A stretch of 64,000 bases of DNA from Neophaeotheca triangularis (lineage: Eukaryota). The notes beneath the pieces are model-generated. The model made no database searches and was not told the origin of the DNA. It worked only from the letters and a program-made list of their open reading frames with translations. Position numbers and translations under genes: made by a program. Position 1 is the first letter of the stretch; every line of letters begins with the position of its first letter. This document shows positions 1-64,000 of the stretch, piece after piece. The stretch spans positions 124,001 through 188,000 of the forward strand of contig BAAIJX010000025.1 of the NCBI GenBank assembly GCA_054600435.1. Direction: 5' to 3'.

Positions 1-138
1 TCGGCGACTAGTTTGCTGGCCGCGGCGATTTTCCTGCTCATCGCTGCTTGTTTCTATGCTCTGGCTGGTGTCAAGGGGCAGGGCTTCGTGGGCAGCAAGA
101 CGCTGGGCGGGCAGGGTGTTGCGCAAATGATCGTTTGA
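1..138 (+). CDS. TVP18: 3' end of Golgi membrane protein TVP18 (partial)
   Basis: Frame 1 reads SATSLLAAAIFLLIAACFYALAGVKGQGFVGSKTLGGQGVAQMIV* (TGA 136-138). The TM helix followed by SKTLGGQGVAQMIV is the C-terminus I recall for filamentous-fungal Tvp18. Confidence 0.8.
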   Translation, partial: SATSLLAAAIFLLIAACFYALAGVKGQGFVGSKTLGGQGVAQMIV

Positions 139-743
139 GGGATGGACAGGGTCTAGGATCGGAGATGATGTGCTTAGGAGAGGGAACTTTGGAAGCTAAG
201 CTGGTGTAGCTTGCGAGGCTCGAAGAGGTTGTGAAGTACTGTGGTTAGAAGAGCGCGAGTTGGCTGTCAGAGCGGGGATTGTGGGAAAACTACATGGGCG
301 TTGAAAAGGCAAAGGGCTTGTGTGTGACGGCTGTACGAATGGACCAAGAGCGAGTTGTCTCTGCGTAGTACCCTCTTACTGGATACTTGTACTCAACATG
401 GCTGCTGACAAACTAGTAACTCAGAAATCTTTGGCTTCAAAGGAAAGTCTCTTGCAGCGGATTCTGCTAGAAACGCTTGCTTCATGGGTTTCGAGACCAC
501 TGACCGTGATTACCGTATGACTATGTCTTCACTGCAAACGTTTTGTGACTTCCCCAGCGCATTCCCGAACGGTTCCTTTCTCTCCCCTTGTTCCTCATGA
601 ATGTTCACCTTGCCCTCAACATTCCCAAGCCACCCTCATATCTCGTTCTCGCTCGCGTTCAACGACACCTTTGGCCGCGCGGTCAAATTGAGCTTCAAGA
701 TTCTAGCCGTATTCCATCTCGGGGGCGCTCTCACGGGCGCTCT

Positions 744-1420
744 CTAAGCAGCAGGGTATACGAGCCTGAAGATGTCATTGAAAACAAAGTAGCCGCCGCT
801 GCCGTCGGACAGGAGCTGGAAAGTTTGGGTGTAGCTCATGGGTCGCTGCTCAGCCTCGACGAGAAGGGCGCCGCTGACCATGATGAGAATACCCCCGCTG
901 TCGTTGCTGGGCTCGGCGTCGAGAGTTGAGACTTCGTGCTTGACTTGTGAGAAGGGCAGGTCCTGAGAGGTGGGTGTGTTAGTCTTCGGACTTTTCTCCA
1001 CTGCACGGTTGAGTGGTGGGCGTGGGGATAAGGGCTGTAGAGATGAGGACGTACGACGATCTTTTGGACGATGTTGGCTGAGCCTAGGATTGGGTCGCCC
1101 TCAAAGGTGAGCATGGAGTTGTCGCGCTGTGACGCAGGGTGATTAGCATAGTTCTTGCAAGTCTTGTGGAGGAGGGGGGGTTGGCTTACGTAGAGGGGAG
1201 CAAGGCCCGGGCGGTTGGCGTCGAAGGTCTCATAGTAGTATTTCACGAATTCCTCTGTTGATTGACTGTTAGCGTTCAGCATCCAAGTGCGCCCATACTG
1301 GAGAATAACTTATGCCATCCTCTAGATGTACAACGTACTCGCGATTCCCTGGAAGTCTGTGAAGCTATTAGCGGATTGTTGGCAGCGTTTCTTGTATTTC
1401 TCGAGCAACGTACCGGCCAT
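744..1420 (-). CDS. NTF2: Nuclear transport factor 2
   Basis: Five exons (1420-1414, 1356-1339, 1254-1190, 1126-1055, 962-744) with GT..AG introns give MADFQGIAKEFVKYYYETFDANR...SMLTFEG...FVFNDIFRLVYPAA. Confidence 0.95.
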
Positions 1421-1889
1421 GTTTGTGCTGAGAGTGTGTATTCAGTGTTCGTCTCTGTGCGGGTGCTGCCGGGTAGGGTGGGTATGGCTAGTGGGCAAGA
1501 TATGTGTGAAGAGTGCAGAGAGAGGTAGTAGTAAGTACTAGCAGGAGGTACAGAGAGTAGTGACACAAGGTGGGATGAGTCGGCAGGACGTTGTTTAAAG
1601 TCCCGACGGTTTCCTTGGCAGTGGCATGCAGCCGCATCAATCATCTCCAAGGCACTGGGCTGGCTACCTAAGTTGGTTATCGACGACAGCCAGCCGTCTC
1701 TCTCTCCTCGTTCCCTCCAGTCTCCCGTCTCTTCAGCCCCTCGCATTGTGAATCGGGGAGTGCACGAATCAGCGACATATCTAGCTGGTTATTTACAACC
1801 TCATCACCTCATCAACACGACTCTTACTAGACTCGCCGAATACCAGATACCCCTCCTCCTCCATAGCGACACACAGCAGCCTTGGAACG

Positions 1890-4597
1890 ATGGTTGGGAA
1901 GAAGTCAGGCCGCGCCCTTTTGCGGGAAGAAGGTGAGTTTCCCCCTCGTGTCATTTTATCGCGTCTTACTACTTGTACTATCAACCTGCGCAATCGCATC
2001 GCATCCTTAATTACACCGCTCATGTCGATTCCGGGGCCTTTTGTCGTCGCGAATGTGGATGCATGCATGCTAAGCAATCGCAATAGGGCTGCAGCGCACG
2101 GACAACAATATGCTCCATACGACCTGGCCGCAAGTGAACATGATAAACCAGAAAAACTACTACACGTATGTCCAACCCCTCTTTCATCCACCCCTTCACC
2201 CTTGAATTTGCCTTATCCATGCCAAACAGTTGAGTTGCCCTCACCATGGTCAGCCGAAACATCTTGAATAAGCTGAGGAAGGGCACCAAGGATGTTTATG
2301 CTCTCAACACGCAATACGTCAAGAGGTACGATAACGGCTGGCCTTCTCAACTGCCTCGTGACAGGAGCAGCAAACAAATTCACCCTCGACTCAAGTTGTT
2401 GTGTTCTTGAAAGAAAAAGTTCAAACTGACACGCTCCAACAGTGACTTCCTCAAGCGCGACGACCAGATTCTCGCTCTTCGACTTCAGCAAGATGAGCGC
2501 CTCGACCGCCGGAAGAAGGCCGCTGTCGACATCGACAGAGCACGAGCTCATGCGGCTCAACAGGGCCTCGCCTTTGTGGGGCCAATTGACCCAGATCTTG
2601 ATGGCGATGTTGCCATGGATGATGAAGGCGAGGACTATGGCTCCAAGACCATTGTTATTCACCCCGGCAGCCAGAACCTACGTATCGGTTTGGCCACCGA
2701 TGCGCTCCCAAAGACCGTTCCCATGGTGATTGCGAGAAAGTCAGATCGCTCCGAGGCCGAAAGCAGCGAGCCAAAACCCAAGAGGGTGAAACTGGATGCA
2801 TCGCCCGAAGAACAGTTCGGTGAAGAGGTGAGATTACCACCGCGTGATAAGAGTTGTTTTGACCTTGCTGATCCTTTTTAGTTTGCCAAGGAATATAATT
2901 CTATGTCAGGGCTGTTCAGGACGGCACGAAGACAGGCGAAGCGCAGGGTCCTCCCTAACTCCCGCGAACTAGTTACCAAGTGGAACTCGACTACGCCGCC
3001 AGAAGTCATCTCGGAGCATAACGATCCGCTGCGCATTGACTGGACTGAACTCCCGCCTAACCCTAGGCAAGCACCTGACTACATCGTTGGTAGCCCAGCT
3101 CTTCGCATCCCTGAAGACTCGAACCCTCGGTATCATCTCAACTGGCCAATGCGGTGCGGCTGGCTCAATGAAACGGACTACGACAGCCGCACGAGACTCT
3201 TCAGTGACTTCTTCACCATCATCGAGGACAGCATCCAGACGGAGCTGGGCCTCAATCGCAAGCGAGAATGGTCCCAATATAGCTGTGTCTTCGTCATCCC
3301 AGATCTTTACGAGAAGACGTTGGTGATTCGAATTCTCGAGGAGCTAATGCGTAGCTTCGGCTTCGCCCGCGTATGTTTCATTCAAGAGTCCCTAGCGGCT
3401 ACTTTTGGCGGCGGTTTTGGCATTGCCTGCATTGTTGACATGGGAGCCCAAAAGACCAGCGTGTGTTGCGTGGAGGACGGCATGTGCATTGAGGACTCCC
3501 GTATCAACATGAAATACGGCGGGTACGACGTTACTGATACGTTTGTGAGGATGATGTTGTTTGATCGCTTCAACTACGCCGACTTCAACCTCATGAGGCG
3601 CCACGATTTTCTGCTTGCCGAGGAGCTGAAGCAGCAGTACACGTTACTCAGCGACGAGAACATCAGCGTGCAGCTGTATGAATTCCATCTGCGTGCAGCT
3701 GGACAAAAGACGAGAAAGTTCCAATTCAAGATCTACGACGAGGGCATGCTGGCACCGATGGTAAGCACCAAGTCTAGCTTGAGGTGAAATCAAGTGCAGC
3801 GTACTGACTATCAAATTTAGGGCTACTTCAACCCTCGAATCTTCGACAATTCGCAGAAGCTCACTGGTCGTCGGAGGCTCATACCTCGATCTGCAGATCT
3901 TTACGATCAGTCACCGAATGACCCGACCTCAATTTCTCAGTCAATGGTTATCAAGCACACTCACCAATACATTCCGACCGCGGTAATGGATGCTACCGAG
4001 AAATCCGCGCGCATTCCTCCCACCCAGGCGATCTCTACCCCAAGCAAACATAAACAGCCTGGGATACCACCGCATCTGAATGGTAACAATGGTGAGCAAG
4101 AGGGCACACCTCGCTCTTCGGTCGCTGGATCACCCGCGCCCGAGGAAACTGGCACGCCATCTGCCGTCGACCAAAAGCCGGCCGAGGCCAACAACAGTGA
4201 AGTCAAAAGCACACAGCCCGATATCGAACTGATCGACCGTACAGTTCCGCTGATGGGTCTCGATCACGCAGTGCTCACATCCATCTCTGCTGCCAGTGGT
4301 GAGGACGAGCGTAAGCGCCGCGACCTCCTCGGCTCGATCATGCTTATCGGCGGTGCTTCCAAGACACCACACCTCGGTACCTACCTGGAAGCCAGATTGC
4401 GAGCGAATATGCCGCAGTATCCTAAAGAAATTCTAGTAGCGCCTCCCCCGAGAGAGTTGGACCCATCTGTGCTCGTCTGGAAGGGGGGCAGCATCTTTGG
4501 GAAGCTCAGGATGACCAACGATAGCTGGATCGGACAGCTGGAGTATGATCGCCTCGGCGTCAGAATCCTTAACTACAAGGCCATGTGGCACTGGTGA
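1890..4597 (+). CDS. ARP8: Actin-related protein 8, INO80 complex subunit
   Basis: Introns 1933-2086, 2166-2442, 2828-2881, 3761-3820. Motifs INQKNYYT-DFLKRDDQ, IVIHPGSQNLRIG, IVDMGAQKTSVCCVEDG, WKGGS and C-terminal YKAMWHW. Confidence 0.95.
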
Positions 4598-4728
4598 AGG
4601 AGAGAAAGCCGGTGATGGAGCGAGCGTCGATGTTTAGGCGGTGAATACCTCCTTTGCTGGTAGGACGTACGTGTGACTAGACTAGCGACCGGCGCCTATC
4701 CGAAGGGTATCTTGTAAGAAGCGTGCAT

Positions 4729-5640
4729 TTAGCTGACAGTGTCGTACCCGACCTCGACCTTTCCTTGGACACAACCCCAGAAATCCTCAATCAACTTCTT
4801 CTGCCCCTGTTCGTCGCCCTTGGGCACAGCCCTCGCAGCCATATACCGTCTCTGATCGATCTTGGGATCCCAATCCCCGGGATTCGCCCCAACCATCCTG
4901 CCCCCAGCCTCCTCCAAAATCACCCACCCAGCACAAACATCCCAAGCCCAACAGCCAGCTTCCCAGTAAACGTCCAGATGCCCGGCCGCGACACCACAAA
5001 TGTTCAACTCGGCACTCCCCAAACTCCGGATCCCATGCACCATGGCCCCGCCAGTCTCCTCGGTCGCACACAACTTGCTAAAAGTCTTCGTCTTTACCTC
5101 GTAATCATTCCCCGTGCGATCAGACCCCCACTCCACCGCGACCAGGCAACTGCTCAAACCGCGAAAAGGCTCGGGCTCCCGGAGCGGCAGAGAGCGCGAC
5201 TGCCCGTCGAACTCGGTCATCGTCGCACCCCGGCCTTTGACCGCGGTAAAGAGCGTTTGCGTAAAGGGGTTATAGATGACACCGACGACGGGCTTCTTGG
5301 CCACGGCCACGCCAATGGAGACGGCAACGTACGGGTGGCCGTGGAAGAAATTCGTCGTGCCGTCAATGGGGTCGACGATGAACGTCGGGGCCTCGCTTAG
5401 CTCGTCGCCGGCTTTGTACGTTTCCTCGCCCATGAAGCCAAAGTGCGGGTAGGCTTGCGTGAGCCGGGTGGATATCATCTTCTCCACTGCTTGGTCCGTT
5501 TCGGTGACTAGGTCGGCCGAGTTCTTTTTGAAGCCTTCGCCCGAGGCTTTGGGCACTGCTGAGGCGATTGTGCTGCCTGCTTCCCGGGCTAGCTTGATTA
5601 GGAAGGTTTGAACTTCTTCGAGGTCGATGTTGGCGGCCAT
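4729..5640 (-). CDS. Inositol monophosphatase family protein
   Basis: Single exon from MAANIDL (ATG 5640). Signature motifs DLVTETD, GEE, IVDPIDGTTNF, RSLGSA, WDVCAG. Confidence 0.93.
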   Translation of the reverse strand: MAANIDLEEVQTFLIKLAREAGSTIASAVPKASGEGFKKNSADLVTETDQAVEKMISTRLTQAYPHFGFMGEETYKAGDELSEAPTFIVDPIDGTTNFFHGHPYVAVSIGVAVAKKPVVGVIYNPFTQTLFTAVKGRGATMTEFDGQSRSLPLREPEPFRGLSSCLVAVEWGSDRTGNDYEVKTKTFSKLCATEETGGAMVHGIRSLGSAELNICGVAAGHLDVYWEAGCWAWDVCAGWVILEEAGGRMVGANPGDWDPKIDQRRYMAARAVPKGDEQGQKKLIEDFWGCVQGKVEVGYDTVS

Positions 5641-5903
5641 GGTTAGGTTTTTTGGTCTTGGGTCCCTGGCTTTGTCTCTGTTTGCTGTCTTGATGGGCAA
5701 GTTTTTCTACGAGAGCTTTTTCTACGAGGCGCGGTTGGTGATTTTTATAAATCCCTCGAATCCTGGTCTCTCGCCGTGGTTTTCCGATGGAGTAGTGCTT
5801 CGTCTCGAAGTAATCACTTGGTGGCTTGCAGGTAGTGAGTGATCCAGCCACGGTAGGTTTGGCATTGGGTTCGAGAGTCTGAGGTGGTTTCTGATGGTAA
5901 ATA

Positions 5904-5911
5904 CACGTCAT
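5904..5911. promoter_or_regulatory. CRE/ATF-like element (TGACGT core on the minus strand)
   Basis: CACGTCAT about 155 bp upstream of the small hydrophilin ATG. A short motif that can occur by chance. Confidence 0.3.
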
Positions 5912-6064
5912 CCTGCATGCGCCCTACAAGCTCCAGCTGCCCACTTCTACAACACCTCATGTGAGACTCGTTGTCAACAACATCGCAAACCAACACGACA
6001 TCTCATACCTAAGATCGAATAAAAAAACACAACCCCTTTAACACAAAACGCACCGCAGCAAACC

Positions 6065-6509
6065 ATGTCCGAGGGAATGAAAGACGCCATGAAGGGCTCG
6101 GGCGGTAAGCTCACGACCTCGAACCCAAACCCTCAGCCTCCAGCTTCCCTAACATCTTCCCCGTGGCTGTCGACATGTAGGCGGCCTGCAGCAAATCAGC
6201 TCGAGCGTGGGCGAGGCCATGGCCGGCAACTCGACGTCGGAGACGAGCGACAACAAGGCCGGCAGCGAGGCCAGCAGCGACTTGGGCAAGATGGCGGGCT
6301 GTGAGTCGTTCTGTTCTGTTCTGTTCCCTTTCCCATCTCTCGCTACTACATGGCGTCTCAGCTAGCGGATATGATCGACGGGTACGACGTGCTAACGAGG
6401 GATCTCAACAGCTGGTGGCAGCACTGCGTCGGATGCGCCCATGAGCGGTGGCCAGCAGGGTGTCAACCAGGGCACGGGCTCTGCCGACCACCTTGGTATC
6501 GGCAAGTAG
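6065..6509 (+). CDS. Small Gly/Ser-rich hydrophilin-like protein, 85 aa, 3 exons
   Basis: Exons 6065-6104, 6181-6300, 6412-6509 (258 nt, phases compatible). GTAAGC and GTGAGT donors, CTAAC branch points, A-rich Kozak context. Product MSEGMKDAMKGSGGGLQQISSSVGEAMAGNSTSETSDNKAGSEASSDLGKMAGSGGSTASDAPMSGGQQGVNQGTGSADHLGIGK. Confidence 0.8.
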
Positions 6510-7348
6510 AGAGGGAGAGAGAGAAAGAGAGAGAGAGAGAGAGCTAGCTCTACACAAGCTAGAAAGGGACAGAATTGGAAATGTACTCTAGACGAGCAGA
6601 CGGTCATGCAAGCCTTACAAAACGAATCACGAAAACGTTTCGCCACCGCAAACCCTTTGCAGTCCACGTGCACACAGACCTCAACTTGTCTTCGTGACTA
6701 GAGAGAAAGAAAGTCCGTTGACTCTCGAGAACAACCCGCCGCGGCCCAGAACTTGGGGGGAGCTTTTTCATGTTTAGTTACCAACATTACACTCAATGCA
6801 AGCTAGTAGCACTTCCGTCGGGTTCGAATATGTACAAATTCCAATAGGGGTATTCCAGCCATATGCCAGCGGAGAAGAAGAGGTAGAAGAAGAAGGAGAA
6901 CATGCAAGCAGTAAAGAAATAGAAACGGCGCCCGCCCGCCTTTCCTTCCTGTTTGTTCGGGCTTCAAGCCCCCCGACTTCTTGGAAGAAGTGTGCAAAAG
7001 CTGTTGAAATGTCCAGCGCGTTGTGTCAATCCGGGGAATAAATAGGGCGGCCAGAAGGGTAGTAATACATAAGGTGAAGATTGGCCAAAGTGGTCGTACC
7101 AGACTTGTGGTGCTGGTTGGAAGAAGGGGAAAATTCGTCGTTTACGAGGTTCGTGGTGTTGTGTTTGTGTATGTGGACTGCGGTCGTCCTTTTTCCCGGG
7201 TCCATAGTCAGGATCATTGTAACGGCGCCGCATATCCTACTTGGTACGATAGCTCGCGAGGTCCGCTCCACCAGACATGAGCCAGACTGGCTATGCAGCT
7301 GGGCCCCCTTTGCCCGAGTGTTTCAGCCATGCGCCTCTATCCCGCACT

Positions 7349-9383
7349 TCAATACGTAGAAGGCACAGGCACTCCTCCATCGCTGCTACTACCGTCATCT
7401 TCTGGCCTGCTTTCATTGTCCCTCGAGCTCTGCAGCGTCACAAACTGCTGCTGACCAGGCATGGCAGCATAATCCGGCTGGCCTTGATGCTCTTGCCGTG
7501 GGGGCTGCTGTAAGCGATGGAGCTCCGTCGCAGGTTGCTGGAAAGCGCTATTGAAATCCTGGCCGCCGAATTGCGCGCCTTCAAAGGCAGGGTAGTACGG
7601 TGCCTGTGGTGTCGCGAAGGATTGGGCCTGGTAGGGGTAGTGGGAGGAAATCGGCGGCCCTGCGAGCTGTCCGCTGGTTCGTCGGTATTGTGGCATGTCC
7701 ATGATCTGGGGTGATGCGGCGCTCGTAGTGCTCGGTGGTGTGTTCTCATTGCTTTGGTAGTTCGGCACGTTGGAGTCTAAGATGTAGTCAGCGTCAAAGT
7801 ACGGATTTCACAGTTGCAGGGGTCGTGCAGTCCATACAAGAGAATCCAAGCCCGTAGGCGCTGGTATTTGGGCCTCCTGGGTTCGTGAAGCTCCTCGCAT
7901 ACTGCGGCCTCTCCGAAGGGTAAGACGTTTGTTCCGAAAATGACGAGGCTCGGTTCGGCGCCTGATACGGGGCCGAGGTCTCTTGTGGGGGGCCAGTATA
8001 GGACATGCTCGATCTCAAAGGCGAGGAGATTGTTTCGCCCTGAGGCCTGTGGAGCCTCTCATGCGCCTGCATTCGCGCCATGTGTCCTAGGTTCTGCGGG
8101 TACTGATGCTGATTGCCCAGTCCCATGCCGTACATGTTGCGCCTCGGGCTTTCTTGCCCTGCTGCCCTCTGCTGAAAATCATATGGCGGGCCCCCACCGG
8201 CCGCAGAAGCGGGAGACAGGGTACTGGACATTGCGCTGGACATTGTACTTGTCGCCGACTGTGGGGGAGTGAAGCCGAAAGCTCCAATGGCGGGTGTTAT
8301 ACCTGCGGGACTCGCGTGGTACTGGCTCGGGCGGCCGACTTGCTCATAGTCGGGAACACGTCGGAGAGTATCCAACGTGAGTGGCCGTACACTTCCGCTG
8401 TTCTCGGGCAACTGCCCATATCCTCCCGAAGAAGGGACAGGTGCGGCTGAAGTCGGCGCACCCCCAAACGATCCATGCAAAGCTTGGGTCATGTCGAAGT
8501 CTGCTGGCAGAGCTCGTGATCGCATCATGCGCTCTCGATCGTCAGTCGTCAGTCGCTTGAGTTTGGCGCGCCTGTAGCCATAGTCAATGAATGTGTACTG
8601 CCATGTGCGCAAATATTGCGAAACATACCGGTTCTGAAACCAAACCTGAACCTGCCTTGGGCTCAGGCCTGGAATCTCTCGTGATAGTCTTTCACGATGC
8701 GCTGCATCTGGATGAGCTTGTTTCGCAAACTCGCTCATCAGGAAACGGGTCTGGTTGTGCGTGAGCCTGCGAAAGTCAGCGCGGAGCCATACCGATCACA
8801 GTCGCTTCTCGTACCTGAATCGCTTCATTTTCCGCTTCTGAGCGCGAATCTCAGCCGCGGTCATTGGTGGCCTCTCCCCCTCTTCTTCATTGCCCTCTGC
8901 AGCATCATCGATATCAATGTCCTCGTCCTCGCCGGAAGCTTCATGCTGCTGCGTTTCTGATCTTGATGTCAGACGCGGCGCAGGACTCGTAGGAGCTGAC
9001 CCACCAAAGGCCGCTGAGTGAGAGTCGGATGTGTTTGTAGGTTGTGATCCTTGTACGTTATGCCTTTCGGCGGATACAGTGTTGGGAGGAGCAGCAAGCC
9101 TTGGCAGAGAGGTATCGTGTTGAGTGTGATTGGAGGGCCCTAAACTGTATGGAAAGCTGTTGGAGGGCCGCAGTGTAGGTCGACTCGTGTCTTCTGGTGC
9201 GCCAGGCCCCTGGAAGGAGTGCTCAGCTATTCGTGCCGAAGGAGGCCCTTGATGGCTCATGGGTCCACGATTGGGTAAGGGCGGAGGGTGCCATTGAAAA
9301 TCGTGTTGCTTCGTTCTGCCGTCAGACATCCGCGGCGGTGATATCGGCGGCGACAGTGGCACCTGAGGAATATCTCCAATCAT
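7349..9383 (-). CDS. Homeobox transcription factor (possibly Pah1/Kal-1/Hoy1-like class)
   Basis: Introns 8767-8814, 8572-8628, 7777-7837. The spliced homeodomain reads KRKMKRFRLTHNQTRFLMSEFAKQAHPDAAHRERLSREIPGLSPRQVQVWFQNRRAKLKR. Start codon uncertain (9383 or a downstream Met). Confidence 0.9.
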
Positions 9384-11364
9384 TGGCGGTCTTTACGTGT
9401 AGGAAACTGGAACTGTCCCGTTAGTATTGATGACCTTCGATGAGCTTGTAAGGGATAATCCACTTGCCCTCAAAGGATGGTATCGCCCACAAGTGTCGTT
9501 GCGCAACTCGTCCGCCTGGAAGGCGCACAGCGTCGTCAGGCGAACAACACACGCGATCCTACGGGGCAGGAAGAGAACGGCGCTCTCACTTGGTAGAAGC
9601 GGTGGTGTTCCGTCGAGAGGGCCCGCCTAGCACATGGATGTGCAACGAATTGAATAAGTGAAAGATAGCTCCGGGGAGCTTGTGCTCGACCGTAAATTGA
9701 GAAAGGATCGAGTGGGATGGACTCAATGGGGTGGTGAGAACGCGCTCTTTGCCTCCCAAGTTCGAGTATGAGGAACCTCAAAAGAGCGGGAACGGGCCTG
9801 ATCGTCCGGAGAAATGCCTGCACCGAGTAAATGAAAGCGTGCCGCCGCCCTCAGAGCCGCCTGGCCAGGTCTAGTGTGAAGATGGCGAGCAGGCGTCACT
9901 AGGCGCCCAGAGGTCTTTACTGCGGAAAACCTGGCAAGCTCGCCGTCGCCCGATCAAATCCTGTCCTAGCGGGATTCTTTTGAGCAATGCTTTCGACGAT
10001 GGCGCAAGTAGGCGAGCGTTTTAGTAAATCGATCAGGCTGGATGAAATGACAATGGGCTTGAGCCTGGTGGTCAAGGTATGGTCAACCCAATGGATGGCC
10101 CTAGTGAAGCAAATGACCGATATGCTTTGGTGGCTTTGATGAGTGTTGATGCAGATAGATGGTGGTTTTGATTGCAGAGTCTTTAGTGTGAGCTGGACGG
10201 AAGCGGCGAGAGTAGTTAGGTATGGCACGTTCCTTAATCTTGATACCCGGCACCTTCAACAGGCGTCTCCACGTGCAAGTAGAACCGAGATAGCCTCGAG
10301 AAAGTGTGGACGGAAGGTGCTCGAATCAGATGCGACCTGTACCTAGACGACCTCGGGATTTGTTAGTAGCTAAGTACTCAAAGCACAGCGCCAGGGCCCA
10401 GCTAACAATTGCCTAGTCTCGATACCCTTGCGCAGAAGGGAGCAGATCCTCGAACACACAAACCTTGAAGCGGTCATGGGGGGTGGGAGGTGGAGGCAGA
10501 GACAGGGCAAGCAGATTATGCCTTTGCGCAAGGCTAGACATGCAATTGAACGCCGAAGTACCGGTCGAAGACCCGTGACTGTACCCTGTCAAGGTGCACG
10601 ACCATTTGCTGTGGTTGGCTGCATGGTTATCCGACATGCCCCGTGGTCCGTCTAGCAGTCCATGGACGCCTTTGGCGAGGGAAGGTCTTGCATTGGTCTC
10701 GGGTCGTTGCTAAGTCTGGTAAAGTCTTTGTAGATGACCTTAAGGTTACCTTCTCTCTCCGCAGTGGTCTCCGATCGACTACTAGGGCTCTCTGGATAGA
10801 GCGGTTGTCTCTCACCTTTTGGTAGCAAAGATTATTGATCTAACCGTGTTGATAGGAAAAAGGTGAAGGCCTGGCTCCACACAGCCGACAGGGAAGCTCG
10901 CCACGCCGGTTGCATTTCTAGCGAAGGGACGTGAGGCTACTAGCCCTGGGAGATGACCCCTCCAAAGCGTACGACAATTTCGCGTCAGAGCCGCTTGGTC
11001 TACTCTTGAGCCGTCCATGATGATGAAGAGTGATAGGCGCGCGAGAAGAAGAATTGGCTGCTCTAGCGAATGCACGGATGTGACAGAAGCCAGAAGCGAG
11101 GCTCCAAGGTCAAGGGTGTGTGCGGCGTGCGGCGTGCGGCGTGCCTGGCGCCTGCAGGCCTGCACATGGATGGAACATTTATATTATTTTGGATGCGATC
11201 GCCTTGTCTCAGAATGCTGCGATCGGACAGTGCGATGACGGACCGGTCCGTAGGGTGAAATGGCAGATACAAAGGGTATCTTTTTTCTTTACTTTTACTT
11301 CTGTCAATGGACACGCGAGGCTGGCGGCTGTGGAGGGAAGCAGGATGCATGAGTGGAGAGATGC

Positions 11365-12720
11365 AGTAGTAGTAGTAGTAGTAGTTTTCGGTCCCTGCTT
11401 GTCGCAATTGCAGCTCTCGCCGCATGAAAGAGCTGATCAGATCATCAGTAGTGATGATGATGATGGGTGCCTACTGTACCTACAGTACCTACCTTACTGT
11501 ACCTACTGTACCTACAAGAGATCAGCGTACGGGTACAGATAGTGCGACCCGGCAGATGGCACGTGGATGCAATAATAATGATAATTATACAGTACCTTGT
11601 GCATTGACGAGTAGGATCCATGTTCCACAGCCTGTACCGCTGCACCTACATGTAGGTATTAGTATGTAACGGCGTCGAGACGTCGAGACGTCGCAAGTCC
11701 CATCGGTACCGGTATTGACATTATTATTAACATTGCTGATGTCCTCCAAGGATGGCTCGCTTGCAGAGGAGGCGGTTGCTGAAACACGCCCGATGCGCGA
11801 CAGTTGGAGCACCGACGGGGAATGTCGTAAGCTGTGATTGAGTTAATTACTAATAACCTTACTATGGTAACCTTCCCCTTCCCTGCCTGCTAGGTGGCCG
11901 TTGGTGGCCGTTGAAGCAGGAACGCGGCGGCAGTAGCAGTAGCAGTAGCAGCGCACCGTCCCTGCCGTGGACAGACAGACAGACAGACAGACAGACAGTA
12001 GGTACTACCGTACTACTACTACAGTACTACTAATAAGGTAGAGGTAGGTAAAGGTAGGTGCCTAGTACAGATGCAAAAGTAGTGCTACTTAAACCGGCAT
12101 ATACCTCTTCAAGAACTCCCAAGGCACATTCAAACACCCAAACACCCAAACACTCGGTAATCGACGTGCAATAATAATAACAATAATAACAATAATAACA
12201 ATAATAATAATAATAATAACAATCATGATATTCATACCTTGACGCCAGCCCTACAGCTCTGCCGTACAGTCTATCCACTCACTGTACAAGTCACAGACCT
12301 ACAAACATACTACTCCCCGTTCCAGACTGGATCAAGACAAGATAAGATGATTCTGCAACGATGCCCAATCCTCATGATTCGTTCGTATATTCCAAGTCTG
12401 GAGATGGTCAAAGGCACCTTCCATTCTACGCATCATGTCCGTCGTAAGGTAGACTCCCGAGGTCGTAATAATAATAATAATGGCGGACCATTGGTCTAGG
12501 TGGTCTAGGTGGTCTAGGTAGTACCTAGTACCTAGTACCTAGTATCTAGTAACTACCTACTATGTACCTAGCTACTGTAGGTACTAGTAGTAAGGTGAAG
12601 GTACCTACCTTACCATCAGCCTGAATCTACTTCCGGAAGCACACGCGAAGGCAACGCCACGTGGACTGGCTAAATCTTCCAGACTTCCATTCACTACTAC
12701 TACTACTTACCTTACACTAA
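11365..12720. repeat. Cluster of microsatellites and TpA-rich low-complexity DNA
   Basis: (GTA)n near 11365, (GAT)n near 11452, TACTGTACC repeats 11472-11514, (GCAGTA)n near 11929, (ACAG)n 11971-11998, (CAATAATAA)n 12169-12222, (GTACCTA)n near 12521. Confidence 0.85.
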
Positions 12721-13679
12721 CACGTGCCATTACATTATACCGTACCGTGACCCTCATTCCTTCCATATCTTTCCCTTGCACGACTCTGAGTCCGTAACCA
12801 TGCCTGATCGACAGGGCCGGGAGCAATTGACGCGTCGACGAGGTCTAACCAACAGCCTCGCACTGGCCTCAAGCTGGCTACCAAAAGAAATCAGTCCACA
12901 CTACATGACAAGCATCCAACGGGCCTTTCGTAACCACCCGCAGCTTGGGCCCCGCACCGAGCCAGCAATTGACTCCTACCACCACGCACCCATTACAACC
13001 GAGGCGGGCGGAACTAACCACATCAACCACGAAATGTAGCAATCCCAAACCACAAGCATATCCCCCGTCTGTCTCAGAACTCCAAAACAACCCGTCACTT
13101 GCTTCATCATCCCCAATCAAGGCAATCTCACTACTCCCATCCAGCTTTGGAACATTCCTCCATCAGCCAGAAAGCGCCTTTGCTCCCCATTTGACACAAC
13201 TGTTATTGGCACTCGGGCTTCGGTATTTGTCGAGACTCGAGTCCGCGCCCGTTGGAACCACGAGTCAAGATCCGTGCCTGTTATACCATTGTGCCGGGAA
13301 AGCTAAGAAAGTCAACCTTAGGTAGGGCACGTAGGGCGGCGACCGTTTGTGCCCAAACCGAGGTGATTGCGTCGACTGTTGTGGTTCAAGCGTTTTCATC
13401 ATGCGCCCTCTTTCCAGCGAGCCGCTGCGTCGTAGATTCGATAATGATACAAGATCTGATTCGCACTGGCAAGGCGAATCGTCGATGCTGGTTGAAAGAC
13501 TAGTTCGACGGCGTGGTATGGTATGGGCTCTGAGGGTTTCGGGTGACTTGACGAGGCTATAGGCATCTATCTTGACAGCAACACTCAAGGGTCAAGTAAC
13601 GCCGCGTCAAACGAGACGAATTCAAAGTGTTGCTGCGTCGAATCGCCGACTCTACTACTATCAAGTCGGTCGGAATCTT

Positions 13680-15224
13680 CTACTTCTTGAGCACCTGCTG
13701 ATCACGTGGTACATCCGGATCAAACCCAGCCAAACAATTGACAGTCTCCGCGCCCTCACCCGGATCATTAATCTCATCGCCTACAGGGTCCCGCCACCTG
13801 CCCGTCAATTTGATGTAGGCGTCCAAAGTCCCAATCAGCGACTCCCCGAGTTCCATCGCATCCCGGGCGCGCGAATGTGAGTAATGCGTCAAAACACTGT
13901 GGGCCAACTCCCTCTGTCCAGCCTCAATGAGCGTCCGGGCACTCTTCTCTACCCACGCCAAATCGACTCTGGACTCTGCCTCAAAGCCCTCGAGCATCTC
14001 TGTCACCACTGGCAGCAGCGTCTGAGGCGCGGAGCAGGTATAGTACAGCACCTGCTTGTACACCCTTCCGGCGAACCGCGTCGCTTCCTGTAATTGATAG
14101 TTGGCGCTGAGAAACGTGCTTCCGGCGTCTTTGGTCAGGTACCGATGCTGGCCAAACTCGGCCGGCACGCTGTCGACGCCCAACCACCAGGGCAGGAAAG
14201 GCGCAGTCACCGAGCCCGTCGGCGCGACCCACAGGCGTATCAGATCCGCTTCCAGGCCACCGCGCAAGCTCACCACTTGCCCGTAGCCGGCTTCGTCGTC
14301 TGCGATGCGTGGGTCGCGCACGCGCTGCATGAGGTCTTGTTCCGAGACTGGGGCCATGGCGAGGGTGGCTTCTTCGAGCTCCGCTTGCGATACGTACTTG
14401 AAGCCGCCGGTGCGCGCCCGGTAGCCATCGTCCTGTAAGCCGTAGACATTGAAGATGTTAAAAGTCTCGTTGCCCGACGGGTCGAACCAGCCGGCTTCTA
14501 CCGCGAACGAAACAATATCGTCGGACCCCATGTAGTCCGGGTTTTCAGCAAAATCCAGTGGGAACTCCTCAATGTAACCGGGATAGCTGACTCGGACGTG
14601 ATTGGGCCCCAGCCGTTCCGCAGCCCACAGCCCCCGTCCCCCAGCAAACTCCCACACCACCCAACCTTCGTCCGCATCAGCTATGAGATGCGAGTTGCCT
14701 CCGTAAGTAGCGTACCCGTAGCGAGCAATGAAATCACCAATCATCTCCACGCCCTGACGCGCGGTACTCGCCCGCTCCATGACAATGCGCGCCAGATCGC
14801 TATACTGGACGCCACGCTGAGGCGTCGGGGTCATGGCGACGAGCTCCTCGCGGTTCGGAGCCCAAATGTCACGAACCCCTACACCGCACTCGTTGACACC
14901 GCCATTGGTCAGGGGCGCGGGAAACCCTTCGTAGTCGCTGTACTCCATGCTGAGGTAGCGCAAGGTATGGGCGGCTTGCGGGATGCTGATGAGTTCGCCA
15001 GGGATGGCGGCATCCGCAGTCACGCCTACTTGGATCGTGGCGTTGGGCGCATGATCGACGGCGGGGAAGAGTTGAAGCCAGTGGCTGGAGACTTCCTCGC
15101 CCGTGCCACCTAGCAGGACGCTTCCTGAGGAAGTGAGGTTTTTGCCTACGTAGAAGCCGTAGCTGGCGAAGGCGGGCGTGGAGAGGAAGGTTAGTGTCGT
15201 GGTGAGCGAGGGGGCGGAGATCAT
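13680..15224 (-). CDS. Secreted Ntn-hydrolase, peptidase C69 / secernin-like
   Basis: Intronless 514-aa ORF from MISAPSL with a signal-peptide-like segment ending AFA, then SYGFYVGKNLT. Motifs NGGVNECGV, ERASTARQGV and GNSHLIADADEGWVVWE match C69 as I recall it. Confidence 0.8.
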   Translation of the reverse strand: MISAPSLTTTLTFLSTPAFASYGFYVGKNLTSSGSVLLGGTGEEVSSHWLQLFPAVDHAPNATIQVGVTADAAIPGELISIPQAAHTLRYLSMEYSDYEGFPAPLTNGGVNECGVGVRDIWAPNREELVAMTPTPQRGVQYSDLARIVMERASTARQGVEMIGDFIARYGYATYGGNSHLIADADEGWVVWEFAGGRGLWAAERLGPNHVRVSYPGYIEEFPLDFAENPDYMGSDDIVSFAVEAGWFDPSGNETFNIFNVYGLQDDGYRARTGGFKYVSQAELEEATLAMAPVSEQDLMQRVRDPRIADDEAGYGQVVSLRGGLEADLIRLWVAPTGSVTAPFLPWWLGVDSVPAEFGQHRYLTKDAGSTFLSANYQLQEATRFAGRVYKQVLYYTCSAPQTLLPVVTEMLEGFEAESRVDLAWVEKSARTLIEAGQRELAHSVLTHYSHSRARDAMELGESLIGTLDAYIKLTGRWRDPVGDEINDPGEGAETVNCLAGFDPDVPRDQQVLKK

Positions 15225-15924
15225 CTTGCAATCTCGATAGAGATTGGTAACGAAAGAATAAGATGCCTGGCTTGATAGTTGAGAGGGTTTGTGAGTCGGA
15301 AGGATTTTGCGAAGTAATACACCGCATAGATACATACTCTAGCTGAGGGGCATGTTTGATAAAGCCGCCAAAGCGGGGCCTCGATGTGGAGTCGAGGCTG
15401 TTGCCGGAGTAAGCTGTTTGTGCAGCGTTATCAGTTCTGGCAACATTGTGGTATCTCTGGCCTAATCTAGCAGCTGTACAGACTTTAACATCCACAATGT
15501 CTTTCCATCGTCTCCGTGCGTGAGACCGTGACCAGCAAAGCGCACAGATTTGCTGCTGCGCTCACGGCTTGCTCCATCTTACCAACAAACATTAGGTGGT
15601 TATCAGAATGATTAACTTGAGCAGAACCTACGCTCACATGGCTCTCAGGTCAAACAATATCCGGGTGAAAATGGTAGCCACCGGGATTCTTGTTCGCCGC
15701 CGTGTTTCGTTTGCAGCTGATGCGGAATTGGCGGACGAGGACGTGGCACTGGACCCCCTTACAGTCGGGAAGGCTGGCGTCACAACCATACTTCTCTTCT
15801 GCTTCAATGTCTTCCTTTCGTTAATGGATGCTTTGCCAGCTGCTGCCTTCGTCCATGATGCCCCGTCTCTTATTGCCGCGTTCGATTCGGTTGAAGAAGA
15901 TGCTTCCACGAAAAGTCATTGAGC

Positions 15925-17976
15925 CTACGTCGCACCTCCCTCCTTTTCACCGCCTTCTTTCTCCGTCTCGACTTTCACATCCATTCTCTCATCGCAAGAA
16001 GGCTTGTCATACTTTTCAGCGGGGTCTTCTGGCTTGACAGCGACAGCGACATCGCCCCCATCTTCATCTCCATCTCCATCTCCATCTCCATTTCCGTCTG
16101 GCTTTGGGTCGACTTGTTCTGGACCTTGTGCTGCCACGGCTTGTATGGCCTGCGCTTGGGCTAGAGCTTCATCAGCATCCTTCACAACGATTTCCAAATC
16201 CTTCCCAGGCTCCATCTTGTTAAGTAAGGCGGGCCTAGTCACTTTGATCTTCCTCAAACTCCTCCATTCAGCGTTGACAATGGCACTCCGGTACTTCTCC
16301 TGCCCCTCATCTGTCATCTCCATCTCCATGTCCAACTTGCTCGTTTCGATATTTCGCAGCAGCTGGTGTAGTGAGGGCTCGGCAAAGCGTCCCTGGTCCT
16401 TCAGAGACTCAATGCCACCACCTGCACCTTCCTCAAGGAAAGAGAGATCCATCGCGCCAATTGGCTTCTCTGGAACGGGGCGCGGTTTCGTTGCCTTGGC
16501 GGCACCGGTGCGGGCTGTCATCTCCTGCTCGACGGGTACTGGCTCGCGGACGATGATGGGACAGCCTTCGGCTTTCCACCTCACCCAATTCTTGTCGCGT
16601 GCGAGCACTGTCTCAACCATGCGAGTGTAGAATCTACCGTCAGATCCAGAGCTGAGAAGTGTCTGCGTGATTGTGCCGCGCATGTTCGAAGCCCACTTTG
16701 CGTCTTCTTCGTTGAGAGTGTATTGATAGAGCATAGAGTTGTTCGCCTTCTCGATCGACGTAAGCTTCTTCTTTGATTTCTCAGTCAGTGACAGGAGGAA
16801 GTCGGTGAGGATGAGAGCTTGGACCAGAATGTGTCTTTGGAAGGCCAAATCGCTGAGTTCGAGGTCGAAGAGTTCTGGACTTGTGAGGTATTTTGGGTTG
16901 TAATTGTCGATGAATTGGTCTTTGATGTCGCTGCTTTGGCCCATCTTATCCCTCACCCCGTCCTTGTCATCATCAGTGGCCTTGGTTTGCACGACGGTCG
17001 GAGTTTTTCGGAACTTGGAAATAGTCAAAGCCAGGCCTCTCTTGAATGTCTTGAAATTATCTTGCGAGAAAAGGCGGGTGGGGTCAGAGAATGAAGCTTG
17101 GAGCAACCAGAAGATCGGGTAGAGCTCATCGTTACTGAGAGTCTCCTCTTCCTCAACCGGTGCAGGCTTTTCTTTGGGCTTCTTCGGGTCTTTGATTGGG
17201 ACGGCCTTGTTTCCAGGTTTTGTTGGTGGCTGTGGCGTTCCTGTAGAGGACACCGGTGTCGCCGCCTCGCTTGGCGCAGCAGTGGCGGCAGATTCCGGTT
17301 TGTCAACGTCCATCGAGTCTGGAGGTGGTGTGCGGAAAGTGAATTGCGTGGTGTTCTCGACGTGAAATTCACCACGTAAATTTACCGAGCTCTTGTCGCC
17401 GAGCGGGAACGTCTGGAAGAGGAAGAAGAACACTCGACCGCAGAAAATGCTATCCTCTGCGCGGCTCAGTCTCCTCAACAACTCGTTGCAAGAACGCAGG
17501 AAGATGAGATGCTTCTTCTGGAAATCTCTGGCCACCAAGCGCTCCCTCCTGGATTCGAGGTAGTCGAAAACAGTCCGACTTTCAACCGTTGTTTGGCTGT
17601 CAAGCAGTTCCTCAAGCAGAGAGCATACGAGCTCCGGTGCACATTTGCCATGGTCGCCTCCCATCAAGAGAATGTCGAGGAGATTCCAAACTCGTACGAA
17701 GCCTGGCTCGTCGATCCTGAAATCCATAATTGCGTGGTAGAAGATGTCGCGAGCTGCGGTTTCGGTGACGGAAAACCAGAAGGGCTGATCTCCCTTTCTA
17801 TGCTCGCTGTCGTGAAGGGCCCCAATGCCTTCGGTGACGTCGGAAAAGGAGAGGGCAGGCTCAACTCCAGTCTCAGATTTGACAGTTGCTGCCTGCTCGA
17901 GCAATCTTTCCAAGCGCGAAGCCACCGTCATGACAGGCCCCATGGCTTGAGCCACGCTCACTTCACCTGCTGCCAT
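15925..17976 (-). CDS. HPR1: THO complex subunit 1 (Hpr1/THOC1)
   Basis: Motifs LRSCNELLRRLSRAEDSIFCGRVFFFLFQTFPLGDKSSVNLRGEF, PKYLTSPELFDLEL and RDKNWVRWKAEGC. Likely ATG at 17976. Confidence 0.92.
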   Translation of the reverse strand: MAAGEVSVAQAMGPVMTVASRLERLLEQAATVKSETGVEPALSFSDVTEGIGALHDSEHRKGDQPFWFSVTETAARDIFYHAIMDFRIDEPGFVRVWNLLDILLMGGDHGKCAPELVCSLLEELLDSQTTVESRTVFDYLESRRERLVARDFQKKHLIFLRSCNELLRRLSRAEDSIFCGRVFFFLFQTFPLGDKSSVNLRGEFHVENTTQFTFRTPPPDSMDVDKPESAATAAPSEAATPVSSTGTPQPPTKPGNKAVPIKDPKKPKEKPAPVEEEETLSNDELYPIFWLLQASFSDPTRLFSQDNFKTFKRGLALTISKFRKTPTVVQTKATDDDKDGVRDKMGQSSDIKDQFIDNYNPKYLTSPELFDLELSDLAFQRHILVQALILTDFLLSLTEKSKKKLTSIEKANNSMLYQYTLNEEDAKWASNMRGTITQTLLSSGSDGRFYTRMVETVLARDKNWVRWKAEGCPIIVREPVPVEQEMTARTGAAKATKPRPVPEKPIGAMDLSFLEEGAGGGIESLKDQGRFAEPSLHQLLRNIETSKLDMEMEMTDEGQEKYRSAIVNAEWRSLRKIKVTRPALLNKMEPGKDLEIVVKDADEALAQAQAIQAVAAQGPEQVDPKPDGNGDGDGDGDEDGGDVAVAVKPEDPAEKYDKPSCDERMDVKVETEKEGGEKEGGAT

Positions 17977-18219
17977 AGTCTTTGGCACAAGCAGCAGTGT
18001 AGAGCGAGCAGTCAACTCTTCAGGCAAGCATTTGCCTCCTTTTGTGCGTCGTCACACCAATCCGAATAGCTGTAATTGCTTAAGCCGCAAATATGCAGGT
18101 ACTGAGGAGCTTGAACTTTGCTTGTCGAATGTGTAAGAGGTATTGCGCGAGGTGGTGTAAAGTCAAGGTATTGAATGCCAACTGAAGTCAAGGGTGGAAC
18201 ATTTGATAGCAGCTTTGAG

Positions 18220-18262
18220 ACGCGCTAGTCACTAGCGTAAATTAGATAAGCGAAAGTCGCGT
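18220..18262. promoter_or_regulatory. Two MCB-like ACGCG cores in the THO1/CSM3 divergent promoter
   Basis: ACGCG at 18220-18224 and TCGCGT at 18257-18262, about 110-150 bp before the CSM3 ATG. Fits G1/S expression of a replication-fork factor, but CG-rich pentamers are common in this DNA. Confidence 0.35.
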
Positions 18263-18369
18263 CCCCCAGCTCGCTCAATTAACGATGCGCTTCCACTTGG
18301 GCATCATTGACCATTCGATATAACAATAGCTCAGGGTGTTACACATCCCCCTTCGTAAACACTTCCACG

Positions 18370-19470
18370 ATGTCATCAGCCGCAGCAAAATACCAGAGAG
18401 CCGGCTCAACGGGACAGGATGACCTAGACAACCTCTTCAACTACGACAACGCCGTCGAGGACTTTCTCAAAGACCTTCCAAATGGCGACAACAACAACAA
18501 CAATGACCCCCCTGATACAGCAGGCGCTTCAAAGCGCCAAGCCGACAACGACGAACTTGATAAAGAAATCAAAGAAGTCAAAAAGCGCAAACCAGTACCC
18601 AAACTTGACGAAGACCGGTTCGTGGACCTAATTCCTCCTCCGGTCTGATCCCCAGCTAACACCAACATCAGCCTCCTCTCTGACCAAGGAGTTCCTAAAC
18701 TCAAACGACTCGCCAAGACACGTGTGAAATTTGCCGGCAAAGGCCACGAGTATAGTGACATCTCGCGTCTGCTCAACACTTACCAACTCTGGCTCGACGA
18801 CCTGTACCCGCGGGCTAAGTTTAGAGATGCCTTGACTATGGTGGAGAAAGTGGGACATAAGAAGCGATTACAAGTCTATCGCAAGGCGTGGATTGATGAG
18901 TCCAAGCCTAGTAGGAGAGAGTTGACACCTGTGGAGGAATCAGGAAGGGGAGAGGGAGAGGTGCGGGCGGCAGTGGAGCCGACGATGAGCGGAGGCTTGG
19001 ACGGCGGAGCTCAGGGTGGAGAAGGAGGTGTTAGTGTGGAGAATGTGGTTGGTGGCGCGGATGATGCGCCGGAGGAGGATGAGCTTGATGCGTTACTGGC
19101 AGGCGACGGCGGTCAGCAAGATATCGCTGCAAAGCCGACTAGCAGGCCGCAGCCGCAACGATCTGACGAGCATGCGGATGAGCCAGACGAAGACGAGCTT
19201 GATGCGTTAATGGGTATGGATATGCCTCAGCAGCGGCCAGCGACTCGCGAGCCAGACAAATCGCAGACAGCCCGCCGTAAGACAGGGCCCTTTGAGGACG
19301 ATGATTCCGATGCCGATGAGCTGGACGCGCTATTAGATGCACAGGGAGCAGGCTCAGGAGAACCTCATCACCCGAGTGCTGGACGGGACACTGCGCCCAA
19401 TCATGGTAACGACAACGATTACGCGGACGATGAAGATGCTATGGCTGAGATGGGAGGAGATATGTGGTGA
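18370..19470 (+). CDS. CSM3: Replication fork protection complex subunit Csm3/Swi3/Tipin
   Basis: Intron 18618-18671. Swi3 domain KRKPVPKLDEDRLLSDQGVPKL...KGHEYSDISRLLNTYQLWLDDLYPRAKFRDALTMVEKVGH. Confidence 0.92.
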
Positions 19471-19983
19471 AAGTAGAATCCATGGAAGTTCTGTAACGAA
19501 GTCCAAGCAGCACGGGGTAGGGGGGTACAACCAAATTCTTGGCGGAATACGACCCGCGCGTACATTACTGAGTCCAGCATTCGTTGGGAAAGCAACTGCG
19601 TTGCTCCAACGTTACACAAGCTTCATAGTTTGCAGTGTCCAGTTGCTGTCCTTGAGACCACAGGGTGAGGAGAGGCGCGACTACGCTTGGGCTGAGCGGT
19701 CAAGTCAGTAAAGCCCCGCCTATCACCATCAGAGCAACCAAGGCCATTGTTCCGGGAGCAACGAAGGCGCAAGATTTCTCTGTAAGGCGACGAATCACAG
19801 CTGGAGTTGCGTATCGCTGCAGATGTAAGAAAACACTTGATAGAATGTGAGCCGATGGGGCAAAATGCCAGTAAGATAGGCGCGGTCCTGGCAGTGTGCT
19901 CATCGGTATATATTGAACGGGCGATTCCTTGCGAATCCGAGCCACTGGCCGTAATGAAGCCGCTAGCCATTTGCTTTCAACTC

Positions 19984-20726
19984 CTAGACCGTCCTCCGAT
20001 CCGACATGACCCTCAGTATGCTCCCTGGCCCAGCCAACTCAACAAGCTACAAGTCCAAAGTCAGCCTACTAGTCCTCTTATCACGAGCTTCCAACCCTTC
20101 CACCGTCAAGACTCACCTTCTCATGCCAACTCAAAAGCACACTCATAGCCTGGCCTCCACCCTCAGCACCACCAAAGTTCCGGCCCCCAACCTGACTGAA
20201 CCCCGTCTGCTGGGGAGTGATGTTCCGACTTCCCGTGGCGGAACCCCCTTTGCCCTCATTCTGCGCCATCCCCTTGTAGAGATACTTCATCAGCGTGTCG
20301 CAGTACTCGCTGCCGCCTTCGGACTGGTGCAAGCGCTGCAGCATCGGCGTCATCTCGGCCTGGCGGATTGATTGCAGGATTTCCGTGACTGTTTTGAGGT
20401 GTATGCTCTATGTGAAGAGCAAGGGAGGCTTGGTTTTAGCATGTGTTTTTGGGTCGTTCTTGAAGTAGCCCAGGTTGCTGGCTGGTTTGTAGCCTTCTTA
20501 CCTTTCCTTGCTCGTCGGCGCCGTAGGGGGCATTTTCTAGAGCTCCTCGTAGAGCACCTTCGTTGTCGCCGCCGCGCAGGAGCTGCCGTATTTGGTTTGA
20601 GAGGTTCTGGACATCGGGGGTGGAGACGGGTTGGACGGCGGGGGTGAGGGTGGAGAGGTCGAAGTTGTACGAGGACTCGGGGTCGAGGGCGTCGATGTTG
20701 ATGGTTCGCCAGTTGAACTCGGCCAT
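19984..20726 (-). CDS. ARC15: Arp2/3 complex subunit 5 (ARPC5/p16-Arc)
   Basis: Three exons: NWRTINIDALDPE...ALRGALENAPYG; HLKTVTEILQSIR...DTLMKYLYKGM...VLLSWHEK; LVELAGPGSILRVMSDRRTV*. Confidence 0.95.
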
Positions 20727-21363
20727 GTTGGTGGTCTACTGTTTGACAGGATGGGAGCGAGGGATGGTAGCGGAGAGGAGATATTGTTTCTACAGCGAGT
20801 TATGTACACAGCTCATGCGGAATCCAAGGTCAGGTAAGGTAAGGTAAGGTAGGTCGGTCGTGCCTAAAGTCAAGCAGAGCCGCAATCGCAATCGCAATCC
20901 TAATCGCAGGGCAGTGGTGGGGGCCGTGGCCTGCTAGTGGAACAGAGGCAAGCTTGGAAGCTGATTGGCTCGTTGCATGAAGCTCAACGGCCGCGCTTTA
21001 ACGCGTCCACGTCTCCCACCTGTATTATGGATGATGGATGGTGGGCTTATTGACCATAACACTACAGTTAATTTGCAACGCCGTAGTCCTTGTATTAATG
21101 CTCTGATACCTACATTCGCAGGAGCTGTAGGTAGTATTTGATTATTAGTTGGATAAAGCAACACCGGCCGATCTTTCCCGCCATCGATCAATGCAAGAAG
21201 CTCTAAACAAAGCGCGGGCGCTGGCGCGGAGACGGAACCTTGTTATGCCCAGAGCTAAGCTACTGTAGGTACTACCTAGTCTGTATCTCGACCAAACAAC
21301 AACCTTTAGCCAACTGCTCGTTTGCAGCAGCAGCAGCGCAACAAATTCCTGGAGTAAGCAGAC

Positions 21364-24249
21364 ATGGCGCACAACGGCTATGCAAACGACGACACGCAGA
21401 ACTCGGCAGTGTCACATCTGAGTGCCCTCGATAACCCGACAGACGACTTCGATAAAGTCATTGCACAGCACGCCCGCGATGCGAAACGTTTGAACGACGC
21501 GTTGCACGGTAATATCAAGAGCAAGGCTTTCAGTAGGGCGCGACCGAGTCACAAATCACCCATGGACAGAGCGGGGGCAGCACTTCCTGGAGATAATGTC
21601 GACCGCGAGAGGCACAACAGTCTTCCTGAGCCACCAGTCAACGTGCCTAGAGAGTGGGGTACTAAGGGCACAAAGAGGGACAGATGGTTGGATCGTTTGA
21701 CGGCGCAGCAGGATGACCAACATACTGCGGGAGCGCTAGAAGAGGGAGCTACCACCCGGCATCGCGTGGACTACAATGGCGACCACAGTCCCATCGACGA
21801 CTGGGAAGCTGTAGCGGACCGTCCAATGCCATCCGTAGAAGACACACCACCGTCCATGCGGAAACATCAACAGCGCCGCTCTTCTTCACAACAATCAGTT
21901 CTGCGCCTCAATGAAGATGCTACAGGCGAGCCTTTCGACACCGACGACGAGTTCGCAGCCGCTTCCATGATTGCTTCGACCCCGGCTCTGTCGAGGCACA
22001 ACCGCAAGATTGACCAGCTTTCCCTTCTCGAGATCGAAGACATGCAGCAACGCGAGGTCGCTAAACAAGCACTTGACCAAATTTCAGAACACAGCCCAAA
22101 TAGCAACGCCCTTCGCAAATCCTCCAGCTCGCGCATCCGAGCCAGAGCGCTAGTAGATGAAACTAGAGCCGCCGCACGAGGCGCACCCGCCAGACCGACA
22201 ACAGCGCCAGGTCGAACTCCTAGCCCGAGTAAGATTCCAAAACGCAGACAAAGTCTCTACGGAAACAAGGAAAACGTTCCCGTCAACGGCGAGAAGACTG
22301 CTGGTTTCAAGGCTTCCGAGACTGTTGAGGTGGACCGTGCTACGCAAGCCGTCGGCGAGAGAAGCAAACTGCCCCAGCGTCCGGGACATGAGAGGAACAA
22401 ATCGATGAATCTGCTTAGGACGCTCGCCAGAGTTTCTTCCATGTCGCCCAGTCCTGGTAAGAACAGGGCTGAAGCGCCACGGCCGTTGAGCAGAGGCAGC
22501 AGCAGTGCGTCGGTGAAGACGCAGAGCATTCTGGCTGGACCTCACGGTTCCGATGGCTCCGCTGATAGCTCTCCTCGGAGCAACATGGAGAAGAAGGCTG
22601 TCGCTGTGGACGAATCCGATGTTGCGCCGAAGCATTCTCCGCCAGCAACACTCGAGCAGGAAGCCGATACTGCTCAAAACGAGGGAGAGGATAACACACC
22701 CGTCAAGGCACAAGAAGACGTTGAGCAAACACCAACGCGGGCCAGGCTGCCAGAGAATGCTGAGAACGGCAAGACTCCCGTAGTGGCCGGCGCTTGGGTC
22801 GACACGCAGCTTGAAATACGCCCCGACGACCAAACTACTCGAGATCAAGAAGAGCCTGCCGGCGTTGCAATTCAAGACTTCTCACGGCCGACCACACACC
22901 CCGACGAGCCTCAGTTGCGGAAGCTTAGCGAACCCAACCTCCCCAAGTCAGCTCTGGAAGCGATCGTCCAACAAGACCGAGAGGCAGCCGAGCATCAATA
23001 CGGCGACAGTACCATGAATTCGCTCGAAGGCATCATACGACAGAACGGCGACGAAACTGAAGTCGAAACGACTTTCGACGTCGAATCAACAGCCCAAGAA
23101 ATCGTCGAGGCTCTCAACGCCATTGACGACGGCAAGCCGCTCACGCAGGCTGAGAAGGACAGGCGTCAAGAAGATATGGCAATCGATGCGATGAACCGCC
23201 ATCTGCGCCTGGCTCGTACAAGTGTCAAAGAGGCTGATCGCGGCATGCGACGATTGGAAAACCGCGTCGACCATTTAGACAACGCCGTATTGACAAAGGC
23301 AAAAGCCGACGACAAACCGACTACGCAGATAAGCACTAAACCGACCACACAACCACCGTCCTCCACCACGCTCGTCGCGCCACCCAAAACCAAAGACCAC
23401 TGTCCCACTTGTGGCCACCGCAACGGCAGTGCTTGGCGCGCCCTCTGGACCGAACTAACCTCCTGCTTCTATACCACCTCGCCCAGCAGTCGCATTGGCA
23501 TCCGCCTAACCACCCTCGGCCTCATAACCCTCCTAACCCTCCTCTGGTACCTCCTCGAGACCACCCTATGGTATGCCTCCAACACCTCTCCCACAGCCCG
23601 CTTCCGCGAACCTTTTCCTACAACCTCCCTCCCCCGCCTCCTCGTCCGGACCACAGCAATAGCAGCACTAACCTTCCTCCTTCCCACCAGCTCCTACTAC
23701 TGCCACCCTCTTTACGCAAAAAGCATGTGCGGCTCAGGCTGCGACCCGGACGCTCCGCGCTATCCTTTTGTTTTGCCCACGTTGCTATTCCGCCCAGTCC
23801 GCTGGCTTTGGCGTCCCGTCTTGGATTCTGGTTTCGCGTGGTGGTCGACGTTGGCTCCGGATTGGGGGTATAAGTTTTGGCACCCGGAGTTGGGGTATGC
23901 AGAAAGGGGTCCGGAACCTATTGGTGGGTGGCCGAAGGGTAGTGGCGGTGGGAGGAGTAGAGGGGAGTTTGCGGGATGGAAGAAAGGGGAGGCTGGTGGG
24001 TTTGGGTCTGCGGGAGGGAAGTGGGGGGAGAGCGGCGGATCTTTGCGTGCGGAAGATGGGCTGAGTGCTGAGGCGGCTGCTGCGGGTGGTGATGGGGTGG
24101 GGAGTGGTTTCGAGTGGGGAAGCAGGGTGGCTGCTTCGGCTGTTGGCACTGCTGCTGCCGCTGCAGCCGAGACGACTAGGAAATTCGCGGAGAGTTGGCG
24201 TGACGCCGTGGATGAGGTGGGGAGTATGTGGGATGATGAGCCGGTTTGA
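21364..24249 (+). CDS. Hypothetical membrane-anchored protein: long disordered region, coiled coil, CxxCxH, TM helix
   Basis: 961-codon ORF with a probable intron at 23571-23690 (GTATGC...CTAAC...CAG). Splicing joins LLETTLC-SYYCHPLYA...DAPRYPFVLPTLL. Confidence 0.75.
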   Translation: MAHNGYANDDTQNSAVSHLSALDNPTDDFDKVIAQHARDAKRLNDALHGNIKSKAFSRARPSHKSPMDRAGAALPGDNVDRERHNSLPEPPVNVPREWGTKGTKRDRWLDRLTAQQDDQHTAGALEEGATTRHRVDYNGDHSPIDDWEAVADRPMPSVEDTPPSMRKHQQRRSSSQQSVLRLNEDATGEPFDTDDEFAAASMIASTPALSRHNRKIDQLSLLEIEDMQQREVAKQALDQISEHSPNSNALRKSSSSRIRARALVDETRAAARGAPARPTTAPGRTPSPSKIPKRRQSLYGNKENVPVNGEKTAGFKASETVEVDRATQAVGERSKLPQRPGHERNKSMNLLRTLARVSSMSPSPGKNRAEAPRPLSRGSSSASVKTQSILAGPHGSDGSADSSPRSNMEKKAVAVDESDVAPKHSPPATLEQEADTAQNEGEDNTPVKAQEDVEQTPTRARLPENAENGKTPVVAGAWVDTQLEIRPDDQTTRDQEEPAGVAIQDFSRPTTHPDEPQLRKLSEPNLPKSALEAIVQQDREAAEHQYGDSTMNSLEGIIRQNGDETEVETTFDVESTAQEIVEALNAIDDGKPLTQAEKDRRQEDMAIDAMNRHLRLARTSVKEADRGMRRLENRVDHLDNAVLTKAKADDKPTTQISTKPTTQPPSSTTLVAPPKTKDHCPTCGHRNGSAWRALWTELTSCFYTTSPSSRIGIRLTTLGLITLLTLLWYLLETTLWYASNTSPTARFREPFPTTSLPRLLVRTTAIAALTFLLPTSSYYCHPLYAKSMCGSGCDPDAPRYPFVLPTLLFRPVRWLWRPVLDSGFAWWSTLAPDWGYKFWHPELGYAERGPEPIGGWPKGSGGGRSRGEFAGWKKGEAGGFGSAGGKWGESGGSLRAEDGLSAEAAAAGGDGVGSGFEWGSRVAASAVGTAAAAAAETTRKFAESWRDAVDEVGSMWDDEPV

Positions 24250-24597
24250 GTGATGGGATTGGGGTCGAAGATGAGGGGGTTACGAGGCACTTTTGGAGAT
24301 CGCGTTTTGGTGTCTTGGGCGAGCGAGCGAGTTTGGGAGTTTCTGCGGTGTTTTTTTTGTAGTTTTCAAGGGACGTCAATTGGTTGGGTATGAATAGCAC
24401 AGGCAGCGTTGGCAGTGTATGCCATGGACATAGTACAGGAAACCTTCATGACGCTTGTATTACACGGAACAAACCAATAACGAGAAACGCGTGGAAAGTG
24501 CTCCGGGCTCGTCAACTGTTGTTACACTGCTACACGTTGGGCCTTCTCGCAGCCGGCTGGGTAGCAATCCTCCTCAAGAAAGCCTGCTTGTCATACT

Positions 24598-25346
24598 TCA
24601 TGGATCTCTGTCTGCGCCGCCCTGACCTGCTCATTCGTAGAAAAAATCGTTAGCGAGAGTTCTCTCTCGGCGTAGGAGCTTACATTGAGTCCCGCTCAAG
24701 ACATGAGCTCGACAAGGGTGTACGCCACGGCGCCGACGGCACCCGTGATGGGGGCGGCGACGAACCACAAGAACAAGGCGCCGGGGAGGTCGAACTTGGG
24801 GGGAGGAGGGGGAGGGGCGTTCTTACCAGCCCAAAAGTTCTTGCCAACGGTCTGGTCCTTGCCGGAGGTGTCCTTGGGTGCGCTACTGCTGGCCTGCTGG
24901 TCGTCGGCCCTCTCAGCTCGCTGGCCAAAAGCCTTGTTGTGCGCCTCGACGTCGGCGCCGCCCTTGCCCTCACCCTTGGCTGCCGCATTGCCGTCGGGGT
25001 CGAGGATCTTGGGCTGCGCGCTGCCGGCCGCCGAGGAGGGCTGCGTACCTTTGTTGTTGTTGTTGGACTTGTTGGAGTTCTGTTGTGATTGCTCCGTGTT
25101 GTGCCCGTCCGAGGTGCCCTTGGTGGGTGTGCTGCCGCTGTTCTGGCCGGCCGCCGGGGGTGGGGGGCCCGGGTGCTCCTTGTCGGCCGAAGGGTTAGGA
25201 CCTTGGGATTGCGGGTTCTCGCCCTTGGGGTCGCCGGAGCCGGAACCGTAGTCGCCTGTGGCATAGCGGCGGGAGGCTAGTTGGGGAGTGAAGCGAGCAG
25301 TTGGGCGGAAGAGGCCGAGGCGGACGGTGCGGACGGTAGACATCAT
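24598..25346 (-). CDS. Hypothetical mitochondrial protein (182 aa spliced; 216 aa if the intron is retained)
   Basis: Arg-rich, acid-free presequence MMSTVRTVRLGLFRPTARFTPQLASRRYA and motif DYGSGSGDPKGENP..EHPGPPPP. Intron 24627-24826 (GTAAGA...CTAAC...CAG) gives the end FWAGQGGADRDP*. Confidence 0.8.
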
Positions 25347-25892
25347 GATTGAATTTCTTAGGTCGGTAGTGGTAGGGTTTGTTGGATGGTTGTGAGGTTG
25401 GTAGGCAGTATTGAAGAAGTGTGAGTTGTGAGGTGTAGTATGTTGAGAGGGGAAGGATGAAGGTGGTAGGTAGGGTAAGGTAGGTAGTGTTGTGGATTGG
25501 AGGGATAAGCTTGCTCTTCAAGCTTCACTTGAGGTATGAGATGCGTGAGGAAGCAGCTCCAAGCTTTGGCCAATGACGTGTGCAAAAACGCAGATCGGTC
25601 ACCTGGGTATTGCAGATACCCGACGCGAGATGAGATCCAATACGATCCATGCCAATGTTCCATATCTCATAAGAACACCTCATTCATTTTCCGACGACAG
25701 ATGTTGGCGGAACTAGTCAGATAAGCATAAAATTCAAAGCAAGGGTATCTAAAGTAAAGTATCAAGCGAACCTCTCCTTTCCCCCACCCGACTCCCGTGA
25801 CTACTCCAACATGGTGATTCAACAATTGATGCCCGCGCCCCCCTTCCCAAGGCCAGATACACCACCTTGTATACAAAACATGACCTCATGTC

Positions 25893-27281
25893 TCATCCCT
25901 CGATTCTAGCATGCCGAAAATATTTCATACCCAGCCAAGCGACAGTAATCCAAATCCACGCAACAACACCACTCAATACAATTAGTGCCGGGTAGTATCC
26001 TACGATCGGCAACGTGGCATCGTCCTCCAGTTCCGGCGGCGCGTACGGCGTCTCACCTACATCCCACGCCCAGCTCCACACACCCAGACACGAGCCCATG
26101 CCAACAGTGAAGACTATCCACGTCGAAGCGAGGATCACGTATCCCCAGTAGGCCGTCTCGGTGTAATCGTGAGGTTCAGGCTCCGGGCTGTAAGCTAGAG
26201 GCGAGGTGGCAGCGAGCGGAGAATGCGAGGACTTGCGTTTCAGGGCTGATTTGCGGGTGGCGGTGCTGTGATGACGCGTTGGGATGGAAAGCGCCGAGGT
26301 CGAAGAGGGGAAATATGACGAGGCTGTTGAAGAAACTGGAGGAGGCGCAGTTGTAGTCGGGTGCGCAATCGTCAAAGGCTCTTCTTCGTCGGTTGTGCTG
26401 GTGTAGCTTGTTTGGCTGACAGGGGACTTGAGATCTAAGGGCGAGGAGAGCGTGGGCTCGGTCTCGTCGCCTCTGGGCTTCTGCACGCGTTCGTGGTCGG
26501 TGATTAGAGCCAATCTTGCCGTAGTAACGGCCGGAACCTCCGAAGACCGGTGACTTTCGCTACTGTTGGCTCCTCGTGTAGTTTCGTAGCCAAGCTGCTG
26601 CCGTGCAAATTCCCCCGTGTGATCCTCGCAATGCGCGGTTGGTATAGAGGAAATATCCGGGTCACTGGCCAACGATACGGGTACGATGGTAAGCGGGGTT
26701 GAAGCCTGCGAAACGGGCTGCTGAGGCTGCTGTGGTGAGGCAGTCCGCTGCAAGGGGCTATTCTTCTTATCCTTGCTCTCGTTGGTAAAGCGCCTCCCAC
26801 CCAGCAACGCCGTTTTCCGCAGCGACCCTTTTCTCTTGCGCGATTTGCCCTGTTGCAATGCTTCTCCCAAGGCACCCCCGTTGCCCTCCTCCGGAGAGAC
26901 AGGGGATACTATGGCCGATTCACACTCTTCGAGGTCCGGGAATTTGAAGCTCTGCGCTGACTTCTCCTTGTCTCGAGAAGATGGGCGCTCCCTCGATGGA
27001 GGCCTCCCATCCTCTCCGGAAGTTCGCAAGAAGTTGAGCTTAGCAAGTATGCTTCCGGAGACGCTTCTTTTGTGACCGAGGGATGGCTTAGGACTCGATG
27101 ATTTGGGAGAGGGTGTTGAGCACGGTGAGGTCGGCGTCGGAGGGGCTGCAGCAGGAGACCATGGGAATCTCATCGTACCAATGCCACCACTGATTGGGCT
27201 GCTCTTCTTGACGGTGTCATTCTGTTCGAGCGGGCCTTGGTCGTCGTTGCTGTTGGCCAATGTGCCAGGCGCATCTTCCAT
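25893..27281 (-). CDS. PIG-Y/Eri1-like domain protein (GPI-GlcNAc transferase subunit Y) with a long disordered N-terminus
   Basis: C-terminal two-TM module WGYVILASTWIVFTVGM...YYPALIVLSGVVAWIWITVAWLGMKYFRHA. Start assumed at MEDAPG (27281). Confidence 0.75.
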   Translation of the reverse strand: MEDAPGTLANSNDDQGPLEQNDTVKKSSPISGGIGTMRFPWSPAAAPPTPTSPCSTPSPKSSSPKPSLGHKRSVSGSILAKLNFLRTSGEDGRPPSRERPSSRDKEKSAQSFKFPDLEECESAIVSPVSPEEGNGGALGEALQQGKSRKRKGSLRKTALLGGRRFTNESKDKKNSPLQRTASPQQPQQPVSQASTPLTIVPVSLASDPDISSIPTAHCEDHTGEFARQQLGYETTRGANSSESHRSSEVPAVTTARLALITDHERVQKPRGDETEPTLSSPLDLKSPVSQTSYTSTTDEEEPLTIAHPTTTAPPPVSSTASSYFPSSTSALSIPTRHHSTATRKSALKRKSSHSPLAATSPLAYSPEPEPHDYTETAYWGYVILASTWIVFTVGMGSCLGVWSWAWDVGETPYAPPELEDDATLPIVGYYPALIVLSGVVAWIWITVAWLGMKYFRHARIEG

Positions 27282-27808
27282 GTCCGCGTCCAATCCATAT
27301 ATGCGCTTGCCGCCGGACCGCTCACGATAGCATGCTGATTGCCGGATAACAGGGATGTGATACCACACAAATAACGACCAGATACGAGGTAATACGACGA
27401 CTCGAGCACGAAGGTCACGGCAAGTGTAGCAAAGCGATGCGTCGGGCGGTGACGAAAGGCGGCGGCCAAAAGACAGTCAACTTTCAAGGTTTGGCCGCGC
27501 ATTGCCAGATGCGGCGGCCCGCCATGACTAAGCAGTCAGCGTTCACCTGGGCTATTCACGTGGCAGTTTCACATGCAGGGGGTGGGGGCCATTCACGCTT
27601 CACGTTTCGTCCCAGATCCACCACTGTCCACCTCACATGGCGCGCGATAGATAACACGTGAGATACCCATTCACCTCCCTTCTACCCTAGTAGGTACTCA
27701 CGCATACCATATGCGTTCACGGGCCAGCATCGCATACAGTAAAACCTACCAATCCCAACTAGCCTCCTCCATCTTCTTTGCAGTCTCTTAGAACAAAGAA
27801 CTGCAACA

Positions 27809-29323
27809 ATGGCCTCCAATATGCCTATCCCAGAACCTCCACGAACGCCGACTCCTCCCCTCGACAATTCTCCTCACGACTCCTCCGAGGGCGAGCAATA
27901 TGGACTTGGCCTATCCGGTTCTCATATACCTTCACCGATCAAGGTAAACTCCGACTCCGACGAACGAAACGGCCATGGTACAGACGGCATACCGCAGACA
28001 GGGACGACAGACACCTCGGCGAGCTTCCTATCGCCTACAAGTGCTTCTTTCTCCTCTGTAGGCGGGCTGAGTCCGCAAAGCAGCCTGTATAGTCCAATTA
28101 CACCCCAGACTGGAAGCCTGGACGGCGCGTTTCAAACAGCTCAAGGGCAACGGAACCCCTTCAATTTTACAACACAACAATACACGGCGGGCGGCCAAGG
28201 AAACATGGCTGCGCAGAGCAGAGCAGGTGACGCTCTGGGCAAGCGAAGAGGGCACAAATACCGCCATTCTTCAATACATACTTCCCACCAGATCTTCCAA
28301 ACTCCAACTCTACGAACACCTCTGGCTGTTCCCCAGGCTCTCCCTATGCCTACGCGCAAGGAAGCCTGGTGGAGCATGACGACCGATCAAACCCTGCGTC
28401 TCGCCTGGTGTTGTTGCCATTTCCTTGTTGCCGGCTACGTCCAATTTGCAGGCGCTGGCTCCCTCTCCATGACTGCACTATCGCGGCTTCTGCTTTTCGA
28501 CGCAGCAGGGGCTGTCGTGTGTGTCGTGGTGGATGTAATGGGCAATTTTGAAGTGTGGCAGCGCAGCTCTATCAAGCATCCTTTCGGACTTGAACGAGCA
28601 GACGTCCTTGCAGGTTTTGGCATGGCCGTCTTCATTGGCTTCATGGGCCTTGACATCCTCTCTCATGGTATACAGCACCTGCTGGAGAATGTTGGCGACC
28701 ATGAAGCACATTCTGCCCACGGTCACACACGCGTAAGCGCTGGCCAAGTGGACTCTGCAGCTCTACTCGCCATGGTCTCGACCCTCTTTTCCGTTTTACT
28801 GCTCAAGAACCACGCTCGAATAGGCAGAGCCATGCGTGTGTCACTGCCAGGCCGCGTCGGCGATATCCTAGGCAACCCCTCCCACTTGCTCACTTTATCT
28901 TGCTCCGTCCTTCTTCTCGCACTCCCATTCCTCAGCCTACACACCTACAACTGGTTCGACGCCGTTCTATCCTTCACCATAGCAGGGCTGATGGTTGCAT
29001 TTGGCGTGCGGCTCGCCACATCGCTAGCCAGCATGCTTTTGATGTCGTACAAGCCCTCAGACTACGATCCTAACGCGGTCCGCGATTGCATCTACGACAT
29101 TGAGACCGATCCAGGTGTCAGCTCGGTCGACGAGGCGCGGTTCTGGCAAGTACATTACGGGCTTTGCATGGCGAATTTGAAGCTGAAGTACAGGGATTTG
29201 GGCTATGGAGAGGACATGACGAGGATTAGACAGAGGATTATGAGCTTGGTAAGAGAGAGGCTAGGTGGTACGCAAGGGGTGCGCTGGGATGTCAGTGTGC
29301 AGATGACTTTGGATGTGGATTGA
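27809..29323 (+). CDS. ZRG17: Cation diffusion facilitator, Zrg17-like zinc transporter subunit
   Basis: RRGHKYRHSS, HPFGLERADVLAGF, His-rich loop HEAHSAHGH, several TM helices and C-terminal FWQVHYG. Confidence 0.8.
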   Translation: MASNMPIPEPPRTPTPPLDNSPHDSSEGEQYGLGLSGSHIPSPIKVNSDSDERNGHGTDGIPQTGTTDTSASFLSPTSASFSSVGGLSPQSSLYSPITPQTGSLDGAFQTAQGQRNPFNFTTQQYTAGGQGNMAAQSRAGDALGKRRGHKYRHSSIHTSHQIFQTPTLRTPLAVPQALPMPTRKEAWWSMTTDQTLRLAWCCCHFLVAGYVQFAGAGSLSMTALSRLLLFDAAGAVVCVVVDVMGNFEVWQRSSIKHPFGLERADVLAGFGMAVFIGFMGLDILSHGIQHLLENVGDHEAHSAHGHTRVSAGQVDSAALLAMVSTLFSVLLLKNHARIGRAMRVSLPGRVGDILGNPSHLLTLSCSVLLLALPFLSLHTYNWFDAVLSFTIAGLMVAFGVRLATSLASMLLMSYKPSDYDPNAVRDCIYDIETDPGVSSVDEARFWQVHYGLCMANLKLKYRDLGYGEDMTRIRQRIMSLVRERLGGTQGVRWDVSVQMTLDVD

Positions 29324-29502
29324 AAGGTTGTCCATAGTCCAGTACACATGTTCACGCCCCTAAAATCACGTGATACCGCGTTGCGTCACTGCAGCAGCCT
29401 GGACGGAACCTGGAAGCTTTGAGGTTCCGAATCCGAGAATACGTGCTACTTTGCTGCACTTCACTTCACCAAACTTAAACACTATAGCAACTTTTTGAGT
29501 AG

Positions 29503-31470
29503 ATGTCCGCGCCACCGTTCAAACGTCCACGTCTCTCTGAAGAATCCGAAACATCAGCCAACATGTCAAACTCCGCCGCCATATCCTCACGGTTGCAAAG
29601 CCACTTGAGTGAGGTCGAAGCCAACCCTTCCACGCCACTGGACCAGCGACTTTTGGAAGAAGCCGAAATAGTGCTCTCTGTTTCACCTCTAGAGCAACAA
29701 GAACACTTCACGGTCGTCAAACAACTCTCGACGCTCCTCCCACAGCTACAGCAAGACCCTACCACCGCAGCCAGCCTACTCACTCGCTTGCTCGAGCCCT
29801 TCTCATTTGGAGATATTCTATCCTTTGACCCCCGTGTGGATTTTGCCGCCGGTTTGGCTGTAGGTGAGGACGATGGCGCCTCCATGGAACCATACAGCCG
29901 CTTGATGCTGTCCTTACTGGAAAAGGCCACTCGATCATCCGCGGATGCTGCAGCTGTTGCGGCGCAGCCCGAGGTTCTACGTGCGCTGGTTCGACTATGG
30001 CTCTGCACATCTGTTGTCGGTGTCGCGAGCCGTTCATCAAAGTTTCTTTTAGACCTTCTTAGGATCGACCAGATCGTTGTGACAGATCCGGATGCCGCAG
30101 TGCCAGAAGGTGGTGGCCAAGGTCTTGTCTCGAAGCGCATTTTTGGTGATCGAGACGTTTACGGGACGATTTTTGAAGCGTGCTCATCCAAGGGGCCTTC
30201 GTCGTTCAAAATGGGCAAGAATGCCAGGACGCTTGCTCAGAGTCGGTTCATGGAGTGGTTGCCTACTGTTGCTGCTCTTGATTGGAACGTAGTTACCAAG
30301 AGTCAGCATCCGGACGTCGAGGCAAAGTTTGCTCAAGACGGATCACCGATGAGCCTTCTCGATTTTGCAGCAGTGCAAATGGTCGATTATGAAGGGGATG
30401 TGTTGATGCATCGATGCTTGATTGATTTCTACTCTGACCTCCTATTCACCACGGCGGGGCGAGGGCCGACTGCAGCGATGAGTGAGAAGTCTCCTGCGTT
30501 GGCTTACCTGGATGCGAGAGGTTTGCATAATAGGACGAGCATGGTTTACCTGCAACTCCCTGGCACTCAAGTCGATCCAGTGGATGCCATGTTCTTGTAC
30601 GGCCCTGCCGGCAACTACATTGCCACCTACGCCTCGAAGTTCTCTCAACGCTTCACTGCCAGCCCGATGTTGAAGCAGGTGAAGGATCGTCTGAGTGCAA
30701 CCCTCAGTCTCTCATCCTCGCGATGGGCTCATCAAGAATCGCCAAAACACGATCTCCACGTCCTGGCTAGCCTTCCACGAGCGGCACTGCTACCGGGCGA
30801 TAGCGGCTGGGCATCGAGCCCACTATCACTACTACCATCAAAAGCGACCAATCCAGATGTGCTCCTGACTCTGGCCACGATATTTCACGGGCCCGAAAGG
30901 GAGATTTTGACGTTCCCTCCGACGTCTCCTCTAGCCGGCCTAGGTGATGACTCGACTCGGAAAGCAGAAGCCTCTGCTGCCAGATCACTCTACTATCATT
31001 ATCTAGCAGCCAATCCACGCTTCTTCGCCAATATTGCAACACACGCAGATACGGTTGCACTCAAGGATCTTGCACTAGCAGCAATCACCTGTCTCGCTGC
31101 AGTGATCACAGCCAACTGGGCTACCGAACCTGCTCCTCTACCAACGACCATAGCCACCCCGGAAAGCGGACACCTTGCCATCTTGGCACCACCAGCGCTC
31201 GAAGACACCCTCCCGTACCTACTTAAGCCAGCGCAGTCTTTTGCAAACCTGGTAGGCGGTCGAGGCGACAGCGAAAGCGCAGCGTACAAGATTGCGTCTG
31301 CAAAATATGACGCATTGAAGGCTATGCAAACGCGCCTTCGATATCAAGTCGATCGAACGCCTGGGGAGGGCTACGAGGATATACTCGCCACGGTTGAGAA
31401 GAAACTGGCCGAGGGCCCACTGAACAGGGAGGGAGAAGTCGGAGGCAACGTTGGAACTTTGGAACTGTAG
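29503..31470 (+). CDS. Hsm3-like ARM-repeat proteasome assembly chaperone
   Basis: 655-aa Leu-rich helical ORF with LVRLWL, KRIFGDRDVY and TLAQSRFMEWLP, resembling filamentous-fungal HSM3_N proteins. The start may be 29563. Confidence 0.6.
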   Translation: MSAPPFKRPRLSEESETSANMSNSAAISSRLQSHLSEVEANPSTPLDQRLLEEAEIVLSVSPLEQQEHFTVVKQLSTLLPQLQQDPTTAASLLTRLLEPFSFGDILSFDPRVDFAAGLAVGEDDGASMEPYSRLMLSLLEKATRSSADAAAVAAQPEVLRALVRLWLCTSVVGVASRSSKFLLDLLRIDQIVVTDPDAAVPEGGGQGLVSKRIFGDRDVYGTIFEACSSKGPSSFKMGKNARTLAQSRFMEWLPTVAALDWNVVTKSQHPDVEAKFAQDGSPMSLLDFAAVQMVDYEGDVLMHRCLIDFYSDLLFTTAGRGPTAAMSEKSPALAYLDARGLHNRTSMVYLQLPGTQVDPVDAMFLYGPAGNYIATYASKFSQRFTASPMLKQVKDRLSATLSLSSSRWAHQESPKHDLHVLASLPRAALLPGDSGWASSPLSLLPSKATNPDVLLTLATIFHGPEREILTFPPTSPLAGLGDDSTRKAEASAARSLYYHYLAANPRFFANIATHADTVALKDLALAAITCLAAVITANWATEPAPLPTTIATPESGHLAILAPPALEDTLPYLLKPAQSFANLVGGRGDSESAAYKIASAKYDALKAMQTRLRYQVDRTPGEGYEDILATVEKKLAEGPLNREGEVGGNVGTLEL

Positions 31471-31482
31471 GGATATGCCAGC

Positions 31483-32969
31483 TTAGTCGTGTTTGACTCC
31501 GTTCTGGAGGGCAGCTTTGCTACAGGCGAAGTTTCTGCTAGTATGCACCAGCCGTCCTTTGACCCACACCGCAGCAGTGTTCCGGTCATCGCCAGTATAT
31601 ACCCACTTTGCAATGCGATCGTCCCAGGACTCGGTGCCGAAGATTTCCACCAAGCCATCGTCGGGGTTGATCTCCGCATCACCGGTTGTATTGCCTAGGC
31701 TGACCATCTGTGCATCCCAGTCCATACCAGCCTCAAAGCCACCAATGCGGTCTTCAAGCCCCACGACCTTGGCACCCCCTCTAGTCGCCAGGTACAAAGC
31801 CTCCTCGGTAGACAGCTTCGCCCTGTCGCCATCAGCCATCGCAGCATGCCTACTCACAAAGATCGCTTCACGAGCTTCAGATAGCATGCTAGGGGTATAT
31901 CCACCGCTCACATCAGTACCCAACCCAACCGTGATACCAGCATCAAGCAATTCCCGGACCTTGGCAGTTCCAGACGTCAAAGCAGTATTGCTCGCCGGAC
32001 AATGGCTTATCTTCGCATCACGCTTCTGGATCAACTTCCGTTCCCCATCAGTAAGGTGCACGGCATGCGCCAAAATCATTCTCTCATTCAACAACCCCAC
32101 ATCATCATAAACATGCACATAGCTCTCGCTCTCAGGAAAGAGTTCTTTGACCAATTCAATCTCGGCCTTGTTCTCGCACACATGAGTCTGACACGGCAGA
32201 TCCAACTCCCTTTGCAATCCCGCCAGTCCCCGCATACTCTCCCCACTGCAAGCGGGCGCAAACCGCGGCGTCAGAATCGGCGTGATCAGTTGTCGCTTCG
32301 CATCAATACTTTGACAATACTCGACACACTCTCTAGTCGCCGCAATTGCCGACTCAGTGCTCTCATCCCGGTAGTCGTCCGGGCTCAAGCGGTCCATGCA
32401 GACCCTTCCGACGAACGCCCGCTGCCCCCGCTGCTGGCAAATGTCGGCTAGCAGGTTCGTGGCCGGCACGTGGTTAGTGGCGTAGTAGCAGGCGGTTGTT
32501 GTGCCGTGGGACAGGGTACGGGCGACCACGCGGTTGTAGACTTTGCGTGCTTGCGGGAGCGCCCTGAAGGAGCTTTCAAGTGGGAACGTGTAGGTGTTGA
32601 GCCAGTCTAGGAGGGTGCTTTTGCCAAAGACGCCGGCGTTGGGGTATTGCGGAGCGTGGATGTGCGTATCTGGGGGAAAGAGTTAGTGATTTTGGTTTGA
32701 GGATTCGGGAGGCTTCTTTGTTTGATGTTTCTTGGAACTCTGGGATTCTCACCGATGAAGCCAGGGAAGTAGAAACTGTTCTCGGGCAGACGAAGGGTTT
32801 TGGCGGCGGACCAGCCTTGAGGTGGAGAGGCGCTGGCTGATCGGTTGATGAAGGCTATTTTGCCATCTTCTGCCACGCCTATCGTGCCTTCTGGACAGAT
32901 CTCCAGCTCGGACAACGATTTACTGTGCACAAACGGCCCGGTGTAGATTGTCTTCTCGAGAGGAGGCAT
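31483..32969 (-). CDS. GUD1: Guanine deaminase
   Basis: Intron 32670-32752 joins FPGFI-DTHIHAPQY. Motifs TPRFA, QTHVCEN, LAHAVHL, HCPASN, GLGTDVSGG, GDDRN. Confidence 0.95.
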
Positions 32970-34414
32970 CGTTTGATGTGAATCAATGGCTCTAAAACAA
33001 AACAGAATCCAATTTGCTCAAACGATCAAGGATGATGTTTCTACCACTGTCGACTACTTATATCAATATCCAAACCTAGTCTCGGATAACGTTTGGCTTG
33101 TTCGCGATGGCCACGTGCGGGTCTACCTACACATGTACCTAGGTATGTTGGAGATGATGTCGAAAGCGTCTTCCCCACTGTCCTGATACAGGCGGAATTG
33201 CTGGCCGTCATTGGCTGGATTGTCGTAGACTTGGGAGGTCGCGGGCGGGGGCGGCCGATAGATTGCAGGTGCACAGGTGGCATTCCAACTTCTATCCATT
33301 ATTCTCAGACTGAACAATGATATGGACACTACTGTCCTCGAACACTTGAAGACAAACAGGGCGCAATCCTCGACGCCGCTAGAATCTCCGAAGCTTAGAA
33401 ATCATCAGTCGAGAAAGCAGACAGCCGAACACATTCGACCAGGGGAGGCTACTTGTCACGGTGCGCTGTGGGTTGTTTCGCCAACAGCTGAACGCTTTGA
33501 ATGGGGACGGTTGGGAATACGAACAGTGGAAGACCACAACAGACTACTCATCTACCTACAAATCATGTAAGCCTGTTTGTCATTGTGGCGGATCTAATGA
33601 TGGACTGGCTGGCGACATACTCACCCCCTTGTGGGCGTTCTGGCTCAGGCGCATCAGTATGCGGTTCCGAATGGCACGATGCTGTTAGAGTAGAGCATGA
33701 GGGTATAATTGGCATCTACGGCGGGGTATGTGGAGGGGCGGCGATCAAGGGGAGGAGCAAGCGTACTGAGCAAGTGTGAGAACTCGCGAGATGTCGTCTT
33801 CGTATCACATACGTTATGCGCCACAACTCATAGTCTCATAGTTTTATCAGGCAGACATTGTGAGTAGAGAGACAGCTCCGCGGCCCGCCTTGGATGCAAA
33901 ACAAAACCAAAGTGACTCACTCAGCCATTGCACTCAGTACGCCCATAACGTACGTACAATAATAATGATAACAATAACAGGCTGCGATGAATCAAAAGGT
34001 TACTTGACCCAAATAGTCAAACACCTTGCCTTACCGCACCCGCATATAGCCAGTCGGCGGCGCAAGCTTCTCGAGCCGCCTACAAGACGAAGAAGACGAG
34101 CAAGTAAGTACAGTTGGAGGAGTCAGTAACTAAGTTCCATTACATGAGATACTGTAGTACTCACATGCCACCTCACCTGTTGCGGGCAGAGAGCTCCATG
34201 CGTCTGCAAAAGCTTCCCTTCCCTTCCCGTCCCTCCTTCTGCCCCTCCATGCGCCGAGCTGAGCACCAGGCAGAAGCGTACGGTGGTGTACATACTTCAC
34301 CTTCACCTTTGCCTCTACTATCTTCTGAACCATTTTGATTGTGCCGCACCTACAACTTCCCTCGCCTCTGTAGACACTGTCACAACGATACGCCAAAACT
34401 CAACAACACCCGCT

Positions 34415-36479
34415 ATGGATTGCACCGCTGTTAGGGAGGGAAGCAGCCCTCCTTTCTTCTATGAGGCTAGGGCAGGCTTCGTCTCGGTGGACAACATAAC
34501 AACCTCTGCAGATGCTGCCCACGCTGCTTCCCAGTCCACGGGTGAGAATGATGACCTCGCCGGCTCCACTGACACTCTGTTGCCTGCTGCTCAAGAATTA
34601 GCCATGTTCTCGAATACTCGCCACGATCCCTCTTCCTATTCCGCCTGGCAAGATATTGTCACTGCGGTGAAGGAGTCGTCGGCACGCAAATCGCGTCGGA
34701 CACTCGCACCCAGTGACGAGGACGACAATCTCAACATCAGCATGCAAGACCCCAACAACCTTCTCTCACGTGAAGAGCGAGAAGCTCGTTATAGCCTCCG
34801 ACACCCCTCGATACGCAATACGCACCAAGTTCCGGAAATCGTTAACAGCGATAATTTCAAGGACCGTATGGCGGATAAGCTTCGCGAATATGAGGAAGGC
34901 GATGACTTCAAAGACCCAGCCGATAACACCGCATTGCCGGTGAATCCAGATCTCCCCGAGATTCCAAGGGCGACCTCCTACAACGACACCTGCTTTCTCA
35001 CCTACTTTGATTCCGGCGACGCAACTCTCTCCTATCGTGGCGGAGATTCTCTTCACGGCCTCAATCTCGATCTCATCCAGCGAAGCTGTCCTCTGTTGGC
35101 CTTTTCGTTCGAGGAGACCAGCACAAGCGGCATGCATTTCTATGCCGATATCCTCGACGACTCTACTTGCGTCCCGTTCGTTCGCTTTCTCTATCTAGGC
35201 AGCTACGCCTGGAGCAACGTCTACGATGACGTGCCCACTTCTCTCTTATTGCATTGTCGTATGTACCGACTCGGAGACGTCTTCGCCCTCCCTGATCTGA
35301 AAAGCCAAGCCTACGTCAACGTCATGAGACAATGCCACTACGCCTGCTCTTCCCCCGACAAGCCAATCGATCTCTGCAGCGCCATCGACTTTGTCTATGA
35401 GGAGCTTGGTGACCACAAGGGCCTTATGGAGGAGATTCTCTCCTTCTGCGTCTCGTGCTTTCTCAGTCACAAGCTGGGGGAAGATGAGGCTTTCAGAGAG
35501 CTCTCGTACCGTGTCAGGTCTTTCCATCAAGACTTGTGCGTGACTGTGAAGGCAAGGGACTTTGAGGATGACTGTAAGTCGGCCAAGACAATGACTACTT
35601 GTTGATGCACCAAGAGGTCAACTAACGCCTCGCATAGCCGCTTCCGCGATTATTCAGATGCCCTTTGAGCACTTCACGCCGCCCACATATCTTTCCCGCG
35701 AAGACATAAGTCCTGACCGTGTACATGACCACGTTCACTCCCACCAGAAGACTCTGGAAGCCGCCAGAAAGGGAAAGGCAAAGGCAAAGGCTACTCAACA
35801 AACCGAACGGCACGGGAAGTCAAGTGGGAAAGTGTTTTCTCGATACGGTATTGGAGCGCCCATGGTCAAAGCCGAAACCTTTTTCGGTATATCGCGTCCG
35901 AATGCCACCGACCCTCCATCCACGCCACCCAGGAACCTACGCGAGTTGAGCGAGGAAGAAAGTGCAGGATTGAACGGAGCAGTTTATGAGCTCGCCACAC
36001 AGCAGATGATCGGAACGCTGGAAGATGAAGACAATGTATGGTGGAATGGCGAGAACTACATCCCGATCCAACAGATGAAAGGAACCAACCTCGACGACTC
36101 GGTGCAGGGGACGCCAAAGGCCAAAGTAGGGGCCACTGTGCCTGAGGAAGAGGTTAAGTTGCCATCTCAGGGAGGCCGGGACTTTGCCTCGATAATGCAG
36201 TTCCGCAAAAAACCCGTCCCGCCTGCTTCGAGCGCTGGTACTTCTGCACTTTCAGCAGCTATGGCATCGGCCTCGGACTCCGAGTCTGAATTCGAGAAGG
36301 TAGAGATGCCACACACGGCTTGCAAGACGACCGGCCACGAAGGCAAAGCACCCGACCTCTTCAGCGACTCGGAGGACGACGACCTCGTGACAGTGTCTCT
36401 GGTCCGCCAAGCTCCCGCCAGCGACCGAGTTTCCGCCTCGGCTGATTCCAGCTCTGTCTCTGACTGGGATCTGGTCTGA
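34415..36479 (+). CDS. BTB/POZ-like domain protein
   Basis: Intron 35574-35637. Fungal BTB-like pattern SCPLLA...FVRFLYLGSY...LLHCRMYRLGDVFALPDLKSQA. Start uncertain. Confidence 0.65.
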
Positions 36480-37387
36480 GAATCTGTCAGGACGGCAGCA
36501 TTTTTAGCTTCACCCTGTCACAATACAATGGGTTCGAGACGACAAGCGGCGTTTATTGGGAATAACACGCGGCGTTCACAATCGAGCTTGGGCAAGACCG
36601 CGAGGAGTTGGGACGGTGTTTTTCCAGAAACGGCGGCTCATGGGAAATACCAACATTGGCAAGCATGTCCATAGCAAGGACAAGAAGGGAAAAGAGGGTA
36701 ATCACCCATGCGCCTGCCATGTATATCAACCCTCAGCAGTCTACAGTACGTGTAATACTACTACCTGTGTGCCTCCATCGTCATCCTACGGTAACGTACC
36801 TCTTTGCGTTCTATTGACCTGTCAAAGATGCATTCGCAGCGCAAAACTGTCTCTCGCCATTGCATTCGGGTCTTAACACTACGGAAACAAAGTGCTGCCG
36901 GGGACTTTTGCTGCTCATCTCGCCATCTGCTATTTGTTTCGTTTCTTCGAACGTCACGGGCCAGTAGACAGTAGACGGTCATGTCGAGCCAGCCTAAAAG
37001 CATCGAAGTTGACGTCGGCTCTCGACTCATAAGGTACCCGATCCAATCTGGAATATCTTCCAGGGTGTTGGAGAGGCGGTGTACGGCTTTGCAATCCCGC
37101 AGCCGCGATACAATAGTACTCGTTTACCGTTGCCAACGGACATGGCGCATCGAAACCCAAGCAAAGGGGCACGTGGCGTTGGATACTTGGTGGTGACCGA
37201 GTGGTGGTAGGACTTGACTGGGGTGTGATGTTGTCTAGAACTTTGTGGAGTCATGGTTTGTACTTCCCCGCGAGACGGGCCGGGCATCTGAAACGGCGAG
37301 GCTGAATGGAGACTTAAGGTTGGTTTTCTTCATGGCTGAGAACTTGTAACGTTACTGACATGCCCGGTGCCTTGGCCTCTGTTACAC

Positions 37388-37422
37388 CTGTCGTGTCGTG
37401 TCGTGTCGTGTCGTGTCGTGTC
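37388..37422. repeat. (GTGTC)n pentanucleotide microsatellite
   Basis: About six consecutive tgtcg units. Confidence 0.9.
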
Positions 37423-38487
37423 CAGGCTTCCCGGGGGAAGATTGGCATGTGCCGCGTACCACATTTGCATGCGTCGTAGAGACGCATCATTCATTCCATT
37501 GGGTCGCACACCACCCACGTTTCCTTTTATCGACGCTGCCCAATCCTTATCAACGATTCCACCCATTCGGATATCCCAGGCGGAAACCCAAGATCCCGGC
37601 ACCACCTCAGCTTTCTCAACAAGGTAGTACCTTAGTAGGTAAGTATATCGACAAGGCCCTAAGGAAGGTCAAAAAGGCCGAGCGAGGTTTGCGCTAGGTT
37701 CACCAAACCCGACCGAGGGCAGCGCTATCTGGAGCCCCCTCCCCCTTAGAGTCCGGAGTCTGGAGCCAGAGAGCCGCGAGCCACGGCAGAATCCTTTGCT
37801 TCTACTCCCGTCGTCTGCTTGTCGTCGCATTATTATTATTATTGTGAGACATTGCAACTTGCAAGGCGGCTCTCTCGTCGGCGAGTCTTGGTAAGCTTGG
37901 TAAGTCTCGTCTGTGGTCGTTGCTGATGATGGAACACGTCACTTACCAAGCAAAGGGGTCGTCTCTCGTTGCTGATAATAAGCCGCTTTGCCCTTCCCAG
38001 TCCCCCTATGCTGTCGACTTGAAAGGCAAATACTAAATACCCACAAACGAAGCATTCTCCCACACAACTGCCACTATTATAGTTATACCCTCCTGGTCCT
38101 CGTCTGTACTTGACTCGGCTGCTCTGAGTCGACTGTGCAGCACATCCGCGAACCTACTTCTGCTGATCTCTCGAGCCTACTGGGGCCCGATTCCGGCTCA
38201 TCTCCGACTCGACATCCAGCATCACCTGGTCACAAAAAGGACTTCCTCGGCCAAACTCTGTCAGCTTTTCATGTAAAAGATACATACGAAACACACAACG
38301 CCCCCCCGCAATCCAAGTGTGAAGATTATTATATAGGGGTATATCATCAAGACGTTGCCCTAGCGTATCGTATCTCGAACCCCCAAGTCAAAGTCTCCAA
38401 CCACCGATACTGAAGAGAACGACTGCTCGATCCATTTCAATCCAGACTTCAGGTCGACATACCAACAACCTCGTCAACAAGTTCAAC

Positions 38488-39048
38488 ATGTGTGTCGCAG
38501 ACTTGAACGTCTCAACACAGCCCTGCGGTCACCGCTGGCTCCGTCTAGTCCGCCCATGCCACCCCAAGAGCAATCTCGCCAACTGCAAACAAAAGCTTAA
38601 ACTCGAAGGCTGGGAGCAACGCAAAGCCACCTGCCCTTGGTGTAATCATTCCGTCGGCGACTCCGAACTTCACCAATCCACACACCGCATCTTGGGCGGC
38701 CGAACGGCTTCAGCCAGCAACGTCTCCACTCCTTCATCTGTCTTCCCGGAAGCAAGCCGACGCCGAAGCCGCAGCAGCAGTCAGGGAACTCTCAGCTCAC
38801 TCTCGGAAACAACGAGTAATGCTAGCGATGGCAACGATCGCCGCCGCGAGCATCGAGACAGGAACGACCGTTTGATGCTATATCTCTCCAGAGATCCTCA
38901 TGAGGTGCTGCCGAGTGCGCTCAAGAACTACCCTTCCTCGCCAACGGAGGAGGTGACGGAGAGCAGTGGAGGGTTGCCGGGAACTAAGGCTGTCTCCAGG
39001 GGGTGGCGGAAAGGCGTGAAGCTTGGTCGGGGGATTTTCAAGGCTTGA
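38488..39048 (+). CDS. Small hypothetical protein with an N-terminal Cys/His (putative Zn-binding) motif
   Basis: MC...CGHRW...C...C...CPWC followed by a Ser/Arg-rich tail; good start context (CAACATG). Confidence 0.7.
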   Translation: MCVADLNVSTQPCGHRWLRLVRPCHPKSNLANCKQKLKLEGWEQRKATCPWCNHSVGDSELHQSTHRILGGRTASASNVSTPSSVFPEASRRRSRSSSQGTLSSLSETTSNASDGNDRRREHRDRNDRLMLYLSRDPHEVLPSALKNYPSSPTEEVTESSGGLPGTKAVSRGWRKGVKLGRGIFKA

Positions 39049-39758
39049 TGGGATGGGAATTGTCGTCGATGTCGTTGTCGTTTGAGTTGATTGACGACGG
39101 ACGTTTCGGTTGGCTGTCGAAAGCTTGGTGTTTATTGGTGTTTGGACGGAGAATATATACCCCAGCATCATTTGATGCGTCGTCGGCGAGCTTTGTTATG
39201 GACCGCTTTTTATGGGCTCCTTCTTTGAGGTAGAGGCCATGTCTACAGAGGCAGACCAAATAGGTAGACTAGTAATTATATTTATTAGGGGCGGTCATGA
39301 GATGGGTATCAACGACCACCACTTTTCCTCGGCGAAAAGCAGCGTTTTCTTTTCGTGCTCCGAATTTCAAAAGAGTGCAAGGCTTCAGACGAGGGTACAC
39401 ACTCGCATGGCTCGCGAGTTGTTAAAAGTTAAGAGCCTCAATAATTACCACGGAAACTCCTTCCCTCTCCCTTTATTGGTGGAGATTTGCTTGTCTTTCT
39501 CCACAAGCACCTCCAAGCTTTCTCCGCATATTCATCTCGAATCCTCCTCTTTGCTTTTGAATTTGCATCGATTGACCCCCTCTCGTTTTGACTTACAGTG
39601 GGTATGCTGCCCTAGTAGACCGAGAGGCAGGCGAAAGTGTAAGGTAGATTCTCCGGAGTCTGAGGGGAAATGCAGCGTCTCCAGAAATCGAGTACTTCAT
39701 AAGGGAGACGACTTGTCCACTTCTCTCCATCCTCTACCTGCAAGGCAAGTTCATCAGC

Positions 39759-41011
39759 ATGTGGTCCATCAAAGCATCCCTTTTGGGGCTTCTTGCTCTC
39801 TCCTCCTCATCACTCGCGCTGAAAAACCGCGGTGCATGCCAACATCCCACCAAAGACCCTCTGCAGGGCTGTCCCAAGGGTACCCTCCTCGTTGGACCCA
39901 ATGAGAAGTTCTGCTCGATCCAGGATGCCGTGCTTTCTCTTCCAAACAACACGGATCCCTACACAATCCTCATCCTGCCAGGCGAATATAGAGAACAAGT
40001 CAATGTGACTCGTCCCGGACCTCTGACTCTCCTAGGCCAGACTCGCCATCCAAACGACCGCGACCAAAACACTGTCAACGTCGTTTGGTCCAACGCCACC
40101 GGGACGGACACCACAGGCGACTACGATAATGCCTACACTTCGACTTTGACCATCGCGCCTACATTCGACGCTTCCAAAACAGGTTCTGGGCCAACGGGCG
40201 ATGAAGTCCCTTCAGGAACCCCATTTGGCAACACTGACTTCCGCGCGTATAATCTCAACTTCATCAACGACTACCGTCCTTACGCCGCTGGTCCGGCTCT
40301 GGCCCTCAGCACAAGCTATGCCAATACTGGCTTCTACTACTCTCGCTTCCTCAGCTATCAAGATACCGTCTACGTCGGCAAGCTGGGCAACTCCTACATG
40401 TACGAGTGCGAGATTGGCGGCGAGGTAGACTTCTTCTACGGCTTTGGTACGCTCTGGGTGACCAACAGTCTGGTTTCACTCCGCGGCTGCGGTGGAGGTG
40501 TAAGTGATTTCCCAAAACTTGAAGCCACTATATACATAATTGCTCACACTCTCGATTCGCCCAGATCACCGCATGGAAAGGAACCAACACGACCTTCCCT
40601 AACAAATACGGCGTCTACCTAAACCACAATCTGGTCCAAGCAGCCAACTCTTCGCTCGAAATCGAAGGCGACTGCCCCCTGGGCCGGCCCTGGAACGCGC
40701 AACACCGCTCCATCTTCGCCTTCAACTACCTTGACGACTCCATCGCTCCCGGCGGTTACATCGAGTGGAGCACGGACGAGCCTAGAGTCAATTTCAACAC
40801 CACCATGGCTGAGTATCGCGATTTTGGCCCGGGCTTTGATCGTGAGGCTAGGGAGGCTAATGCGAATGTTACAATTCTGTTGTCGCGGGAAGAGTTTGAG
40901 CCTTTCGACAGGCCCGAGAAGGTTTTTCAAATGCCGTTTAGTGGTGAGTTTGGGAATGTTGGATGGATTGATTGGCGCCCTTGGGCTAGGGGTGGGAGGA
41001 GGCACCATTGA
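39759..41011 (+). CDS. Secreted pectin methylesterase (carbohydrate esterase family 8)
   Basis: Signal peptide, SIQDAV, PGEYREQV, YQDTVY, GEVDFFYG and LGRPW motifs. Intron 40500-40564 joins GCGGG-ITAWKG. Confidence 0.9.
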
Positions 41012-41859
41012 GTTTTCTGGCATTGGTACAGACAAGTGAGAATGGAGGAGGCGTAAGAAGCGTGCGATTAGCGGTTTATTTCAGTTGATCGAGTCGTGGT
41101 CGCTACTTACCACGTTGGCTTTGCGTACAGACGGCTGTTTCTGGCTCGACGTCCCTGCATGTAGGGGACAGGATAAGGATAGAGGCTCGACAAAGACAGC
41201 TGGAATCGTAATGTCTTCCCGCAATCATCGAGGCAATAGCTTTTGCTTTTTGATTGGTTGCTAGCCACCGTCATGCTCGACAAAAGTGCTCAACCAAGTG
41301 TTTTACATGTTCCATGCGCCACAGGGATCTGGAGAGCGAGTGCTGGCCCCCGCAACCCATGACACCGTATCATATTGAAGACTCGTCTGCTACACGATGA
41401 CTGATTATGCTTTGTCGTGGATCAGACTGCCTTGATAGCTTTAGATGTATTCCAGAGTGGCACCGTATGCCTCACAGAAGATTCACTGTGTTTGATCGCG
41501 GGTGTTGAGATGACTAGACAAAGACGGTGGCTTTGATTCACGTACACCATAGGTTCTCAGACCTCACGCTCACGCTCACAGGCTTGTTGATTGCCCGACT
41601 CCTTCCTATAGTCATGGCATCTCCTTCACGCTTACGCCGCTCGTGGACTCCCAGACTTTAGGAGCGTCATCTTCCTAGTGCTCGGCTCTACGCTCTGTGC
41701 TCCACTTCAATACCGCGCCACCCTACGCTCACGCTTAGGGGCTTACGCTCACGGCTAGTTGTTCGCGATCCTATTGTTTCCTAGGCAACTCTATCAACTG
41801 TTCTTCTTCCGTGTGATAAGAAAGCTTCAGATGCCTGGTCTGGGCTAATCGAGTCATGT

Positions 41860-42553
41860 TTCGCTTTCGCGCTCACGCTCCTGCTTATGCTCCCGCTCCT
41901 ACTCCCGCTCACGCTCTTCGTGCTCGCAAGGCTTCGTGCTTATACTCATACTCCTACTCTTGCTCCTACTCTTGCTCCTACTCCTACTCGTACTCGTGCT
42001 CTATGCTTATACTCGTACTCATGCTCGGCTCATGCTTATGCTTCTACTCATGCTGCTACTCATGCTGCTACTCATGATTATACTTACACTCCTGCTCCTA
42101 CTCCCGGATTCGTACTCCTAGCTTCGTACTCCTAGCCTCGTACTCCAAGATTTGTACTTACCCCCTTAGACTCGTACTTATACTCAGGGTTTCCTATTTG
42201 CGCTCTCCTAGGCTTCCTTCTTACGCTCTAGGCTCCCTACTTACGCTCTAGGCTTCATACTCCCGCTTACGCTCTAAATCACGTTCCTATTACTTACGCT
42301 CCGGGCTTCTTCTAGGCTTCCTACTTACGTCCCAGGCTTTATACTCCTACTTATACTTCTGATTATTATACTCGTACTCTCGGCTTCCCGCTTAAGTAGG
42401 GGTATAAGTAGGAGCGTAAGTAGGAGTAAGCATAAGTAGAAGTATACCTTAGTACGAAGCCTAGAGCGTAAGTAGGAGTAGGAGTAGGAGTAGGAGTAGG
42501 AGTAGGAGCGTAAGCGGGAGTATAAGCGTGAGCGTGAGCGTGAGCGTGAGCGT
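41860..42553. repeat. Degenerate hexamer satellite with inverted (fold-back) symmetry
   Basis: Left part is built of TACTCC/TGCTCA/CGCTCA-type units. From about 42395 the units are reverse-complemented: (GGAGTA)n and (GAGCGT)n. Confidence 0.9.
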
Positions 42554-42757
42554 GGAGCAGTGTCAGTGCGCTCTGGACTGCCCTAGCAGCAGGGTCTTTA
42601 GTGTTGCCGCTTCGGGCAGCGTGAGTCGGGCGATTTGCGGCGAGAAGACAGTATTAATTAGAACCCTCTCTTAGAAAGAAAAACTAAGCCATACCGTGAT
42701 GTAGTCACTGCAACTCATTAAAGCATCACCAGCATCACCTCACACAGAAGCACCAAA

Positions 42758-44874
42758 CTACCACGCCTCCCACTTTTGCCCACCCATAGCCACCAATCGA
42801 TTGAACAACTCATCCCTCAGCACCATAGCAGTCAAAACCCAGCTATTGCCCTGCTTGTCCACAATCTCAATACCATCGGCAACCTCCTTGTCCAGCGCCC
42901 AGCCAACCACAAGCTTCGCTTTCCACCCCAAACCCCCTACCTTCTTCAACTCCTTGACGTCGGCGACAGCGACTGACCAGATGGGATGCAGCTGCTCGTC
43001 CCCCTTGTCCTGCGAGCCCTCCTTGCCAATCTCCTTGTCGAGACTGAAGCTCACGCAAGGGATAGTCGCGCGTGTGCTGATGTATGCGTGCCCTTTCTTG
43101 CCATGGTATCTACACCTAAAGTCCACGGGGCCGGTGAGCTCCTGGGTGGGATTCTTGGGGATGACACCCAAGCGGTGTTTGGCGTGCTCGCTGCCGGCGG
43201 TGGCCTTGAGCTTGTCTGCGCCGAGAGCGCCCTCGATGGTGTGCTTGACGCCGCCTTTGAGGAACCCGAGGACTCGGCTGCCTTTCTTGCCGTGTCCTTT
43301 ATTCTTGGAAGCGCTGACGTCGCCACCTGCGGTTTCGTGGGCGGTCTTGGGGTCGTGTTCCATGGCCTCTTTGAGCTCGGCGTCGCTTGCGTTCAGAGGG
43401 TAGTCTGAGCCGGCAGCGCGTAGATTCTTGTCGCTCACGTCGACAGGTTCTTCGGGAGGTGGTTTGGTTGCGCTGGGAGGTGGCGGCAGCGGCGCTTTGT
43501 TGGCTTCTCCAATTCGCAGCAAGGTGATTGTGAGCTGTGCATTGGTTGGAACGCCCTTGAGAACAGTGTTGCGCAGCTCCAAGAGCTTCTGCCAGTTGGG
43601 GTAGTTTGTGTTGAGCCATTGAAGACCGGGCTGGATAACTGGATCGCCAAAAAAGCCAAACCCAATGCCAAAGGTAACACCTTTGGTGAACATGTAGCTG
43701 GTCACGAAGAGCGAGATGGCGAACAGTGGCACGACGAGCGTAGCAATGCGAAGACGATGCAGCTCACCTGGGAAGGGCGGTGTTGGCGAAAGCGCATTGG
43801 CAAATCGCTCCCAGGTGTCCGCTATGTCCGCGACACCATGCATGATGGGACGCATTTGATTCCACATGGCAGTCTCCATTGGGACTTTAGCCTTGTCATG
43901 TTTCGCACCGGGCTGACCACCGCCTGCTGCAACGCGAGCGCTGCTAGCACTCACAGCCATGGCAGTAGGGTCTGGGACGCTGTCATTGGGGGCGCCACGC
44001 TCGCTGTCGTTTTCAGGAGGTTCGTCTTGAGGATGTTTTCCGGATGCAGAGCTAAGTGCGACATTCGCAATGCCGTTAACAAAGTTGCTTGCTTCAGCTT
44101 CGACGGCTTCTCCTTTGTGGTTCTCAGGAGCGCCGGTCGCAGAGTCGTCGCTACCCAAGACTCCAGCTTTTGGCTTCTGTACGCCGCCAGTTTTACCGGA
44201 CACCAAAGCCAGCGGAGCAGGAGGGAACATGACGTCGCGAGATGGTGGGTATGCGATTAGCACGGTGATTGTGAGCGTAATCAAGGGAATGATCAAGTCG
44301 AAGATCCAGGCGAGGCCGTAAGCCGTAGCGAAACAGGCCGTTCGTCTAGTCTCCCTCCATGATCGCAAGCGAACAATCTGTTTGCCAAAGCCCATCAACC
44401 CGATGATAACGGTCATGTATAGACGTTCGATATTCGCGCGCAACTTGTCCGGCGAGAACTCCTCCTCATCAGCGATGTTGAGGTCGAGGTTACCGGGCAC
44501 TCGGTATGGGTACTCTTTGACATGGTACATTTGCTGTTGAAAGTCAGACACGCCCATGATGCTGTGGCACCTTGTATATTTGGACTGACCTTGTTGAAAC
44601 GCCGTGTCAGGACCCATAGCTCTTCATTCTGTATGCCACCTACAAGGGGCGCAGGGATGGCCTCCTTTGGCTCGTTCCAACCCAAGTCCTTCACCTCGCC
44701 CCCATGACTTTGTTGGGCGATGCCCTTGTGCTCGTGGTCCTCCATGGCGAGTGCATGGCTGGCCGTGGGCTCTTCGGTCAAGCTGTGAGCCACGGGCTTG
44801 TCGTTTGGGGCGGTGACAGCGGTGGTGTCGTCGGGGACGGGGAGGAGGTCCTTGTATACGGCGCCTCCAGACAT
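42758..44874 (-). CDS. DUF3292 family membrane protein
   Basis: Intron 44534-44589. DLGWNE, LWVLTRRFNKQ, EFSPDKLRANIERLY, LKGVPTNAQLTITLLRIGE, LRDELFNRLVAMGGQKWEAW. Confidence 0.85.
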
Positions 44875-45285
44875 TTTGGCGAGAGACAGGCAGGGGGCGC
44901 TGCTTGTTAGTCTGGCGCGTGGTTGTCGAAGTGAACCGTGAATCCGCGGGCGTGGTGAAGCTAGAGCGAATCCTGGAAGGCGATCTTGAAAGCAGACCGG
45001 GTTTCAGCCTTGCAGCGGCAGCAGCGTTTCTCAGGGAAAATCAGGGCAGACTTTCCACTCTAAATCTTGCAGATGGTGGGGAACCTGAGGCGAGATGAGA
45101 TTCACATCATACACGCGACCCTCTACGTCAACTTGCAGCAAGCCAAATTTCACATGCCGGAGTAGGTCGCTACAAACAATAATAATTATCATTTCATAAT
45201 TTAAGAAAGAAAAAAAAAAGAAAGTACTTCACAGGTACACGAACAAGTAAATGTTGCCTATTAATTGATCTTTTATGATTGACAA

Positions 45286-46917
45286 CTATGCCACAACACC
45301 TTCGGATCTCAGCTTTTCCACTTCCCCGTCGTCATAACCCAACAACGTCAAGACCTCCTGCGTGTGTTGCCCCAACGTAGGCGGCGCAGAACGTATACTC
45401 GGTTTTGCGTCTGAGTACTTGACCGGCGGGCTCACCAGCTTCATGGGTCCGCAAGATTCATGCTCGACTTCTGTCACCATATTTCGCGCCAGCACTACAT
45501 TGAAAGTCGTTAGCTTGCGGCTAAACCCTTCCGCCGAACTGACCAAACTTACCATGTTCATGTTGCAGAGTGCCCTGTACATCGTTGATCGCGGCATAAG
45601 GCATCCCGCTACCTTCCATCACATCAAGCCACTCCTGCGTAGTCTTCGTAACAGTCACCCCTTCCACAAGCTCCTCCAACTTGTCTCTGTGTTGCACCCG
45701 CTGGGCGTTGGTCACGAAGCGCTCATCGGTCACCCATTCCGGCTTCCCTAGCCTCTGGCATAAGACGCCGTACAAACGATCGTTACCACCGCCCAGCATG
45801 ATCGAGCCATCTTTCGTCTTGAACCCTTTGTAGGGTACAATGGAAGGATGCGCGGTGCCCCAGCGGCCAGAATCCGGCTTACCGCTGATCAAACACGAGG
45901 AAGCGATGTTGGCCAGCGTGGCGACTTGACAATCAGAGAGGGCGACATCTACGTGTTGACCTTTGCCTGTTCGAGCTCGTCCGATCAATGATGCCATGAC
46001 TGCATTGCTTGTGTATAGTCCAGTCGTCAGATCTGTGACTGCGACTCCAACTTTGGCTGGCGGACCGTCTCGATGGCCGGTGATGTGCATAAGACCCATT
46101 TCGCTGTGCTGATGTTAGTAGGGAGGGTGTCGAGGAGGACTTGGTGTGAATTGACGTACGCTTCGACCATAACATCGTAACCGGCACGATTGCTGTAGGG
46201 GCCGGTCTGTCCGTAGCCAGTAATGCTGGCGTAAATCAATCCCGGGTTGATCTTGGAGAGGGTCTCGTAATCCATTCTGTACTTTTGAAGAGCTCCGGGC
46301 AGATAATTCTCCACGAGGACATCGCATTCTTTTGCGAGCTTGTGAAGAATCTCGACACCGGATGGGTTCTGGAAAGAAAGTCCAATCGATTTCTTGTTCC
46401 GGTTGACCTGCCCATCGGTTAGTGGCCAATGCCATTGTGATGCCTTCGACAAGCACTCACTGAGAGAAAGTAGGCACTCTCTCCTGGGCCCTGCTTGCCA
46501 CTATCGTCGGTATAGGTAGCATAGGGAGGACCCCAGGCTCTAGTGTCGTCTCCTCTGATTGGATGTTCGATCTTGATGACTTCGGCTCTAGATGGATCGA
46601 TTCAGTATAGACTGTGCAACAAAGCCTTGGTCGAGGCGTACGAAAGTAGGCTTCAAACCTACCCTAGGTCACCAAGCATTTGTGTGCAGTATGGCTGCCG
46701 GGTATCAACGAATGATCAAATACTTATGCCACGATCGTCCACTCACTCCCGCAAGAACCCTTGTCATATCCAAAACTTTGATACCGGCCAGTGGCAGTCC
46801 ATCAGTGTTGCTGGCGGCTGGTGTTGCGAGACATCGTCTCGAGCTTGCCCATGGACCATTGACATGCCTGATGTTTGCTCGCCGACTAATCGAACGAAAC
46901 GGCCTAAAGACCGACAT
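45286..46917 (-). CDS. Mitochondrial CoA-transferase family III (CaiB/BaiF, SUGCT-like)
   Basis: Presequence [13 protein letters not shown], then [47 protein letters not shown] and PPTLGQHT across about six exons with canonical introns. Confidence 0.93.
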
Positions 46918-47153
46918 GATGAGGCTCACTATCTTGCGACATTCGTTGATGAGGTGCAGTAAATACTGACCGCGATCGAAGAGAGAGACGGGAGCTAAAG
47001 TGTGGTTAGACTCGACTCCCTCGGCTCCCCGAAATCGGCTTTGCTGACCGAGGTGGGCTAGGTGGGATGAATCGAACACTTTTTGCTGCAACCAACGTCC
47101 ATTTCAAGACTTTCACTATATTCCAGCCAAAACCCCCCCCAAATCTCCTCATC

Positions 47154-47948
47154 ATGTTCACAGGAATCGTCGAGACCATAGGCAGTACGTCGCTCGCGCC
47201 TGCAAGCCCACAGCCCCGGGTGAGGGCCATCCACGCACACATCGCTGACGACCGGTGAAACCCAGTCGTCTCGAACCTCGTGCAACACGATGCCAGCAGC
47301 TCCGGCGGCGGCGGCACCTCCCTTACCATCTCCGACTGCGCGGAAATCCTCACCGACGCCAACCTCGGCGACAGCATCAGCATCAACGGCACCTGCCTGA
47401 CCGTCACCGAGTTCACCAAGAGCGAGTTCAAAGTCGGCGTCTCGCCGGAGACACTGCGCCGCACGAACCTGGGGAGTTTGAAACAGAACAGTGGAGTTAA
47501 TCTTGAGAGAGCGGTCAGCGCGAGCACGCGGATGGGAGGGCATTTTGTGCAGGGGCATGTCGATACTGTTGCTGAGATTGCCGAGACGAGACAGGATGGG
47601 AATGCTGTGACTTTCCGCTTGAAGCCAAGGGACACGAGTGTGCTGCGGTATGTGGTTGAGAAGGGCTACGTAACGCTGGATGGGGCGAGCTTGACGGTGA
47701 CGGCCGTGGATGATGCCGAGGGCTGGTGGGAGGTTATGCTTATTGCGTACACGCAGGAGAAGGTTGTGATGGGTGGGAAGCAGCAGGGCGAAGATGTCAA
47801 TGTTGAAGTGGATATGGTTGGCAAGTATGTGGAGAAGAGTGTTGCTGGGTACTTTGAGGGGGCGGCTGGTAGTGGTGGTGCTATGCTGGAGAAGATGGTG
47901 AGCAGGATAGTGGACGAGAAGCTCAACAATAGTAGCAGTACACGGTGA
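47154..47948 (+). CDS. RIB5: Riboflavin synthase
   Basis: MFTGIVE N-terminus, intron 47185-47265, GDSISINGTCLTV, GGHFVQGHVD, KGYVTLDGASLTV, VNVEVD. Confidence 0.97.
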
Positions 47949-48251
47949 TACATTGGCTACTTTGCTGCTTTTCCTCATTATTTGGTCTTTTCGAAGTGTA
48001 TGACCAGCCGTCTCTGTGCGGCCCACTGCAGCTTCTCTTCATGATGTCGATCCACCTAGAAGGGGACCACCGATTGTCTCTGTCCCGCCATATAACGCAA
48101 GCATGCCTCAGACCCGAAAAACAGGGGCAATCACCTCTTCAATCATCCTCAGCTCCAACTCAAACGTTTCTAACCGGAAGCTTAAGGGATGTTAGTCAAT
48201 GTGTTGCCAACGCCTATGCCCTGGACCCTCGCCGCGCCTCGCCTGGTAGTC

Positions 48252-50666
48252 TCAATACTCTTCCTCAAAACCCGGATCGTCACCCATGAGCCCACCAGCA
48301 ACGCTTACCGCAGTCTCCCAATCCTCGTTCTCTTCTGCCATACCGCCGTCACTGTTACCCTCAGACACGTATTCTTCTTCATTCTCCATCTCCTCATCCT
48401 CCTGTCCAGCTTCTTCCTCATTATGCTCACCACCTGCCGCAGCCTGTTCCTGTGTTGGTGCTGGTGTGGGTTGAGCACCGTCCGGTGCAGCGGAGCCACG
48501 CTCGCCAGGCTTTTTGGAGGTAGCTGGATCGATACGTGCTGGGGTGCCCGCGCGACTGCTTGCGGCTTCTGACACGCTGCGTTGTGACGAGGGCCCACGT
48601 TTGCCATAAGTGCCAAGCAGCGTGTCGTAATCGAGGTACCGGGAGAAGTTTGAGCCTACGTGCTTCTTGAGCATAGCGTTGTTCGCATCTGCCGCCGACT
48701 CGATTGGTGTTCCAGCTTCACCGGCTTCTTGTAGCAGCGTGCCGTCTCCGGCCTTGCCTCTCTTCTTGCGTTTTCCGCCCTTGCGCTTCTTGTCTGGGCC
48801 GTCGGTCTTCTGAATCTGAGCCTTCAAGGCCTTTTCATACTGTGTGCGTAGCCAGTCCTCGTTGTTGGCGACCCAAATCTTCTCCTTGAATTGCACTTCC
48901 TCTGGACCCAGGAGGCAGTTTCGAACTTCGGGGTCATTCTCAAACTCCGCCTCCAGCTGTTCGGCAGTGATACTCTCCACAGGCGGCGGTTGCCCGTCCT
49001 CGTATTCTTCGGTTGGTGTTTCCTTCCACCAATCGATGCCTGCCTCTTGACGCCGAGCCTTGGTAGCTTCCGCTCCTCGTGCTCGCTCTTCTTTACTCTT
49101 CAGCTTAGCTGCTTCGCTCGCCTTTGCCACCTCTTGCTCTGAGGCCGCTTGAGTGATGTCGTTGTCTGAGAGCAATCTTTGAACCTCGTTCTCGAATTGT
49201 TCAATAGAGATGAGATCGTCCTCTGTTATTTGTGGTGCCGGAGGCGCTTCGTCCTTTCTTGGTCGACCGCGCTTTCGTTTAGGTGGATCATCCTCAGCCG
49301 TCGGCGGTGGATCGGCTGACTGGCTGCGTCTGGGTGCTTGTGCTTCGTCTCCGCCGGTAAGAGCCGGATCGATGGATGAGGCGGGAATGTTGGGAATTGC
49401 GAAGCCATCGTCGTCGACTCGCAACGGGTCCTGGCTTGATGCTGTCGGCCCATGGCAGGTATTTGCATCGGTTGCTGCCGGGCTCTTCTTTGTTCGCTTA
49501 TTGGCGGGTTGTTGGCTGGCTTGTTGGGATGGATCAGGAGTAGGCAAAGCCCCTGAAGCAACCGGAGATGATCTCTGAGACCCATTGGCGGAAATCGTAA
49601 CCGCTCCATCTTCTGCCTCTGCAGCCTGACGTTTGCGCTTGAGCCTTTCAAGCTTCTCGTGGCGTTCGTCGGCAGCTGTCATCGAGGGCGGGTCCATTGT
49701 CTTCTTGAGCCGAGGACCCTTGTCTCTGAACTGATTTGCGGAAAGCGCCGCGGCTGGAGTAAGCTTGAACTCGTCCATACGCGCAGTAACGGTGACGTCG
49801 GCGACCTTGACCACGTAGACAACTTCCCGAACCGATCGCCGCAATCCGTTCATGCGAGCGGCAAGCACAATGCAAGCACCGCATACACCGGCAGGGTGGC
49901 GACCTGGGACGATCCAGTCACGTTTCATCCTCTGGAGAATCTTGATGGCGTCACTGGCAATGCGCATGGTGGTATCGCCAAATTCCAGCTTCTTGCAAAA
50001 CTTGAGGATAAGAGGCTCGACCTGGATGATTGCTTGATCGCTAACAGGTTGTTCCGCGAGGAAAAGTGCTTTGACTAGCGCCTTGTAGACCTCACCCAGA
50101 CGAAAGACGTTGACCTTGACGAGCTCCGCAATATCCATGAGTAGCACCGTATTCTCACTGTCAGTGCGGCAAGCAGCATAGAGGCACGCAGCAATGACCT
50201 CCTCAGTTTTGCGGCCAGTACCAAAGCCTAGCGAGGCGGCCAAGTTCCAGTTGGTTCTAGCAATATTTACAAGCCTTTCCGGGATGCGTAAACGAGGACA
50301 GATTTTGGCGAGTTCTTCGCGACCTTTGCTGTCGATTGCAGCTTGGTTGTTGTGCTCGCCACCACCAAGTCTGCGGCCAGCGGCGCCCATGGTGTGAGCA
50401 TGGCGTGCATTTTCCGAGATGAAACCTCCTTGAACGGCTGCCGCTCCTCTGGAATCTTCCTGAAAGGTCACATCGGAGACGATGTTACTGACGGCTTGAA
50501 TAACTTCACCACAGTTTTTGCAATATCTCTCGCCTTCGTCGTTGGTCTCGTGGTCTGGCTCGTCACAACATTTTTGGGACTGTGCAGGTGGCGGTTTGGG
50601 TTTGGCTCTATTCGGCGGTCTACCACCATTCTTGTTGAGACTGGCCAACTTGCGTGGAGGAGGCAT
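48252..50666 (-). CDS. BRF1: TFIIIB subunit Brf1
   Basis: Zn ribbon CKNCG, IVSDVTFQE, cyclin folds (AACLYAACR; GRHPAGVCGACIVLAARM) and Brf1 homology block LLGPEEVQFKEKIWVANNEDWL. Confidence 0.93.
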   Translation of the reverse strand: MPPPRKLASLNKNGGRPPNRAKPKPPPAQSQKCCDEPDHETNDEGERYCKNCGEVIQAVSNIVSDVTFQEDSRGAAAVQGGFISENARHAHTMGAAGRRLGGGEHNNQAAIDSKGREELAKICPRLRIPERLVNIARTNWNLAASLGFGTGRKTEEVIAACLYAACRTDSENTVLLMDIAELVKVNVFRLGEVYKALVKALFLAEQPVSDQAIIQVEPLILKFCKKLEFGDTTMRIASDAIKILQRMKRDWIVPGRHPAGVCGACIVLAARMNGLRRSVREVVYVVKVADVTVTARMDEFKLTPAAALSANQFRDKGPRLKKTMDPPSMTAADERHEKLERLKRKRQAAEAEDGAVTISANGSQRSSPVASGALPTPDPSQQASQQPANKRTKKSPAATDANTCHGPTASSQDPLRVDDDGFAIPNIPASSIDPALTGGDEAQAPRRSQSADPPPTAEDDPPKRKRGRPRKDEAPPAPQITEDDLISIEQFENEVQRLLSDNDITQAASEQEVAKASEAAKLKSKEERARGAEATKARRQEAGIDWWKETPTEEYEDGQPPPVESITAEQLEAEFENDPEVRNCLLGPEEVQFKEKIWVANNEDWLRTQYEKALKAQIQKTDGPDKKRKGGKRKKRGKAGDGTLLQEAGEAGTPIESAADANNAMLKKHVGSNFSRYLDYDTLLGTYGKRGPSSQRSVSEAASSRAGTPARIDPATSKKPGERGSAAPDGAQPTPAPTQEQAAAGGEHNEEEAGQEDEEMENEEEYVSEGNSDGGMAEENEDWETAVSVAGGLMGDDPGFEEEY

Positions 50667-51651
50667 GGTGAGGTGGATCAGGGGCTGACAAGGGATGAAT
50701 TAAATCACCAATCTGCTGCGATGCAGTGGTTTCTTCTTACAGGTGTTAGTGAAGGGGAGTTTTTGGAAATAGTACAACTTGACTCGCCTTCTTTTCACTG
50801 GAATTCACATTTGCGACGATACTGGACTAGTTGTGTGGGTACTTAAGGTGCTTCCAATGCCGTATGGAGCGAGCCGATTAAAGCGATTGTGTCCCTGGCC
50901 CGTAGCAGATGTAGGTGGAGTACTGTATGGCAAATGTGGTGAAGTTTGAAGTTGTCTGTGCGACTAGGTGAAGTTTGGTATGATGACTCAGGGTTTTCGA
51001 AAGTCTTGGCAAACCGCAAAAGTGAGAATCCGGAGCATCTGGCTTACTCGCTCCGCTCTTCGGCTCCGTGTCCATTGGGCGGGGTACCTAGTGAATTATT
51101 AGGGCCTCGACTGGAACATGCCCGCGTTCGATTCCCGCCCGCATTGAACAGAATTTTGCCCCAAAAAGTAGTCTTTGCAAAATCGAATCAGAATATTTTC
51201 CCGAGGTAGACCGTTGCAAGTCTAAATGTCGAATTGACTGTGTATGCTTTTTCAGTTGGTCTCGGGGCTTGCTGATGCATCAATGGAGGATATTGCATCG
51301 AGTCCCCAACGGGGTAGCAAAACGCAGCAAGGGAGGTAGCTTGTCTGCAATATGTTGCCTAGAAACTACCTAGGTATGCTGCAATCGAACTTCAAACTAC
51401 GAGAAGAAAGGTGAGAAATGTCGTTCTAGGAGGTGATAAGACTCGAAAATCGTGTTTGATGGCCGAGAACTTTCCTTTCAATCGATTTCGTTCACGTTCT
51501 AAAGCAGCAACAAGCTGTAGGAGAGGTGGGCGAGACGAGTTGACGAATCGCAGGTAATGTGTTGGTGAGACCGAGTACATCATATCAGCCAGAACAGCTG
51601 CGCTACTATTATCAAATTACAAGCCACCTTATCGTAAACAGAACATTTGGT

Positions 51652-52336
51652 CTATTTGCCATCCTCCAGATCATCGACCTCCTTGAGATCGTCCTCCTTG
51701 GGTACCTCTGCCGCTTTGGAACGCTTAGCAGCAGCAGCAGGTCCGCCCTTGGTGGCAGTTTCATCGGCGTCCTCGTCGTCTTGTTCATCGTCCTTTTGGT
51801 CGTCGGCGCCCTCTTCATCGTCATCTTCTAGCTCAGCCGCCTCGACCTCGTCTTCATCCTCAACCTCTTGCTCCTCGTCATCGGCAACCTCCTTGGGTTC
51901 GTCGGTCTTGCGCGACTTCTTCGGGGCTACAGTTTTCGCACGTCAGCAAGGTCGGCGGGCAGCAGACATCTACATGTGGGCGTAACTTACGCGGCGCCTG
52001 AACTTCTTCGTCGTCGGAGGCGTCCGATGCATCGGAGCCTTCTTCGTTTTCGCTCACATATCTGTCGGAGCAATCACGCGTTAGCGACTCTTTGCCATTG
52101 AACGCGCGCGATGCGTCGAATGACTGCGACGGTCGTTCACTCTCATTAAAGTGATAGAGCAATCGCATTGAGTGCGCGATTCAAGCAATACCAATGGTCT
52201 CGTGATGCGACAATGGGTTGAAACAGCTGAGAGGGAACTGGAAGTCTTACTCTTCTTCCTCGTCACTGCCTTCCTCTGGGAGAGATTGGAGTTCTTCCTC
52301 CTCCTCGGCCTCAGCTTTTCTCTTGCGAGTAGACAT
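51652..52336 (-). CDS. Small highly acidic protein with basic NLS-like patches (3 exons)
   Basis: Exons 52336-52251, 52061-51991, 51926-51652: MSTRKRKAEAEEEEELQSLPEEGSDEEEE-YVSENEEG...QAP-PPKKSRKTDEPKEV...LEDGK*. Confidence 0.8.
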
Positions 52337-52952
52337 GGTCGAATTTTGTTTGGTTGAGTGGATTGGGATTGCGATGACAAAATCGAATGGGAGATGGAAA
52401 GAGAGAAGTGGAGGAGAGGTCAGGGAAGGAGGGAGGTGATGGGCATGAATGCGATGCGATGGCTGGGAGCTGGCATCCAGCACCGAAGTACAGCGTCAGC
52501 GGGCAGAAGCTTGGGCCTGTGATGTCAACCAAGGGACTCCCGTCGACGCGAAATCCATATCAACACGTGCATTTTATCGCTACCTTGGAGTAATCTTCGT
52601 TCGATGCTGTAGCAGCTTGGATGGACGTTGTCCGGCCCTGGGCTATGAAGATAGATAATGTTGAGCTGGCTGTATTGCCTATTGTATTACCTTATACGTA
52701 AAGGAAGGTGTTCGTACCCGGTCGCTGCTGCAGCATGTGAAAGACGGTTAGGACTAGGCTAGGTACTCAAGTGGACGCCGATGCGCGTCCCGTCTTCCGT
52801 GACGGTGACGTTGGTTTGCCGCCTGCAGGTGGCTTCAATCAACCACAAACCCTTCAATCTCCCACGATCGAGCACTTGCGAAGCTTCACACACATCAGGA
52901 CCCTACGATGATATAGCAACAAGGACAGTAACTGAATCCCTCGACTGGTAGT

Positions 52953-55084
52953 ATGCGCGCCGCCTGGTGCTTCGGCCAAACTTGCCTTAGGTACGGGGGT
53001 GCAGCCCGACCTCAGGTCTTCCGACATGTCCAATACTCCCTCCATAGCGGCCGTGGTAGCAGAAGCTTCTCCTGGTTTCGTGCTGCCCGCTTTGGCTTCC
53101 GTAAGCCTCCGTCGCCAATCAAAGGGGGTACCTTTCTGGCCGCAGCTTTGACGCCCGCGGCTTTTGTCAAGATCAGCGAGGAACCTCGGGAAAATGGTCT
53201 TACTGGGGAGGAACAGATGCTTGAGGTATCTAGGGAGGAGATTGAGAATTATGTGCCCGAGTATCTGCGCTCTTCCAAGAAGTGGAGGGTAGGGATATGG
53301 AGATTTCTGGACACATATCTGATCGAACCCCTCGCTACGGCCTTTCGATTCCTCCATCTGTTGATCATTTTCGTGCCCGTAGTCGGTACGGTCCCTATCA
53401 TATGGCTGGGTAGTAAGCAACCCGACAAAGATAACGAGAGAAGCGGGACATTATGGTGGTATGGCTTCCTGGTATCTTCCATGGAAAGAGCAGGTGCGGC
53501 TTTCATCAAGCTCGGGCAATGGGCTGCTTCGAGATCAGACATCTTTCCTGCGGAGATGTGCAAGATTATGTCTTCCCTACACTCTGATGCGCCGGCACAC
53601 TCTTTGAAAGTCACCAAAGCTACGGTTGAAAAGGCCTTTGGCCGGAAGTTCGAGGACATTTTCGAAGAGTTCCAGGAGCAACCCCTTGGCGTAGGCGCCA
53701 TCGCACAGGTTTACAAGGCGAGACTGAAACCGGACTTGGCCGCATTCGACGAGGAGGGCGCCGACGAGCAGCAGACTTTGCGGGCTAGAGCTCGGAAAAC
53801 TATGGACACGGCCCTCAAGAGTACACCGCAACGAGTGCCCTCGAACTATGTTGCCATCAAAGTCCTCCATCCTCGAATCGAGCGCGTAGTGCGCCGCGAC
53901 TTGCGTATCATGGGCTTTTTCGCCGAGATCATCAACGCCATTCCCACCATGGAGTGGCTTAGCTTCCCGGACGAGGTTGGCCAGTTTGGCGAGATGATGC
54001 GACTGCAGCTCGACCTCCGGATCGAAGCAGCGAACCTGACCATCTTTCGCAAAAACTTCCGCGAACGAAGCACTGCTTGGTTCCCGTACCCTTATACGCA
54101 ATACACCACTCGGCAAGTCCTCGTGGAAGAATTCGCCCACGGCATACCGCTTGAGCATTTCCTAACCAACGGAGGCGGCGTCTTCCAAAAGGAGATTGCA
54201 GACGAAGGGCTCGATGCCTTTTTGCACATGCTGCTCATCGACAATTTCATACACGCAGATTTGCACCCAGGAAACATCATGGTCCGGTTTTACAAGCCCG
54301 CAAACTTTGAAATGTCCAACAAGATGCCGCACATGCCGGGGCGGACGCCTAAACCAGACGTCAAGAACAGCACCGACGTAACAGAAGAAGTCCTCGCACG
54401 CTTGCGCCCACACAAACACTCGAAAGCTGAATGGACCTCGACGCTCGAGGAAATCGACAAAGAAGGATTCAGACCACAGCTGATCTTTATCGATACTGGT
54501 CTGGTGACGGAGCTCAACGCAAGCAACCGCAAGAATTTCCTCGACCTCTTCAAAGCTGTTGCGGAATTCGACGGCTACAAGGCTGGCCATCTGATGGTGG
54601 AGCGATGTCGACAGCCAGACGCGGTAATCGATGGCGAAGTCTTTGCTTTGCGGATGCAACACCTTGTACTTGGCGTAAAGAGCAGGACATTCGCGCTTGG
54701 AAACATCAAGATTGGCGACATTCTCAACGAGGTCTTGAGTATGGTGCGAAACCATCACGTGCGTCTTGAGGGCGATTTCGTCAACGTGGTGCTTTCTATC
54801 CTGTTGCTAGAGGGTATTGGCCGCTCGCTGGATCCTGAGTTAGATCTGTTCTCTGGGTAAGTCCGCCCTTCTCACATACGCGCGTAATGGCCACTAACGT
54901 GCTCTACAGAGCCCTACCCATTCTCAGAGAACTGGGCGCGCAAAGCAGTGGTTCCATGCTTCGCTCGGGCGATCTTTCCATGGTCAAGGTCTGGGCTGGC
55001 CTAGAGGCTCGAAAGTTTTTGCAGGCCAGCATCGAGAGCGTCGAGCGATGCGTCAAATATGACCAGCTGAGCCCAAATATCTAG
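52953..55084 (+). CDS. Mitochondrial ABC1/UbiB atypical kinase (ADCK2/Cqd1-like)
   Basis: FIKLGQWAASRSDIFP (KxGQ motif), GVGAIAQVY, VAIKVLHP, IHADLHPGN, FIDTGL. Intron 54857-54909. Confidence 0.92.
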
Positions 55085-55474
55085 AGCGACTGTATTAAAG
55101 CATGTAGGATTTCTTTGAGGGATCACCGGGACATCGATATCAACTTTCTCGTTTGTAGGAAACATCGCAATCTTGTCCAGGATGAACGTGATTCGTGCTC
55201 CGATACTATGTCCCATTACTGCCCAGCCGCCCTTCAACCAGATTCGATCTCATCCCCAGGCCCGCTTGACCACTTTTCCCGATCCCAAAGGTAAACTAGA
55301 TGTACTGTAGGGACGCCGATCACTCAAGTGGTCGTTTTTCAAGGTTTTCCCGAGGAAACGAAGATATGCCAGCCTTACTAAAACCACAAAGCCGGCGCAG
55401 TGAACTTGCAACGAACCCTGATTAGGCAGCAGGTCTGAGACCGTACTAATGCTTTTTACTCGATAGCTCTCCAG

Positions 55475-56190
55475 ATGTGTGAGATTCGGGCATCCCGTTC
55501 CTGGTCTGGCGAAGTAATAGGAACAGCCTGTTCACACCGCACGATGGAAACCATAGAGTTGGAGGCAGATACGATGATCAGATGCGATGCTTGCTTCAAC
55601 CGGCTGCACCAGATATCACGGCAGGACGATGTTATAAGAGCCCGGACCAAAGCCTAGGGGCCTCTCATCCAACGTTCAAAGACCTCGTTTCAGAGTGGTC
55701 GACCATGTCTTCCCATGCTTCATCTGCCACAGGCAACTAAAATTCGACACCCATCACGCTCGCACCAAACACACGTGCCCACTGACATGGCCGGGCGAAA
55801 CTCCCGTCACAACCGCCACGGACCGTGCCACAACCGCCAGAGACCGTGCTACGCCTATTTGCAGCGCCTGCCATTGCGATCGGGACTGGGAGTAACAAAA
55901 AAAACCACATTATTTTTTTAAAAAAAAAAAGCCTGCCGGTGCGTAAAGGAGGCGATTGGGTTACTTATACTGTGCGGGATCCCAGCGGGAGCGGTTGGCC
56001 TTCGATGATCGTTCCCAAGACGGGTGTTGCTACGGTTGCCGAGGTGAAGTTGCCCAAGCTGGAAGGGTGGAAGTATTTTGAGAAGTCCAAGGACGAGCTA
56101 AGACGGGATGGACGGAGGGAGTCGGAGGTTGTTTATGCTGAGGAGATCAATGCGAGGAGGTATTGTGATATTGGAGAGCCGAAGGAGTAG
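55475..56190 (+). pseudogene. Disrupted or unusually spliced Cys-rich ORF
   Basis: Three consecutive fragments in different frames carry CxxC motifs (RCDAC, PCFIC, ICSAC), broken by TAG 55655, TAA 55893 and homopolymer runs. Confidence 0.35.
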
Positions 56191-56917
56191 AAGCCGCCGA
56201 GTGCTAGGCATCCTGAGGCGCAGGTTTCGCGGTCGTCTTGACTCGCAGGGGCTGCGTCTTGACGAGACGCTGGGTACTTTTTCCTTTCGCGGGTGATATT
56301 GGACCCAAATGGCTCCTGTGCATCTTGACACGAAAGAAAAGCGAGGAGGTTATGGCCGACGGTACAGCATTACTTAAGCTATTTGCTCATTCTCTCTCCT
56401 TCACAAGACCTTTCAAAAACGTCGTGCCAAAGTTGTCTGCACTGCCTGCCATCCTCACCAACCAGTGGTCAGTTCAGCAGGCGTGCCCTCGCCACGAATG
56501 CGGCGGAAATGACAGTCTCTTGAGAATCATAGAAACAAAGAAATTGCGAAGGCAGTCGCTATGCTGATGATGCCGCAACCCGTGCGAAAAGCGATCCTGT
56601 CGGGACGGACGCCTTACAAGGGGAGGCAGCTGGAGCAAAGGACTCTACATGGACATTCCTTCTCGCTCAAAGAGCCGAGATCGAAAAGCGCAACCCAGTC
56701 AGCCAAACACCAGGTTACTCCAGGAGACCCACAGTCTGTTAGTAAATGCTGAGGAGCGAATCAGTTCCGTGCGCCAGAAGTAGTGAGAGCGATATCTTTC
56801 AGTCTGTGGTTGGGTGTCGATGGTGCAATTTGGTGAGCTGAGTGGTTCCGTTCTTCTTTCTCTTTTTTCTTTCTGCTCTGAGCTGTATCAACTCTGCTCG
56901 CGGTGGAATGCATTTAA

Positions 56918-57950
56918 TCAAGTGGGGAGGTTAGGAGACCGGCCGCTGCTGATGACGCCCACTGAGTTAGCATAGCAACAGCCTATGCCCGCCTACAATG
57001 ACTTTCAACATGTCAGCACTGAGTATGAAAGAGCTAAACTTGCCCAATGTCCATAACATCATCAATGTGATTGCACATAGCCACGAACAAGTCGAAAAAC
57101 ATCTGCGTGTCGCCTTTCTCCTGCAAGATTCTGTTAGCACACATCCTCCAGTTTGCGTGGGCACCGCGACGGGGAAGCTTCTTACCATCTCCATCTGCAT
57201 TGTACCGCTGCGCTTGAAGGTCTTGCGAGAGCGAATGATCAATGCAAGGTAATGTGCACGCAGGCGTGAGTCATTGGGTGGCGTGTTTGCATATGCAAAG
57301 CGTGCGCTACGCAGAATAGTAGCGACATCAATGCCGGTCTGCAAACCCTGCTTGCGAAGAGCGAGGCGCTGCAGCTCTGGCAGGCCAAAACTAAGCGCGG
57401 AGCAGTAAACGACGGTGTCACGAAGGACAAAGTCGCCGACGCCATGGTGGTAGATGGTTGCCGACTCGACAAGCGCGGCCTTGTCAGATTTGGCGTCCAA
57501 TTGCGGCGAGCGGGCGTGCATTGCCAGGTTCCCACCGTCCTCGAGCATCCAGTTGTTGCGCTTCTTGTCGTGCAACAGGCGTGGGCAGTAGTCGCCTTTG
57601 TAGAGGTACTCGAGGATGGCAGAAAAGACTTCTGGCTCCTCTTCGGGTAGGTTGATGCGGCGCTGCCCAGGGGATGCGAAGAACTGGGCCCTGCAAGCAT
57701 CGGCGAACCAAGGCGAGCGTGACAGTACATCCTCGTGAGCTGCGAACAAGCGCTGGTCCTTGCCCACAGCAATCGTGACGATTGCCGAGTTCAACTTGGG
57801 AGATGCACCCCCGATGGAGGGTGAAGTATCCGGACTGACGTTGTTCAGCACCTCTCTCATCCTCTGTTTGGCATCGTCGCGGAAGGAGCGCTTGGAAACC
57901 TTCCTCGCCTTGCTCACTTTCTCCTTGGAGGCAAACGAGCGTTTGAACAT
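56918..57950 (-). CDS. BTB/POZ domain protein
   Basis: IVTIAVGKDQRLFAAHEDVLSRSPWF...LPEEEPEVFSAILEYLYKGDY. A GT-AG intron follows MQMEM, then a GC-AG intron from 57043 gives ...DIGSGRSPNLPT*. Confidence 0.85.
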
Positions 57951-58815
57951 GATGGCGAGTCTGTCTGCACGCCGAGGCTTCGGAGCTCTGGACCGAACAA
58001 TGGACGTTGATAATGAGCGTTTGGGTGGAACAAGAGGGTATGGGGGGTTGGAGAGGGGGATGGGGAGGGATTAAGAGATCGACGCGCTATGCATGGGAAG
58101 CCCGAAGGCTTGGTCGCAAGTCTCTTCACACTTCCTCAGGAAATGTAAAAGAGTCCTTGCGATGTTGGCTGCAGCGGTGACGAGAAGAGAGGAAGGGGGA
58201 GTCGAGCGGGCAGTAAGCGCGTTACTTATAGATATCAGCGCGCTCAGCCACAGCAGGCGGACAGGGCCTCGCGTACTCACGTGATGCTGTTTGAGTCACA
58301 TGCTGCATCTCCATTTGGTACCTGGATGCAATTGATCGATCTCAGTACGGCGTTAGGCGAAGACAACCCGGCCATGCAGCAAGACCTACTGTATCTATCC
58401 AAGACAGTTTGGGTGTTAGTGCCTTAGGTATCTGCTCAATGTATGTCAATGCCTTGGCATTCACATCTGAGCGTGGCGTGCAAGGCCAGTGCTCCAGTGG
58501 CTTCCGGCTCGTGCTTGCCGGTGGGGCATGACCTAATCGATAAGGTACAGTAGGTAGGAGTGGAGGTAAGGTTGTGACATAAGTGTGCCTTCGAACCTGG
58601 AGGCAATCCTTCCGAGCCTTGCGAAACATCCTCCAACGTCTGTCTATCAACATTCACTACAATAGTGACTTGTGTCCATCTTACTGCCTTGATTTAGGAG
58701 CAGCGCGACCTATCCTGCATTCGTTCCGATTTCTTTCAAGACCGCTTCTCTACATTTCAAAGACTACCTACCTGACTCTAGGAATTGCCCCACTGTCCCA
58801 ACACACGGAGCAACC

Positions 58816-59383
58816 ATGGCCGGCAACAAGAGAATTATGAAGGTGAGTGCGGAAGGCATACTAGACAACCAGCCCAGTGCTAATGTCATTCAGGAGTTTC
58901 AAGACATCCAGAGCAACCCTCCGCCTGGCTGCACCATCAAACTCCCCAACGAAGAAGATCTGAACGTCTGGGATGTCTACATGACTGGACCCGAGGACTC
59001 CCCATATGCCGTGAGTCTACCCGAATCCCAATTCCCCCAACGCATGCGCTGACGGCCGCGAATAGGGCGGCAACTTCCTAATCCAGATCACCCTCCCCAA
59101 AGAGTACCCTTTCAAGCCGCCGGTTCTCGGTTTCCGTACCAAGATCTACCACCCCAACGTCACCAACGACGACAGAGGCGCCATGTGCTTGGGTATGCTG
59201 AGGTCTGATGAGTGGAAGCCCCCGAACAAGATCAACGAGGTGCTTAGGTTGGTGAGGACAGTCATGGCGGCGCCTCAACCAGACGATGCGGTCGAGAGTG
59301 GTCCGGCGGAAAAGTTCAAGAACGATCGCGCGGGGTACGACAAGGAGGCGGCCGAGTGGACCAAGAGATACGCCATGAAATAA
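58816..59383 (+). CDS. Ubiquitin-conjugating enzyme E2
   Basis: Introns 58843-58893 and 59011-59065. GPEDSPYAGG, YPFKPP, TKIYHPNV, catalytic Cys in GAMCLG, EWKP. Confidence 0.95.
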
Positions 59384-60421
59384 GGGCTCTCTCAGAGATG
59401 GCTGCAGATGAACAGAGGATCGCTGACAACGAGGCGACGACTTGTTAGTACGCGAGATACGAGACACTACGACAGCACGATTTACCGGCCGTACGGTGAG
59501 GCGTTTCTGTAATTCGGTGGACAGAGGGAAGCTGAATTCGATGCACAGCGCCTGGCGTTGCCGGCTGAGTACAAAGTCGATACATCTGGTATGCTGGTAT
59601 ACGGATGCCAGCTCACACTTTACCGTGGCTGCGGGTAAAGCCTATGGTATTGGTTCGTTTTAGGACCTCTATCAGGTCAGTACGTACATCGTAGTGCGTC
59701 CATCTCTCATATTGTCACAAGAGGTCTTCGAAAGGCTTTACATGCGGTCGCTTTGCTGGGTTGGAGCAACGAAGAAGCCCCTGATGGTCACACATTGCCC
59801 ACGGTAAGACATGCCGGTAGTGTGTAGACAACATGGAACAGACGTAGAAGTTTCTTGGAAAGGGAGGCAAATGAAATGCCGAAAATGGTTTATTACATAC
59901 CGCCTAGTAGCTTGAATTAAGTAGCGGACGAGTCCACGCGAGTCCACGCGGGCGGTCTCGGGGCGGCTTCCTAGACAAGCTCTCGACGTAATTAGCAAGG
60001 TGCAGACTGCGGCATAGGTACCTTAAGCTTCAAATGAAGCCATGCTGCTGTGCTACCAATGCTGTCCCATTTCGATTTAATACCTGTCGCCAATTCCATC
60101 TAAGCGCCCACTCAAAGCAACAATAATCCCGTCCAGAGCGTGGAGTACTGCATTGTGCCAAGGTGAGCACCAGGCATGCGGCAGGCGTTTGTGACCAGGC
60201 AAGAGTCGAGGAAAACTGGGTTTATTGAAGTTTCGACGACTGCTGCAGCAAACGCAGGCCGGACAGCGGGACGGTCACACGATGCTGCAAACGAGACCTC
60301 ATTCGAGATTGAGCCCTGCACACGAGAGACGAAGCTGACGCTTCCGGTACCAATGGCAGTCTGAGCCAAAGTACTGCACTCTCGCCCTCACTCTTTCACT
60401 ACCACCTGCACCTCCCGCGCC

Positions 60422-62743
60422 ATGCCTTCACCCTCGCCCTCGCCCTCATCTTCAAGCCTCCAAAGGCCCTACGACATGCCTACTCCAGAACCTCATCTTC
60501 CCTTGAGAAAAGCCTCTGCGCAACGTCTTCAACAAGAACGACGAGCTGGTCCACGCCCACTGTTCGCGCCCAAACAGCACCAAGTACGCGGGTTCAATCC
60601 TTCGCCTGTTCGGCCGGAACCCTACCTCGACAACGTCGCAGCCAGCACCGAACATGCTTTCGCCGGGAGGGAAGAGCAAGGCAAGAGACCATTCAAGCCG
60701 CCTTTGGGAGGGGAAGCAATACAGTTTGAAAAGACCGCCGACTCAAAACAAGCAAACGGCAACGGCCTCAGCTCCGACCACACGAAGGACCTCAGTAGGG
60801 AACCGTCTTCAGCCATGGTGCCGTCATCACCTGCGGCGCCCAATGTGCCTTCGCCACAGTCTTCGCCGGCATCGAAGAAGTTCAACAGCTTGAGGAGCTC
60901 CAAGTCGCTGGGCGGAGGCTTAAGAGGGCTGAGACAACGCTTCTCCAACCAACACCGCGATCCAGCGCAAAATAGAGTACCAACACCCGACTCGATCAAC
61001 GGTCGCCCACCTATATCAGCAGAAGAAGAGATGAGAACAAGCTTCAGATCCGGTCTGACCGCGACGAGCAATTCGAGCTATGTCCATGCGAGCAGCGCGA
61101 CGGATCGCAGCAGTCTTGTTACCGGGAATAGCTCACAGAGCGACTTTGTAAAAGTGTATCCAGTCTGGACGGAGACTGAACGACAGCCCAGTATGAGTGT
61201 TGAGGATGCCATTGGCATGTACGCAGACGGCTTTGAAAGCGCGAAACCTAGCATGGAGGCGCAATCGCTCAGATCGTTCCGCTCAAACACCGAACCAAGG
61301 CCGTCTTCGCAGCCCTCGAGGTACGACAACGATAAACCCAAGATGCTCCATCGACGAAGCCAAAGCGCCGGCCTTTTGGATCGATTCGCGAAGTCGGCCA
61401 ACGGCGAGCTGATGCCGCCTCCATCGCACACCAATAGGCGAACGTCTTCCCAGATTATGGCCGGTAGTATCCTGCGACACAGCCAAGACACCCGAGACAC
61501 TGGAAGCCCAGATGTGCCAAAACCCGATCCACAACCCGCTGCTGTACCGCGAGATATTTACGGTTTCAAAAAGATATCACATCACGTCACGCTCGAAAAA
61601 TACGAGGCCTGGGAGCGAGGATACAGCGAACACGTTGAACGCCGACGGAAAAAGTGGCACGTCTTGATGAGATCGTATGGCCTGGCCACCGAGAACCCTC
61701 TCCGCTATCCCCCAAAAAGCGACAAGATCAAGCGCTATGTGCGCAAGGGAATCCCACCAGAGTGGCGGGGCAATGCTTGGTTCTGGTATGCCGGTGGTCC
61801 TGGCGTGCTTGCGAAAGAAGCTGGGTTGTATCAGAAACTTCTGGATCGTGTGAGCGAAGGAGAACTTACTATGAACGATCGAGAGCACATTGAACGTGAC
61901 CTACACCGCACTTTCCCCGACAATATTCGCTTCAAGCCGGACCCAGCAGTAACGCCGCAGACACCTGGAATGCCCGTCAACGGAACGTCGGCGAAGTCCA
62001 AGGAGGTCGAGACGCCTATGCTAAGTGCTTTACGTCGGGTGTTGCAAGCTTTTGCAATACATAATCCGGCGATCGGCTACTGCCAATCTTTGAACTTCAT
62101 TGCCGGCCTCCTGCTGCTGTTCCTCGATCAAGATGAGGAAAAGGCGTTCATACTGCTGAAAATTGTCACATCCACCCACCTACCAGGAACGCACGGCGTC
62201 GACCTGGCTGGCGCGAATGTGGACATAGCTGTCTTGATGACCTGCATTCAGGATACGATGCCTGTCGTCTGGGCAAAGCTTGACGACAAGGGAGGCGGCC
62301 CGGCACCTTTCATCCCAGGGTCCCAAGCCACGAATCTCCCAACAATCAGCCTCGCTACTACAGCATGGTTCATGTCTCTCTTCGTTGGCACTTTGCCTAT
62401 GGAGTCTGTTGTACGAGTTTGGGACTGCCTTTTCTTCGAAGGCAGCAAGACGCTCTTCCGCGTCGCGCTCGCTATTTTCAAACTCGGAGAGAAACAGATA
62501 CTGAGCGTGAGCGACCCGATGGAAGTTTTTCAACTGGTGCAGACTATGCCAAAGAGCATACTCGACATCAACCCTTTGATGGAATTGTGCTTCCGCAGAC
62601 GGGGAGGGTTTGCGCACGTGAGTCAGGAGCTCATTGAGAGGAGGAGGCGGGAACGAAAGGCGGACGCTGAACAGGCCGTTGCGTCTTTTGATGGGAGGGC
62701 TAGCAGGTGGAAGGCGAGGCTCAGGGGCAGGACGAGGATTTGA
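60422..62743 (+). CDS. TBC-domain Rab GTPase-activating protein (Msb3/Gyp3-like)
   Basis: RDIYGFKK, RKGIPPEWRGNAW, IERDLHRTFP (Arg finger), GYCQSLNFIAG (Gln finger), RVWDCLFFEG. Confidence 0.92.
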   Translation: MPSPSPSPSSSSLQRPYDMPTPEPHLPLRKASAQRLQQERRAGPRPLFAPKQHQVRGFNPSPVRPEPYLDNVAASTEHAFAGREEQGKRPFKPPLGGEAIQFEKTADSKQANGNGLSSDHTKDLSREPSSAMVPSSPAAPNVPSPQSSPASKKFNSLRSSKSLGGGLRGLRQRFSNQHRDPAQNRVPTPDSINGRPPISAEEEMRTSFRSGLTATSNSSYVHASSATDRSSLVTGNSSQSDFVKVYPVWTETERQPSMSVEDAIGMYADGFESAKPSMEAQSLRSFRSNTEPRPSSQPSRYDNDKPKMLHRRSQSAGLLDRFAKSANGELMPPPSHTNRRTSSQIMAGSILRHSQDTRDTGSPDVPKPDPQPAAVPRDIYGFKKISHHVTLEKYEAWERGYSEHVERRRKKWHVLMRSYGLATENPLRYPPKSDKIKRYVRKGIPPEWRGNAWFWYAGGPGVLAKEAGLYQKLLDRVSEGELTMNDREHIERDLHRTFPDNIRFKPDPAVTPQTPGMPVNGTSAKSKEVETPMLSALRRVLQAFAIHNPAIGYCQSLNFIAGLLLLFLDQDEEKAFILLKIVTSTHLPGTHGVDLAGANVDIAVLMTCIQDTMPVVWAKLDDKGGGPAPFIPGSQATNLPTISLATTAWFMSLFVGTLPMESVVRVWDCLFFEGSKTLFRVALAIFKLGEKQILSVSDPMEVFQLVQTMPKSILDINPLMELCFRRRGGFAHVSQELIERRRRERKADAEQAVASFDGRASRWKARLRGRTRI

Positions 62744-63023
62744 AGCGGAGAGCATCAGGAATATCCAAAAACTTTACGTCAAACCGTCCTCACATAGCGA
62801 ACCTTGGATGCAATACAGAATCAATTATACTACAATAGAATATCTTTGCAAACGCCCACGTTGAGCGCGTTCGAAGCATGTGACAGTTCAAAGAGAGCAT
62901 GTGAAAGTCACCAAGGGTAAGGTATGCTTGGCGCTCCAGATCGTCGCACCCAACGTCATCCCAATGTCTGCTTCCACTTCTGCTTCCAAACAAACAGTAT
63001 GCCCGCCGGGCAACAACGGCACC

Positions 63024-64000
63024 ATGGCCCCGAAATACGAAAGTGAAGAGACAGAAGATAGACAGAAACCCCTGGTCATCCGAGCAAAGGTATGAAAACC
63101 CCACCACAAGACATTCACAACCAAACCACACTAACCAAACCCCTCAACCCAGGACACCGTCCTCCTGCCTGCCCGCCTCGCAGTCTCCAAACCCGCCCGC
63201 CGAGCCTATCTAACCACTTTCTTAATTCTCACAACCTCCACCATCCTTTTCGCCCTCGCAGTCGTCGCTTACACCCTCTTCTACTGGTCCTACATCCCTT
63301 ATATCGGGTTTGAACGCCCCATCCACTTGCAATACGACGACGTTTACACCGTCGATGCCTCGCGGACAGCGCATCCCTTTCCGTACGGCATAGCGGACAT
63401 TGGTACGGACATCATAAGCGCGCAGGAGTACGACGTCGGTATCGAGTTGCGACTGCCGCGGACGCCGGGGAACCGCGATGCGGGGAACTTCATGTTGGAA
63501 GCCACGCTGTATGCGCCTCACGAGAAGGGTAAAGGAGTTTTGGAGATTGTGAAAGACGGGCTTGCCCACGGGGAGCGGGAGCCTTCGACGAAAATGCTAG
63601 GGCGCTCGAGGAGGTCGGCGATGTTGACTTATCGGGCTGAGGTGACGGAGTATGTGTACCGATTCACGGAGCTACATTGGTATCTGTTAGGCTGGAGACA
63701 TGAGGCGGAAGTGCTGGATGTCAAGATGTTTGAGTCTGTGGAGTTTGCCAAAGGTTGGCGGAATGTTCCCGCCACTTTGATGGTGGAGGTGCAGAGTCAG
63801 CAGCGTCTGCAACTGTATGGGGCCAAGGCGGTCTTCAGAGCGAGGCTGAAGGGGTTGAGGTGGTTGATGTATAATTATCGGATCACGAGTTTCTTTGTGT
63901 TCGTGGGGGGCTTTTGGGCGACGGAGATGCTGTTCGCGGGACTGGCCTGGGGGGTGATTGCTCTCGTATTCACGACGTCGGAGCAGGAAGTCAAGGCGGA
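63024..64000 (+). CDS. Seipin (lipid-droplet biogenesis protein), 3' truncated by the window
   Basis: Intron 63090-63152. TM1 ending AYTLFYWSYIP, IHLQY, QEYDVGIELRLPRTPGNRDAGNFML, FRARLKGLRWLMYNYRITSF, then TM2. Confidence 0.9.

Follow-up and report, generated by a model that had tools for sequence, protein, structure and literature searches.

An intron-embedded coding exon conserved in ARP8 of Capnodiales and Mycosphaerellales, a candidate alternative first exon

Intron 2 of the ARP8 gene of Neophaeotheca triangularis contains an 80-nt stretch that very probably is a genuine coding exon, conserved and joined to exon 3 (Table 1; positions are those of the window, the whole 64,000-nt stretch of DNA analysed here). 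Comparison with related fungal sequences demonstrates the exon, its frame, start codon, donor and phase, its age and the selective constraint on it. With less assurance, though ahead of the other readings considered, we favour the full statement that this is an alternative first exon of ARP8, served by a transcription start inside the intron. The internal start, the spliced alternative mRNA and its abundance in the organism, and an effect on INO80 are what we infer beyond that comparison.

In the scheme that we propose, the exon would have arisen once, at the base of a clade of Capnodiales and Mycosphaerellales (Dothideomycetes), and purifying selection would have kept it since. In the canonical mRNA (exons 1-2-3 and onwards), 2166-2442 would be spliced out whole. 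A second mRNA would most likely initiate inside the intron, in the pyrimidine-rich segment 2166-2245; the AUG at 2246 would be the earliest good start codon in it, and a weak donor (2325/GT; slashes mark splice sites) would join the shared exon-3 acceptor at 2443. The product would have Arp8 residues 1-41 exchanged for a 27-residue basic peptide (consensus MVGRKVLDGLRKGKKDVYALNVQYVR plus S). The residues replaced would be the N-terminal helix region, the W-P segment and the NQKNY hook of the INO80 A-module DNA sensor; from DFLKRDDQ onward, Arp8 would be identical in both forms.

Table 1. Features of ARP8 in the window, including the alternative exon and the intron segments on either side of it
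Feature	Positions	Strand	Remarks
ARP8 exon 1	1890..1932	+	Canonical start, MVGKKSGRALLREE + 1 nt; spliced X1 contig
ARP8 intron 1	1933..2086	+	GTGAGT...CAATAG; excision restores frame
ARP8 exon 2	2087..2165	+	Encodes GLQRTDNNMLHTTWPQVNMINQKNYY(T) with NQKNY hook motif
Segment 2a	2166..2245	+	Intronic in canonical mRNA; inferred internal start and short 5' UTR
Alternative coding 5' exon	2246..2325	+	ATG, 26 codons (MVSRNILNKLRKGTKDVYALNTQYVK) + AG of split Ser codon
5' donor of alternative exon, GTACGA	2326..2331	+	AG/GTA in 11/11
Segment 2b, intron from alternative exon to exon 3	2326..2442	+	CTGAC branch motif, acceptor CAACAG/2443
ARP8 exon 3	2443..2827	+	Common to canonical and alternative forms
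ARP8 exon 4	2882..3760	+	Pfam Actin 7.6e-10
ARP8 intron between exons 4 and 5	3761..3820	+	
ARP8 exon 5, stop included	3821..4597	+	Pfam Actin 3.8e-11

By sequence comparison the gene is ARP8-like, as judged from its predicted Actin fold, its orthology to named and structurally solved Arp8 and its N-terminal extension motif. In silico splicing of the window yields a 720-aa Arp8 from five exons, with canonical intron 2 (277 nt) removed as a single intron; the first base of exon 3 completes either a Thr codon (AC/T) or a Ser codon (AG/T), and DFLKRDDQ... follows. Pfam PF00022 (Actin) matches exon 3 at 0.0013, which alone is below the cut-off. An exon 4 query returned 1068 homologues at E<=1e-20, the named ones being Arp8; the closest named relative, P0005, has 78% identity in exon 4 and, when itself used as the query in place of the window protein, matches PDB 8a5d_U ('Actin-related protein 8') at 2.1e-219. 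Exon 3 is 65-78% identical to the 13 closest loci (L001-L013) in our comparison set of 68 metagenome loci encoding the exon-3 peptide, and the N-terminal motif GLxRTDNN...WP...INQKNYYT-xxLKRDDQ is found in window exons 2+3 and in most of the 68. That the alternative exon might be the sole true start was considered and rejected, given that exons 1-2 are conserved across Pezizomycotina and that exon 2 has a pN/pS of 0.09 within the clade.

A preliminary description of this DNA had proposed a cryptic exon in intron 2, acting either as a poison exon or as an alternative N-terminus, with its signals held in RNA structure. All the sequence features that it named are present where it placed them (letters checked, window spliced by script): aaacag at 2224-2229, giving a possible segment start at 2230 and a 96-nt segment 2230-2325; CACCATGG at 2242-2249, with the ATG at 2246-2248; and GTACGA directly behind the segment. 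Inclusion from 2230 does give a spliced frame that reads ...NYYT and then a stop (AC/T TGA), and the frame opened by ATG 2246 does join exon 3 in phase, yielding MVSRNILNKLRKGTKDVYALNTQYVK, a Ser at AG/T and then DFLKRDDQ. That this frame would replace the normal N-terminus stands, but the length of 40 aa given for the latter does not; it has 41 residues. On a single sequence this ATG-ORF-donor pattern is unremarkable, because 568 of 2000 mononucleotide-shuffled introns also hold an ATG-ORF of at least 60 nt ending at GT[AG] in the right phase. The reality of the exon is a matter for its relatives, the window sequence alone being insufficient.

First, the exon is an island of conservation with fixed edges. 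An HMM of the exon peptide scores E 1.2e-17 in the window and E<=4.5e-16 in 13 of the 68 loci, with the next match at E 0.97. Three loci (L007, L010 and L013) duplicate L006, L009 and L012 in the exon and in the sequence next to it and were left out, so that 11 distinct sequences were compared, the window included. The ATG, a length of exactly 80 nt without an indel and the AG/GTA donor are each found in 11/11. The conservation profile is 0.76-0.88 over the exon versus 0.25-0.55 in the flanks, whose identity (0.59 in segment 2a and 0.58 in 2b) compares with a shuffled baseline of 0.55, that is, they are unalignable; the AG/GTA is invariant even though the sequence downstream of it is not alignable. 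The donor is nevertheless a weak one, because its positions +4 to +6 vary.

Second, the substitutions follow codons. Variable columns at codon positions 1, 2 and 3 number 14, 6 and 25 of 26 across the 11 sequences, and mean pN is 0.110 and mean pS 0.749, a ratio of 0.15 that compares with 0.09 for exon 2 and 0.19 for exon 3 over its first 26 codons. Codons 2-4 (V, G, R) appear to be translated, because their amino acids are kept through synonymous changes (GTC/GTT/GTG; GGC/GGA/GGG; AGG/AGA/CGG/CGC/CGA). The remaining two frames of the exon contain stops in several loci. Conservation of the ATG, frame and donor in relatives had been set beforehand as a test, and its outcome, invariance and codon-patterned change between unalignable flanks, bears out the alternative N-terminus half of the preliminary description. 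The window's own copy is the most divergent of the set (pN 0.224 versus the others), and in one locus, L011 (near Friedmanniomyces), codon 24 is a TAG, so that the exon of this locus is either not needed or in decay.

Third, the exon has a single, bounded distribution. On a tree from the exon-4 region with 57 rows, all exon-bearing rows fall within one 33-row clade with support of 100/100; among the DNA rows, the exon is present in 11/11 inside this clade and absent in 17/17 outside it. Polychaeton citri (Capnodiales) is the window's sister on this tree. Intron 2 measures 242-293 nt where it holds the exon, and elsewhere is absent or about 53-186 nt long. Both N-termini start with MVG[KR]K, as might be expected if the new exon had originated through a duplication of the old start.

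RNA data cover parts of the gene outside intron 2. Five sequencing runs matched, sharing 5-11% of sampled words, and contigs from four of them (X1, X3, X4 and X5) were compared with the gene. One metatranscriptome contig from X1 has 1843-1930 spliced to 2085-2147 (joint 1930>2085, 'cut +2', GT..AG), and contigs of all four runs lie on parts of exons 4-5; together the four runs account for portions of exons 1-5 and for the intron-1 joint, with 2148-2597 uncovered. Three transcript-sized Logan contigs of relatives (P0006, P0007 and P0049; 720-724 aa, 2258-2573 nt) carry the canonical N-terminus in 3/3, and a protein search with residues 1-40 of the alternative form as the query returned no transcript-sized contig encoding that form. 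Any alternative mRNA is therefore likely to be a minor one. The alternative N-terminus query gave 6 matches of 14 candidates in the long-protein range, all of them NCBI gene models, and 19 matches in the short-protein range, 17 of which are ORFs that stop inside the following intron or where it ends. Another short match, P0122, reads through that intron into exon 3, and P0121, a spliced gene model recorded under Quercus suber, presumably comes from a contaminating fungus.

The joint between the alternative exon and exon 3 is thus far known from gene models alone. The exon peptide occurs in models of 13 named species of Capnodiales or Mycosphaerellales, 11 of which begin with the peptide spliced to exon 3; in Meristemomyces frigidus (P0051) it is an in-frame insert after NYYT, and the Acidomyces model (P0158) runs through the following intron. 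Gene predictors can choose such an exon without evidence. Two of the models with the joint come from two-isoform loci: Cercospora zeina BST61_g1578, which has both forms (712 and 726 aa) in a genome whose annotation is described as BRAKER with mapped RNA-seq (PMC9677705), and Pseudocercospora musae AC579_8194, which has the alternative form and another isoform in an annotation described as Maker2 with Trinity transcripts (PMC4981473). Public annotations elsewhere in the clade are likewise discordant over the Arp8 N-terminus, with 706 versus 722 aa in two Zasmidium cellare records and 712 versus 726 aa in Septoria linicola, a disagreement that we put down to both starts being real coding exons.

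How the exon would enter an mRNA turns largely on segment 2a, which is 69% pyrimidine in the window (58-69% across the 11 loci) and holds a 4-codon uORF (ATG 2219, stop 2231-2233) as well as the acceptor-like AAACAG. The ATG stands in a favourable context: position -3 is a purine in 10/11 loci and position +4 is G in 11/11. We consider it unlikely that the exon is a cassette between exons 2 and 3, included either in frame (from cag/2254, a 72-nt cassette adding 24 residues after NYYT) or as a poison exon (from AAACAG/2230, with NMD lowering Arp8). Such a cassette would agree with the immediate stop on inclusion from 2230 in the window, with the pyrimidine-rich segment 2a (0.58-0.69), with the in-frame peptide after NYYT in the M. 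frigidus model, and with the AG that lies <=14 nt from the ATG in 11/11 loci and gives an in-frame acceptor nearby in 7/11. Set against this, no conserved acceptor AG was found upstream of the exon among the 11 loci, the AG positions differing from locus to locus, and the 11 sequences have no alignable stretch upstream of the ATG, the 2230 region included. The predicted outcome of inclusion also depends on the locus, even among close relatives (in frame, as in L004 and L009; a frameshift, as in L003; no acceptor; or, in the window from 2230, a stop). An upstream CTRAY occurs in 2/11 loci, each time over 60 nt away from the ATG, and the window has none in segment 2a, as the preliminary description itself cautioned for 2230, whereas 11/11 loci have a CTRAY 12-20 nt before the exon-3 acceptor; in the window this is CTGAC at 2426-2430, 13 nt before CAACAG/2443, an acceptor shared with the exon 2 donor. 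Further, protein-level conservation extends to the ATG and codons 2-4, which such a cassette would leave out or have only at its edge, and a poison exon does not require a pN/pS of 0.15 in a single frame. Poison (NMD-inducing) cassette exons occur in splicing-factor genes; they need a conserved acceptor and donor, and what is conserved in them is the RNA and not a single reading frame. The ARP8 exon resembles them in the stop that inclusion from 2230 would put directly behind exon 2 in the window, and differs in having no conserved acceptor or branch site and in its codon-like constraint. The earlier proposal of a poison exon or cassette spliced through the acceptor at 2230 is not supported by this comparison, although in some species, given the in-frame acceptors in 7/11 loci and the M. 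frigidus model, inclusion between exons 2 and 3 may occur.

Somewhat less probable again is an exon 2 extended through segment 2a to the donor at 2325, with the canonical frame stopping in 2a and AUG 2246 reached by reinitiation or leaky scanning. Such an extension needs neither an acceptor nor a branch site upstream, which matches their lack of conservation, and in the window the canonical frame past the exon 2 donor does stop, after 13 codons; among the 11 loci, however, the read-through spans 3-59 codons and two have no stop inside the intron. AUG 2246 would moreover be preceded by the canonical AUG, by two in-frame Met codons and by an ORF of 40-plus codons, an arrangement in which scanning ribosomes initiate inefficiently; as an NMD target, the mRNA would also fit poorly with long-term constraint at the protein level. 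We give very little credence to an island conserved for a non-coding role (an intronic enhancer, a small RNA or an antisense element), with the gene models as predictor artefacts. It would account for the spliced alternative mRNA being unseen in the RNA contigs and protein searches, but leaves unexplained the codon-periodic, indel-free substitutions with pN/pS 0.15, the invariant ATG and AG/GTA that exactly delimit the conserved stretch and the stops in both other frames in several loci; Rfam gave no match in the intron. An intron-hosted RNA such as a snoRNA was likewise rejected as a candidate, on Rfam and the codon periodicity, and so was an antisense gene, the minus-strand ORF at 2213-2677 overlapping exon 3 and having no separate conservation signal. 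Least probable of all is the structure-controlled switch of the preliminary description, in which stems P1-P4 would hold the acceptor (in P1), the ATG (abutting P2) and the donor (at P4) and set the use of the exon. The minimum free energy (MFE) fold of the window does pair parts of 2248-2340, but the intron folds like its shuffles: MFE z is +0.13 for the whole intron and +0.16 for 2220-2340, with 105/200 and 113/200 dinucleotide shuffles, respectively, folding at least as well. RNAalifold returned 0 pairs on the 11 aligned sequences, an Rfam search of 1500-3000 with a limit of E<=10 returned three weak matches, all outside the intron, and the conservation has a coding-like 3-nt period, leaving both the stems and the switch without support.

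An alternative first exon remains the reading that we prefer, and it places the ARP8 exon beside a familiar class. Alternative first exons and promoters that give N-terminal protein isoforms are general in eukaryotes; the ARP8 exon is like them in having its own start codon, a phase-matched donor and a shared downstream acceptor, and in changing the N-terminus alone. It differs in sitting ~80 nt past exon 2, inside a 277-nt intron, with a putative start site, and in persisting across two fungal orders. With the exon so close behind exon 2, its promoter would have to overlap coding exons of ARP8.

What the exchange would do to the protein can be gauged from the Arp8 of C. thermophilum, whose N-terminal extension is homologous to window exons 1-2 (chain 8a5d_U reads ...SWPEVQPINQKNYYTDYMKRDDQ) and whose hook, N34-Y38, aligns to the exon-2 NQKNY motif. 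Kunert et al. 2022 (PMC9733932) describe the C. thermophilum INO80 A-module with the Arp8 hook and N-terminal helix (PDB 8a5d/8a5p/8a5q), in which the NQKNY hook contacts linker DNA; of the CtArp8 residues mutated there, N34, Q35, K36, N37 and Y38 correspond to NQKNY, and K44 to the K of the xLKRDDQ motif. Relative to this protein, the alternative exon drops the hook and everything N-terminal of it, and the alternative form keeps K44 and the rest behind an unrelated basic peptide ending ...YALN(V/T)QYV(K/R)S. Yeast arp8 delta-N (PMC6098158) and CtArp8 delta-N and Arp8.1 (PMC9733932) are likewise without the native DNA-contacting N-terminus. As reported in these two sources, the N-terminal extension is part of the INO80 DNA-length and DNA-shape sensor; in delta-N and hook mutants the complex is intact and nucleosome sliding is reduced, with ATP hydrolysis uncoupled from sliding (PMC6098158, PMC9733932). 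The engineered mutants, however, are laboratory truncations or alanine swaps, whereas the alternative exon supplies a conserved replacement peptide under selection, so a changed function is likelier than mere loss. A natural Arp8 isoform of this kind is not described in the available portion of PMC9733932, and a search of the full-text literature found no published description of one, which is weak evidence of absence.

Taken furthest, and only tentatively, the INO80 of Capnodiales and Mycosphaerellales may come in two natural versions, one with the canonical Arp8 sensor, made up of the N-terminal helix and the NQKNY minor-groove hook, and one in which the hook is swapped for a conserved basic 27-residue peptide supplied by an intron-embedded promoter and exon. 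If this is true, start-site choice would retune linker-DNA reading and nucleosome positioning, for example in stress or infection; a natural, selected isoform would offer a ready-made experiment on hook function in vivo; and, for filamentous fungi, ARP8 would provide a rare instance of an alternative first exon that is both old and conserved.

ARP8 occupies 1890–4597 (+) in the window, whose source is a filamentous ascomycete, and encodes 720 aa in five exons, of which exons 3–5 match Pfam Actin; a search with exon 4 returned 1068 homologues at E ≤ 1e-20, and the named ones are all called Arp8. Intron 2 holds every element listed in the preliminary description: the acceptor-like aaacag, the start context CACCATGG, the open frame MVSRNILNKLRKGTKDVYALNTQYVK and the donor GTACGA. 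Joining 2325 to 2443 preserves the Arp8 frame, with AG^T (caret, splice junction) encoding Ser before DFLKRDDQ, and a segment included from 2230 reads AC^T TGA. On the window sequence alone, the combination of ATG, frame and donor is within chance expectation, as 568 of 2,000 intron shuffles contained an open frame that starts with ATG, spans 60 nt or more and ends at an in-phase GT[AG].

Features of ARP8, its intron 2 and the neighbouring genes (window coordinates)
Feature	Position	Strand	Remark
ARP8 exons	1890-1932, 2087-2165, 2443-2827, 2882-3760, 3821-4597	+	spliced translation
ARP8 intron 2	2166-2442	+	277 nt
Acceptor-like aaacag	last base 2229	+	in intron 2
Start context CACCATGG	2242-2249	+	around ATG 2246
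Open frame MVSRNILNKLRKGTKDVYALNTQYVK	from 2246	+	alternative peptide
Donor GTACGA	2326-2331	+	5′ splice donor of alternative exon
Inositol monophosphatase family gene	4732-5706	-	downstream of ARP8; Pfam 3.4e-72; ordinary neighbour
NTF2-domain gene fragment	839-1309	-	upstream of ARP8, opposite strand; 2.4e-05; ordinary neighbour

Seven full-length Arp8 matches from annotated, related fungi start MVGRK(I/V)LDGLRKGKKD(L/V)YALNVQY..S and then continue with exon-3 sequence. Scanning metagenome contigs with an exon-3 peptide alignment gave 68 loci; a profile of the 26-residue alternative peptide matched the window (E 1.2e-17) and 13 loci, L001–L013 (E ≤ 4.5e-16), with the next match at E 0.97, and the peptide is placed between exons 2 and 3 in every locus carrying it. 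Because their exon and neighbouring sequence were identical to those of L006, L009 and L012, we dropped L007, L010 and L013, and the comparative set comprises 11 sequences (10 loci and the window). All 11 have the ATG, a distance of exactly 80 nt from ATG to donor without any indel, and AG^GTA at the 3′ end of the exon. The alternative N-terminus proposed in the preliminary description is supported by this conservation of ATG, frame and donor. The intron flanks are unalignable, with mean pairwise identities of 0.59 upstream (68–102 nt) and 0.58 downstream (81–130 nt) against 0.55 for shuffled sequence. In window coordinates, the conservation profile is 0.76–0.88 over 2250–2329 versus 0.25–0.55 in the flanks, an island that therefore scores like exons 1–3.

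Judged by its substitution pattern, the alternative exon is protein-coding. Its variable columns at codon positions 1, 2 and 3 number 14, 6 and 25 of 26; mean pairwise pN (nonsynonymous divergence) is 0.110 and pS (synonymous divergence) 0.749, a ratio of 0.15 compared with 0.09 for exon 2 and 0.19 for the first 26 codons of exon 3; and Val, Gly and Arg at codons 2–4 are kept through synonymous changes, including AGR to CGN exchanges for Arg. The window copy is intact yet the most divergent (pN 0.224 against the other sequences). Locus L011, a tree neighbour of Friedmanniomyces endolithicus, carries TAG at codon 24 of its exon (1140–1219) with ATG and donor intact, where the related L012 has TAC. 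All Friedmanniomyces gene models examined use the canonical N-terminus, and the L011 stop may be an assembly error or may reflect decay of the exon in a single gene copy, possibly a duplicated one. Exon 2 has diverged less at synonymous sites (pS 0.531, 18/25 third positions variable) than the alternative exon and exon 3 (0.749 and 0.746), a weak hint, from a sample of 25 codons that is too small to rely on, that exon 2 may contain an overlapping regulatory element, for example for a downstream start site. In most relatives both N-termini start MVG(K/R)K (1890–1904 and 2246–2260 in the window) and each finishes with an (I/L)N...Y motif directly before the shared exon, a resemblance suggesting that the alternative exon may have arisen from the canonical start by duplication and shortening.

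For the exon to be translated as a cassette from the canonical start, an acceptor giving the correct phase is required. The window has an acceptor-like candidate at cag^2254 (within 2251–2325), which would define a 72-nt frame-preserving cassette adding 24 residues after NYYT, and this is exactly the in-frame architecture of a Meristemomyces frigidus model (P0051), in which the alternative peptide is inserted after the canonical NYYT. A correct-phase AG near the ATG occurs in only 7 of the 11 sequences, however, and the acceptor varies even among close relatives. The branch-site motif CTRAY is present 12–20 nt ahead of the exon-3 acceptor in 11/11 sequences and upstream of the alternative exon in only 2/11, in both cases over 60 nt away from its ATG. 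The poison cassette envisaged earlier, entered through 2230, shares this scarcity of branch sites, has its acceptor in unalignable sequence and is not supported. Around the alternative start codon, position −3 is a purine in 10/11 sequences and position +4 is G in 11/11, within a segment that is 58–69% pyrimidine; taken with an ATG that never varies and with the conservation of codons 2–4, this context points to translation beginning at the alternative-exon ATG. Such translation, as from an alternative first exon, would require an mRNA with its 5′ end within 2166–2245.

A structure-controlled splicing switch, also suggested earlier, is not supported by the predicted folds. Compared with dinucleotide shuffles, intron 2 has z +0.13 (105/200 shuffles fold at least as well) and 2220–2340 has z +0.16 (113/200); RNAalifold predicted zero pairs across the 11 aligned sequences, and an Rfam search returned no match for the intron. 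Conservation is accounted for by coding.

A maximum-likelihood tree built from 57 rows of the exon-4 region places every exon-bearing row in a single clade of 33 rows (support 100/100), which contains the named Mycosphaerellales (Cercospora, Septoria, Zasmidium, Pseudocercospora, Baudoinia and others) and Polychaeton citri (Capnodiales), the sister of the window (97/88). The exon is present in 11/11 DNA rows within the clade and in none of the 17 outside, among them the Elsinoe-containing sister group; intron 2 is 242–293 nt long inside the clade, and absent or about 53–186 nt outside. This distribution is most simply read as a single gain in the ancestor of the clade, with retention since. 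The feature is a new clade-wide case of a known gene architecture, and a superficial literature search found no published description of the exon.

A search of sequencing runs gave five with 5–11% of sampled words, and contigs of four were compared with the window; they leave 2148–2597 uncovered. In the marine metatranscriptome run X1, a 151-nt contig over 1843–2147, with one base difference, shows the intron-1 splice 1932^2087. This implies active transcription in that sample by the window organism or one of its very close relatives, and places the start of canonical transcripts no later than 1843. Among relatives, three Logan contigs of transcript size (P0006, P0007 and P0049) encode the canonical N-terminus, and protein searches with the alternative N-terminus found no such contig of the alternative form, so the canonical form is the major mRNA, at least in these species.

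The alternative exon is already in public gene models, in some cases as the sole model, and 90%-identity protein clusters contain both N-terminal forms for several species. Pipelines of the BRAKER and Maker2 type output additional isoforms mainly where evidence backs them. That the alternative donor is used is supported indirectly by two-isoform annotation at Cercospora zeina BST61_g1578 (712-aa alternative and 726-aa canonical products) and Pseudocercospora musae AC579_8194 (the alternative form alongside another isoform). These annotations are described as made with BRAKER and mapped RNA-seq (C. zeina, PMC9677705) and with Maker2 and Trinity transcripts (P. musae, PMC4981473). Two Acidomyces richmondensis models (P0158 and P0159) start at the alternative ATG and read in frame through the next intron into exon 3 (MVGRKGLDALCKGKKDIYALNVQYVRRY...SEFLKRDDQ), probably owing to a mis-modelled donor.

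The canonical N-terminus aligns residue for residue with the Chaetomium thermophilum Arp8 structure 8a5d_U, in which N34-Q35-K36-N37-Y38 corresponds to the NQKNY that closes exon 2, and K44 to the lysine of the (F/Y)(L/M)KRDDQ motif that opens exon 3. The Arp8 N-terminal extension is described as a chain along the Ino80 HSA helix, and nucleosome sliding as lowered by an N34A/Q35A/K36A/N37A/Y38A/K44A mutant or by truncation of the extension (Kunert et al., PMC9733932); sliding is likewise reported as lowered, with the complex intact, in yeast arp8 delta-N (Brahma et al., PMC6098158). The alternative exon replaces exactly residues 1–41 and retains K45 (window numbering) onward; by homology, the alternative Arp8 is therefore expected to remain able to join INO80 while contacting DNA through a different N-terminus.
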